A stretch of DNA of 44,834 bases from a virus (taxonomy: Duplodnaviria > Caudoviricetes), in the IMG/VR virus record IMGVR_UViG_3300032234_001101, positions 1 through 44,834 of that record; one strand, given 5' to 3'. Made by a program: the position numbers and the translations under genes. The first letter of the stretch is position 1. Each line of letters begins with the position of its first letter. Below the pieces are notes generated by a model. The model saw only the letters and a list, made by a program, of their open reading frames with translations, ran no database searches and was not told the DNA's origin. Positions 1 through 44,834 of the stretch are shown here, piece by piece.

Positions 1-432
1 TCACAAGCACAGCAGCGCCCGCTGCTCATCCCACAGCAACGGCGTGCCAGACGCCAGGTCAAACAAGGTGACGTGGTCTGGCAATGACTCGTCCAGGATG
101 GCAGCCACGATGTCAGGTGCCAGCGTGGTGAGGTTCACCATCCGACTTACGTAGGCCCGGTCCATCCCTTCCATCTCTGCAACCTCGGCCAGATTCCTAG
201 CCTTGCCGGACTCCAGGATGGCCAGCCATCGATGCCCACGGACCAAGGCCAATTGCATCGGGGTGGGCTGGTTGTCCCAGGCACGCGGCTGCAAGGCGGT
301 GCCGTCGGGCAGGGTCACCGCCTTGCGCCGTCCGCGCCTCGTGATCCTGATCGGGATGGTCACGTTCAGGCTGCCATTGCTGGCGCTGACCACGTCGGCA
401 TTCCCGGTCGCTCTGATCCTGATCTCGTTCAT
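1..432 (-). CDS. Small recombinase-associated protein with HTH-like segment (143 aa)
   Basis: ATGA overlap with the recombinase stop. HTH-like LAEVAEMEGMDRAYVSRMVNLTTLAPDIV, typical of the gene following DUF2924-linked recombinases. Confidence 0.75.
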   Translation of the reverse strand: MNEIRIRATGNADVVSASNGSLNVTIPIRITRRGRRKAVTLPDGTALQPRAWDNQPTPMQLALVRGHRWLAILESGKARNLAEVAEMEGMDRAYVSRMVNLTTLAPDIVAAILDESLPDHVTLFDLASGTPLLWDEQRALLCL

Positions 433-1784
433 GCGGCCACCTCAACTTCTTCTTTGGCGGCTGGCAGATTCAATTCAGCGGCTAGCCGATCCAGGCCATT
501 CGGCATGAACTGCACTTCGATGTTGTGGGGCGTGACCACCACTTTCTTGATCAGCAGGCGGACGATGCGCTCTTGCTCTGCCGGGAACAGCTGGTCCCAG
601 ATCTTATCGATCTGCAGCATGGCAATGCACACCTTGCCTTCATCCACCTCTGGATCCCGGGCCGTTATCAGAGCTGCCACCCGGGTCTTGAGATCGGGCG
701 CGCGCAGGATCCTGCGCATCTGCGCCACCACGTTGGCCTCCAGCTCGATTGCCGGCAGCCGTGGCAGACCGGACGCACCGGCGTGCTCTTTGTTCTCTCG
801 CGTGTGGATGTAGTACCGGTACAGCTTGCCGGTGCCTTTGCGACTCCAGGCCACCGTCAAGGCTCGCCCATCTGCGCCCTGGACGATGCCCTTGAGCAGG
901 AAGGGAATGGTGGCGCGGGTGTTGTTGCCCCGGGTGCGCGGGCTGACTTTGAGGACGGACTGCACAGCCTCCCATGTACTGGGCTCGATCAGCGGCTGGT
1001 GGTCGCCTTTGAACCATTCTTCCTTGTGCCGCAACTCGCCCAGGTAGGTCCTGTTGCCCAGGAGTTTGTAGATCAGCCCCTTGTCGATCAGCTTGCCCTC
1101 GCGGACGTTGCCGTCCTTGGTGGTCCAGGCCTTGGACGTGACGCCGTCCATGCGCAACTCCTTCATGAGCTTGGTGGTGGAGCCCAGTTCCACGAACCGC
1201 GTAAAGATGTGCTTGATGATCTTGGCCTCCCGCTCATTGGGGATCAGGCGCCGGTCCTTCACGTCGTAGCCCAGCGGCGGCACACCACCCATCCACATGC
1301 CCTTGCGTTTTGACGCCGTGATCTTGTCGCGGATGCGCTCACCTGTGACCTCGCGTTCGAATTGCGCGAAAGACAGCAGGACGTTGAGCATCAGCCTGCC
1401 CATGGATGTGGTGGTGTTGAATTGCTGGGTGACCGATACGAACGACACGCCAGCACGCTCAAACACCTCGACCATCTTGGAGAAGTCGGCCAGGCTGCGG
1501 GTCAGGCGGTCGATTTTGTAGACCACCACGATGTCGACGCGACCGTCCTCAATGTCGGCCATCAATCGGCGAAGGGCGGGCCGCTCCATGTTGCCACCTG
1601 AGAAGCCACCATCGTCGTAATCGTCGGCCACCGGAATCCAGCCTTCGCTGCGCTGGCTGGCGATGTAGGCATGGCCGGCTTCCTTCTGGGCGTCGATGGA
1701 GTTGAAGGATTGATCCAGGCGTTCATCGCTGGACACGCGGCAGTACACAGCGCACCGCTGGCGGCGTTTGAGAACCTCGCTCAT
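429..1784 (-). CDS. Large serine recombinase (integrase), 451 aa
   Basis: Catalytic YCRVSS, plus DDGGFSGGNMERPAL, VYKIDRLTRS, GRLMLNVLLSFAQFERE and recombinase-domain PLGY. Start reassigned to ATG 1784 (MSEVLK), which overlaps the upstream stop. Confidence 0.95.
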   Translation of the reverse strand: MSEVLKRRQRCAVYCRVSSDERLDQSFNSIDAQKEAGHAYIASQRSEGWIPVADDYDDGGFSGGNMERPALRRLMADIEDGRVDIVVVYKIDRLTRSLADFSKMVEVFERAGVSFVSVTQQFNTTTSMGRLMLNVLLSFAQFEREVTGERIRDKITASKRKGMWMGGVPPLGYDVKDRRLIPNEREAKIIKHIFTRFVELGSTTKLMKELRMDGVTSKAWTTKDGNVREGKLIDKGLIYKLLGNRTYLGELRHKEEWFKGDHQPLIEPSTWEAVQSVLKVSPRTRGNNTRATIPFLLKGIVQGADGRALTVAWSRKGTGKLYRYYIHTRENKEHAGASGLPRLPAIELEANVVAQMRRILRAPDLKTRVAALITARDPEVDEGKVCIAMLQIDKIWDQLFPAEQERIVRLLIKKVVVTPHNIEVQFMPNGLDRLAAELNLPAAKEEVEVAA

Positions 1785-2281
1785 TTGCGTGCTCCCTTCT
1801 TCGCGGCCGGCTTGGACGGTGCGTTGGCCTTCAGTCCAAAGAAAACGGGGCCCGACCATGCCGTGCCGGTGATCTCCTTGGCGATGCGCGAGAGGCTGCG
1901 GTACGGGCGCCCCTCGAATTCATACTGGCCGTCGACCGTGGCCATGACCTGGTATTCCTTGCCCTGGTACTCGCGGGTGAGGAGCGTGCCAGCCATCAGA
2001 TGGAAGTCGCGTTCCAGTTTCTTGTTCTGGCCCAAATCCATGATCGCCTGGATCCGGCGCTTGTTGCGGTCGATCATGTTGCGATCGATCTTGCGGAACT
2101 CGATTTCCTGCAGCCGGAAGGCCAGGCGGCGCTCCAGGAACTGGCGGTTGTGGGTCGGCGTGTCTTTGCCGAACAGGTCTTTCCAGAGCGCTTTAATGTC
2201 GATCATCGACAGGTCGGGCAATCCGGCGATTTGCGCCAGCACCGAGGGCGACGTGACGTATGGTGATTGCGTGGTGGTCAT
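1781..2281 (-). CDS. DUF2924-like protein (166 aa)
   Basis: LERRLAFRLQE, GTLLTREYQG and YRSLSRIAKEITGTAWSGPVFFGL motifs. GGAG RBS before ATG 2281. Coupled to the recombinase. Confidence 0.85.
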   Translation of the reverse strand: MTTTQSPYVTSPSVLAQIAGLPDLSMIDIKALWKDLFGKDTPTHNRQFLERRLAFRLQEIEFRKIDRNMIDRNKRRIQAIMDLGQNKKLERDFHLMAGTLLTREYQGKEYQVMATVDGQYEFEGRPYRSLSRIAKEITGTAWSGPVFFGLKANAPSKPAAKKGARK

Positions 2282-2493
2282 TTGGACTCCGTGACTTTGG
2301 TTGACGGGTCCGTATGAACGCTCTGGTGGCCGGAATAGCCAAGTCCTAAATGGCTCTTGGAGGCCGCATTTGCGGACTTCGCGACAGATTGATCCCACAC
2401 ACGGGAAATGCCCCTTGCCAGCAGGGCAGCCACCTCGTCCATGCGCTCTGACACGGTCATGGATTCGGGCGGGCGGCGTTTGATTTCTTGCAT
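2278..2493 (-). CDS. Small hypothetical protein (71 aa)
   Basis: MQEIKRRPPESMTVSERMDEVAALLARG. AAGGA RBS and ATGA overlap with the DUF2924-like gene. Confidence 0.6.
   Translation of the reverse strand: MQEIKRRPPESMTVSERMDEVAALLARGISRVWDQSVAKSANAASKSHLGLGYSGHQSVHTDPSTKVTESK
2311..2343 (-). promoter_or_regulatory. Conserved promoter-like element copy 1 (CTTGGCT-N11-CAGAGCGTTCATACG)
   Basis: Same 7-bp and 15-bp blocks, with the same spacing, as at 17112-17144. Ends 30 bp upstream of ATG 2281. Confidence 0.7.
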
Positions 2494-2640
2494 TGGTTGC
2501 CAGTCCTTGATGTTCAACGATCGAAGGAAAAAATTGTCCCCGGGGGACCATGGCAAGGCCAGCGGGAGGTTTGGGACAGGTGCGGAAGGTTGAGGGCAAT
2601 TGCCAAAACCAGACCAAAAGTTCACTCCGGACGCCATCGG

Positions 2641-2669
2641 TTGCATGGAGAACGAACGTTCTCTACAAT
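2641..2669 (+). promoter_or_regulatory. Sigma70 promoter of the repressor operon with an embedded palindromic operator
   Basis: TTGCAT (2641-2646), 17 bp, TACAAT (2664-2669). The spacer contains GAGAAC-GAAC-GTTCTC (2648-2663). Confidence 0.8.
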
Positions 2670-2676
2670 GGGTGCC

Positions 2677-3264
2677 GTGAAGAAAGCCATCAACGACCAC
2701 GAACACCTTGCCACGCTGCAAAGCTACTACGCCGAGCACCGGGTGCTGCCGTCTTACGCCCGTCTGATGAGCCTGCTTGGATTCGCCTCCAAGTCGGCCG
2801 TCAAGAAGGTGTTGGAGCGGCTGGAGGGCATGGACATGCTGGAGCGCACCCCCGATGGGGACTGGGCACCAAGCGAACGATTTTTTGATCGCGCCATTGC
2901 GACTCAGCCTGTACCGGCCGGCATGCCGATTTCAGCCGACAACGATGTTCATGAGCAGATCACCATCGATCGCTTCCTGATTCAGCAGCCCAACAAGACA
3001 GTGCTCATTCGGGTCAAGGGCGACAGCATGGTGAACGCCGGCATTCACGATGGCGATCTGGCTGTCGTGGAGCGCAAGACCGAAGCCACGCAGGGAGATA
3101 TCGTGGTCGCGGTCGTTGATGACCAATTCACTCTAAAAACACTTGCACGAGACAAAGACGGATATCACCTGTTGCCTGCCAATCCGAATTACCCAGTGAT
3201 TCGGCCCAACGGCAAGCTCGAGATTTTTGGCGTCCTGGTTGGCCTTGTGCGCAAGTACCAATGA
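2677..3264 (+). CDS. LexA/S24-family autocleaving repressor
   Basis: N-terminal wHTH (PSYARLMSLLGFASKSAV), Ala-Gly cleavage site (VPAGMP), catalytic Ser (GDSM) and Lys (FTLK). Start is GTG 2677 (possibly leaderless) or ATG 2668. Confidence 0.9.
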   Translation: MKKAINDHEHLATLQSYYAEHRVLPSYARLMSLLGFASKSAVKKVLERLEGMDMLERTPDGDWAPSERFFDRAIATQPVPAGMPISADNDVHEQITIDRFLIQQPNKTVLIRVKGDSMVNAGIHDGDLAVVERKTEATQGDIVVAVVDDQFTLKTLARDKDGYHLLPANPNYPVIRPNGKLEIFGVLVGLVRKYQ

Positions 3265-3276
3265 GGACCCATCACT

Positions 3277-4515
3277 TTGAAAATCTTTTCTCCAGCCCAC
3301 TTTCTGCGCCATGTCTCGATGCCCACGCTGCGCGAGTTCACGGACGCGCATCCGATTGCCCCCCGCCTGACCATTGACTGGGATAGTCCGCCCGAGACCT
3401 TGCCTGCCATGGTCAACGCGGCTATCGAAGCGCTGCATGCGTCGATGGGTGCAGACGGCATGTCCGACGAGGAAATGTCCGCGCTTGGGCAAGACTTGCA
3501 CCTTTGGCATGACGACCTGCGACGGGTGCATCTGCTGTCCAACGATCTGGCCAGCAATGAATTTCATACGGCATGCGCTGCGGATCAGGAGGCGCTGGAT
3601 GCTTTTGCCGGTCGTGACCCACGCGAACAGGCGCTGTGGGTGTTTCACGCCCGTGATCACTTGTTCCGTGACGTCGAGTTGCATCTGGCCTTCCAGGCGA
3701 AGGCCAATGGCAAGTATTGGAAGAAGCACCGCATCGATGCTGGCCTGGACCTGACCAACGAGCGGGAGAAGTTGGAGGCGTTCAGCCATGAGGTGGCCAA
3801 GCTCTTCGAAAAATCTGGCGCTGGCAAAAGCACCCACATTGAGCAGAGCGTCCATGCTGCTGATGGCAGTGTGCAGCTGACCATCTATGTGGAAGGCCCG
3901 ATCACGGCGCTGGCGCACTTCACCGAAAACAAGTTCAACCGGCAGACCACACGCATCGCCTTGGAAACTGCCGTTGTCTACCAGCCGGCTACCGGCGTTA
4001 TCGAAAGCGTGGTCAAGGGCGGTTCCAAGAACCACCAGACCGTGCTGCAGTTGTTCGGCAAGCATGTGGTTGGCCGTGAGATCCAGCCTGAGGAAATCGA
4101 GAAGACCCGCTTCAAGCTCAATGAACTGCGCGAAGGCCTGGAGACCTTCGATGATCTGTCGTCCCTTGGGGTCGAGAAAATCCGTCTGCGCCGCGCACAG
4201 TTCCGGCCACGCGGCAGCACCGGCGTTGCCATTCGTATTGAGGCATCGGCAGAGCAGGATCAGGATGACGCGATCGAACTGGCCCGCAAGACGCTCAAGA
4301 TCCAGCATTCATTTGAGACCGAATACGACCTCGACGGGGCGTCGGTCATCGTGTACCTGGCACCGGTGGATGGCCAGAAGCCCAAGCGTTTCAGCTTCGA
4401 CCTGTACTCGACCGGGTCGTCCACCATCAAGAACCTGTCCGAAAAAAATCAGCCCATCGCCAATGCCGTGCTGCAGTCGCTCAATGTTATCGAAGCTGAG
4501 GAGGCAGCAGTTTGA
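3277..4515 (+). CDS. Hypothetical protein (412 aa)
   Basis: Long ORF with phage-like codon use. GAGGA RBS and TTG start 12 bp after the repressor stop. No recognisable motif. Confidence 0.8.
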   Translation: MKIFSPAHFLRHVSMPTLREFTDAHPIAPRLTIDWDSPPETLPAMVNAAIEALHASMGADGMSDEEMSALGQDLHLWHDDLRRVHLLSNDLASNEFHTACAADQEALDAFAGRDPREQALWVFHARDHLFRDVELHLAFQAKANGKYWKKHRIDAGLDLTNEREKLEAFSHEVAKLFEKSGAGKSTHIEQSVHAADGSVQLTIYVEGPITALAHFTENKFNRQTTRIALETAVVYQPATGVIESVVKGGSKNHQTVLQLFGKHVVGREIQPEEIEKTRFKLNELREGLETFDDLSSLGVEKIRLRRAQFRPRGSTGVAIRIEASAEQDQDDAIELARKTLKIQHSFETEYDLDGASVIVYLAPVDGQKPKRFSFDLYSTGSSTIKNLSEKNQPIANAVLQSLNVIEAEEAAV

Positions 4516-5474
4516 GCGGCAAGCTGGTCAATGCCACGGGAGTGCTTTGCCGCCTGCTGGAGCAATCTAAACCAACGATCAACGGCGTGGCATTGCTCGG
4601 TGGAGAATTCGGCGAGGGTGGCCACGAGCTTGTTCGTGAACGCCTGCTGGTGCTCGGGCCTTCACTTTCCTACGTCACTTGCCCTGACTGCGGGATCGAG
4701 ATGGCCCGCGTCGTCCGTTCCGTGGGTGTCGACCAGGTCCTGCTTTATTGCGATGAGTGCGGTGAAGTCGACGCCGATCGCGCGCTGCTCCAGACCTACA
4801 CGGTCAGCCTGTCACGCTTTATCGATCGCATGGTCAGCAGCTTGGAATTGACGCCGTCCAATCGCAAGGCCATCGACAACGACATCTCGTGGCGCCTGGG
4901 TGTGCAGGAGCACAAGCGTGGCAAAGCGCAGACATGGTATTTCGCGCGGCACTTGAATGACCACACCGTGGCGCGTCACCTGCTTGATCAGATCCGTTCC
5001 GACAATGCCGCCCAATCCGCCAAGATCATCACCAGCACCGATGTGCCTTTGCCAGATGGCTCTCCGCTGGTGGGATACGACATCAAGAATCTGGCCGCCA
5101 TTGCGCGCATGTCGCAGAACGTGTTCCTCTTGTTCGATGACAGGGCCGAGGTCACGGTTGCTCAGCCCGAGGAAGAACCGGCACCAGTCACATCGTTGCG
5201 CCATGTCCGTCACAAAGGGTGGGCCTATGTGGATGGCGTGAAGTACGAACTGGAAGGAATGCAGCAGAAGATTCTGTTGGCCTTGATGGATGCTCACGCC
5301 CATCGCCTGGAAGGCAAAGTAATCGCCGATCGTTGCGGCTCCGATGCATTTCCGTTTCAGCCGGCCAAGTATTTCGGCCGGAACAACGAGGTCTACAAAG
5401 CCTTCGCCAGGTACGTGCCCGGCGACAAGGTTTACAAGTTGATCATTCACCCTGAAGACGCGGACCTATTCTGA
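4512..5474 (+). CDS. Hypothetical protein with Zn-ribbon and probable C-terminal winged helix (320 aa)
   Basis: CPDC...CDEC. C-terminal YELEGMQQKILLALMDAH...YKL resembles an OmpR-type wHTH. 4-bp overlap with the upstream gene. Confidence 0.75.
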   Translation: MSGKLVNATGVLCRLLEQSKPTINGVALLGGEFGEGGHELVRERLLVLGPSLSYVTCPDCGIEMARVVRSVGVDQVLLYCDECGEVDADRALLQTYTVSLSRFIDRMVSSLELTPSNRKAIDNDISWRLGVQEHKRGKAQTWYFARHLNDHTVARHLLDQIRSDNAAQSAKIITSTDVPLPDGSPLVGYDIKNLAAIARMSQNVFLLFDDRAEVTVAQPEEEPAPVTSLRHVRHKGWAYVDGVKYELEGMQQKILLALMDAHAHRLEGKVIADRCGSDAFPFQPAKYFGRNNEVYKAFARYVPGDKVYKLIIHPEDADLF

Positions 5475-5504
5475 CCCGCTAAATCTCTCCCATCCCGTTC
5501 CCAG

Positions 5505-5539
5505 AACCCGGTTCCTGTCCGCAGGAAGCCGGGTTTTTT
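5505..5539 (+). terminator. Intrinsic terminator ending the repressor operon
   Basis: AACCCGGTTCCTG-TCCG-CAGGAAGCCGGGTT running into a T tract. Confidence 0.8.
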
Positions 5540-5563
5540 GCATTTTGTTCGCACGAATTTGGT

Positions 5564-5611
5564 TTGCAGAACCTGTCTGCCGAATCTGCCGAATGGCTTC
5601 CAGAACCTGCC
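5564..5611 (+). repeat. Four 9-bp direct repeats (YTSCMGAAY) upstream of the excisionase-like gene
   Basis: TTGCAGAAC 5564, CTGCCGAAT 5577, CTGCCGAAT 5586, TTCCAGAAC 5598. Confidence 0.65.
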
Positions 5612-5690
5612 TTGAAAAACTGCAAGCACTGGTTAGCGCGGCTCCCAAGCCGCACGAAACAGAGCCTTTTTCACCTTCAAGGAGATTCAA

Positions 5691-5915
5691 TTGCAACCCT
5701 CAGAACCCGTCCGTCATCTCAACCAGCGGCAGCTTGCCGAACGTTGGGATTTGAGCGAGGCCACCCTGGAGCGCTGGCGCTCCGAGGGCATCGGTCCCGT
5801 CTTCCTCAAACTGCAAGGCCAGGTCCGCTATCGGATCGAAGACATCGAAGCCTTCGAAGTCGACAGCCTGCGTCGGAGCACATCCACGCGTGAAGTGATC
5901 GGAGGTGCGGCATGA
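5691..5915 (+). CDS. AlpA/excisionase-like HTH protein (74 aa)
   Basis: LNQRQLAERWDLSEATLERWRSEGIGPVFLKLQGQVRY. AAGGAG RBS, TTG start. Confidence 0.85.
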   Translation: MQPSEPVRHLNQRQLAERWDLSEATLERWRSEGIGPVFLKLQGQVRYRIEDIEAFEVDSLRRSTSTREVIGGAA

Positions 5916-6391
5916 GCACCGATCTGACCTTCACGCCCGAACAGGTGCTGGCCACCCCGGCAGGCACGTTAGCGCAGCAACCGGCTGAACTGCTCTTCAG
6001 CATCAAGAACGCCGCCGCTGATTTGTTGGCCGCTGGCAAAGCCCTGAGTGATCACATTGATCAGGCCATCGACTTCAAGTGGGGCGAGCGCGCCCGCAAC
6101 CTGCGCCACGACGCTGGCAAGGACACCGGGGTCGTGCATTTCGATGACGGCGATGTGCGCGTCTCTGCAGATCTGCCCAAGAAAGTCGAGTGGGACCAGA
6201 CCCGCCTGGCCGACATGACACGTCGCATTGCCGAGAGCGGTGATGACCCCAGGCAGTACGTCGAGATCACCTATCGCGTGAGCGAGACCAAGTTCAACGC
6301 CTGGCCTGAAACCCTTAAGTCCGCATTCGAGGCTGCACGCACCGTCAAGACCAGCAAGCCCTCGTACCGCCTCGCCCTCATGAAGGAGTAA
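5912..6391 (+). CDS. Hypothetical phage protein (159 aa)
   Basis: GGAGG RBS and ATGA overlap. Lies in the early operon. Confidence 0.8.
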   Translation: MSTDLTFTPEQVLATPAGTLAQQPAELLFSIKNAAADLLAAGKALSDHIDQAIDFKWGERARNLRHDAGKDTGVVHFDDGDVRVSADLPKKVEWDQTRLADMTRRIAESGDDPRQYVEITYRVSETKFNAWPETLKSAFEAARTVKTSKPSYRLALMKE

Positions 6392-6396
6392 TTGCC

Positions 6397-6714
6397 ATGT
6401 TCTTCAAAAAGAAAACCACTGTCCAGAAGCTGCGTGAGCGTCCCGAATGGTACGTGCGCGAGCTGCCTGAAGAAATCTTTGTTCCGGCGCTTGATGGCCA
6501 TCGTCCGGATGACATGACCGTCGCGCTCGAGGACGCCACGCTGGACGACCTGGCCTTTGCCATCGTCGGCATCGAAGCCCAGGTTGCCAAGGCACGTCGT
6601 GGCTTGAGCGGGCTGCGTGAACTGTATGAGCAGGCGCGCAAGCGTGGCGCTGCTGGGACCAACACCGTGGCCGAGGTGTTTTTCGGTGATGAGTTCGAGG
6701 AGGTGTCGAAATGA
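6397..6714 (+). CDS. Hypothetical protein (105 aa)
   Basis: AAGGAG RBS. Coupled to the next gene. Confidence 0.75.
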   Translation: MFFKKKTTVQKLRERPEWYVRELPEEIFVPALDGHRPDDMTVALEDATLDDLAFAIVGIEAQVAKARRGLSGLRELYEQARKRGAAGTNTVAEVFFGDEFEEVSK

Positions 6715-7619
6715 GCCTTCCCATCATCACCGCAGACCAACGCCTGGCTGAGCGCCGTGGCGTCAAGGGCGTGCTCGTCGGAAAGTCCGGCATCGGCAAG
6801 ACCTCCCAGCTCTGGACGCTGCCCCCGGCATCCACGATGTTCTTCGATTTGGAGGCCGGCGATCTGGCCGTCGAAGGCTATGCCGGCGACACCATCCGTC
6901 CCCGCACCTGGCAGGAATGCCGCGACTTCGCCGTGTTCATTGGCGGCCCTAATCCGGCGCTCCGTGAGGACCAACCTTACAGCGAAGCCCACTACCAGGC
7001 GGTGTGCCAGCGCTTCGGTGATCCGGCCGTGCTGGATAAATACGAAACAGTGTTCGTTGACTCGATCACCGTGGCCGGCCGTTTGTGCCTGCAATGGTGC
7101 AAAGGCCAGCCGCAGGCCTATTCCGAGAAAACCGGAAAACCCGACAGCCGTGGCGCATACGGTCTGATGGGCCAGGAAATGATCGGCTGGCTGACCCATC
7201 TGCAACACACGCGCCGCAAGAACGTGTGGTTCGTCGGGATCCTCAACGAGGCCCTGGACGATTTCAACCGTCGGGTTTTCACGCTGCAGATCGATGGCTC
7301 CAAGACTGGTCTGGAGTTACCCGGCATCGTTGATGAGGTGGTCACGTTGGCCGAGGTCAAGGCTGACGACGGTAGCAGCTACCGCGCATTCGTGTGCCAC
7401 ACGCTCAATCAGTGGGGCTACCCGGCAAAGGACCGCTCTGGTCGCCTGGACCCAGTGGAGGAGCCCAACCTCGGGCGCCTCATGCAGAAGATCGCCGGCC
7501 CCGCACGTCCCGCCAGCGAGCGCCTGGACTTTGCCCGTCCGCAGGCCAGTGCCGCGGAGCCCGCTTCCAGCGCAACCCCATCCGCCACCACGGCATCCGT
7601 TTCCTCTCAGGAGTCCTGA
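6711..7619 (+). CDS. AAA_24/Sak4-like ATPase (recombination)
   Basis: Walker A GKSGIGKT, DLEAG, Walker B VFVDSIT, AKDRSG. Upstream of an SSB-like gene. Confidence 0.8.
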   Translation: MSLPIITADQRLAERRGVKGVLVGKSGIGKTSQLWTLPPASTMFFDLEAGDLAVEGYAGDTIRPRTWQECRDFAVFIGGPNPALREDQPYSEAHYQAVCQRFGDPAVLDKYETVFVDSITVAGRLCLQWCKGQPQAYSEKTGKPDSRGAYGLMGQEMIGWLTHLQHTRRKNVWFVGILNEALDDFNRRVFTLQIDGSKTGLELPGIVDEVVTLAEVKADDGSSYRAFVCHTLNQWGYPAKDRSGRLDPVEEPNLGRLMQKIAGPARPASERLDFARPQASAAEPASSATPSATTASVSSQES

Positions 7620-7621
7620 TC

Positions 7622-8230
7622 ATGACCTTTTTCGATTTCAACTCTGCCGCCGAGCAGTCCAGCTACGACCTCATCCCCAAAGGCACGGTGGTGCGCGTGC
7701 GCATGACCATCAAGCCAGGCGGCTATGACGATCCGTCCCAGGGCTGGACCGGCGGCTACGCGACCCGCAGCATGACCACCGGCTCGGTGTATCTGAACTG
7801 CGAGTTCGTGGTGCTCGATGGCCCGTTCGCCCGTCGCAAGATGTGGTCGCTCATTGGCCTGTACAGCGCCAAGGGGGCCGAGTGGACCAATATGGGCCGG
7901 ACCTTCATCAAGGCCATCCTGAACTCCGCACGCGGCATCAATCCGAACGACAGCAGCCCGGCAGCGCAGAACGCCCGACGCATCAGCGGCTTCGCCGACC
8001 TGGAGGGCATCGAGTTCGTTGGCAAGGTGGACTGGGACAAGGACCAGAACGGCCAGGACAAGTGCGTCATCAAGTCGGCCGTCACGCCGGAGCACAAGGA
8101 CTACGCCGCTCACATGAATGATGTGCCAGCGGGGGCAGCCAGTGCGCCGGCCAGTAGTGGTAGTGCCAATGCCTATGCGCAGGCCACCGGTCGCGCGCCG
8201 GTGCCGGGTCGCCCCAGCTGGGCGCAGTAA
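7622..8230 (+). CDS. Putative ssDNA-binding protein (DUF669-like, 202 aa)
   Basis: AGGAG RBS. YLNCEFVVLDGPFARRKMW core, low-complexity tail ending PSWAQ. Sits between the Sak4-like ATPase and the helicase. Confidence 0.65.
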   Translation: MTFFDFNSAAEQSSYDLIPKGTVVRVRMTIKPGGYDDPSQGWTGGYATRSMTTGSVYLNCEFVVLDGPFARRKMWSLIGLYSAKGAEWTNMGRTFIKAILNSARGINPNDSSPAAQNARRISGFADLEGIEFVGKVDWDKDQNGQDKCVIKSAVTPEHKDYAAHMNDVPAGAASAPASSGSANAYAQATGRAPVPGRPSWAQ

Positions 8231-8242
8231 GGGGGAATTGCC

Positions 8243-9931
8243 ATGATTCTTCGCCCCCGCCAAGCCCTGCTTGTGCAGAGGACCCTCGCGGCCCTCGGCG
8301 AGCATGGCAATACCCTGGCCGTTGCGCCCACCGGTTCGGGCAAGACCATCATGCTGTCGGCCGTGGCCGGCAGCCTGTTGGCTGAACCCGATGCCAAGGC
8401 TTGCATCCTGGCCCATCGCACCGAATTAACAGGCCAGAACCGCAGCAAGTTCGAGCGCGTTAACCCGGGCCTCAAAACGTCGGTGTTCGACGCCAACGAG
8501 AAATCCTGGGATGGCAACGCCACCTTCGCTATGGTGCAGACCCTCTCGCGAAAGACGAATCTGGACCAGCTGCCCACCCTGGACCTGCTGGTCATCGATG
8601 AGGCGCACCATGCCGCTTCGCCCAGTTACCGGGAGGTGATTGACCAGGTGCTGGTCAAGAACCCGAAGGCGGCCATCTGCGGTCTGACTGCCACCCCGAA
8701 CCGGGGTGACGGCAAGGGCCTGCGCGAAGTGTTCAGCAACGTGGCTGACCAGATCACGCTGGGCGAGATGATCGCCAGCGGCCACCTGGTGCCGCCACGG
8801 ACCTATGTGATCGACGTTGGCACGCAAGAGGCGCTGCGCAAGGTGCGCCGCACTGCGATCGACTTCGACATGAACGAGGTTGCCAACATCCTCAACAAGA
8901 CGCTGGTCACCGAGTCGGTGATCAACAATTGGAAGGCCAAGGCACGCGACCGCAAGACCATCGTGTTCTGCTCGACCGTCGAGCACGCCACGGATGTGTG
9001 CTCCGCTTTCAATCGGGCAGGAATTGAGTCCGTCCTGATTCACGGCGAGTTGTCCGATGACGAGCGCAAGGAGCGTCTGACCGCCTATGAAAACGGCAGC
9101 ACCCAGGTCGTCGTCAACGTGGCCGTGCTGACCGAGGGATACGACTACACGCCCACCTCGTGCGTGGTACTGCTGCGCCCCAGCTCCTACAAGTCCACCT
9201 TCATTCAGATGGTGGGCCGTGGCCTGCGCACGGTCGATCCGCAGGAGTTTCCGGGCTTAGTCAAGACCGATTGCATCGTCCTGGACTTCGGCACGGCAAG
9301 TCTGATGCATGGCGCGCTGGAGCAGGAGGTCAACCTCGATGGCCATGACAACCTCGGCGATGCCCCCACCAAGGAATGCCCGGAGTGCGGTGCCACGGTA
9401 CCGATGGCCGTCATGGAGTGCCCGCTGTGCGGCCATGTCTGGGAAGAGCAGGACAACCCATCACGCGGGGTGCTCGATCACTTTGTGATGAGTGAGATCG
9501 ATCTGCTCAGCCGATCCAACTTCCGCTGGTGCGACCTCTTTGGCAGTGACGACGCGCTCATGGCCACCGGCTTCAATGCATGGGGTGGCATCTTCTTTCT
9601 CAACGGGCGCTGGCACGCCGTGGGCGGTGCCAAGGGGCACACCACGCAGCTGCTTGCCGTTGGCGAACGCACCGTCTGCATGGCCAAGGCCGATGACTGG
9701 CTCAACGAGCATGAGTCGGAGGACTCGGCGCACAAGACGCGGCGCTGGCTCAACGAGTCGCCCACGCCGAAGCAACTGCAGTACTTGCCGCCAGAACTGA
9801 GGGCCGACTTCGGCCTGACCCGCTACCAGGCCTCGGCACTGCTGTCGTTCCGCTTCAACCGCAATGCCATCGTGCGGCTGGTCAATGCGGCCAACGACGC
9901 CCACGCGCACCAAGTTCTGGAGGCTGCGTGA
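8243..9931 (+). CDS. SF2 DEAD/DEAH-box helicase with Zn ribbon (562 aa)
   Basis: APTGSGKT, DEAHH, TAT, QMVGRGLR, CPEC...CPLC. Confidence 0.93.
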   Translation: MILRPRQALLVQRTLAALGEHGNTLAVAPTGSGKTIMLSAVAGSLLAEPDAKACILAHRTELTGQNRSKFERVNPGLKTSVFDANEKSWDGNATFAMVQTLSRKTNLDQLPTLDLLVIDEAHHAASPSYREVIDQVLVKNPKAAICGLTATPNRGDGKGLREVFSNVADQITLGEMIASGHLVPPRTYVIDVGTQEALRKVRRTAIDFDMNEVANILNKTLVTESVINNWKAKARDRKTIVFCSTVEHATDVCSAFNRAGIESVLIHGELSDDERKERLTAYENGSTQVVVNVAVLTEGYDYTPTSCVVLLRPSSYKSTFIQMVGRGLRTVDPQEFPGLVKTDCIVLDFGTASLMHGALEQEVNLDGHDNLGDAPTKECPECGATVPMAVMECPLCGHVWEEQDNPSRGVLDHFVMSEIDLLSRSNFRWCDLFGSDDALMATGFNAWGGIFFLNGRWHAVGGAKGHTTQLLAVGERTVCMAKADDWLNEHESEDSAHKTRRWLNESPTPKQLQYLPPELRADFGLTRYQASALLSFRFNRNAIVRLVNAANDAHAHQVLEAA

Positions 9932-10347
9932 AATGTGCCGTCTGCCATCGCAAAGCCAAGGGGTACGGCTGGTTCAACCCGCGTGTGCCCCGCTCGGACC
10001 CATCCCGTCACAACGACAAGTGGGTGTTCTGCAGCCGTCCCTGTCAGGAGGCCTTCTCCAAGCTCATGAACAAAACGGAGGGCCAAATGATTGACCCCAG
10101 CGATATGGAAATCGCCGCCATGCAGTCCTGCCTCGGCCCTCTGGGGGAGTACGTCGGCTCCATCGGCATGCAGCGGCCACTGGCCGACTACAGCCGGGAC
10201 GAGGTGCTCATGCTCATTGATGTGGTCGTTACCCGGTACCAGGACAGCATGCTCGCGGAACACGAGCGCATGGCCGCTCGCGACCGGAAGTTTCTGGAAC
10301 AGCGCATCGCCATCCAAGCCGCAGGCCGGCAGCAAGGACGGTCGTGA
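9928..10347 (+). CDS. Zn-finger phage protein (DUF6511-like, 139 aa)
   Basis: CAVC...FCSRPCQ and GMQRPLADYSRDE. Coupled on both sides. Confidence 0.65.
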   Translation: MKCAVCHRKAKGYGWFNPRVPRSDPSRHNDKWVFCSRPCQEAFSKLMNKTEGQMIDPSDMEIAAMQSCLGPLGEYVGSIGMQRPLADYSRDEVLMLIDVVVTRYQDSMLAEHERMAARDRKFLEQRIAIQAAGRQQGRS

Positions 10348-11102
10348 TGCTGGACTTCAATCACCGTCCGAAATTTCATGAGCAGGTCGGTGCGCTCATC
10401 GATGACGCGCTGGCGCTGGAGCGCGATGGGCAGACGCCGCGCGACTATCTGGGCGCATCCCGGCTGGGTGTGGCGTGTGAACGCGCGCTGCAGTTTGAGT
10501 ACACCCGCACGCCGGTGGACCCGGGGCGCGATTTCTCCGGCCGCGTGCTGCGCATCTTCGAGGTGGGCCATGTACTGGAAGACCTGGCCATCCGCTGGTT
10601 GCGACTGATCGGCTTTGACCTCTACACCCGCAAGGCCCATGGCGGCCAGTTTGGCTTCTCCGTGGCCGGCGGCCGCATCAAGGGTCACGTCGACGGCATC
10701 CTGAACGATGGTCCCTCGGAGCTGGGCATGCGCTACCCGGCGCTATGGGAGTGCAAGACCATGAACGACAAGTCCTGGCGGGACACGGTCAAGAACGATG
10801 TGTCCAAGTCCAAGCCGGTCTATGCCGCGCAGATGGCTATCTACCAGGCCTACATGGAAGGCAGTATTCCCGGGATCTCGGAGAACCCGGCGCTGTTCAC
10901 GGCCATCAACAAGGACACCCAGGAAATCTGGTTCGAGTTGGTGCCTTTCGATGGCGGGCTTGCGCAGCGCATGTCCGACCGGGCGGTGCGCGTCATCAGC
11001 GCCACCGATGCGGGCGAGGTGCTGCCCCGTTTTTCGACTACGCCAACCCACCAGGAGTGCCGCTTCTGTTCATGGCAGGAACGCTGCTGGGGTGGGACCT
11101 GA
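10344..11102 (+). CDS. PD-(D/E)XK exonuclease, Cas4-like
   Basis: GASRLGVAC, GHVDG, WECKT, QMAIYQ and C-terminal CRFCSWQERC (four-Cys pattern). Start 10344 or 10347. Confidence 0.82.
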   Translation: MMLDFNHRPKFHEQVGALIDDALALERDGQTPRDYLGASRLGVACERALQFEYTRTPVDPGRDFSGRVLRIFEVGHVLEDLAIRWLRLIGFDLYTRKAHGGQFGFSVAGGRIKGHVDGILNDGPSELGMRYPALWECKTMNDKSWRDTVKNDVSKSKPVYAAQMAIYQAYMEGSIPGISENPALFTAINKDTQEIWFELVPFDGGLAQRMSDRAVRVISATDAGEVLPRFSTTPTHQECRFCSWQERCWGGT

Positions 11103-13291
11103 TGCACGAGTTCGGCTACTTTGACTTCAACGATGCAGCAGACAGGACCACCGGGGCAGTCGAGGACGTCGAGACCCTGCGCCAGGCGCTGATCGACAGG
11201 CTCGAGTCGGTCCTTCTGTTCCTGTTCCCCCAGGGGCGTATGCGTGGGGGCAAGTTCTATGTCGGTGACATCGACGGCTCTGCAGGCAAAAGTCTCGTGG
11301 TGGAGATGGAGGGATCGCGACGCGGCCTGTGGTTCGATTTCGCCACCGACATGGGCGGTGATGTATTCGATGCCTGGGCCATGTCGCGCAACCTGTCGGT
11401 CAGGACCGACTTTCCACGCATTCTGGATGAAGTGCGCCAGTGGTGTGGCGTGGCGCCGCCCATGGCCTCTAGCCCGAGGCGCGAGGCCCGGTCACAGTCG
11501 GTGGATGAACTGGGGCCGTACACGGCCACCTGGGACTATCAGACCTCTCTGGGCGAATTGATCGCCCGGGTGTACCGCTACGACCCCGAGCCTGGCCGTA
11601 AGGAGTTCAGGCCCTGGGATGTACGCGCCCGCATGTGGCGTGCGCCCGATCCGCGTCCGCTTTACAACCAGCCAGCCATGGCGACTGCTCGCCAGGTCGT
11701 GCTGGTGGAAGGTGAAAAGTGCGCCCAGGCCCTCATCGAGCAAGGCATCGTGGCCACCACCGCAATGAACGGCGCGCGAGCACCGATCGACAAAACCGAC
11801 TGGTCCCCTCTGCGTGGCAAAGACGTCGTGATCTGGCCGGACCGCGATCCGCCGGGCTGGGACTATGCCGAGGCAGCTGCCAAAGCATGTGTGGCTGTGG
11901 GCAGTCGTTCAGTGGTGATCGTCATCCCGCCCGAAGGCAAGCCGGATAAGTGGGATGCGGCCGATGCCATCGACGAGGGGTTCGACTGCAAGACATTCAT
12001 CGAGAGTAGCGAGCGCATCACGGTGAAGGCCAGCGCGGCTGTCCTGCCGGCTTTCACGATGGGCGAGATGCTCGACGACGACACACCGCTGCCGATAGAC
12101 CTGGTGTCAGGCCGGATCATCACGACCGGCGGCATCGCGATCTTTGGCGGGGCGCCCAAGGTGGGCAAGAGCGACTTTCTTCTTTCGTGGCTGGCGCACA
12201 TGGCAGCCGGCCTGCCGTTCCTGGACATGGTCCCAGCACGCCCTTTGAAGGTCTTCTACCTCCAGGCCGAGGTGCAGTACCCATACCTCAAGGAGCGGAT
12301 GAAAGCCATTCGTCTGCCTAAAGATGCGCTCAGGCTCGCCCGGCGCAATCTGGTGGTGACGCCTCAGCTGCACCTCATCCTCGACGAGGACGGGCTGGAG
12401 AAGTTGATCCAAACCATCAGCGCGCAATTCGGTGGCGAGCCGCCAGACATCATCGCCATCGACCCGATCCGCAACGTGTTCGACGGTGGCGGCTCCGGTG
12501 GTGAGAACGACAACGACGCGATGATGTTTTTCCTCACGCGCCGGGTGGCCAGGCTGCAGCAGCGGGTCAATCTGGACTCGGGCGTGTTGCTGGTCCATCA
12601 CACAAAGAAGATGACCAAGCGCCAGTTCGAGGAAGACCCGTTCCAGGCCTTCGCGGGTGCCAGCAGCCTGCGCAGTTTCTATACCTCCGCAATGCTGCTG
12701 CACCGGCCAGACGAGTTGTCCACGGTGCGGCAGTTGTATTTCGAGCTGCGCAACGGTCCAGGCCTTGCCCCCCGGTACGTCGACAAGGTCGATGGCCAGT
12801 GGACCGTCGTCAATGACAGCGAACGTCTGGTCAACAAGGATTACGGGAAGCGGCTCGATGCCGAGCGACGGCGCAAGACCGACGTGATCCTTCAGATCCT
12901 CTTTGATGAGGGCCTGAAGGGTAATTTCTACACCGCCAATCAGTTCGCCGAAGCCTTCGAGAGCAAGGCGGGCCTTGGCGGCGAGCGCTCGATCCGCGAG
13001 CGCCTGTCGGCCCTGGCCACGCAGGGCTACATCAAGTATTTCCGCAACGCTGCGGACTACGGGCTGCCGCCATTTGGCCGCTCCAAGTTTGGCTACATGT
13101 GCGTCGAGGGCATGGTCCACAACCGGCCCAAGGGCGAGCCCGATCCGGACACCGGTGAGGTGCCCGTGGCGTCCCTGTGCGTGCTGCCCACCCACTACAA
13201 GTGCCCGCTTTCCGGGGCGGCGATGCCCGTCGAAAACCCGGAGGTGTGGGTCTATCCCGAAAACAGCAACGACCCACAGGAGTCCGAATGA
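11102..13291 (+). CDS. Primase-helicase (Toprim plus RepA/AAA_25), 729 aa
   Basis: Toprim VEGEKCA, WPDRD, WDAAD. Walker A GAPKVGKS, IAIDP, LVHHTKK, AGASSL. Start at ATG 11102 overlapping the upstream stop. Confidence 0.9.
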   Translation: MHEFGYFDFNDAADRTTGAVEDVETLRQALIDRLESVLLFLFPQGRMRGGKFYVGDIDGSAGKSLVVEMEGSRRGLWFDFATDMGGDVFDAWAMSRNLSVRTDFPRILDEVRQWCGVAPPMASSPRREARSQSVDELGPYTATWDYQTSLGELIARVYRYDPEPGRKEFRPWDVRARMWRAPDPRPLYNQPAMATARQVVLVEGEKCAQALIEQGIVATTAMNGARAPIDKTDWSPLRGKDVVIWPDRDPPGWDYAEAAAKACVAVGSRSVVIVIPPEGKPDKWDAADAIDEGFDCKTFIESSERITVKASAAVLPAFTMGEMLDDDTPLPIDLVSGRIITTGGIAIFGGAPKVGKSDFLLSWLAHMAAGLPFLDMVPARPLKVFYLQAEVQYPYLKERMKAIRLPKDALRLARRNLVVTPQLHLILDEDGLEKLIQTISAQFGGEPPDIIAIDPIRNVFDGGGSGGENDNDAMMFFLTRRVARLQQRVNLDSGVLLVHHTKKMTKRQFEEDPFQAFAGASSLRSFYTSAMLLHRPDELSTVRQLYFELRNGPGLAPRYVDKVDGQWTVVNDSERLVNKDYGKRLDAERRRKTDVILQILFDEGLKGNFYTANQFAEAFESKAGLGGERSIRERLSALATQGYIKYFRNAADYGLPPFGRSKFGYMCVEGMVHNRPKGEPDPDTGEVPVASLCVLPTHYKCPLSGAAMPVENPEVWVYPENSNDPQESE

Positions 13292-14202
13292 ACACGATTT
13301 GCCAAGATAGAGACATCACGGCCGGCGTCTTTATACGCGCTGGCATTGACCCGCACGGGCACGCTTTGGCCCGCACGCGACGGGCATTGGACAAAGCCCG
13401 TAATGGTCCGCATCGGTGCGATCGCGCACACATTGGCGCGCAGCAGCAAGTTGGCAAAAACACCCCTGGAAGTTGGCAAACTTTTGCCAACTGGATTCAG
13501 TTGGCAGACCGTTTCCAACTTGATTCCGTTGTAAATCAACAAGTTACGTCGAAGTTGGCAAGATGGCAGGAAGGCAGATCTGCCAACTTGCCAACTGAGC
13601 TAACTCATTGTTTTTGTTCAGTTTCTACCCTTGACCCAGTTGTCGGAGACTCCCCCTCCTACTACGTAGGAGAGGGGGCTAATGCCCACTCTCCGTTACG
13701 TAGGGGAGATGCCTGCCCGGTCGATCCGGTGCCTGCATCGCGCACCGTGGTCATGGCCATCGACCTGGGCACCACGACCGGCTGGGCCATGCGAACGATT
13801 GATGGTCAGATCGAGCATGGCTTCGCGAGCTTCCGGCCCAGCCGCTATGAGGGCGGTGGCATGCGCTACCTGCGCTTCAAGCGGTGGCTCTCCGACATGC
13901 GCCACCTGGCCACCGACATCCACGCCGTGTACTTCGAGGAAGTGCGTCGCCATGCAGGGGTGGACGCAGCCCACGTCTACGGCGGCCTGATGGCCACGCT
14001 CACCGCTTGGTGTGAGCACCACAACCTGCCGTACCAGGGTGTGCCGGTGGGCACGATCAAAAAGCACGCCACCGGCAAAGGCAACGCCAGCAAGGACGAG
14101 GTCATCCAGTCCATGCGGGCACTGGGCCACCCGGTGACCGATGACAACGAAGCGGATGCCCTGGCGCTGTTGCACTGGGCTTTGGACACACAGGAGGGAT
14201 GA
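13288..14202 (+). CDS. RuvC-like Holliday junction resolvase with long N-terminal extension (nuclease domain from about 13747)
   Basis: MAIDLGTTTGWA, VYFEEV, IKKHATGKGNASK, DNEADALAL. Start uncertain: 13288 has an AGGAG RBS and ATGA coupling, 13753 is the minimal start. Confidence 0.8.
   Translation: MNTICQDRDITAGVFIRAGIDPHGHALARTRRALDKARNGPHRCDRAHIGAQQQVGKNTPGSWQTFANWIQLADRFQLDSVVNQQVTSKLARWQEGRSANLPTELTHCFCSVSTLDPVVGDSPSYYVGEGANAHSPLRRGDACPVDPVPASRTVVMAIDLGTTTGWAMRTIDGQIEHGFASFRPSRYEGGGMRYLRFKRWLSDMRHLATDIHAVYFEEVRRHAGVDAAHVYGGLMATLTAWCEHHNLPYQGVPVGTIKKHATGKGNASKDEVIQSMRALGHPVTDDNEADALALLHWALDTQEG
13448..13596. repeat. Iteron-like AGTTGGCA cluster, putative replication origin
   Basis: AGTTGGCA at 13449, 13471, 13499, 13553. 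TGCCAACT at 13485, 13581, 13589. Perfect IR AGTTGGCAAA-CT-TTTGCCAACT at 13471-13492. AT-richer flanks, directly after the primase-helicase. Confidence 0.75.
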
Positions 14203-14597
14203 ACATGGTTGCAGCAACACTCGAATGGACGACGGACGACGTCGCCAACTGGCTGATCGAAGCGGCGCGCACGGCGCATCGCCTGCCACCGGTCAGGGTG
14301 CAAGGCCACTTCAACTGCTGGCCCACCATCGTGCGATCGGAGTACGAACGCATGGCCAGCGACGATGCGCCGGTCTACCGCTACCCACCCACGCCCGCCG
14401 AGGTCGAACGCATGCTCGTGGTCATGCAGTGGGTGCAGTGCCTGCGTACCGATCAGCGCAAGCTGGTGTGGATGCGGGCTGAGCGGTGGCGCTGGTATGA
14501 CATCGGCAAACGCTTCGGTGTGGCACCCCGGACCGCGCAGCGCCACTGGGAAGTCGCAATCCAGGTCATCACCGACCATCTTTCGCAGGGAGGTTGA
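14199..14597 (+). CDS. HTH protein (DUF6362-like), probable late-gene regulator
   Basis: Sigma region-4-like C-terminus (RKLVWMRAERWRWYDIGKRFGVAPRTAQRHW). Last gene before the late region. Confidence 0.7.
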   Translation: MNMVAATLEWTTDDVANWLIEAARTAHRLPPVRVQGHFNCWPTIVRSEYERMASDDAPVYRYPPTPAEVERMLVVMQWVQCLRTDQRKLVWMRAERWRWYDIGKRFGVAPRTAQRHWEVAIQVITDHLSQGG

Positions 14598-14748
14598 CAG
14601 ACGTTTCGGGGTGCAGCGAAGCCGTGCCTACCAATGCGGACAGATGCGAAAGATACGCGATTTTGAGGGTGTCGCGTTTTGCCTGGATTCACGATAAATT
14701 CTGTCTACGGTCGCGAGAGATACGTCTCCGATCACACAATCACACGAG

Positions 14749-14788
14749 CCCGCCCGGTAGCCCATGAGGCAATACCCGGCGGGTTTTT
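14749..14788 (+). terminator. Terminator-like hairpin ahead of the methyltransferase
   Basis: CCCGCCCGGTA...TACCCGGCGGG followed by TTTTT. Confidence 0.55.
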
Positions 14789-14802
14789 CAATTCTGGGTC
14801 TC

Positions 14803-16047
14803 ATGCATTCAATCCACATCGAATACCGCCAGGTCGACGCGCTGATCCCCTACGCCCGCAATGCCAAGCAGCATTCGGAGGCACAGGTGGCCCAGATCGC
14901 GGCCAGCATTCGTGAGTTCGGATGGGGCGCACCAATCCTGATCGATGGTCAGAACAACGTGATTGCAGGTCACGGTCGATTGCTGGCAGCACGCAAGCTC
15001 GGTCTGCCCGAGGTCCCCGTCGTGCCCCTGGACCACTTGTCCGACACCCAGCGTCGCGCCCTGATCCTGGCCGATAACAAGATCGGCGAGAACGCATCCT
15101 GGGAAGACGAACTGCTGGGCATTGAGTTGGCTGACTTGAAGGACGCTGGCTTCGATCTTGGGCTGACCGGCTTCTCGCAAGAGGAGTGGGAGGCCCTGAT
15201 CGCCGGGGAGGAAGCCACCAAGGATGGCCTGACCGATGAGGATGCTGTGCCCGAGGTCAGTGAAACGCCCATCTCCAAGACGGGGGATGTCTGGATCCTC
15301 GGTGAGCACAAGCTGCTATGTGGCGATGCCACCAAGGCCGATGACTTCAAGGACCTGTTGGGTGATGAGCTGGTGGACATGACCTTCACCGATCCACCCT
15401 ACAACGTGAACTACGCCAACACGGCCAAGGACAAGATGCGTGGCAAGAACCGCCCCATCATGAACGACAACCTGGGCGACGGTTTCGGCAGCTTCCTGAC
15501 GGACGCCTGTACCAACATCCTCACCCACACCAAGGGTGCGGTCTACATCGCCATGAGTTCGTCGGAGCTGGACACGCTGCAGTCGGCATTCCGTGCAGCA
15601 GGTGGTCGCTGGTCCACGTTCATCATCTGGGCCAAGAACACCTTCACGCTCGGCCGTGCCGACTACCAACGCCAGTACGAGCCCATCCTGTACGGCTGGC
15701 GCGACGGTGCCGATCACTTCTGGTGCGGTGCACGTGACCAGGGCGATGTCTGGAACGTCAAGAAGCCACAGAAGAACGATCTGCATCCGACCATGAAACC
15801 GGTGGAGTTGGTCGAGCGAGCGATCCGCAACAGCAGCAAGACCCGGGACCTGGTGCTGGATCCCTTTGGCGGCTCGGGCTCCACGTTGATCGCTTGCGAA
15901 AAATCAGGACGCCGTGCCCGGCTCATCGAACTTGATCCAAAGTACGTCGACGTGATCGTCAAGCGTTGGGAGGAGTTCACCGGGAAAAAGGCAGTGCGGG
16001 TCGGTGACCAGGTGCCGGAGCAGGAACCCGCTCTGAAGCCTGTTTAA
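14803..16047 (+). CDS. ParB-N domain fused to N4/N6 DNA methyltransferase (beta class), 414 aa
   Basis: ParB-like LIPYARNAK...IAGHGRL...ADNK, then DPPY, HPTMKP, DPFGGSGST. Confidence 0.92.
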   Translation: MHSIHIEYRQVDALIPYARNAKQHSEAQVAQIAASIREFGWGAPILIDGQNNVIAGHGRLLAARKLGLPEVPVVPLDHLSDTQRRALILADNKIGENASWEDELLGIELADLKDAGFDLGLTGFSQEEWEALIAGEEATKDGLTDEDAVPEVSETPISKTGDVWILGEHKLLCGDATKADDFKDLLGDELVDMTFTDPPYNVNYANTAKDKMRGKNRPIMNDNLGDGFGSFLTDACTNILTHTKGAVYIAMSSSELDTLQSAFRAAGGRWSTFIIWAKNTFTLGRADYQRQYEPILYGWRDGADHFWCGARDQGDVWNVKKPQKNDLHPTMKPVELVERAIRNSSKTRDLVLDPFGGSGSTLIACEKSGRRARLIELDPKYVDVIVKRWEEFTGKKAVRVGDQVPEQEPALKPV

Positions 16048-16403
16048 CCCAGCCTAGCCACGTACCTCGGATAGTCCCCGCCAGACGGGTCGATAAACAG
16101 GTAGGGCCGACCAGGCGCGTGGATTTCCACGCACAGCCGGCCCTGCATGAAGTAGCCACCCTTGCCTTTGAGCCAGTCGCGCGACTTGGAGAGGTTCTTG
16201 GCGAAGCCATCGAATTCCTCCGGTTCCATTTCCCGGGTCTCGGTGACATAGACCACGTAATCACCCGTGGCGGCGATGTCGGTGATGTCAGCGGGTTTGC
16301 GTCCAAAGGGCAGTCGGATGCTCAACTCTTCAACCTGCATCTCTTGGCCATCAAACGTTATGGTCAGAGGCTTGCGATCGATTGTGATGGTCATTGTTTT
16401 CAT
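16044..16403 (-). CDS. Hypothetical protein (119 aa)
   Basis: Last gene of the antisense cluster. Ends IDPSGGDYPRYVA. Converges on the methyltransferase stop. Confidence 0.7.
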   Translation of the reverse strand: MKTMTITIDRKPLTITFDGQEMQVEELSIRLPFGRKPADITDIAATGDYVVYVTETREMEPEEFDGFAKNLSKSRDWLKGKGGYFMQGRLCVEIHAPGRPYLFIDPSGGDYPRYVARLG

Positions 16404-16417
16404 GGCTTGGCTCTTTG

Positions 16418-16897
16418 TCAGGCGACGCGGTAAACCCGCTGTCCACCAGCCTCCTTCGTCGAGGTGATCTCCAGGCCGAGCTTCTTCTTGAAGGCGCCGG
16501 TAAACGTTCCCCGGACCGTGTGGGCTTGCCACTGTGTGGCCTCGCAAATCTGTTCGATCGTGGCGCCCTCGGGACGCTTGAGCATCGCGATCACCTGCGC
16601 CTGCTTGCTGTTGTCCCGTGTCCGAGGTTTCGCAGCCGTCGCGGCCTCGATGACCTCGTCGATGGCCTGGGCGCTCACAGGCGCCTTGCGTGGCACACCC
16701 AAGGCCTCGTAGCCCTTAGCGGCCACGAACCAGTCCTTGCCGTCGTAGGTGATCAGGGCGCGCTTGAACAGGCCAGCGATCACTTTCTGGCGCGCACCGC
16801 CTTTGATGTTCTCAGGGAACCAGGCGATCTTGCCCTCGGTCTGCTGATGGGCATGGGCCAGGATGGCTTGCTGGGCGGGAGTGAGTTGGATGGTCAT
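16418..16897 (-). CDS. DUF3489-like wHTH protein (159 aa)
   Basis: SKQAQVIAMLKRPEGATIEQICEATQWQAHTVRG...RVYRV. GGAG RBS. Confidence 0.85.
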   Translation of the reverse strand: MTIQLTPAQQAILAHAHQQTEGKIAWFPENIKGGARQKVIAGLFKRALITYDGKDWFVAAKGYEALGVPRKAPVSAQAIDEVIEAATAAKPRTRDNSKQAQVIAMLKRPEGATIEQICEATQWQAHTVRGTFTGAFKKKLGLEITSTKEAGGQRVYRVA

Positions 16898-16909
16898 GGT
16901 GTGCTCCGA

Positions 16910-17080
16910 TCAGGATTGGGTGTGAATGGGTGTGATGTTGGTTTCTGCGGCCTTGACGGCCCAGACGCTGACGTCGTGAAAGTCGAGCCGGTCGCTGCTC
17001 TGGGTTTCCAGGGTGTCGATGAACAGGTGCTGCTGGGCGATCTGCTCGAGCAGCTGGTTGAGCTTCGTGTTGGACTTCAT
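16910..17080 (-). CDS. DUF6900-like small protein, possibly C-terminally truncated (56 aa)
   Basis: IAQQHLFIDTLETQSSDRLDFHDVSVWAVKAA. AAGGA RBS. Confidence 0.7.
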   Translation of the reverse strand: MKSNTKLNQLLEQIAQQHLFIDTLETQSSDRLDFHDVSVWAVKAAETNITPIHTQS

Positions 17081-17111
17081 TCGGTGATTCCTTTGGTTGG
17101 TTGATGGTGTT

Positions 17112-17144
17112 CGTATGAACGCTCTGTTCACAGAGGAAGCCAAG
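17112..17144 (-). promoter_or_regulatory. Conserved promoter-like element copy 2
   Basis: CTTGGCT-N11-CAGAGCGTTCATACG, ending 32 bp upstream of ATG 17080. Blocks identical to 2311-2343. Confidence 0.7.
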
Positions 17145-17197
17145 CGGAATCTCCGAAGCCGTTGCTTCTTTCTTGAATCAGTTGGAAACCTCGCGAA

Positions 17198-17581
17198 ATG
17201 CCCCGCAGCGCACCCACTCCCTGTCGCTATCCAGGGTGCGCAGCCGTGGTGGCAACGCCAGGGTTTTGCGAGGCGCACAGGCAGCTGACTCATCGCGATT
17301 ACGGGCGCGCGCGGCGCGGTTTCGATGCCGAGGTGGGCTTCTACCAATCACGGCAGTGGCGCTCGGTGCGGGCTGCCTTCTTGCGTGAGCACCCGTTGTG
17401 TGGCGGGTGTGGCGCCAAGGGCCTACTGGTGCCAGCCCGTGTCGTGGATCACGTTCGGCCCATCAAAGACGGTGGCCTACGGTTTGACAAAGCAAACTTG
17501 CAGTCGCTGTGCGTGCCCTGTCACAACAGCAAGACCGCACGCGAGTCAGCGGCGCGGTCGGGTCCCCCCAGGGGGGGATGA
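17198..17581 (+). CDS. HNH endonuclease (HK97 gp74-like packaging cofactor)
   Basis: HPLCGGC...VVDHVRP...NLQSLCVPCHNSKT, immediately before the small terminase. Confidence 0.9.
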   Translation: MPRSAPTPCRYPGCAAVVATPGFCEAHRQLTHRDYGRARRGFDAEVGFYQSRQWRSVRAAFLREHPLCGGCGAKGLLVPARVVDHVRPIKDGGLRFDKANLQSLCVPCHNSKTARESAARSGPPRGG

Positions 17582-17665
17582 ATCTCTACGGTTGGCAAGC
17601 CGCGATGCGCTCGCCTGCCCAAATTTTTCCGCGTGCAAATTGAAACAGGGGGGGATCCCCCCGGA
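17562..17665. other. Probable cos region
   Basis: C/G runs (CCCCCAGGGGGGG; GGGGGGGATCCCCCC) at the HNH-terS junction, where HK97-like phages place cos. The cut site cannot be determined. Confidence 0.5.
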
Positions 17666-17676
17666 TGGGGACATTC

Positions 17677-18138
17677 ATGGCTGGTCGTAAGCCGCTGCCG
17701 ACCAAGGTCAAGCAGATCAAAGGAACGCTCCAGAAGTGCCGCACCAACCTGCGGGAACCCAAGCCCCAAGGGGATCTGGTCGACCCCCCGGATTACATGC
17801 CTGAGGGGGCCAAGGCCGCCTGGCGCTATGCACTCGGATGCGCGCCGCCCCACCTGCTCAAGCGTCTTGACATGTCGGTCCTGGAAATCTGGGCCTGCGC
17901 CGCAGACCTGTACCGCAAAGCCCAGGCAGGCATCGCCAAGACGGGTTTGCTGGTTAAGGCTCCCAACACAGGGGTGCCGATGCAGTCCCCTTACTTGGCC
18001 ATCGCTAACAAGCAGGCTCAGATCATGACCAAGGCAGCCACCGAGATGGGCTTCACGCCAGCATCACGTTCTAGGGTCGTATTGCCGATTGAGTCTGCCG
18101 AAGACGCTTTCGATCCCTGGGCGGATATTGCTGGTTAA
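17677..18138 (+). CDS. terS: Terminase small subunit, P27 family
   Basis: MAGRKPLPT...KQIKG, QSPYLAIANK, EMGFTPASRSR. Confidence 0.92.
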   Translation: MAGRKPLPTKVKQIKGTLQKCRTNLREPKPQGDLVDPPDYMPEGAKAAWRYALGCAPPHLLKRLDMSVLEIWACAADLYRKAQAGIAKTGLLVKAPNTGVPMQSPYLAIANKQAQIMTKAATEMGFTPASRSRVVLPIESAEDAFDPWADIAG

Positions 18139-18157
18139 AGGAAGTGGGAATCGCTTT

Positions 18158-18922
18158 TCAGCTCGATTTGAACTTTTTCAGAGCTGCCTGTGCTTTCCTC
18201 TTTGAGCTGCAGAAATAAAAGCTATAGGTAGACGACATACCCGGTGCGCTGTCTGGCGAGGCCGATTCCTCAGCGTCTGAAAGAGCGTCAACCTCTTCTA
18301 GGAGTCCGTCAAACGGCTCACGCTCATCGAAATTTGGGTCGTTAGCGTCCTCGAGTACCTGCGCCCAGCGCGAATTAAAGACATCGCAGAGCAGCCCCCC
18401 TTCGGCATGACGGAAAGTTTTATCCACCATGAGCAGGAGGTGGTCGCAGTTGTCCGTCGTGTCGCAGTATGGGCAATGGACCTCGTCGTCACTCTCGTCG
18501 TCTTCACCGTCTGGTTCTTCGCCGTCTTCGTAGACGTTGTCCCAGTTGGATCGGGCAAAAGAAATTGCAGCCGCCTCGTCTAGGAAATAACCGACGGGAT
18601 CAGATTCGACAGCCCAGACCCAAAAGACGCCGTGATATTCGTTTACACGTACTGGCCAGTTGTCGCTGTCGTTATGAATGAAGCCTGACCAGACGGTAGT
18701 CGCTTGATTGACGATGGTGTCGAGGAAAAGGTCGTGCACTGTCGCACCGAGGTCGCCTTCGAGCTTTCCCGCTTTCATCAACTTGAGTGCCTCTGGGTAG
18801 CTCTCGCTGCCGACTTCTTTCTTCAGAAGCGCCTGGACCGAGCGGCTTTTCGCGAGCACTTTGCATGCCTCGGTCAGATCGACGGTGCCAGCTGAAAAGC
18901 CCTTGTCCATGTTGTTCCCCAT
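18158..18922 (-). CDS. Antisense moron: acidic hypothetical protein with CPYC...CDH (254 aa)
   Basis: Only long ORF between terS and terL. Visibly more AT-rich. Acidic tract EDGEEPDGEDDESDDE. Confidence 0.75.
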   Translation of the reverse strand: MGNNMDKGFSAGTVDLTEACKVLAKSRSVQALLKKEVGSESYPEALKLMKAGKLEGDLGATVHDLFLDTIVNQATTVWSGFIHNDSDNWPVRVNEYHGVFWVWAVESDPVGYFLDEAAAISFARSNWDNVYEDGEEPDGEDDESDDEVHCPYCDTTDNCDHLLLMVDKTFRHAEGGLLCDVFNSRWAQVLEDANDPNFDEREPFDGLLEEVDALSDAEESASPDSAPGMSSTYSFYFCSSKRKAQAALKKFKSS

Positions 18923-19008
18923 TTGCTCGGTACTACCAAATGGTAGTGCAGCTTTAAGCGTGAGCCCGAATCAAACGGCCAGCGGCCGTCTACCTTCCGA
19001 GTCTCCAT

Positions 19009-20724
19009 TTGTCCAAAAAAGGTTCATATTCAGAGGTGGCGAGCCGTTACGCCGAGCAGGTGGTGGCAAGGGAGATCCTGGCTTGCCGCTGGGTGCAGCG
19101 GGCCTGCCAGCGACAACTGGATGACCTTGCCAAGTTCAAAGGAAAAGCCAGTCCCTACCTTTTCAACCCCAAGCTCACGGACAAGGACGGCAGGGGCTTC
19201 CAGCCTGCTGACAACATGTGCGCATTCATCGAGCGCTTGCCCCATGTGAAAGGGCCGCTGGCAGGCGAGCCGATTCACCTGGAGCCCTGGCAGGCCTTCA
19301 TCCTGACAACGGTGTTCGGATGGGTCAAACCCAATGGCACGCGGCGCTTTCGGCGCTCGTACATCGAGGTGCCCCGGGGTAACGCCAAGTCGACCCTGTC
19401 GTCGGCCGTGGCCCTCTACATGCTGGCGGCCGACCGTGAAGGCGGTGCCGAGGTGTATTCGCTGGCAACCACGCGAGACCAGGCAAGGATCGTCTTTGGC
19501 GACGCCCAGACCATGGCCAGACGCAGCCCGGGATTTCGGCGCAGGTTTTCGGTGGAGGTCGGCGCACACAACATGCATGTGCTGGCCTCAGGCTCCAAGT
19601 TTGAGGCACTATCGGCTGAAGGCTCGACCCTGGACGGTCTGAACATCCACTTCGGATGCGTGGACGAACTACACGCACACAAGACCCGCACCGTCTACGA
19701 CGTGGTCGAAACTGGCACAGGCAAGCGAGACAACTCGCTCCTCTGGGTGATCACCACTGCAGGGAGTAATCGAGCCGGCATCTGCTACGAGGTCCGGACC
19801 TTCGTGACCAAGTTGCTCGATGGCGTGTTTGAAGATGACACCCAGTTCGGAATCATCTACGGCTTGGACGATGGGGACGACTGGACATCCGAGAGTGCGC
19901 TAGTCAAGGCCAATCCCAACTGGGGCATCTCGGTACGGCCGGAAGTCCTGGTGCCGCTGCAGGCCAAGGCCATGCAGTTGCCCAGCGCTGTCAACAACTT
20001 CAAGACCAAGCACCTCAATGAGTGGGTCAACGCGGATACCGCCTGGATGGACATGCGGGCCTGGGATGCCTGCGGCGACTCGACTCTGGACATCGAGGCC
20101 TTCACTGGCCAGCCTTGCTGGATTGGACTGGATCTGGCCAGCAAGACGGACATCGCGGCGTTGGTACTGGTGTTTCCGCACCCCGAAGTTGCAGACGCCT
20201 ACGTGGTCTTTGGCAAGTACTGCCTGCCCGAGGACACGGTAGCCGCCGCGGGCAACAGCCAGTACGACGGCTGGAGGCGCACTGGACGTCTGACCGTGAC
20301 ACCTGGAAACGTGATCGATTTCGGCTGGATTGAGGCAGACCTCCTGGAGATGGCCTCTCGGTTTGAGGTGCAAGCAGTGGCCTTTGACCCGTTCCAGGCC
20401 ACGCAACTCTCGACCCGGATGCTGGCTGAAGGCCTGCCCATGATCGAAGTGCGTCCAACGGTGCTGAATTTCAGTGAGCCGATGAAGACGCTCGAAGCCC
20501 TGGTGCTTCAGAGAAAGCTCACCCATGACGGCGATCCGGTGCTCACCTGGATGGCCAGCAACGTGGTGGCGCATCTGGACGTCAAAGACAACATTTACCC
20601 ACGCAAGGAGCGGGCAGAGAACAAGATCGACGGCATCGTGGCACTGATCATGGCGCTCTCGAGGGCTATCAAGCCCGGGGAGAACGTGGTGCTGGGATCC
20701 GACTACGAGTTGATGCTGCTCTGA
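19009..20724 (+). CDS. terL: Terminase large subunit
   Basis: LEPWQAF, Walker A PRGNAKST, Walker B CVDELHAH, ITTAG, nuclease GLDLAS, KIDGIVA. Confidence 0.96.
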   Translation: MSKKGSYSEVASRYAEQVVAREILACRWVQRACQRQLDDLAKFKGKASPYLFNPKLTDKDGRGFQPADNMCAFIERLPHVKGPLAGEPIHLEPWQAFILTTVFGWVKPNGTRRFRRSYIEVPRGNAKSTLSSAVALYMLAADREGGAEVYSLATTRDQARIVFGDAQTMARRSPGFRRRFSVEVGAHNMHVLASGSKFEALSAEGSTLDGLNIHFGCVDELHAHKTRTVYDVVETGTGKRDNSLLWVITTAGSNRAGICYEVRTFVTKLLDGVFEDDTQFGIIYGLDDGDDWTSESALVKANPNWGISVRPEVLVPLQAKAMQLPSAVNNFKTKHLNEWVNADTAWMDMRAWDACGDSTLDIEAFTGQPCWIGLDLASKTDIAALVLVFPHPEVADAYVVFGKYCLPEDTVAAAGNSQYDGWRRTGRLTVTPGNVIDFGWIEADLLEMASRFEVQAVAFDPFQATQLSTRMLAEGLPMIEVRPTVLNFSEPMKTLEALVLQRKLTHDGDPVLTWMASNVVAHLDVKDNIYPRKERAENKIDGIVALIMALSRAIKPGENVVLGSDYELMLL

Positions 20725-20728
20725 GCTG

Positions 20729-22267
20729 ATGGGAATACTGAGCTTTTTTGACCGATTTCGGGCGTCCAGTGATGACCGCTCAGCTTGGGGCGATTTTTGG
20801 TTTTCAGCAGTGACGACACGCAGCGTTTCCGGCATGCGGGTCTCGGCCGATTCGGCCATGCGCCTGGCAGCTGTCTACGCCTGCGTGCGGATCCTCTCGG
20901 AAACGATGGCATCGCTTCCCTTGGTTCTTTATCGCCAGCGCAAGGACGGCGGCAAGGACCGGGTGACCGACCACTGGCTGTACCAGGTGCTGGCCAAACG
21001 CCCCAACCGCTACCAGAACCCTTTCGAGTGGCGAGAAATGCTCCAAGGGCACCTGGCCCTTCGTGGCAACGCCTTCTGCCAGATCATCACCGATGGCCGT
21101 GGCGAAATCACCCAACTTGTTCCCATCCACCCCGATCGGGTGCGGATGGAACTGCTTGATAGCGGGGAATACCGCTACCGGGTGCGCAACCAGGGTGGTC
21201 AGGAGATGCTGCTGCCCCGGGGACAGGTCTGGCACCTGCGGGGCCTATCCTCAGATGGGCTTTTTGGCCTGAGCCCCATCGAATTGGCTCGGGAAAGCCT
21301 GGGGATGGCGCTGGCTGCCCAGGACTATGGCGCCCGGTTCTTTAACAACGACGCCAAGCCCACGGGCGGGTGGATTGAGTTTCCCGGGACCTTCAAGGAT
21401 CAGGAGGCCAAGCGGGTGTTCCGCGAGTCCTACCAGGCGGCCCAGTCAGGGGCCAACCGGGGCAAGGTGCTCGTTCTTGAAAACGGCATGAAGTTCCATG
21501 AGGTGGGCGTCACAAACAAGGAAGCTCAGTTTCTGGAGCTGCGCAAGTTTCAGATCACGGACATCGCGCGCCTGTTTCGGGTGCCGCCGCACATGATCGC
21601 GGACCTGGACAGGGCAACGTTTTCCAACATCGAGCAGCAGAGCCTGGAGTTCGTCATGCACACCATGACGCCCTGGGCCGAGCGCTGGGAAGCGGCTATC
21701 GAGGCGGACTTGATGCTCGATGGCGATGAGCTGGAGGTCGAGTTCGACTTTGCCAACCTCATGCGCGGGGATGCGGCCAGCCGCTCGGCCTACTACCAAA
21801 GTGGGATCCAGAACGGGTGGCTAACCCGCAATGAGGCGCGAGTTGCGGAAAACCTTAATCCAATCGACGGGCTGGACCAGCCGCTTCGGCCGCTGAACAT
21901 GGTGCAAGAGGAGGACGCCCAAGAAGTGGACGAAGCTGCTGAGGCTCAGCAGGGTGAGCCCCCTGAGCTGTGGGGAGGCGAGGGCGATCACGACCGAAGT
22001 GAAGACGCCCAAGCGCCTCCCAACCCCTTGCTCCAGCGCCTTAGGCGTCTGGTCGAGGCCAACGCCGGGCGCCTGGCCCGGCGAATCAGCAAAAAGGCGG
22101 GCCCCGGCGCCTCGGCGCTTTCTCTTGCACCGCCAGATCTGGAGCTAATTGCCGCGGCTCTGGGCCGCGATCTGGCAGCGGTTCAGGCCTGGGCCTGCGA
22201 CCTGCCGATACCCCTAAACGAAGCTGCCCTTGTGGCAGCACTCATCGACCTTGGAACCCACGAATGA
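20729..22267 (+). CDS. Portal protein, HK97 family
   Basis: AVYACVRILSETMASLPL, LRGNAF, IARLFRVPPHMI, NIEQQ, TRNEAR. Confidence 0.95.
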   Translation: MGILSFFDRFRASSDDRSAWGDFWFSAVTTRSVSGMRVSADSAMRLAAVYACVRILSETMASLPLVLYRQRKDGGKDRVTDHWLYQVLAKRPNRYQNPFEWREMLQGHLALRGNAFCQIITDGRGEITQLVPIHPDRVRMELLDSGEYRYRVRNQGGQEMLLPRGQVWHLRGLSSDGLFGLSPIELARESLGMALAAQDYGARFFNNDAKPTGGWIEFPGTFKDQEAKRVFRESYQAAQSGANRGKVLVLENGMKFHEVGVTNKEAQFLELRKFQITDIARLFRVPPHMIADLDRATFSNIEQQSLEFVMHTMTPWAERWEAAIEADLMLDGDELEVEFDFANLMRGDAASRSAYYQSGIQNGWLTRNEARVAENLNPIDGLDQPLRPLNMVQEEDAQEVDEAAEAQQGEPPELWGGEGDHDRSEDAQAPPNPLLQRLRRLVEANAGRLARRISKKAGPGASALSLAPPDLELIAAALGRDLAAVQAWACDLPIPLNEAALVAALIDLGTHE

Positions 22268-23190
22268 ACAAGCAGCTGCTCCTAAGCGAGTTTTTGACCA
22301 CGCCTTGGGCCCTGATGCCCGAGCGCCTGCAGGCCATGACCGGGGTGCTTTCCCGCTGGCAGGCGGGCGATCTACCCTCTGAGGAGACCATGCTCCAGGT
22401 CAATGCCGACCGGCTGATCCGGGAGAGCCGCAAGCAGTTTGCCTCGGCCAATGCCGGGGCTGGCATTGCCGTTCTGCCCTTGTACGGTGTGGTGACCCAG
22501 CGAGGCAACATGGTCGATGACATCTCAGGCCCGGGCAGCACCAGCACCCAGCAGTTCGCCGCCGCCCTGCGCCAGGTGCTTGCCGACGAAACAGTGGGCC
22601 AAATCCTCATCGATATCGATAGCCCCGGTGGCAGCGTTTACGGGGTGGCTGAACTGGCCGCTGAAATCACCCGGGCCCGCACCCAAAAGCCGGTGATTGC
22701 TGTGGCCAACAGCCTGGCGGCATCGGCCGCCTACTGGATTGGATGCGCGGCCAGCGAGTTCTACGTTACCCCGGGCGGAGAGGTGGGCTCGATTGGCGTC
22801 TGGCAGGCCCACTTCGACTACTCCAAGGCGCTGGAAGAGGATGGGGTCAAACCCACCCTCATCTCAGCGGGTAAGTACAAGGTCGAGGGTAACCCTTATG
22901 TACCGCTGGACGCCGAGGCTCAGACCTTCATGCAGTCCCGCGTCGATGACTACTACGACGCATTCGTCAAAGCCGTGGCCAAGGGCCGTGGCGTATCGGT
23001 TGCTGAGGTACGAGACGGCATGGGCCAGGGCCGTGTCCTTGGCGCAGATGCTGCGCTTGTCCAGAAGATGGTTGACGGCATCGCCACCTTCGACGAAGTC
23101 CTGACTCAGATGCAAAAGAAAGCCCGTGCGTCTCAAGTCAAGGGCGCCACCCGCCTGGCACAGGCGCGCGCATCCCTCGTCCTGATCTAA
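22264..23190 (+). CDS. S49 (SppA/ClpP-like) prohead protease
   Basis: DIDSPGG, AASAAYWIG, GSIGV, SAGKYK. Confidence 0.92.
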   Translation: MNKQLLLSEFLTTPWALMPERLQAMTGVLSRWQAGDLPSEETMLQVNADRLIRESRKQFASANAGAGIAVLPLYGVVTQRGNMVDDISGPGSTSTQQFAAALRQVLADETVGQILIDIDSPGGSVYGVAELAAEITRARTQKPVIAVANSLAASAAYWIGCAASEFYVTPGGEVGSIGVWQAHFDYSKALEEDGVKPTLISAGKYKVEGNPYVPLDAEAQTFMQSRVDDYYDAFVKAVAKGRGVSVAEVRDGMGQGRVLGADAALVQKMVDGIATFDEVLTQMQKKARASQVKGATRLAQARASLVLI

Positions 23191-23285
23191 CCCACGCCAT
23201 CCGCCGCACTCCATAGAGGGCGGCAGAAACCGCGACCCGTTGGTCGCACCTCCCATGCGGCCCGTAGGTCGCATCCAACCCAAGC

Positions 23286-23318
23286 AACCGCCTCGAGTCT
23301 TTGACCGGGCGGTTTTTT
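23286..23318 (+). terminator. Terminator-like hairpin before the major capsid gene
   Basis: AACCGCCTCG...CGGGCGGTT running into a T tract. Confidence 0.55.
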
Positions 23319-23336
23319 CATTTCTGGAGAGAACCT

Positions 23337-24677
23337 ATGAGTAAGCAACTGCGCGAGCTTCAAGCTCGCAAGACCGCCCTGGTCAAGGACGCCCGCAACC
23401 TGACCGAGATCGCTGCGGCCGAACAGCGCGACATGAACGAGCAAGAAGTCGTTGCCTTCGAGGCCCTCAAAGCCAAGATCGAGGCAACTTCGGCCGCCAT
23501 TGACCGCGAGGCCGCCCTGATCGCGGAAGAGGCCCAGATGGCGCACCTTCCTTCACATGTCCCGAACCTGGCCGCTGGTGCCACCGGCAACCCCGTCATC
23601 TCTGTCTCCGACAACCTCGAGGCCGACCCCAAGCACGGGTTCAAGTCCGTGGGCGAGTTCCTTAAAACCGTCTGCCAGGCCCACAAGCCTGGTGCGAGTA
23701 TTGATGAGCGGCTCATTGTGGGCTCGGGCCGCAACGCAGCCGCGCCCACCACCTTCGGCAGCGAAGGCTCGGCCCAGGATGGCGGCTTTTTGGTACCTCC
23801 CCAGTTTGCGCAGGAAATCTTTCAGCTCTCCTTGGGCGAGGACTCCCTGCTGCCGCTGACCGACAACGTCGAGATCACCGGCAACACCATGGCGTTCCCC
23901 AAGGACGAGACCACACCCTGGGGTAGTAACGGTATCCGTGCCTTCTGGCAGGGTGAGGCCACCCCGGCGGCGGGCACCAAGCCCGTCCTGGGCCTGGCCA
24001 CGCTACGCCTGAAAAAGCTCATGGCCCTAGTGCCCGTGACCGACGAACTGCTGGACGACACCAATGCGCTATCGACCTACCTGCCCGACAAGATCGCCAA
24101 CTCCATTCGCTGGAAGACCAATGAGTCCATCCTCTTTGGCTCGGGTACAGGCGTTCCTGCCGGCTGCATGACCGCGGCCACCACCGTCACGGTGGCCAAG
24201 GAGTCGGGTCAGGCCACCCAGACTCTTTTGGCCCAGAACCTCGCGAAGATGATCTCGCGCCTGCCTCCTGGTTCGTTTGCCAAGGCGGTGTGGATCGTCA
24301 ATAACGACGTGCTGCCGGCGCTCTTTACCCTGACCCTGGGCAATTACCCGATCTACCTGCCCACGGGCCTGGGCGTGGGCGGCATCCAGGTCTCGCCCTA
24401 CGGCACCTTGCTGGGCCGACCGGTCTTCGTCTCGCAGCATGCCAATTCCTTCTCGGGACAAGGCGACGTGCTGCTGGCTGACCTGTCGTACTACCAGACC
24501 ATCACCAAGGCGGGCGGCATGCAGACGGCGACCTCCATGCACCTGTACTTCGATGCAGACCTGACGGCCTTCAGGACCACTTTCCGCATGGATGGCCAAT
24601 CCAAGATCGCAGCGCCCATCACGCCTGCGAAGGGGAGTTCCAGCCTGTCGCCCTTCGTTCAACTGGGCGCGCGCTGA
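23337..24677 (+). CDS. Major capsid protein, HK97 fold (446 aa)
   Basis: N-terminal coiled-coil delta domain, DGGFLVP, VTDELLDD, TLLGRPV, FRMDG. GGAG RBS. Confidence 0.93.
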   Translation: MSKQLRELQARKTALVKDARNLTEIAAAEQRDMNEQEVVAFEALKAKIEATSAAIDREAALIAEEAQMAHLPSHVPNLAAGATGNPVISVSDNLEADPKHGFKSVGEFLKTVCQAHKPGASIDERLIVGSGRNAAAPTTFGSEGSAQDGGFLVPPQFAQEIFQLSLGEDSLLPLTDNVEITGNTMAFPKDETTPWGSNGIRAFWQGEATPAAGTKPVLGLATLRLKKLMALVPVTDELLDDTNALSTYLPDKIANSIRWKTNESILFGSGTGVPAGCMTAATTVTVAKESGQATQTLLAQNLAKMISRLPPGSFAKAVWIVNNDVLPALFTLTLGNYPIYLPTGLGVGGIQVSPYGTLLGRPVFVSQHANSFSGQGDVLLADLSYYQTITKAGGMQTATSMHLYFDADLTAFRTTFRMDGQSKIAAPITPAKGSSSLSPFVQLGAR

Positions 24678-24704
24678 GCGCCCTAACACTTAAGGAGAAC
24701 ACTC

Positions 24705-25151
24705 ATGTTTCCCAATGCAAAGGGCAGTGAACTGCTCGCCATCCTCGCTACGCTCGATCCCTCTAGCCAAGCTGCCGGAACCGCCACCACAGGTTGGATC
24801 TCAGTGGCCAACCACCACGGTCTTCTGACCATTGTCCAGACCGGCGTGCTCGGCACAGGCGCTACGGTCGATGCCAAGCTCCAGCAGGCCCAAGATGCCT
24901 CGGGCACCGGCGCCAAAGACATCACTGGTAAAGCGATCAGCCAGATCGTCAAGGCCACCGGTGACAACAAGCAGGCGCTCATCAACGTCAAGCCCGAGGA
25001 CCTTGATACGGTCAGTGGCTTTGGCTTTGTACGCCTGTCCGTCACGGTGGGGGTGGCAGCGAGCCAGACCGCCGCGCAGGTCCTGGGTATCAATGGTCGC
25101 GAACTGCCAGCGAACACCGCTAACCAGGCTGCTGTCGTTCAGGTCGTCTGA
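24705..25151 (+). CDS. Putative head decoration/accessory protein (148 aa)
   Basis: Strong AAGGAG RBS, beta-rich sequence, directly after the capsid gene. Confidence 0.55.
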   Translation: MFPNAKGSELLAILATLDPSSQAAGTATTGWISVANHHGLLTIVQTGVLGTGATVDAKLQQAQDASGTGAKDITGKAISQIVKATGDNKQALINVKPEDLDTVSGFGFVRLSVTVGVAASQTAAQVLGINGRELPANTANQAAVVQVV

Positions 25152-25774
25152 TGCCGCTGCAACTCGTCACCCCACCCGCGGAAGAGCCCGTCTCCCTTGC
25201 CGAGGCAAAGCAACACCTGCGGGTGGATGGTGGCGATGATGAGCTGCTGATCGGCTCGCTCATCGGCGCGGCCCGCCAGGCAGCCGAGACAAAGACCGGC
25301 AGGCAGTTGATCACTGCGCGCTGGAAGCTGCTGCTCGATGCCTTTCCTGGGCCGTCGCTGAAGCAATCTGCCACCGGTGCATCATTTAGCTTGCCGGGTC
25401 ACGCGATCCTGCTCGCCAAATGCCCGGTTCAGGCGGTGGTAAGTATCGAGTACATGGACATGAATGGCGCAACGCAGGTGATGCCAGCCGGTGACTATGT
25501 GCTCGATGTTGCCTGCGAGCCGGCACGCCTGACGCCAGTGTTTGGCAAGACCTGGCCGCCTACCTTGCCTCAGATGGGGGCTGTTTCAGTCACCTTTGAT
25601 GCGGGCTACGGCGCTGCCAGTGCAGTGCCCGAGGGTCTCAAAAGCTGGATCAAGTTGCGGGTGGGGAGTCTCTACGGGCATCGGGAAGAGATGTCGGTGC
25701 TCACCCGCGGTCGCATTGATCCCTTGCCCTTTGTGGACGGCCTGCTCGACGGCTTCAAGGTGAGCCTCGTATGA
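25151..25774 (+). CDS. Head-tail connector (gp6-like)
   Basis: EPVSLAEAKQHLRVD and VPEGLKSWIKLRVGSLYGHRE. Confidence 0.88.
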   Translation: MPLQLVTPPAEEPVSLAEAKQHLRVDGGDDELLIGSLIGAARQAAETKTGRQLITARWKLLLDAFPGPSLKQSATGASFSLPGHAILLAKCPVQAVVSIEYMDMNGATQVMPAGDYVLDVACEPARLTPVFGKTWPPTLPQMGAVSVTFDAGYGAASAVPEGLKSWIKLRVGSLYGHREEMSVLTRGRIDPLPFVDGLLDGFKVSLV

Positions 25775-26121
25775 GTGTCATCAGCGCCGGGCAACTGAAT
25801 CACCGCGTGCGTATTCAGCAGCCCACAACCGTCAAAGATGCTATCGGGGCTCCTACGCAGGTCTGGGCAGATGTGGCAACCGTCTGGGCAGACATCCAGC
25901 CCCTTTCGGGACGGGAAGCTCGGATTGCAGACAGGGTGGCAGCGGAGGTGACGCATCAGATCACGGTTCGCTACCGATCCGATCTTGATGATCCCCAGGT
26001 CGTTGCGCGGATGCGTGTGCTCTTTCGAGGCCGGATTTTCTCCGTTCACGCAGCACTCAATGACGATGAGGCCAATGTCGCCATCATCCTTTTGGCAAGC
26101 GAAGGACTTCTAGATGGCTAG
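25771..26121 (+). CDS. Head closure/head-tail adaptor
   Basis: AGQLNHRVRIQ, VWADIQPLSGRE, ITVRYR. Confidence 0.88.
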   Translation: MSVISAGQLNHRVRIQQPTTVKDAIGAPTQVWADVATVWADIQPLSGREARIADRVAAEVTHQITVRYRSDLDDPQVVARMRVLFRGRIFSVHAALNDDEANVAIILLASEGLLDG

Positions 26122-26602
26122 GGTTGAAACCGTACGCATCGAGGGCCTGGCGCAGCTCGATCGCGCGCTTCGGGAACTTCCCCAACGCATCGCCAACCGG
26201 GGACTGCGAGCCTCGGTCTACGCCGGTGCGAAGGTGATCCGCGATGAGGCGCGCTCCCGGGCACCCAAAGCCGCTCAGTCACTTGGTCCTAAGCAACCGC
26301 CACCCGGAACGCTCAAACGCTCGGTGATCATGAAGCACATCCGTGAGCTTTCCGGCGGAGGTTGCCAGACGTTCTATGTGCTGGTACGCCATGGCAAGAA
26401 GTATCGTAACCAGGGCAAACGCGGCAACCTGTCGCAAGACGCCTGGTACTGGCGCTTTGTGGAGTTTGGCACCCGCAAGATGGCCGCCCGACCTTTCCTG
26501 CGTCCGGCGCTTGAGTCCCGCAGACGAGAGGCGGTCGACGCCATCAAGGAGCGCCTGACTGAGCGGATCGAGATCGAGGCCAAAGCCTTGAATGGACGCT
26601 AG
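26114..26602 (+). CDS. HK97 gp10-like tail component
   Basis: IEGLAQL, GTLKRS, YWRFVEFGTRKMAARPFLRPA. Confidence 0.88.
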   Translation: MARVETVRIEGLAQLDRALRELPQRIANRGLRASVYAGAKVIRDEARSRAPKAAQSLGPKQPPPGTLKRSVIMKHIRELSGGGCQTFYVLVRHGKKYRNQGKRGNLSQDAWYWRFVEFGTRKMAARPFLRPALESRRREAVDAIKERLTERIEIEAKALNGR

Positions 26603-26604
26603 CG

Positions 26605-26940
26605 ATGCAGGACTTTTACGACGCCATCAAGCAGTTGGCGGGCGGTCAGGTTTATGCAGTCGTAGCTCCCCAGGACGCTCAGTACCCGACGCTGGTGTAC
26701 ACCCCCATCGATGAGGAACGGGTCATTGCGCTTGACGGCCCCAACCCGCTCAGGCGCTCCCGGGTGCAGGTGGACGCCTATGCCCGAACGCTCGCTGTCT
26801 GCGAACAGTTGCAAGAACAGGTGCTCTCGGCCTTGCTCTCTGACATCAACACCGTGGCCGATGTGCGCATGGGCCTGACCGATTTCGACCCTCAAGCCGG
26901 CATCTACCGGATTTCTGTGGACTTCACCTACTACCGGTAA
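26605..26940 (+). CDS. Tail terminator (DUF3168-like)
   Basis: APQDAQYPTLVY and RVQVDAYA. Position before the tail tube gene. Confidence 0.8.
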   Translation: MQDFYDAIKQLAGGQVYAVVAPQDAQYPTLVYTPIDEERVIALDGPNPLRRSRVQVDAYARTLAVCEQLQEQVLSALLSDINTVADVRMGLTDFDPQAGIYRISVDFTYYR

Positions 26941-26985
26941 CGGTGGTCGTGCGGTCCTTTTTCAAAACCCACCTGGAGGCCTTTC

Positions 26986-27399
26986 ATGCCTAGTACTGCG
27001 ATCACCGCGCAGGGCATCACCATTGCCCGTTTCGGTACCACCACCTTTGAGACCATCCCCAACGTCGTGTCCTTCCAAGGACCCGGCGGCCAGGCATCGG
27101 TCATTGACGTCACCAATCTGGCATCGACTGCCAAGGAAAAGCGGGTGGGTCTTCGCGATGAAGGTCAGCTCTCTCTGTCGTTGCACTTCAACCCGGATGA
27201 CACCGTCCACCAGGGGCTGCGCACTGACCGCGCGAATCGCACCCGTCGGCAATTCAAGATCACCTTTACCGACACCACTCCGACCGCGACCTGGACCTTC
27301 TACGGCTATGTGACGCAGTTCAGCGTCCAGGGCGGCGTGGATGCGGTGGTTGAGGCGAGCGTCACGATTGAAATCGATGGCGACATTACGGAGGCATGA
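26986..27399 (+). CDS. Tail tube (major tail) protein
   Basis: IDVTNLAS...GLRDEGQLSL, FKITF, FYGYV. GGAGG RBS. Confidence 0.85.
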   Translation: MPSTAITAQGITIARFGTTTFETIPNVVSFQGPGGQASVIDVTNLASTAKEKRVGLRDEGQLSLSLHFNPDDTVHQGLRTDRANRTRRQFKITFTDTTPTATWTFYGYVTQFSVQGGVDAVVEASVTIEIDGDITEA

Positions 27400-27761
27400 A
27401 GCGCATGAATATTCTTTCCAAAGACGCCATCCTGGCTGCTGACGACCTGCCGCGCGAAACCGTTCACGTCCCCGAATGGGGTGGCGATGTGTACGTGCGC
27501 ACGATGAGCGGCACCGATCGCGATGCCTTCGAGACCAGTCTCATCGCCCGCGAGGGTGAGCGGGACGGTCGCATGGAAAACGTCCGAGCACGACTCGTGG
27601 CGCTCACCCTGTGTGATGAGAGCGGTGCACGCCTTTTTGAAGATAGCGAGATTGCTGCCCTGGGCCGCAAGAGCGCCCGGGCGCTCGATCGTGTCTTTGC
27701 GGTGGCCCAGCGGCTAAACGGCATCGGTACCGAGCAGGCGGCAGCCGCAAAAAAGGCCTAA
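27396..27761 (+). CDS. Tail assembly chaperone (gpG-like)
   Basis: VPEWGGDVYVRTMSG. Ends at the slippery sequence A AAA AAG. Confidence 0.85.
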   Translation: MKRMNILSKDAILAADDLPRETVHVPEWGGDVYVRTMSGTDRDAFETSLIAREGERDGRMENVRARLVALTLCDESGARLFEDSEIAALGRKSARALDRVFAVAQRLNGIGTEQAAAAKKA

Positions 27762-28090
27762 AGGCCAACCCCACCCGACGGTTCGTCTTTCGCCTGGCGC
27801 TTGCGCTGGGTATGCCGGTGCGCGAGCTGCTCGCTCGTATTGGATCTGACGAACTCACCGAGTGGATGGCCTTCTACCAAATCGAGCCTTTTGGCGACAT
27901 GCGTGCCGATCTCAGAAGCGGTGTGATTGCTTCAACCTTTGCGAACGCCAACAGGGCCAAACACGCCCGTGCGTTTTCGCCGGAAGACTTCATGCCCTTC
28001 GTGGAAAGGACCGAACCTCGGGACGATGCCCGCCTGAATGTGGCCCGATTCAAGGCACTTTTTGCCCACAAGGTGAAAAAGCATGGCTGA
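27749..28090 (+). CDS. gpT-like -1 frame of the tail chaperone (GT fusion 27396-28090)
   Basis: The -1 frame is open from A AAA AAG (27749-27755): GLKANPTRRFVFRLALALGMPVRELL...ELTEWMAFY. Confidence 0.85.
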   Translation, partial: KKGLKANPTRRFVFRLALALGMPVRELLARIGSDELTEWMAFYQIEPFGDMRADLRSGVIASTFANANRAKHARAFSPEDFMPFVERTEPRDDARLNVARFKALFAHKVKKHG

Positions 28091-30917
28091 CCTCGGCTCT
28101 CTCGTTGTCAAGCTCTCGGCCGAGACGTCTGAGTTTCGGGCGGATCTGGGCCGTACCGCGCGCCTTCTGGATCGCCATGCCAACGACATGAAGACCTCGC
28201 TCCAGCAGGTCGCAACGGTGGCCAAGACCGCTTTTGCGGTGGCTGTCGGTGCGGCCTCGGTTGGCGCTTTGCGCGATTTCATTGACCGGACGATTGAGGC
28301 AACGGCAGCTTTACAGCAGTTGTCCGAGCAGACCGGAGCCAGCACCACGGCCTTGTCAGGGCTGGCCCCCGTTGCGACGATCTCCGGCACCGCCATGGAG
28401 ACGATTGGCACCAATCTCTCCAAACTCTCTAAGGCCCTTGCCGGCGTGGATGACGAGGGGGCGGATGCCAGCAAGGCACTGCAGTTCCTTGGAATCACTG
28501 CCAAGGACTCTGGCGGGAATCTGCGCGATCCGGCAGAGGTGATCAACGATGTCGCTTTGAAACTTGCCCAGTTCGAGGATGGTGCTGGCAAAACGGCACT
28601 TGCCATGGACCTTTTTGGCAAGTCTGGTGCCTCGATGTTGCCCTTCTTGAAGGACCTTGCGGAAAACCAGAACCTCAACATCAGGCTTACCGCGCAGCAG
28701 ATCGAGGAGGCTGACAAGGCGTCCAAGGCTATGGCGCGGATGCGGGCTGAGAGCAGCTTTGTCTCCCAGACCCTTGTGACAAGCGCCATACCGGCGTTTT
28801 CGGTCCTGGCCGAGGAACTCAAGAAGATCCTGCTTGGGACTGATAACGCGGTCGCTGGCATCAGCCGGCTGCGCGACGATGGGACGCTTGCCAAATGGGC
28901 AGAGACTTCCGCGTATGCGATTGCGGTGCTTGTGGATAGTCTGCGGGCTATCTTCCAGGGCATCAAGGCTATCGTCGGCAGCTTTCAGGCGGTTTGGGCT
29001 GACATTGAGCTGGCCGGTGGATTCATCGCCCGTGGCGCCTTGCCAGGCCTTGTGATGGAGAGCAACCGCAAGGCACTGCGTGAGGCACTCGATAAGCGCA
29101 ACCAAATCGTCGAACAGGCTAACCGCAACTACGTCGATCTCTGGAACATGCCGCTGCTTGCTGATGCGGTGACCCAGCGCTTTGAGGAGATGCGCCGCAA
29201 TGCGCAGGCAGGTGCAAGCCCGCAAGGCGACAAGCCGCAGCGTCCCACCCTGCAGTACAACACGGCAAGCGACGCCAACCGCGCAGAGGCACTTGCGGGA
29301 ATCGAGCGCGGCGTCAAACGATTGCAGGATGCGCTAGATGTCGAGAGCGCGCTGCTCAAAGACCGTCAGCGGATCATTGATCTCTATGAAGGCCAAGGGT
29401 TTCTGACTTTTCAGGAGGGAAGTGCAGCCCGGATTGCAGCGCAGGAAGACTTCACCGAGCGGCTTCGCGCCAACATGGCTGAGGAAGAAGCCATCTTGAG
29501 GCGGGGTCTGGCCACCGTTGCCAAAACCACCCAGGAAAAAGCCAGACTCACGGCGCGACTCGAAGAGGTGATGTCCCGGCGCGCCCGACTCGAGCGCGAA
29601 GTTCAGATGGCAGGTCTTGAGCGAAACATCCGGGAACCCGGCGAGACGTTCAAGACCACGCTCGCGGACATTGAGCAGCGATCCAAGGCGCTTCAGGCAC
29701 TGGCTGACGATGAGGCGGCCATCATGCGAAGCCGCCAGCGTGTCATTGACCTTTACCAGGAGCAGGGCTACCTGCGCTTTCGGGAGGCCACCGATCTGCG
29801 GGCGAACGCGCAGCAGGACTACCTGGAGCGCTCGCGCACCTTCTTTGACCAGGAGGAGGCCCTACTACGCACGGCACTGGAAACCGTTGCCAAAACCGCT
29901 GAACAGCGCCGGCAAATTGAGGAGCGGCTTGCCACCCTGGCTGCCAAGCGCCAACGCATGGAGCGCGATGCCGCCCAGGTCACCCTGGAGAGGGCTATTC
30001 GCAGCCCCTTTGAAGCCTTGCGCGACATCCAGGAGCGGGCCTCGCGAGCCGAATCGGAATTCAAGACCCGCGAGGAGCAGGTAAGGCTACTGCGTGAGTC
30101 GGGAGCGATCAGCGAACTCGAGTCTTTGCGGCGTCTGGCCACCGCCAGAGAGGAAAGTGCTCGGCAACTTGAGCAGTTGGCATCCGAGGCGCGTGCAGTG
30201 GCTGAGGCTGCGCCTGGCAACGAGCGCTTTGCCGAAGCCATGCGCCAGATCGCTGAAGCGGCGCGTACTGCGGCTGCGGGTGCCAAGGAGCTGGGGCAGC
30301 GCGCCAAGGAGGTTGCCGAGCCCTTCACGGCTGGATTTCAAAAGGGGCTGAAAAGCTTTATCGAAGATGCCGAGGCCATGGGCAAGCAGATCGAGTCGAT
30401 CACGAGCCGAGCCTTCAACGGAATGACCGATGCGCTCACCCAGTTTGTGATGACCGGAAAGCTGGACTTCAAAAGTCTGGCCAACTCGATCATCTCCGAC
30501 CTCATTCGAATCCAGATTCAGCGGGCGATCACCATTCCGTTGGCCAACGCCATGATGGGCCTCTTTGGCTTTGCCAACGGGGGCGTCATGACCGGATCAG
30601 GCCCCATGGCGCTACGCAGCTATGCCTCGGGCGGCATTGCCAACTCGCCACAGTTGGCCCTCTTTGGCGAGGGCAGCAGGCCAGAAGCCTACGTGCCGCT
30701 GCCTGACGGCCGATCCATTCCGGTCACGATGAGCGGTGACGCGTCCGCAGGGGACGTCTTCAACATTTCGGTCAGCGTCTCCGATGCAGGAACGTCAAGC
30801 CGCGGGGATGACCCGGGCGGACGCGATCTTGGCCGGGCGATTGCCAGCGCCGTACGGCAAGAACTGCTTGCCCAAAAGCGCGCCGGTGGCCTGCTCGATG
30901 GCCGGAGGGCGGTGTAA
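28083..30917 (+). CDS. Tape measure protein (944 aa)
   Basis: LGSLVVKLSA start, Ala-rich helical sequence, lambda-type C-terminus (FVMTGKLDFKSLANSII, FGEGSRPEAYVPL). Confidence 0.93.
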   Translation: MADLGSLVVKLSAETSEFRADLGRTARLLDRHANDMKTSLQQVATVAKTAFAVAVGAASVGALRDFIDRTIEATAALQQLSEQTGASTTALSGLAPVATISGTAMETIGTNLSKLSKALAGVDDEGADASKALQFLGITAKDSGGNLRDPAEVINDVALKLAQFEDGAGKTALAMDLFGKSGASMLPFLKDLAENQNLNIRLTAQQIEEADKASKAMARMRAESSFVSQTLVTSAIPAFSVLAEELKKILLGTDNAVAGISRLRDDGTLAKWAETSAYAIAVLVDSLRAIFQGIKAIVGSFQAVWADIELAGGFIARGALPGLVMESNRKALREALDKRNQIVEQANRNYVDLWNMPLLADAVTQRFEEMRRNAQAGASPQGDKPQRPTLQYNTASDANRAEALAGIERGVKRLQDALDVESALLKDRQRIIDLYEGQGFLTFQEGSAARIAAQEDFTERLRANMAEEEAILRRGLATVAKTTQEKARLTARLEEVMSRRARLEREVQMAGLERNIREPGETFKTTLADIEQRSKALQALADDEAAIMRSRQRVIDLYQEQGYLRFREATDLRANAQQDYLERSRTFFDQEEALLRTALETVAKTAEQRRQIEERLATLAAKRQRMERDAAQVTLERAIRSPFEALRDIQERASRAESEFKTREEQVRLLRESGAISELESLRRLATAREESARQLEQLASEARAVAEAAPGNERFAEAMRQIAEAARTAAAGAKELGQRAKEVAEPFTAGFQKGLKSFIEDAEAMGKQIESITSRAFNGMTDALTQFVMTGKLDFKSLANSIISDLIRIQIQRAITIPLANAMMGLFGFANGGVMTGSGPMALRSYASGGIANSPQLALFGEGSRPEAYVPLPDGRSIPVTMSGDASAGDVFNISVSVSDAGTSSRGDDPGGRDLGRAIASAVRQELLAQKRAGGLLDGRRAV

Positions 30918-31256
30918 GTGGCGACCTTCACCTGGATCCCTTCGGTTGGAGCCAACCTGTCGATGCGGCCCACCGTGCGCCGTGTGGCCTTTGGCGATGG
31001 CTATGAGCAGCGTTTGGCCTTTGGCATTAACACCCAGCCTCAGGTCTGGTCGCTGGAGTTTCGGGGGCGCACCAGCACCGAGGCTGCCGCAATTGATGCG
31101 TTCTTGCGTGCACGGGGCGCCGTGCAGGCCTTTGATTGGACACCGCCTGGTGGCACTGCTGCCAAGTTCGTGTGCGAGGAGTGGAGTCGATCCGTGGATG
31201 AGCCCAACGTCGAATCGGTGCGGGTCACTTTCAAGCAGGTATTCGATTTGTCATGA
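30918..31256 (+). CDS. Minor tail protein, lambda gpM-like
   Basis: FGDGYEQR...GIN, FDWTPP, TFKQVF. Confidence 0.9.
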   Translation: MATFTWIPSVGANLSMRPTVRRVAFGDGYEQRLAFGINTQPQVWSLEFRGRTSTEAAAIDAFLRARGAVQAFDWTPPGGTAAKFVCEEWSRSVDEPNVESVRVTFKQVFDLS

Positions 31257-31957
31257 CCGCAGCCGCGATAACCGCTGAAATCCAGAAGCTTGCGCCCAGT
31301 AGCGTGATCGAACTCTTTGTGCTGGATCTGGCACTGTTTGGCCAGGGGCCGGTTCGCTTTCACGCTGGAACCAATGCCTTGCAGCAGCGGGTCGTCTGGC
31401 AGGGCAACGCCTATGAGGCATTTCCCATCGAGGTCGAAGGCTTCGAGTTCAATGGCAACGGACAGGTGCCCCGGCCGCGCCTGCGAGTAGCGAATGTCAC
31501 GGGCGCCATCACGGCGCTGGTGCTCACCTACCAGGACCTGGTGGGCGCCAAGATCACGCGCAAGAGGACGCTTGCGAAATACCTGGATGCTGTGAACTTT
31601 GAGGGCGGCGCCAATCCGACAGCCGATCCCTCGGCCGAATTCGCTGATGACGTGTACTACGTCGACCGCAAGTCCAGAGAAACGCGCGATGTGGTCGAGT
31701 TTGAGTTGGCCGCATCCTTTGACCTGGAGGGGGTCACACTCCCTCGTCGGCAGATCGTTCAAAACGTGTGCCCCTGGCGCTACCGGGGGTCCGAGTGCGG
31801 TTACACAGGCACGGCCTACCTCGATGCCAATGACCAGGCGGTGGGTTCCAGCAGCCTGGATATCTGCGGCAAGCGTCTGTCATCGTGCAAGGCCCGATTT
31901 GGGCAGAACGCTGAGTTGCCCTTTGGTGGCTTCCCGGCAGCTGGGCTGATTCGTTGA
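31253..31957 (+). CDS. Minor tail protein, lambda gpL-like
   Basis: WQGNAYEAFPIE, CPWRYRGSECGY, CGKRLSSC, PFGGFP (Fe-S cysteines). Confidence 0.93.
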   Translation: MTAAAITAEIQKLAPSSVIELFVLDLALFGQGPVRFHAGTNALQQRVVWQGNAYEAFPIEVEGFEFNGNGQVPRPRLRVANVTGAITALVLTYQDLVGAKITRKRTLAKYLDAVNFEGGANPTADPSAEFADDVYYVDRKSRETRDVVEFELAASFDLEGVTLPRRQIVQNVCPWRYRGSECGYTGTAYLDANDQAVGSSSLDICGKRLSSCKARFGQNAELPFGGFPAAGLIR

Positions 31958-32673
31958 TGCTGCCCGAGAACCAAGTCCTGGCGCTCGATCACGCCCGGCA
32001 AGCCTTCCCCCGCGAGTCGTGCGGACTCCTTGTGATCCGAAAAGGTCGGGAGGTGTATTGGCCGTGCCGAAACCTTGGTGTGGGAACCGATCAGTTCGTG
32101 ATTCACCCCGAGGACTACGCCAAAGCCGATGAGCAGGGCCAGATCCTTGCCGTGGTGCACAGCCACCCTGGGCTCCCGCCCGAGCCCAGTCAGGCCGACC
32201 GGGTAGCGTGCGAGGCCAGCGGCCTGCCTTGGCACATCGTGAGTGTGCCGAGCGACACCTGGGCAAGTATCGATCCGTCGGGTTACGTCGCTCCCTTGGT
32301 AGGCCGCGAATGGTCTCACGGCGTGCTCGACTGCTACGCCCTGGTGCGGGACTGGTTCCGAGCAGAGCGTGGGGTGGAATTGCCCAACTTCGCGCGCTTT
32401 GACGACTGGTGGAAGCGCGGGGAGAACCTCTACATGGAGAACTTTGCCCAGGCTGGCTTCTTTCCGGTAGGTGCGGACGAACTAAAGGTTGGGGACTGCT
32501 TCCTGATGCAGGTGGCGTCGCCCGTTCCGAATCACGCAGCGATCTATCTCGGAGACGGGCTGATCCTTCATCACTTGCAGGGGCGTCTTTCCAGCCGAGA
32601 CGTCTACGGCGGCTTTTGGCAAAAAGTCACAACACACATCCTCAGGCATGGTCACGATCATTCTTCTCGGTGA
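31957..32673 (+). CDS. Tail assembly protein, lambda gpK-like (JAB plus NlpC/P60)
   Basis: PRESCG, HSHP...SQAD, DCYALVRD, NHAAIY. Confidence 0.93.
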   Translation: MLPENQVLALDHARQAFPRESCGLLVIRKGREVYWPCRNLGVGTDQFVIHPEDYAKADEQGQILAVVHSHPGLPPEPSQADRVACEASGLPWHIVSVPSDTWASIDPSGYVAPLVGREWSHGVLDCYALVRDWFRAERGVELPNFARFDDWWKRGENLYMENFAQAGFFPVGADELKVGDCFLMQVASPVPNHAAIYLGDGLILHHLQGRLSSRDVYGGFWQKVTTHILRHGHDHSSR

Positions 32674-33241
32674 ACTTGGGCGCCTCTTCGGCCGCAGGCA
32701 CAGCCTGGCCATCTCATCGGCTGCCGAGGCCATTCGGGCGCTTACGGCCAATTTCCCAGCCTTCGAGCGGGAATTGGTGGCCTCAGGCGAGCGTGGTGTG
32801 GGCTACCGCGTACTGGCCGGCCGTGAGGCATTGACGCTGGACCGACTGCATGAGCCGACAGGACAGAGCCGCATCACGATTGCACCCGTAGTCTCCGGTG
32901 CGGGTGGCAATGGCCTGGGCCAGATCTTGCTGGGTGCAGCCCTGTTGGCCGTTGCCTGGTGGAACCCGCTGGGCTGGGCGGCTTCAGGTGCGTTTTTGTC
33001 GCAGGCTACGCTCTATTCGGTGGGCACCGCCATGATTCTGGGTGGCGTGGCGCAGATGATTGCGCCCACCCCAAAAGCCACCGAGCCCTCTGAGCGCCCA
33101 GAAAATAAGCCCAGCTACAGTTTCAATGGTGCGGTCAACACCACCGCCCAAGGCCATCCCGTGCCGGTGGGTTACGGCCGATTGATAGTGGGCTCGGCGG
33201 TGATCAGCGCCGGCATTGACGTGGATGAGATCGCCGCATGA
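32648..33241 (+). CDS. Tail assembly protein, lambda gpI-like
   Basis: LLGELGRLFGR, EAIRAL, NTTAQGHPVPVGYG. Confidence 0.92.
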   Translation: MVTIILLGELGRLFGRRHSLAISSAAEAIRALTANFPAFERELVASGERGVGYRVLAGREALTLDRLHEPTGQSRITIAPVVSGAGGNGLGQILLGAALLAVAWWNPLGWAASGAFLSQATLYSVGTAMILGGVAQMIAPTPKATEPSERPENKPSYSFNGAVNTTAQGHPVPVGYGRLIVGSAVISAGIDVDEIAA

Positions 33242-36200
33242 GCCAACTCATCATTGGGGCGGGCGGTGGCGGCAAAGGCGGTGGAGGAAGCGCCCGTGTG
33301 GCGCAAGAGGCCCCCGACAGCCTGCGTTCCAAAGCCTATGCGCGAGTGGTTGACCTCATTTCCGAGGGTGAGATCGAGGGGCTGGTCGACGGCCTGCAAT
33401 CGGTCTACCTGGACGACACGCCGATTCAGAACCCTGATGGCTCGACCAACTTCTCAGGCGTCACCCTGGAGACCCGTAACGGCAGCCAGCAGCAAAGCTA
33501 CGTGCCAGGCTTTTCGTCTGTTGAAAACGAAGTGGTCGTTGGCGTCGAGGTCAAGGCGAGCCAGCCGGTGGTGCGCTCCATCACTGATCCGGATGTGGAT
33601 GCCGTTAGGGTAAAGGTCAGCGTGCCGCAGTTGACCAACCAGGACACGACCAATGGCGATCTCAATGGCAGCACGGTGAACTTTGCGATCGATCGCCAAG
33701 TGAACGGCGGTGGGTTCGTGGAGATGATCAACGACACGATCTCCGGCAAGACCACGACCAAGTACCAGCGCAGCTACTACGTGCCTCTCACGGGTAGTGG
33801 CCCCTGGGATATCCGTGTGCGCCGGATCACGGCAGACTCCACGTCGAGTGCGGTCCAGAACAAGACCTTTGTGGAGTCCTACACCGAGGTCATTGAAAGC
33901 AAACTGCGCTACCCCAACAGTGCCTTGGTGGCGCTTCGGGTCGATGCCTCCCAGTTCTCGAACATCCCGCGGCGCAGCTACGACATGAAGTTGCTGCGGG
34001 TTCGTGTTCCTGTGAACTACGACCCAGCCACGCGCGCTTACAGCGGTGTGTGGAATGGCACTTTCAAGATTGCCTGGACCGATAACCCTGCCTGGTGCTT
34101 TTACGACCTGGTGACCAGCACTCGCTATGGCTTGGGTGGCTACATCCCTGAAGCCCAAGTCGACAAGTGGGCGCTCTACCGGGTGGCTCAATACTGCGAC
34201 CAGTTGGTCCCCAACGGGCTGGGCGGTGTCGAGCCGCGCTTTACCTGCAACCTGTACCTCCAGACGCGGGAGCAGGCCTACAAGGTCGTGCAGGACATGG
34301 CCTCGATCTTTCGGGGCATGGTGTACTGGTCCGGTGGCGCGATCACGGTCACGCAGGATGCGCCTGCCGATCCGGTCTACCAATTCGCACCCAGCAATGT
34401 CGTGGATGGCGAATTTGCCTATCAGGGGTCTTCGGCGAAGGCGCGGCACACGGTGGCCTTGGTCACATGGAACGACCCCGAAGACTTTTACCGCCAGAAG
34501 GTGGAGTACGTCGAGGACGCTGCCGGCATCGCCCGCTACGGCATCGTGCAAAGCGAAGTCGTGGCGCTGGGATGCACCTCAAGGGGCCAGGCTCACCGCG
34601 TGGGTAAGTGGCTCTTGTATTCCGAGCAGTCGGAATCCGAGATCGTCACCTTCCGCACGGGCCTGGAGGGTGCCGTGGTGCGTCCGGGTGACGTCATCAA
34701 GGTCGCTGATCCAGTTCGAGGCGGCATGCGCCTTGGGGGCAGAATCGCTGCGGCAACTGCCAGCACGGTCACTTTGGATCAGGACCTGCCAGCGGATCTC
34801 CCATGGCGGCTATCGGTCATTCTGCCTACTGGGTTGGTTCAGGAGCGGCTGGTAGGTCCGATTTCGGGTCGAGCCCTGACGGTGACGATACCGTTCAGTG
34901 CGGTGCCGCAGGCTGGCGCCATTTGGGTGCTTTCATCAATCATCATCGAGCCGCAACTCTTTCGGGTGGTTGCTGTCGCCGAGCGGGACCCTGGAGTGCA
35001 CGAGGTCACCGCACTCGCTCACAACCCGAGCAAGTTCGATGCGATTGAAAAAGGGCTGGCATTGCAGCCCCGCTCGCTCACCGTCCTTTCGGACATGCCA
35101 CCAGCACCGAGTGGGCTCTCCATGCAAGAGAGCCTGTACCGGGTCAAAGACCAGGCGCAGGTGCTGGTTCAGGTGTCCTGGAACGAGGTGCAGACCGCTG
35201 TTGCGTACCGGCTGTCCTACCGGGTGGGCGGTGGCAACTTCGTGAGCCTGCCGCTCACCAGTGCCAACTACGTCGAAATCCGGGATGCGCAAGAGGGCGC
35301 GTATGAATTCAGTCTGCGTGCGATCGGGATCACGCGCAAGGAGAGTGTTCCTGCGACCCTGAGCGCAACGGTTCTGGGTAAGACCCTGCCGCCGTCTGAT
35401 GTCACGGGCTTCTCGGTCCAGCGCCGGGTCTCCGATCTGCTGATTTCTTGGGATGAACTACAAGATGCAGACCTTTCCGGCTACGAGGTCCGCGTGGGTG
35501 CTGGCTGGGATAACGGCCAGTTGGTGGCCAAGACCGCGGGCACGCAGATGGTCCACGACCAAAGCGCGGCTGGCCTTTACCCGTATCACATTCGGGCCTA
35601 CGACACCTCAGGCAATTACAGCGCCCACGTCACAACCTTTGTGCTGAGCCTGCAAGCGCCCACTACCGTGCGTCAGTTCGATGTGGTGCAGTCGGCGAAC
35701 CGGCTGGAGTTTCGGTGGCAGCCTAATCCAGAGCCTGAAGTTGTCGGGTATGAGCTTCGTGAGGGCGCGGCCTGGGATGCCTCGCTCTTTGTGGCCGAGG
35801 TCAAGTCCACCAGCTACACGCTTCCCTCGGGGTTTGATGGAGAGCGCAAGTTTTGGATCAAGGCGATTGCCTCCCCAGGCATCTACAGTGACACGCCGAC
35901 CTTTGTCTCGACCGTAGTTGCCCAGCCGCAGAACGCCAATTTGATCCTGGCGCGCGATGAGCAGGCGCTAGGATTTCCTGGTACCAAGCACTTCGCTTCG
36001 GTCGTCTCGGTCAACGGTCGAAATGTGCTGCGCATGAGCACCGGTGCCCAGGTGGCTGAGTACCTGTTTGAGGTGGATCTTGTCTCCCCCATCCGCGCGC
36101 AGAACACGCTGCTCAATAGCCTCGGGGCTTCGGTCGATGACCGCACCACTTGGCTGGAGGCGAATTTCCCTTGGAGCAGCGATGCTGCAAGGCGTCAGTG

Positions 36201-36750
36201 GGCTTATGACGGTGCGATTGCCAATGTCGATGCCCGGTTTCAGATCGCCAGGGAAGATGCACTGCAAGCCGGTGAAGTCTACGGCTGGCGTCTGAACGGT
36301 TCTACCGCAGGCCTTGACGGTGGATTTGGCAGTCCAGTCTCCAGCCAGGCGGCAGGCGTAGCCTATGCCGCCGGCCGGTACGGCGACGGTCTCATGGTCA
36401 GAGACACCACCCGTGTGGCCTGGACGGTGAGCATCCCGTCGGTGTTTCACACCTCCTTTTGGTTCATACCGGCAGAGGTCACCACCTGCGTGATCTGGGC
36501 AGCTCTTGGCCCCGCAGGATCGCTCCTGGTGGGCTATGACGCCACAACGGCTGCGTTCTTTTTGGAGGACCAACTGTCCAGACGAGTGAGCGTACCCTTC
36601 GGGATATCGGTCACAGATCGCGTGTGCATTGGCGTGTGCCAGACCACCACCGAGCGACGGCTTTTTGTCGGTCGGATGGGCGGCGATGTTGAGTCAGCCA
36701 GTTCGGCGCTTGCGCCAATCGGAGGCATTACCAGTTTGCGTCTGTACTAG
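33238..36750 (+). CDS. Central tail tip/host-specificity protein, lambda gpJ-like (1170 aa)
   Basis: DLISEGEIEGLV, YPNSAL, WTDNPAW, EPRFTCN, GCTSRGQAHR. Tandem FN3-like domains and a beta-sandwich-like C-terminus. Confidence 0.93.
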   Translation: MSQLIIGAGGGGKGGGGSARVAQEAPDSLRSKAYARVVDLISEGEIEGLVDGLQSVYLDDTPIQNPDGSTNFSGVTLETRNGSQQQSYVPGFSSVENEVVVGVEVKASQPVVRSITDPDVDAVRVKVSVPQLTNQDTTNGDLNGSTVNFAIDRQVNGGGFVEMINDTISGKTTTKYQRSYYVPLTGSGPWDIRVRRITADSTSSAVQNKTFVESYTEVIESKLRYPNSALVALRVDASQFSNIPRRSYDMKLLRVRVPVNYDPATRAYSGVWNGTFKIAWTDNPAWCFYDLVTSTRYGLGGYIPEAQVDKWALYRVAQYCDQLVPNGLGGVEPRFTCNLYLQTREQAYKVVQDMASIFRGMVYWSGGAITVTQDAPADPVYQFAPSNVVDGEFAYQGSSAKARHTVALVTWNDPEDFYRQKVEYVEDAAGIARYGIVQSEVVALGCTSRGQAHRVGKWLLYSEQSESEIVTFRTGLEGAVVRPGDVIKVADPVRGGMRLGGRIAAATASTVTLDQDLPADLPWRLSVILPTGLVQERLVGPISGRALTVTIPFSAVPQAGAIWVLSSIIIEPQLFRVVAVAERDPGVHEVTALAHNPSKFDAIEKGLALQPRSLTVLSDMPPAPSGLSMQESLYRVKDQAQVLVQVSWNEVQTAVAYRLSYRVGGGNFVSLPLTSANYVEIRDAQEGAYEFSLRAIGITRKESVPATLSATVLGKTLPPSDVTGFSVQRRVSDLLISWDELQDADLSGYEVRVGAGWDNGQLVAKTAGTQMVHDQSAAGLYPYHIRAYDTSGNYSAHVTTFVLSLQAPTTVRQFDVVQSANRLEFRWQPNPEPEVVGYELREGAAWDASLFVAEVKSTSYTLPSGFDGERKFWIKAIASPGIYSDTPTFVSTVVAQPQNANLILARDEQALGFPGTKHFASVVSVNGRNVLRMSTGAQVAEYLFEVDLVSPIRAQNTLLNSLGASVDDRTTWLEANFPWSSDAARRQWAYDGAIANVDARFQIAREDALQAGEVYGWRLNGSTAGLDGGFGSPVSSQAAGVAYAAGRYGDGLMVRDTTRVAWTVSIPSVFHTSFWFIPAEVTTCVIWAALGPAGSLLVGYDATTAAFFLEDQLSRRVSVPFGISVTDRVCIGVCQTTTERRLFVGRMGGDVESASSALAPIGGITSLRLY

Positions 36751-36779
36751 ACCGCGGCTTTTCAACCTATCCCCAACCG

Positions 36780-36815
36780 TGGCGCTGCCCTCGAAAGAGA
36801 CAGCGCCATTTCTTT
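36780..36815 (+). terminator. Terminator-like hairpin after gpJ
   Basis: TGGCGCTG-CCCTC-GAAA-GAGA-CAGCGCCA followed by TTTCTTT. Confidence 0.6.
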
Positions 36816-36843
36816 ATCCATTTCCATTTCACGAGGACTTTTC

Positions 36844-37290
36844 ATGATCGACGAATCCATGCAGCTTCACGGCGCAATGACGCTGATTCTTCGCCGCGCA
36901 AACGGTGAAGTTGAGACGGTCCACAAGGACAACATCATCGTCAACGTCGGCTTTGACTTCATCGCTGACGCCATTGGCAAAGCTGCCAGCCGACCCGGCG
37001 TGATGGGCTTCATTGCGCTGGGTACCGGCACGACTGCGGCGGCTGCCACTCAGTCGGCGCTGGTGACCGAAATTGACCGAAATGCTGCGACCTACGCGCA
37101 CACGGCAGGAACCAAGACTTTCACATTCAGCGCGGACTTCCTCGCAGGCGACAGCACCGGTGCCCTGACCGAAGCGGGGGTATTCAACGCATCGACTGGG
37201 GGCATCATGCTCGATCGCGTTGTCTTCCCAGTGGTCAACAAGGGTGCAGATGACAGTCTGACCGCGGTCTTCACCTTCACGATGAGCTGA
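36844..37290 (+). CDS. Putative tail fibre-associated structural protein (148 aa)
   Basis: NIIVNVG, IALGTG, LTEAGVFNA, KGADDSL, resembling fibre N-terminal/attachment domains. GAGGA RBS. Confidence 0.65.
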   Translation: MIDESMQLHGAMTLILRRANGEVETVHKDNIIVNVGFDFIADAIGKAASRPGVMGFIALGTGTTAAAATQSALVTEIDRNAATYAHTAGTKTFTFSADFLAGDSTGALTEAGVFNASTGGIMLDRVVFPVVNKGADDSLTAVFTFTMS

Positions 37291-37295
37291 TCGAG

Positions 37296-38648
37296 ATGCC
37301 CGATACGGTGACGGTCAGCGAGACCCAGGGTGCAAGGTACACCTGGGCGTCGGCTGGCTTTACATGGTCGAGCGCCAGCGCCGGAAAGAACTGGACCACG
37401 GCCTATCCTGCTGTCTACAACGTAGCAGTGGCTGTGACGCTGGCCTTCGTTGAGGCTACCGGTAGGCAGTGGACCAAGCGATCGAGTGAAACGCTGGCCC
37501 TTGCAGAAAAGCTGGTCAAGCAATTGACCCTGCGCGAATCAGAAGCTATCGGGTTTGGGGAAACCTACTCAGACCTGATCGCCTATGTACTTCGTTGGGT
37601 AGAAACGATGTCCTTTGGCGAGGCTGTCGGGAAAGCCAGTCGCAAGGAGGTGCGGGAGTCCTTCCAGGCCTCCGACTACCTAACCCGAGTGCTTACAAAG
37701 ACCACTGCGGAGAGCCTGGCCTGGGGGGATGTGATTCGCAAAGGAGGCGTCAAGCGCCTGGCCGAAAGTCTGCCGATTTCTGAGGCGCCCCAACGCGGGG
37801 TCACCAAGAAAACCTTTGAAGCCTTTGGGCTGGGTGACGACTTGGATCGGCAGATGACCAAGCGCATCTCGGAGGCCGTCGCGTTTGCCGAGACCTATAC
37901 CGACCTGATCGCTTTCATCTTGCGCATCAGCGAAAGTCTGGTGGTTAGCGACCTGGGCGCCAAGCAGGTACGCAAACCCTTGTCTGAGGCCTTTGGTACA
38001 ACCGACAAGGCTGCAAGGCAGACGGTCAAGCGCGTCGCTGAGGCGATCGCGATAGGCGAGGCGCTGGGCCGCACGGTGGCCTACCGCCGAAATCTGGCTG
38101 AGGGCTTTGCGGTGTCTGATGCGCTGCGCAAAGCGGTAAGGCTGACTGCGCAGGAAGCATTGCTACTTGCCGAGCAGTACCGCAGACATGCCAACGGCGT
38201 GATCAGCGACATGATCGTTGGCAGTACGGAGATCACCGAACAGGACTTCGTTGCCATCGTCGAGGCCGGTCACCCGCCCGGGTACACCGACTTCCGGGAT
38301 TTCATTCAGGGCGACTACACCTACCGTCGCGCGCTATTCCGGGCCATCTTGAATTCGCGCAATTCTGACCGCGGCTATATCGACGGTCTGCGCGTCACCG
38401 TGGATGTGCCTGACATCTTCGATCGCAGCACCGCACAGATCACCGATGCGGTCGCGGGCGCGGTGATCAATTTCACCCGCAGCTTCCGCGTGCCACCAGA
38501 GGTGACCATGACCCATAAGGGGGGCACCGCCGTGGCCATCCCTCGGCTGCTCGGCGCAGTCACCACGACTGGCTTCACCGCCGTCCTCGAAAACAGTTCC
38601 GGCACGCGCGTGACCGGCTCCTTCACCTGGATTGCACAGGGGTACTAG
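37296..38648 (+). CDS. Putative tail fibre/shaft protein with 18-20-aa repeats (450 aa)
   Basis: About 13 repeats such as AESLAWGDVIRKGGVKRL. C-terminal FTRSFRVPPEV...VTTTGFT...WIAQGY is typical of fibre beta-domains. Confidence 0.7.
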   Translation: MPDTVTVSETQGARYTWASAGFTWSSASAGKNWTTAYPAVYNVAVAVTLAFVEATGRQWTKRSSETLALAEKLVKQLTLRESEAIGFGETYSDLIAYVLRWVETMSFGEAVGKASRKEVRESFQASDYLTRVLTKTTAESLAWGDVIRKGGVKRLAESLPISEAPQRGVTKKTFEAFGLGDDLDRQMTKRISEAVAFAETYTDLIAFILRISESLVVSDLGAKQVRKPLSEAFGTTDKAARQTVKRVAEAIAIGEALGRTVAYRRNLAEGFAVSDALRKAVRLTAQEALLLAEQYRRHANGVISDMIVGSTEITEQDFVAIVEAGHPPGYTDFRDFIQGDYTYRRALFRAILNSRNSDRGYIDGLRVTVDVPDIFDRSTAQITDAVAGAVINFTRSFRVPPEVTMTHKGGTAVAIPRLLGAVTTTGFTAVLENSSGTRVTGSFTWIAQGY

Positions 38649-39707
38649 ATGCAGAACTTCACCGACATACCGTCGTCCAGAACGCTGTCGGATTCTCTGA
38701 TCGAGATTCTGAACAACGATAAGACGGCCATTTCGTGCAACAGCGGCACCACCTTCCCGACGACCAACCTTCAGATCGGGATGCTGTGCTACCGCACGGA
38801 CCAGTTGAAGCTCTACCAGTTGATCGGTACGAATCCCGACAACTGGCGTTTCATCATGGATTTGGCGAGCGGCATCGATACGCAGTTCGCCGCCAAGCTC
38901 AATGCCGCGAGCTACACGGCGGCTGATGTCCTGGCGAAGCTGCTGACTGTGGATGGTGCAGGTACTGGACTGGATGCCGACCTGCTCGATGGCCAACATG
39001 CGAGCGCATTTGCCTCTAGCACGCACAACCACAACGCTGCCTATCTCGGCATCACCGCCAAGGCCGCCGACTCCGACAAGCTCGATGGCTATGACTCCAC
39101 AGCCTTTGTGAGGTCGGTAAATGGTAATACCCCTGATGCCAACGGGAACGCAACCGTTGACTTGTCAAATCGCCTGGTGAAGACAGGCGACACCATGACT
39201 GGCAATCTCTACATGGGAAGTGGGTCCTTAGTCTATTCCAGCCAGTCCGGCTCGGCCGATAACGCCCGCAATACCGGTTATCGGATGAGCGATGGCCAAG
39301 ACATTGGCGAGATGGGGCGCAGCAACCAGTACTACGACGACCTTGCCAGCAATTGCAATGGTGTGTTGCCCACCGGAAATTGTTCAGGTAATGCCAACTG
39401 GACGCTTCCAAATCTGAACTGGTGGACCTGGGGTCTGGGATTCAACTACTGCGCCAACATGGGTCAGTACGACGGCGCTGGTGGGACCAGCTACGGCAAC
39501 TACGCCATCCCCAACTCTGGATACAACTACGACGGTTACTACCTCGCGCAAGACGAGATCGGAGGCGGCGAGTACCACCGTTGGTACCGTGCGTGCAACT
39601 GCAACTGCAATTGCGGGGGGTACAGCAACTGCAACTGCGGGACCACGGCCTTCAACTGCCGAACCAACTGCAATTGCAATTGCAACTGCGCCTGCTGTGG
39701 CTGGTGA
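38649..39707 (+). CDS. Tail fibre-like protein with Cys/Asn-repeat C-terminus (352 aa)
   Basis: Fibre motifs GLDADLLDGQHASAF, ADSDKLDGYDSTAF, VRSVNGNTPDANGN, KTGDTMTGNL. Ends CNCNCNCGGYSNCNCGTTAFNCRTNCNCNCNCACCGW. Confidence 0.8.
   Translation: MQNFTDIPSSRTLSDSLIEILNNDKTAISCNSGTTFPTTNLQIGMLCYRTDQLKLYQLIGTNPDNWRFIMDLASGIDTQFAAKLNAASYTAADVLAKLLTVDGAGTGLDADLLDGQHASAFASSTHNHNAAYLGITAKAADSDKLDGYDSTAFVRSVNGNTPDANGNATVDLSNRLVKTGDTMTGNLYMGSGSLVYSSQSGSADNARNTGYRMSDGQDIGEMGRSNQYYDDLASNCNGVLPTGNCSGNANWTLPNLNWWTWGLGFNYCANMGQYDGAGGTSYGNYAIPNSGYNYDGYYLAQDEIGGGEYHRWYRACNCNCNCGGYSNCNCGTTAFNCRTNCNCNCNCACCGW
39594..39704 (+). repeat. In-frame TGCAAY hexamer repeats encoding (Cys-Asn)n
   Basis: Directly visible: tgcaactgcaactgcaattgc and aactgcaattgcaattgcaactgc. 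Confidence 0.95.
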
Positions 39708-39721
39708 TGGAGGGGGACCGC

Positions 39722-40534
39722 ATGAAGATTTACATCAGCCGATCGCGCTTTATGAGCCAGGCCCAGGCCTATGCCATCAAGCTTTACATCGATGCAAAGA
39801 AGCAGGAAGTGCAGGCCGTCATCGGCACCCAGTTGCGCCGGGTTGAAGATCAGCCAGCGGCGTTCAGCGTCGATGGTGTCGACTACTTTGATATCTCGAG
39901 CATGGTGATCCGGGTGTCCGAGTTGCGCGCAAGTCGCAACTGGTCCGACAGGCAGGTCTTTAGCTGCGCCTATGACTGGAAGCTGGGTCGATGGCTTGCG
40001 CCCTTTCCCCAATACGTCTACTCCCGCCCATTTCGGTTCACAGCCTATGAGATGAACCAGATGTTCAAGGTCGGTCAGGAGAATTCTCTGATCGCGCTCA
40101 ATGTGCCATTCGCCGATAGCACCTTCGACGATTGCTTTTTGACTGTGAACCTGCATCCCACCCTGGGTGGGATCGTCGTCGAGGGCGACGCCTCAGACAT
40201 TCTGAATCTGGGCTACGACACCCACGACGAGACCCGGCAGATGGTGTTTCCCTCGGTGCACGTGAGTGCGCCCCTGGTTGCCCAGGTGGGCCAGCCCCTT
40301 ACCTTTTCGCTGCAGGTGGTCGACGGTGCAGGCCATCCCCTGCCGCATGACGCCGAGATCCATTTGGAAGTTGTCAATGGTTACTGCCCCAAGCCGCGGG
40401 TTCACACCCACCAGGGGGCGGCCCAGGCGGTGGTGTTGCCCCTGGGGCTGGAGGCGGGTGACGTCGTGCGGCTCAAGGCAGGCTTCAAGTTCTTCCCTGC
40501 GCTGGGTGAGGCGCAGGTGACGCTCACGCAGTAG
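39722..40534 (+). CDS. Hypothetical protein with probable C-terminal Ig-like domain (270 aa)
   Basis: GGAGG RBS before ATG 39722 (alternative start 39707). C-terminal GQPLTFSLQVVDGAGHPL beta-sandwich pattern. Confidence 0.7.
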   Translation: MKIYISRSRFMSQAQAYAIKLYIDAKKQEVQAVIGTQLRRVEDQPAAFSVDGVDYFDISSMVIRVSELRASRNWSDRQVFSCAYDWKLGRWLAPFPQYVYSRPFRFTAYEMNQMFKVGQENSLIALNVPFADSTFDDCFLTVNLHPTLGGIVVEGDASDILNLGYDTHDETRQMVFPSVHVSAPLVAQVGQPLTFSLQVVDGAGHPLPHDAEIHLEVVNGYCPKPRVHTHQGAAQAVVLPLGLEAGDVVRLKAGFKFFPALGEAQVTLTQ

Positions 40535-40543
40535 GGGGGCGGC

Positions 40544-41122
40544 ATGGAGGTCCATGACAACCTTTTTGATCCGCAGGAGTTGGAGCGTCTACGCGCCTGG
40601 CTTCTGGGGCAGTCCCTGATCTACGGTTGGCGCGCGCACAACCAGGCGCCGGGGTCGTTCTGGCATCGTAATTTCGTGTTGCCAGGTTCTCGACCGCACC
40701 ACTACGACCAGAAGGCCTGGCATCCGGAGATGACCTTCGAGCGCCTGCTTGCCGAGGAGTCGCCGCTCTCGCAGATCGCCCAGAAGGTTCAGGCGCGGTT
40801 CTTCGGCAACGCCGAGATCACCCGGGTCTGGATGAATGTGCAGGCCTTTGGCGACGAGTCGGCCTTCCACCGAGACTTCCCCGTGGATTTCGCTGCGACG
40901 GCCCGCTCGGTGATTCTCTACCCCGTCCCCCGATGGGAGCGGGACTGGGGCGGCGACTTCGTGGTTTTGGGGGATGACGGGGAGATCAAGGGCGCCGCCC
41001 TGGTCAAACCCGGGCGGGTGGTTGCCATCCCCGGTTGCTCACTGCATGCGGTTCGGCCCATCTCCCGCTACTGCAATGAATTGCGCTTGGCGCTGGTCTT
41101 TGGATCCGAGGAGGTCACATGA
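40544..41122 (+). CDS. 2OG-Fe(II) oxygenase, prolyl-hydroxylase-like (192 aa)
   Basis: HxD (FHRD), WERDWGG, KPGRVV, distal His (LHAVRP), 2OG-binding Arg (RLALVF). Confidence 0.88.
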   Translation: MEVHDNLFDPQELERLRAWLLGQSLIYGWRAHNQAPGSFWHRNFVLPGSRPHHYDQKAWHPEMTFERLLAEESPLSQIAQKVQARFFGNAEITRVWMNVQAFGDESAFHRDFPVDFAATARSVILYPVPRWERDWGGDFVVLGDDGEIKGAALVKPGRVVAIPGCSLHAVRPISRYCNELRLALVFGSEEVT

Positions 41123-41871
41123 TCGAAATGTTCTGGCCCACTCCTGTGCTGCGAGACGAGTCCCCTTGGACTGCCGCCGAGTTAGCCGCCCTGCGGGATT
41201 TCGCGGCCGAGCGCTTTGCCCACCACAAAGCCTACCCGCAGGAGCATGGCCTGCCCGAAGTGGATACGCGGCTGCGGTTTCAACACAATCTCTTTCACCC
41301 CCGGCATGAGGAACTGGCTCCCGAGGTCTGGGGGCGGTTCAAGTTCTGGGTAGACGATCTGTACCGCGGCTATCTGCGCGAGGCTTATGGCGTGCGCAAT
41401 GCGAACGACTTGCATATCCAAGCGCGCTGTACCCCGGCACTCAATGAGCCGGGGATGCGGGCTCAGCCTCACTACCACCACACCTGCGACCATGTCCTTT
41501 GCCTTTACCTCGATTGCGGGTATGGGCGCAGTCCCCCTTCCCAGAGGGACTGGGCTGTCGGTGACGGCGAACTGATCTTGCAGGATCCCCGCCCTATGGC
41601 GGGGTTTCCTTTTTGGGAAAAGGTTCGCTACATCGAGACCCGGCCAGGCCTGGTCGTGCTGCACCCCTCACGAGTCTGGCACGAGACCAACCCCTTTAAT
41701 GCTCAGGGCAACCGCGTCCTGCTGGTGGTGACCCTGCGGGTCGCCTCCCACAACTACTGCGAGCTCTACACGGAGCTGGGAAGCCCTGGGCGCCTGAATC
41801 GGCAGCTTGATCCGCAGCCTGATTCCCAATTCGACCCACGTCCAACCTTGAATTCGACGGAGAGACCATGA
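41119..41871 (+). CDS. Putative 2OG-Fe(II) oxygenase, TIGR02466-like (250 aa)
   Basis: MFWPTPV start, PHYH, LYL, GELILQDPRP, PGLVVLHPSRVWHETNP, NRVLLV. Confidence 0.82.
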   Translation: MIEMFWPTPVLRDESPWTAAELAALRDFAAERFAHHKAYPQEHGLPEVDTRLRFQHNLFHPRHEELAPEVWGRFKFWVDDLYRGYLREAYGVRNANDLHIQARCTPALNEPGMRAQPHYHHTCDHVLCLYLDCGYGRSPPSQRDWAVGDGELILQDPRPMAGFPFWEKVRYIETRPGLVVLHPSRVWHETNPFNAQGNRVLLVVTLRVASHNYCELYTELGSPGRLNRQLDPQPDSQFDPRPTLNSTERP

Positions 41872-42101
41872 CTGCGACTTCCCATTCCTCGAACCCGATC
41901 GGCCTGAACACCCGCGCGGGCTATAGAGCCAAGGCCGCGCGCCTGAGCAACACCCAGGTGCAGATGGTGGTGGATGTTGAGCCACTGAATGGAAATCCTG
42001 GCTCGCGCCATACCTTCAATTTGACGATGCTGCCCGGTCAGGATGTGGCTGAGCTTTGTCGTACCGCCTATCCCATTGCATTTGAAGGAGGTGAGCTTTG
42101 A
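41868..42101 (+). CDS. Small hypothetical protein (77 aa)
   Basis: GGAGAG RBS and 4-bp overlaps with both neighbours. Confidence 0.7.
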   Translation: MTATSHSSNPIGLNTRAGYRAKAARLSNTQVQMVVDVEPLNGNPGSRHTFNLTMLPGQDVAELCRTAYPIAFEGGEL

Positions 42102-43546
42102 AATTCACACTCACTCTTAACGGTCAGCGCGGATTCCAGCGACAAGCCATTTATGACCCAGAAGATTCCAGCCTGATTTGGGCCGACAGCGGGGAACCGT
42201 TACCTCTGCCGCAGGCGTTTCCCCGGCAAGAATTGGATTGGGAGCCGTTCTGGCACCTCCATCATCCATCTAACCCTGCTGGCAAGTCCCGAGACATCAA
42301 ACACTTGAAGCTCCAACTTGGACTCAAGTGCAATTACGCCTGCCAATATTGCTCGCAGGCCCATCAGCCGCATGACCTCGACGGGCACCCCGATGATGTC
42401 CTGCCTTTCATGGAGCAACTCCAGGGGTGGTTTGCCGGAGGAGCCGACGGCCAAGGGAGTGGCGTCAAGATCGAATTCTGGGGTGGCGAGCCATTCGTTT
42501 ACTGGAAGCTGTTGCGTCCTCTGGGGGAGGCAGTCAAAGCCCGGTATCCACATGCGCAACTTTCCATTGTGACCAATGGCTCGCTCTTTGACGACGAAAA
42601 GCTTGCCTGGGTTGAGGCGCTGGACATTGGGATCGGTCTTTCTCACGATGGCCCTGCTCAATCGTTCCGTGGCCCTGATCCGTTGGACGATCCTGAGCGA
42701 CTGGCACACATCAAACGCTGGGTTTCACGCCGTATGCCGATCGACAGGATGAGTTTCAACACGGTTTTGCATCGCCATAACCAGTCACTCAAAGCGGTAC
42801 GGAAGTTCTTCTCCGACAAGCTTGACTTGCCGGTTCAGGCCGTTGTGCTGGCCACGGAAGAGGTGATGCTCCCCTATGACACCTCAGGTCAGGCTCTTTC
42901 TCTTCAAGGTGCCGACCATGTTCGGTATCTGCACCAGCTCTTTTGGGAGTTGGCTACGGGTTCAGCTATGGCGGTGGGAACGCTGCGCGACAAGGTCGAT
43001 GAGTTTTTGCGTTCTCAGGGGCAACGCCGTCCGTTGGCTGCGCTGGGCCAAAAGTGTGGCATGGACCGCTCAGACTCGATTGCGGTAGACATGAAGGGCA
43101 ACGTCACGACCTGCCAAAACATGAGCGCCTCCACTGAACACAAAATCGGGCAGGTGGATTCATTCGACGAAATCAGCCTGGATACGGCTTACCACTTCAG
43201 TACGCGAAGCGAATGTCCTCGATGCCCGGTGGTGCAACTGTGCAAGGGGGCATGCCTATTTTTGGAGGGTGACTTCTGGAGCGGGGCCTGCGACAACTCG
43301 TTTACGCACAACCTGGCCGTACTCTCTGCGGCTCTTTACTATCAGACGCAGGGACTAGTCCTCACAAGGGTTGAGGCACCGGCGATTCGTGCCGAAGGCA
43401 TCACCGGGGTAGATGTCATCAATCTTGGGTTTGTGGAGCGTGGCGGGGACTTTTCTGCTCTCAGTGAAGCAGTAATGCCAACCATCTATCAGCCGTCGGC
43501 TCTTCAAGAGCGAAAGCCTTTCCCTATCGCCGTTGTCGCCGGATAA
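42098..43546 (+). CDS. Radical SAM enzyme with SPASM domain (482 aa)
   Basis: CNYACQYC (CX3CX2C), FWGGEP, VTNG, LSHDG. SPASM cysteines KCG...TTCQ...CPRCPVVQLCKGAC...C. AAGGAGG RBS, TTG start. Confidence 0.95.
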   Translation: MKFTLTLNGQRGFQRQAIYDPEDSSLIWADSGEPLPLPQAFPRQELDWEPFWHLHHPSNPAGKSRDIKHLKLQLGLKCNYACQYCSQAHQPHDLDGHPDDVLPFMEQLQGWFAGGADGQGSGVKIEFWGGEPFVYWKLLRPLGEAVKARYPHAQLSIVTNGSLFDDEKLAWVEALDIGIGLSHDGPAQSFRGPDPLDDPERLAHIKRWVSRRMPIDRMSFNTVLHRHNQSLKAVRKFFSDKLDLPVQAVVLATEEVMLPYDTSGQALSLQGADHVRYLHQLFWELATGSAMAVGTLRDKVDEFLRSQGQRRPLAALGQKCGMDRSDSIAVDMKGNVTTCQNMSASTEHKIGQVDSFDEISLDTAYHFSTRSECPRCPVVQLCKGACLFLEGDFWSGACDNSFTHNLAVLSAALYYQTQGLVLTRVEAPAIRAEGITGVDVINLGFVERGGDFSALSEAVMPTIYQPSALQERKPFPIAVVAG

Positions 43547-43573
43547 GCGGCGCCTCGTTCAATCTGTACCGTC

Positions 43574-43605
43574 GCCCGCCTGGCTCACGCCAGAGTGGGC
43601 TTTTT
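43574..43605 (+). terminator. Terminator-like hairpin closing the fibre/rSAM cassette
   Basis: GCCCGCCTGGC-TCAC-GCCAGAGTGGGC followed by TTTTT. Confidence 0.65.
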
Positions 43606-43621
43606 CTATTTGGAGAAGACC

Positions 43622-43912
43622 ATGACCGATGACACCCAGAACCCCTCGGTCCTCAGCATGCGCCAGGAGGACCTTGACGAGCTATTGACTCGTGCAGCCG
43701 AACGTGGAGCTGAGCGATGTCTCGCGCACCTTGGTCTCGAAAACGGGAGCGCAGCGCGGGATATCAGGGAGCTTCGCGATCTTCTCGAGGCGTGGAGGGA
43801 TGCCCGTCGCACTGCTTGGCGGACCACGATCAAGGTAGTGACCACTGCAATCCTGGCTATGTTGCTTGTAGGCGCTGCCATCAAGCTCAAGTTGATGGGA
43901 GGTGCCCAATGA
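43622..43912 (+). CDS. DUF6127-like membrane protein (lysis module, 96 aa)
   Basis: AAERGAERCLAHLGL...DIRELRDLLEAWR and one C-terminal TM helix. GGAG RBS. Confidence 0.7.
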   Translation: MTDDTQNPSVLSMRQEDLDELLTRAAERGAERCLAHLGLENGSAARDIRELRDLLEAWRDARRTAWRTTIKVVTTAILAMLLVGAAIKLKLMGGAQ

Positions 43913-44385
43913 TCGAGACATTGCTAGGTGGCTTCCTTGGCGGAGCCTTCCGACTGGCTCCTGAAATTCTGAAGTGGCTTGACCGCAAGGGAGAGCGTGG
44001 TCACGAACTTGCCATGCAGGACAAGGCGCTTGAGTTCGAGAAATTGCGTGGCGCCCAGCGCATGGCCGAGATCGGCGCGGCGGCCGATGCGGCCTGGAAC
44101 ATCGGTGCTATCGATGCTTTGAAGGAAGCGGTGGCAGCCCAAGGGCACCAGTCAGGTGTCAGGTGGGTTGATGCGCTCTCCGCCAGCGTGCGTCCAGTGA
44201 TCACCTATTGGTTCATGGGCTTGTACTGCTCGGCCAAGACCGCGGCCTTTGCCGCCGCCGTGACCGCTGGCGCAGGCTGGGGCGAGGCCATCCTGCATGC
44301 ATGGACAGAGGCCGATCAGGCGCTATGGGCCGGGGTTCTCAACTTCTGGTTCCTAGGACGCGTCTTTGATCGGGTACGGTCATGA
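43909..44385 (+). CDS. Putative holin-like membrane protein (158 aa)
   Basis: Hydrophobic N-terminus, SASVRPVITY, FWFLGR. Directly before the lysozyme. Confidence 0.6.
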   Translation: MIETLLGGFLGGAFRLAPEILKWLDRKGERGHELAMQDKALEFEKLRGAQRMAEIGAAADAAWNIGAIDALKEAVAAQGHQSGVRWVDALSASVRPVITYWFMGLYCSAKTAAFAAAVTAGAGWGEAILHAWTEADQALWAGVLNFWFLGRVFDRVRS

Positions 44386-44834
44386 CTGCGGTTCCTCAGG
44401 TGGCAATCGACCTCGCCAAGCGATTCGAGGGCTTTTGCCGCGTGCCGAAGAATGATCCTAGGGCACATCCCTACATTTGTCCGGCCGGATTCTGGACGAT
44501 TGGGTACGGCCACCTGTGTGAACAATCGCATCCACCAATAACCGCGGTTGAGGGCGAAGCCTACCTGGCGCAAGACATGCAAGTCGCTCTGAACGCAACC
44601 CTACGTCACTGCCCTGTGTTGGCGACGGAGACCGCTGGTCGTTTGGGCGCAATCGTCGACTTCACGTTTAATCTTGGTGTCGGTCGGTTGCAGACGTCTA
44701 CTCTCAGGCGTCGGATCAATCAGCGCGACTGGCCAGGCGTGGTCTTCGAATTGAAGCGGTGGGTGTACGGTGGCGGGAGGGTGCTACCGGGGCTGGTTGC
44801 GCGGCGGGAGGCTGAATGCAGGCTCATCCTGTGA
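44382..44834 (+). CDS. Endolysin, GH24 lysozyme (150 aa)
   Basis: FEG...YICPAGFWTIGYGH, FTFNLG, STLRRRIN, WVYGGGRVLPGLVARREAE. Confidence 0.93.
   Translation: MTAVPQVAIDLAKRFEGFCRVPKNDPRAHPYICPAGFWTIGYGHLCEQSHPPITAVEGEAYLAQDMQVALNATLRHCPVLATETAGRLGAIVDFTFNLGVGRLQTSTLRRRINQRDWPGVVFELKRWVYGGGRVLPGLVARREAECRLIL

Follow-up and report, generated by a model that had tools for sequence, protein, structure and literature searches.

Fibre tips that work with accessory modules are well known in phages, as in the Tfa chaperones, the gp37/gp38 adhesin and the S74 chaperones. Such modules combine a constant N-terminal anchor with a C-terminal tip that can be exchanged and with helper genes linked downstream. 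A different body of work concerns radical SAM enzymes with a SPASM domain, among which CteB (the SCIFF ranthisynthase, PDB 5WGG/5WHY), PapB and QhpD form thioethers. Seven SPASM cysteines and an open AuxI site are described for CteB and CrpC in the accessible text of PMC6231123 and PMC13692751, the former giving the seven-Cys pattern also as the general SPASM motif. CrpC of Methanococcus voltae (TIGR04463) is encoded beside CrpA, a large protein with a Cys-rich C-terminus, and its product is a modified protein and not a released peptide (PMC13692751, main text, in which the words phage, viral and tail are absent). In the streptococcal RaS-RiPP system NxxcB/NxxcA, NxxcB joins Cys to the β-carbon of Asn and accepts Ala, Gln and Asp (PMC9389541, accessible text), and in enteropeptins a radical-SAM-type S-to-α-carbon bond closes a six-membered thiomorpholine from Cys and the preceding residue (PMC12395415, accessible text). 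Within the literature searched, we found no radical SAM modification of a phage fibre; PMC11898562 and PMC12801897, in their accessible text, merely list radical SAM genes. Here we describe a locus in a viral record of 44,834 nucleotides (IMGVR_UViG_3300032234_001101; the whole stretch is called the window) in which a tail fibre with a Cys-rich tip is encoded beside an enzyme of this kind.

Results

The window is a provirus with an integrase, in which lambda-like head and tail genes precede, and lysis genes follow, six genes on the + strand that we designate A to F. Gene A (38649-39707) encodes a 352-aa tail-fibre protein, the predicted substrate, and B (39722-40534) a core accessory protein of 270 aa, or of 275 aa from an alternative ATG at 39707 that overlaps the stop of A. 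These are followed by the 2OG-Fe(II) oxygenases C (40544-41122, 192 aa) and D (41119-41871, 250 aa, PF13759 type), a conserved 77-aa protein, E (41868-42101), and the radical SAM/SPASM enzyme F (42098-43546, 482 aa, TTG start). The A/B and B/C gaps are 14 and 9 bp, and the remaining junctions are 4-bp overlaps. An intrinsic-terminator-like hairpin with a U tract after it (43574-43607, + strand) starts at exactly 43574 (-21.5 kcal/mol, z -3.3); a simple terminator scan of the window alone found 5 against 7.0 expected, which is not above chance. The layout agrees with the original prediction of six co-oriented, coupled genes closed by a terminator at 43574 and lying between the tail and lysis modules. 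All six genes, E included, had dN/dS values of 0.01-0.27 against four relatives in every computable pair (F could not be computed for two of the four, B and E for one). The arrangement is not that of a classical RiPP precursor, a short leader-core peptide with a protease and an exporter: the putative substrate is a 352-aa fibre, and neither protease nor transporter was found among the six genes or, in relatives, among the intervening genes that we examined.

Homology, position and architecture all identify A as a fibre. Its N-terminal half matches tail-fibre PHROGs (E 5e-10), the gene follows the tail-tip genes, and a conserved N-terminal anchor (aa 1-186) is joined to an exchangeable tip (aa 187-352). 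As had been noticed at first inspection, this fibre-like protein ends in a Cys-Asn repeat: the tip holds 16 Cys, 12 of them directly preceded by Asn, and the C-terminal end reads ...CNCNCNCGGYSNCNCGTTAFNCRTNCNCNCNCACCGW. Asn-Cys ladders occupy 39597-39695 (+ strand), with NCNCNC at 39597-39614, NCNC at 39627-39638, NC at 39654-39659 and a last ladder, NCNCNCNC, at 39666-39689, then AC. Isolated Asn-Cys pairs lie at 39351 and 39378 (+ strand), and a terminal Cys-Cys-Gly motif that co-varies with oxygenase C lies at 39693-39701 (+ strand). Within the window (AAYTGY)x3 occurs three times, always inside A, and in 0 of 100 shuffles. A microsatellite origin of the ladder was rejected because both synonymous codons are used, mixed along the repeat, and because the repeat is C-terminal and in frame. 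The tip is strongly conserved within its own type (dN/dS 0.02-0.04), and the spacer residue of the ladders is N in 68%, A in 19% and D in 9%. No match to the tip was found in Pfam or the PDB, where sequence matches were at chance level (E 0.26 or worse); its look-alikes in the atlas are gp37/gp34 trimer regions, which serve as leads only.

Ladders cap fibres of many unrelated N-terminal types, including T7-like and collagen-like ones, which supports the proposed fusion of ladder to fibre. Some relatives carry an S74-capped fibre with a separate small ladder protein, some have a Hint domain behind the ladder, and the RSP15 fibre has merely a short NCQC end. From its position, the tip presumably binds the receptor.

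Enzyme homologues occurring mostly without a Cys-rich neighbour, or the reverse, had been set as the refutation of the original prediction, and the pairing survived from both sides. A same-strand ladder lay upstream in 155 of the 163 enzyme loci having 4 kb of upstream sequence, compared with 0/144 downstream, 1/126 further upstream and 1/489 shuffles, and a family radical SAM enzyme accompanied 37 of 38 C-terminal (NC)4 ladders (32 strong) and 0 of 29 non-terminal or non-ORF ladder matches; these raw counts, which place a putative Cys-rich substrate beside the enzyme, overstate independence, since loci are related and overlap between the searches. After clustering at 70% identity, 34 of 38 enzyme clusters had an upstream ladder. 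We also used genes neighbouring the block, upstream and downstream, as neutral anchors for locus comparison. The upstream anchor gave the enzyme in 44/44 loci and a strict ladder in 43/44; the downstream anchor gave both in 7, neither in 53, the enzyme only in 1 and the ladder only in 0.

Eight of the 163 loci lack a ladder by our rule. Two of these are one apparently chimeric contig, one has a ladder at -5.4 kb, two carry variant ladders, and three are bacterial contigs with no upstream ladder and a contig end within ~1 kb downstream. In two ladder-less bacterial genomes, both incomplete, a search for a ladder elsewhere gave nothing in one and a single chance match, in a conjugation gene, in the other. 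The Campylobacter CPt10 homologue is 29% over a quarter of F, with no fibre gene adjoining by annotation.

DNA homology to sister phages breaks off within A, at 39157/39208, and returns at 43573-43575, delimiting an exchangeable block (39209-43573, + strand) that holds the fibre tip and B-F and has the hairpin at its right edge. F tracks the fibre tip (rho 0.86) far more closely than it does the upstream gene (0.27) or the fibre N-terminus (0.34), although physical linkage would by itself also move tip and F together. Judged by these homology edges, the tip and B-F are one bounded block exchanged among sister phages. Contig depth in lake and wastewater runs is reduced between ~39245 and ~43670; this fits an exchanged block and is not counted as evidence.

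Motifs, a profile match and a structural model all identify F as a CteB-like seven-Cys SPASM enzyme, in line with the radical SAM/SPASM identity first proposed. The CX3CX2C motif at residues 78-85, with C78, C82 and C85 invariant in 66 homologues, belongs to a core with a partial TIM barrel, and seven SPASM cysteines (C320, C339, C373, C376, C382, C386 and C398) are invariant in the same set. The SPASM model TIGR04085 scores 36 bits against a cut-off of 27. Scores against curated families fall far below their cut-offs (PapB 56/340, QhpD-type 50/453, SCIFF 35.5/425, TIGR04463 25.9/525 bits), and by profile F falls outside all curated maturase families. The model (pLDDT 89.6) best matches CteB (Z 22.6, rmsd 4.4, 368 aligned; 17-18% identity), with the next family at Z 20.3 and EpeE at Z 13. 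This alignment spans residues 1-420, N-terminal region included, F residue 1 aligning to CteB chain residue 3. An RRE has three strands plus three helices; the N-terminus of the F model has strands at 3-8, 14-20 and 25-28 and no helices before residue 86, and its three-strand sheet is predicted to sit where CteB has its peptide-recognition domain. The best PDB sequence match of F is TigE (E 1.5e-17), and ChlB, anSME and TigE are close structural neighbours with other chemistry.

The original prediction read every NCNC as an NxxC. Isolated Cys residues, outside ladders, tell the two spacings apart: Asn stands at -1 in 19/24 and 21/22 of them (background 11.5-13%) and at -3 in 2/24 and 2/22, the background level. 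As controls, the N-terminal portions of these proteins had Asn at -1 of Cys in 0/49 and 0/18 cases, structural proteins of the window in 0/33, B in 20/269 and F in 38/765. By these positional counts, conservation falls on the adjacent Asn-Cys dipeptide rather than on NxxC, and NCNC counts as NxxC merely as a by-product of the repeat. We therefore rejected the NxxC reading; the Asn at -3 of the donor Cys that marks NxxC RaS-RiPPs is not conserved here.

Both oxygenases match 2OG-Fe(II) models and retain iron triads, His-x-Asp...His in C (H109-x-D111 and H168, with R181 also conserved) and His-x-His...His in D (H118-x-H120 and H188). D exceeds the PF13759 cut-off (28.8/27), and C falls below its cut-offs (Pfam 24.5/27, FlmC 43.5/240). 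The two could not be aligned to each other. They are optional parts, C-type oxygenases occurring in 28/163 loci and D-type in 83/163, and hydroxylation had been overstated as a core feature. In a post hoc test, pooled with loci from a second upstream anchor, terminal Cys-Cys-Gly went with oxygenase C in 35/36 versus 2/161 loci, suggesting that C accompanies tips ending in this motif.

B is found in 131/163 loci, and its family alone forms 1330 clusters at 50% identity. It belongs to no Pfam family and gave only chance sequence matches in the PDB (E 0.26 or worse); Big_1/invasin D3 look-alikes (score 0.8) suggest a C-terminal Ig-like domain, as a lead only. No fusion of B to the fibre or F was seen among 561-2000-aa proteins, which is weak evidence. 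E occurs in 38/163 loci and is nearly confined to the enzyme clade of F. The possibility that E is a detached RRE, or duplicates the F N-terminus, was rejected, the profiles showing no match (hhalign probability 0.3).

Discussion

We propose that genes B-F and the fibre tip preceding them are exchanged as one block, in which F likely modifies the Asn-Cys pairs, most probably by joining the Cys sulfur to a carbon of the preceding Asn; we put the probability of this reading at about 0.6. Since tip, radical SAM enzyme and oxygenases are swapped as one block, these phages likely modify their presumed host-binding tip. The earlier interpretation thus stands in its pairing of enzyme and ladder, its CteB-like enzyme and its fusion to a fibre, and gives way on NxxC and on hydroxylation as a core step.

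We hypothesize that F binds three [4Fe-4S] clusters and that its seven-Cys SPASM domain would leave one open AuxI iron, holding the substrate thiol. The 5'-deoxyadenosyl radical would take H from Asn(i-1); attack at C-α would give a six-membered thiomorpholinone, as in enteropeptins, and attack at C-β a seven-membered ring, with an expected mass change of -2 Da per site. Inside ladders, Ala or Asp may replace Asn. B would probably be a chaperone or adaptor that binds the tip or F, and the optional 2OG oxygenases may tailor particular tips further, with C probably acting on the terminal Cys-Cys-Gly. There would be no leader removal and no export, the modified sequence staying on the fibre, and in some relatives the Hint domain that follows the ladder would remove itself by self-cleavage. 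As a likely benefit, the receptor-binding end would be rigid, oxidation-proof or chemically distinct.

The same Asn-Cys pairs could instead become 5-thiooxazoles. Such a ring would incorporate backbone of the residue before Cys, which fits the -1 preference. SbtM, a SPASM radical SAM enzyme, forms thiooxazole from Cys, removing four H (PMC11002830, accessible text), and F weakly matches the geopeptide maturase model (5e-10). We nonetheless consider an SbtM-like F, giving -4 Da per Cys and possibly a metal-binding or aromatic tip, unlikely: the structure and most top family matches are those of the thioether formers CteB, PapB and QhpD, and backbone-carbonyl chemistry would have no obvious need for a strict Asn side chain. 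Thioethers of longer range, linking Cys to an Asn at i-3 (NxxC-type) or in the neighbouring chain, would staple the presumed trimer, and phage fibres are usually trimers. The tolerance of NxxcB and the N, A and D spacers of the ladder speak for such bonds, but Asn is not enriched at -3 of isolated Cys, and we find these bonds quite improbable.

We give similarly little credence to a purely structural ladder, a metal or disulphide spine, with F inserting the metal, making a cofactor or simply travelling along by linkage. Alternating Cys would suit a β-strand core, metal-containing fibre needles are known, with His-x-His iron sites in T4 gp37, and linkage alone could account for the co-exchange. 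Such a spine leaves unexplained the Asn before lone Cys in unrelated tips, the pairing of the C oxygenase with Cys-Cys-Gly, and the association of the enzyme with ladders in phage types and on fibre folds that are unrelated, collagen-like ones included. Least credible to us is other radical chemistry on Asn with Cys merely docking on AuxI, be it epimerisation as in polytheonamide and epipeptides or C-C rings as made by TvgB/TigE. TigE is the best PDB sequence match, EpeE/YydG are among the matches of F, and TvgB, working next to a 2OG enzyme, has a repeat peptide as its substrate (PMC11002830, accessible text); against this, F has no additional invariant Cys that could donate H (at position 222, 40/66 homologues have Cys and F has Thr), and EpeE lies well behind CteB in structure.

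The locus may stand for an undescribed, large class of phages that make their receptor-binding tips through RiPP-type chemistry. In this class a dedicated radical SAM family would turn every tip Asn-Cys into a thioether (or thiooxazole) ring, motif-specific oxygenases would tailor the tip (C on Cys-Cys-Gly), and the whole block of tip plus enzymes would be swapped as a host-range cassette; we offer this broader picture tentatively, at slightly less than even odds. If it is true, host specificity would depend on post-translational chemistry, and in many phages, of different tail types, fibre sequence alone would be insufficient to define the mature adsorption tip. In the literature searched we found no other virion structural protein matured by radical-SAM (RiPP-type) chemistry, and this one would be the first. 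An enzyme-dependent tip would explain why such fibres, if grafted on their own, might not work, and the results point towards a new family of enzymes that cyclise adjacent residues.

Compared with the Tfa, gp37/gp38 and S74 modules, whose anchor, tip and helper arrangement is found here, this locus has a radical SAM enzyme and 2OG oxygenases among its helpers. CteB, PapB and QhpD have the SPASM cysteine pattern of F; they differ in sequence (17-18% identity, with cut-offs that F misses), in that F has predicted strands without the RRE helices, and in substrate, here presumably a virion fibre. NxxcB/NxxcA shares the Cys-to-Asn β-thioether, and its Ala/Gln/Asp tolerance resembles our spacers, but NxxC spacing is not conserved here and its precursor is a small peptide (PMC9389541, accessible text). 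Enteropeptins show the geometry suggested by Asn(-1), at a single site with an N-methylornithine acceptor in a small antibacterial peptide, and are likened by chemistry, not by enzyme sequence (PMC12395415, accessible text). In CrpC/CrpA, as here, a seven-Cys SPASM radical SAM enzyme stands beside a large protein with a Cys-rich C-terminus; CrpA has 17-residue repeats in which Cys precedes the acceptor (C-X-X-Q/D; PMC13692751, main text), whereas in A the Asn comes directly before the Cys.

Locus anatomy

The 44.8-kb record is a provirus: besides an integrase gene it carries head and tail genes of lambda-like type and a module for lysis. Its six plus-strand genes A to F are arranged as the original prediction placed them, with spacings of 0 to 14 bp or 4-bp overlaps, and the proposed terminator is present as a hairpin with a U tract starting at 43574. 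Gene A (38649-39707) encodes a fibre in which residues 72-252 match tail-fibre PHROGs. The last 166 residues, which form the tip (residues 187-352), contain 16 Cys, 12 of them preceded by Asn, and we refer to the Asn-Cys repeat run near the C-terminus as the ladder. C (40544-41122) and D (41119-41871) both encode 2OG-Fe(II) oxygenases in which the iron triad is conserved, and the two are unrelated to each other. Family searches gave no assignment for B (39722-40534, 270 aa) or E (41868-42101, 77 aa). Purifying selection was detected on A to F wherever computable. Upstream lies a 450-aa tail gene (37296-38648) with internal repeats; its C-terminus has a weak, below-cut-off match to an H-type lectin (E 7e-4), and its relatives range from about 396 to 450 aa.

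Gene F (42098-43546) encodes a radical SAM/SPASM protein that scores under every curated maturase cut-off. Ten Cys are invariant in its alignment: three in the radical SAM core and seven in the SPASM domain. According to PMC6231123 and PMC13692751, CteB and CrpC have seven Cys, with the AuxI site open, or predicted open, for a substrate thiol; the seven-Cys motif doubles as a general SPASM signature. The AlphaFold2 model of F (pLDDT 89.6) best matches CteB (Foldseek E 1.6e-11; VIA Z 22.6, rmsd 4.4, 368 aligned, residues 1-420), followed by ChlB (20.3), anSME (19.8), and TigE (18.6). The model predicts an N-terminal three-strand sheet at the RRE position, but without the RRE helices.

The enzyme and the ladder co-occur

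With an alignment of 66 F sequences as query, we took the 80 top-scoring loci of each of three collections (603, 181, and 544 confirmed candidates) and added 16 loci from another search. The 252 enzyme loci include the window and some contigs present twice; 163 have 4 kb upstream. To count as a ladder, a C(xC)n had to lie on the enzyme's strand and include two or more Asn/Asp-Cys. In this best-80-per-collection set, a ladder was found in the 4 kb upstream of the enzyme in 155/163 loci, compared with 0/144 downstream, 1/126 at 4-7.5 kb upstream, and 1/489 shuffles. The reverse strand upstream gave 25 matches, probably the ladder's own antisense reading. After clustering at 70% identity, 34/38 clusters were ladder-positive. 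Of the eight failures, two come from a single chimeric-looking contig, and one has its ladder farther away, at -5.4 kb. Two more have variant ladders, and the other three are bacterial contigs whose sequence stops within about 1 kb after the enzyme. On one contig (retrieved as L001, L021, and L455), about 570 bp ahead of the enzyme, a helicase gene is joined directly to the second half of D, which probably reflects a chimeric assembly or a large deletion. Bacterial loci L125 and L134 carry close F relatives (43-44%) with no upstream ladder and about 1 kb left downstream; one of the two sits behind a type I secretion locus.

The reverse search used a DNA pattern for (Asn-Cys)4, which matched 121 viral stretches; 80 were analysed, 13 of them too short to judge, and some contigs are shared with the enzyme-side set. 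A family rSAM gene lay on the same strand beside 37 of the 38 terminal ladders (within 12 residues of the stop, ORF of at least 60 aa, 3 kb downstream), 32 of them strong, and beside 0/29 non-terminal or non-ORF matches. The co-occurrence put forward in the original prediction thus holds from both directions. With a DUF6127 gene as a neutral downstream anchor (61/80 loci long enough), 7 loci had both features and 53 had neither; the enzyme occurred without a ladder in 1, the chimeric contig, and the ladder without the enzyme in 0.

Two cultured phages share the arrangement. Achromobacter phage JWF has a fibre-ladder-Hint gene, an accessory gene, an rSAM gene (38% identical), a terminator, and lysis genes; Ralstonia phage RSP15 has a side fibre ending in a short NCQC, then a B homologue and rSAM. 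Large phages (L019, which is phage RP12, and L264, L272, L315, and L331) encode a small ladder protein, 67-82 aa in the last four; behind it lie three genes for more distant radical SAM enzymes.

Tip and enzyme are exchanged together

When the 450-aa tail gene served as upstream anchor (78 loci, 44 with 5 kb downstream), the enzyme was present in 44/44 loci and a ladder under the strict rule in 43/44. The fibre N-terminus is nearly constant and the tips differ. In pairwise comparisons of 47 dereplicated loci, the identity of F tracks that of the tip (Spearman 0.86), versus 0.27 for the anchor and 0.34 for the fibre N-terminus, which itself tracks the anchor (0.82). Homology to the window DNA is lost at 39157 or 39208 in 25/44 loci, at about 38816 in 18 more distant loci, and at 39638 in 1. 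Of the 19 loci that are again homologous downstream, 15 regain similarity at 43573-43575. Swaps with such edges typically mark the exchange of receptor-binding modules. Judged from these alignments, the block (39209-43573) is exchanged as a unit, which shows linkage, not catalysis. Against relative loci L105 and L112, dS is 1.3-2.1 for the tip (39207-39704) and 0.1-0.4 for B-E; the far higher tip value points to another crossover, between tip and B, among loci that share one tip type.

An adjacent Asn-Cys pair is the recurring motif

The original prediction read the repeats as NxxC crosslink motifs, a reading that the residue counts do not bear out. At isolated Cys (none other within four residues) in 18 tip clusters, Asn occupies -1 in 19/24 cases (background 11.5%) and -3 in 2/24. 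A second set of 10 tip clusters, anchored on another gene and with families partly shared, gave 21/22 and 2/22. As controls, Asn(-1) was found at 0/49 and 0/18 Cys of the ladder proteins' own N-terminal parts, 0/33 in 14 window structural proteins, 20/269 in B, and 38/765 in F. Cys runs start with Asn-Cys in 24/27 cases and end at a stop, Gly, or Cys. A dipeptide preference recurring in unrelated tips is the pattern that would be expected of an enzyme recognition motif. Ladder codons are mixed (TGC 491/TGT 276, AAC 230/AAT 162), and therefore selection acts at the protein level. L056-type tips have Ser-Tyr-Cys repeats ahead of the ladder.

The ladder behaves as a transferable fibre terminus: proteins of many N-terminal types end in it, including lambda-type, T7-like with collagen, and T4-like ones. 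Among the matches listed, at least 20/41 ladder-protein representatives had a PHROG tail-category match, mostly to tail fibres. Some ladders end small 90-130-aa proteins encoded after an S74-capped fibre. Separate ladder proteins of 87-130 aa occur at L051:5417-6977 and L149:4795-7387, both behind an S74-capped fibre, and in L064/L070/L071; in T4-like contigs they are three consecutive paralogues. The arrangement resembles the gp37/gp38 type. More than 100 residues follow the ladder in 13/139 distinct ladder proteins, and Hint models match all three long-extension proteins scanned, plus JWF gp028. The Hint domain starts right behind the ladder in JWF gp028 (L017:6676-8127), L132, L135, L199, and L054; self-cleavage would make the ladder the new C-terminus.

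Accessory genes vary

Among the 163 loci, B is present in 131, a D-type oxygenase in 83, E in 38, and a C-type oxygenase in 28. Relatives of B number 1330 at 50% clustering; the protein also gave a look-alike signal for an Ig-like domain, which is a lead only. The B-F slot is variable, and in several clades it contains an additional radical SAM enzyme of shorter length (L030:6962-7984, L056, L035, L048, L161, and L171). L057:3456-5878 has two fatty-acid-desaturase-like genes (His-box motifs by eye) and another probable oxygenase there, and L080:6815-7855 and L140:6878-8002 encode a 340-370-aa protein before the enzyme, ATP-grasp-like by eye with no Pfam match. B-less loci (L083, L140, L143, L158, and L017:8114-8836) have another accessory protein with a common helical-looking C-terminus, possibly a fibre chaperone.

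In a post hoc comparison of 197 dereplicated loci, with the final locus boundary anchored on the F cysteine motif, the C oxygenase accompanied 35/36 tips ending in Cys-Cys-Gly versus 2/161 without that ending. The first boundary rule gave 28/36 versus 2/161, the seven misses being due to that rule. Counted by clade (47 clades, 50 clade-state units), 4 units had both, 43 neither, 2 C only, and 1 the motif only (p 3e-4, with units only partly independent). The clade that includes the window split into 14 with both and 16 with neither, and linkage may contribute to the pairing.

Proposed reaction and known systems

We hypothesize that F modifies the Asn-Cys units of the tip, most likely forming a thioether from Cys to the preceding Asn. 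Both elements have precedents: enteropeptins contain a six-membered ring closed by a Cys/(i-1) thioether (PMC12395415), and NxxcB uses Asn as acceptor, with Ala, Gln, or Asp tolerated (PMC9389541). PMC11002830 offers a precedent for the rival product, a thiooxazole, in SbtM, and describes in TvgB an enzyme that has a repeat substrate and a 2OG partner. Our literature search, which covered few subscription journals, turned up no account of a phage fibre being modified by a radical SAM enzyme. F falls outside each named maturase family. The mechanism would resemble CrpC/QhpD-type protein maturation, but the biological setting is new relative to those systems.
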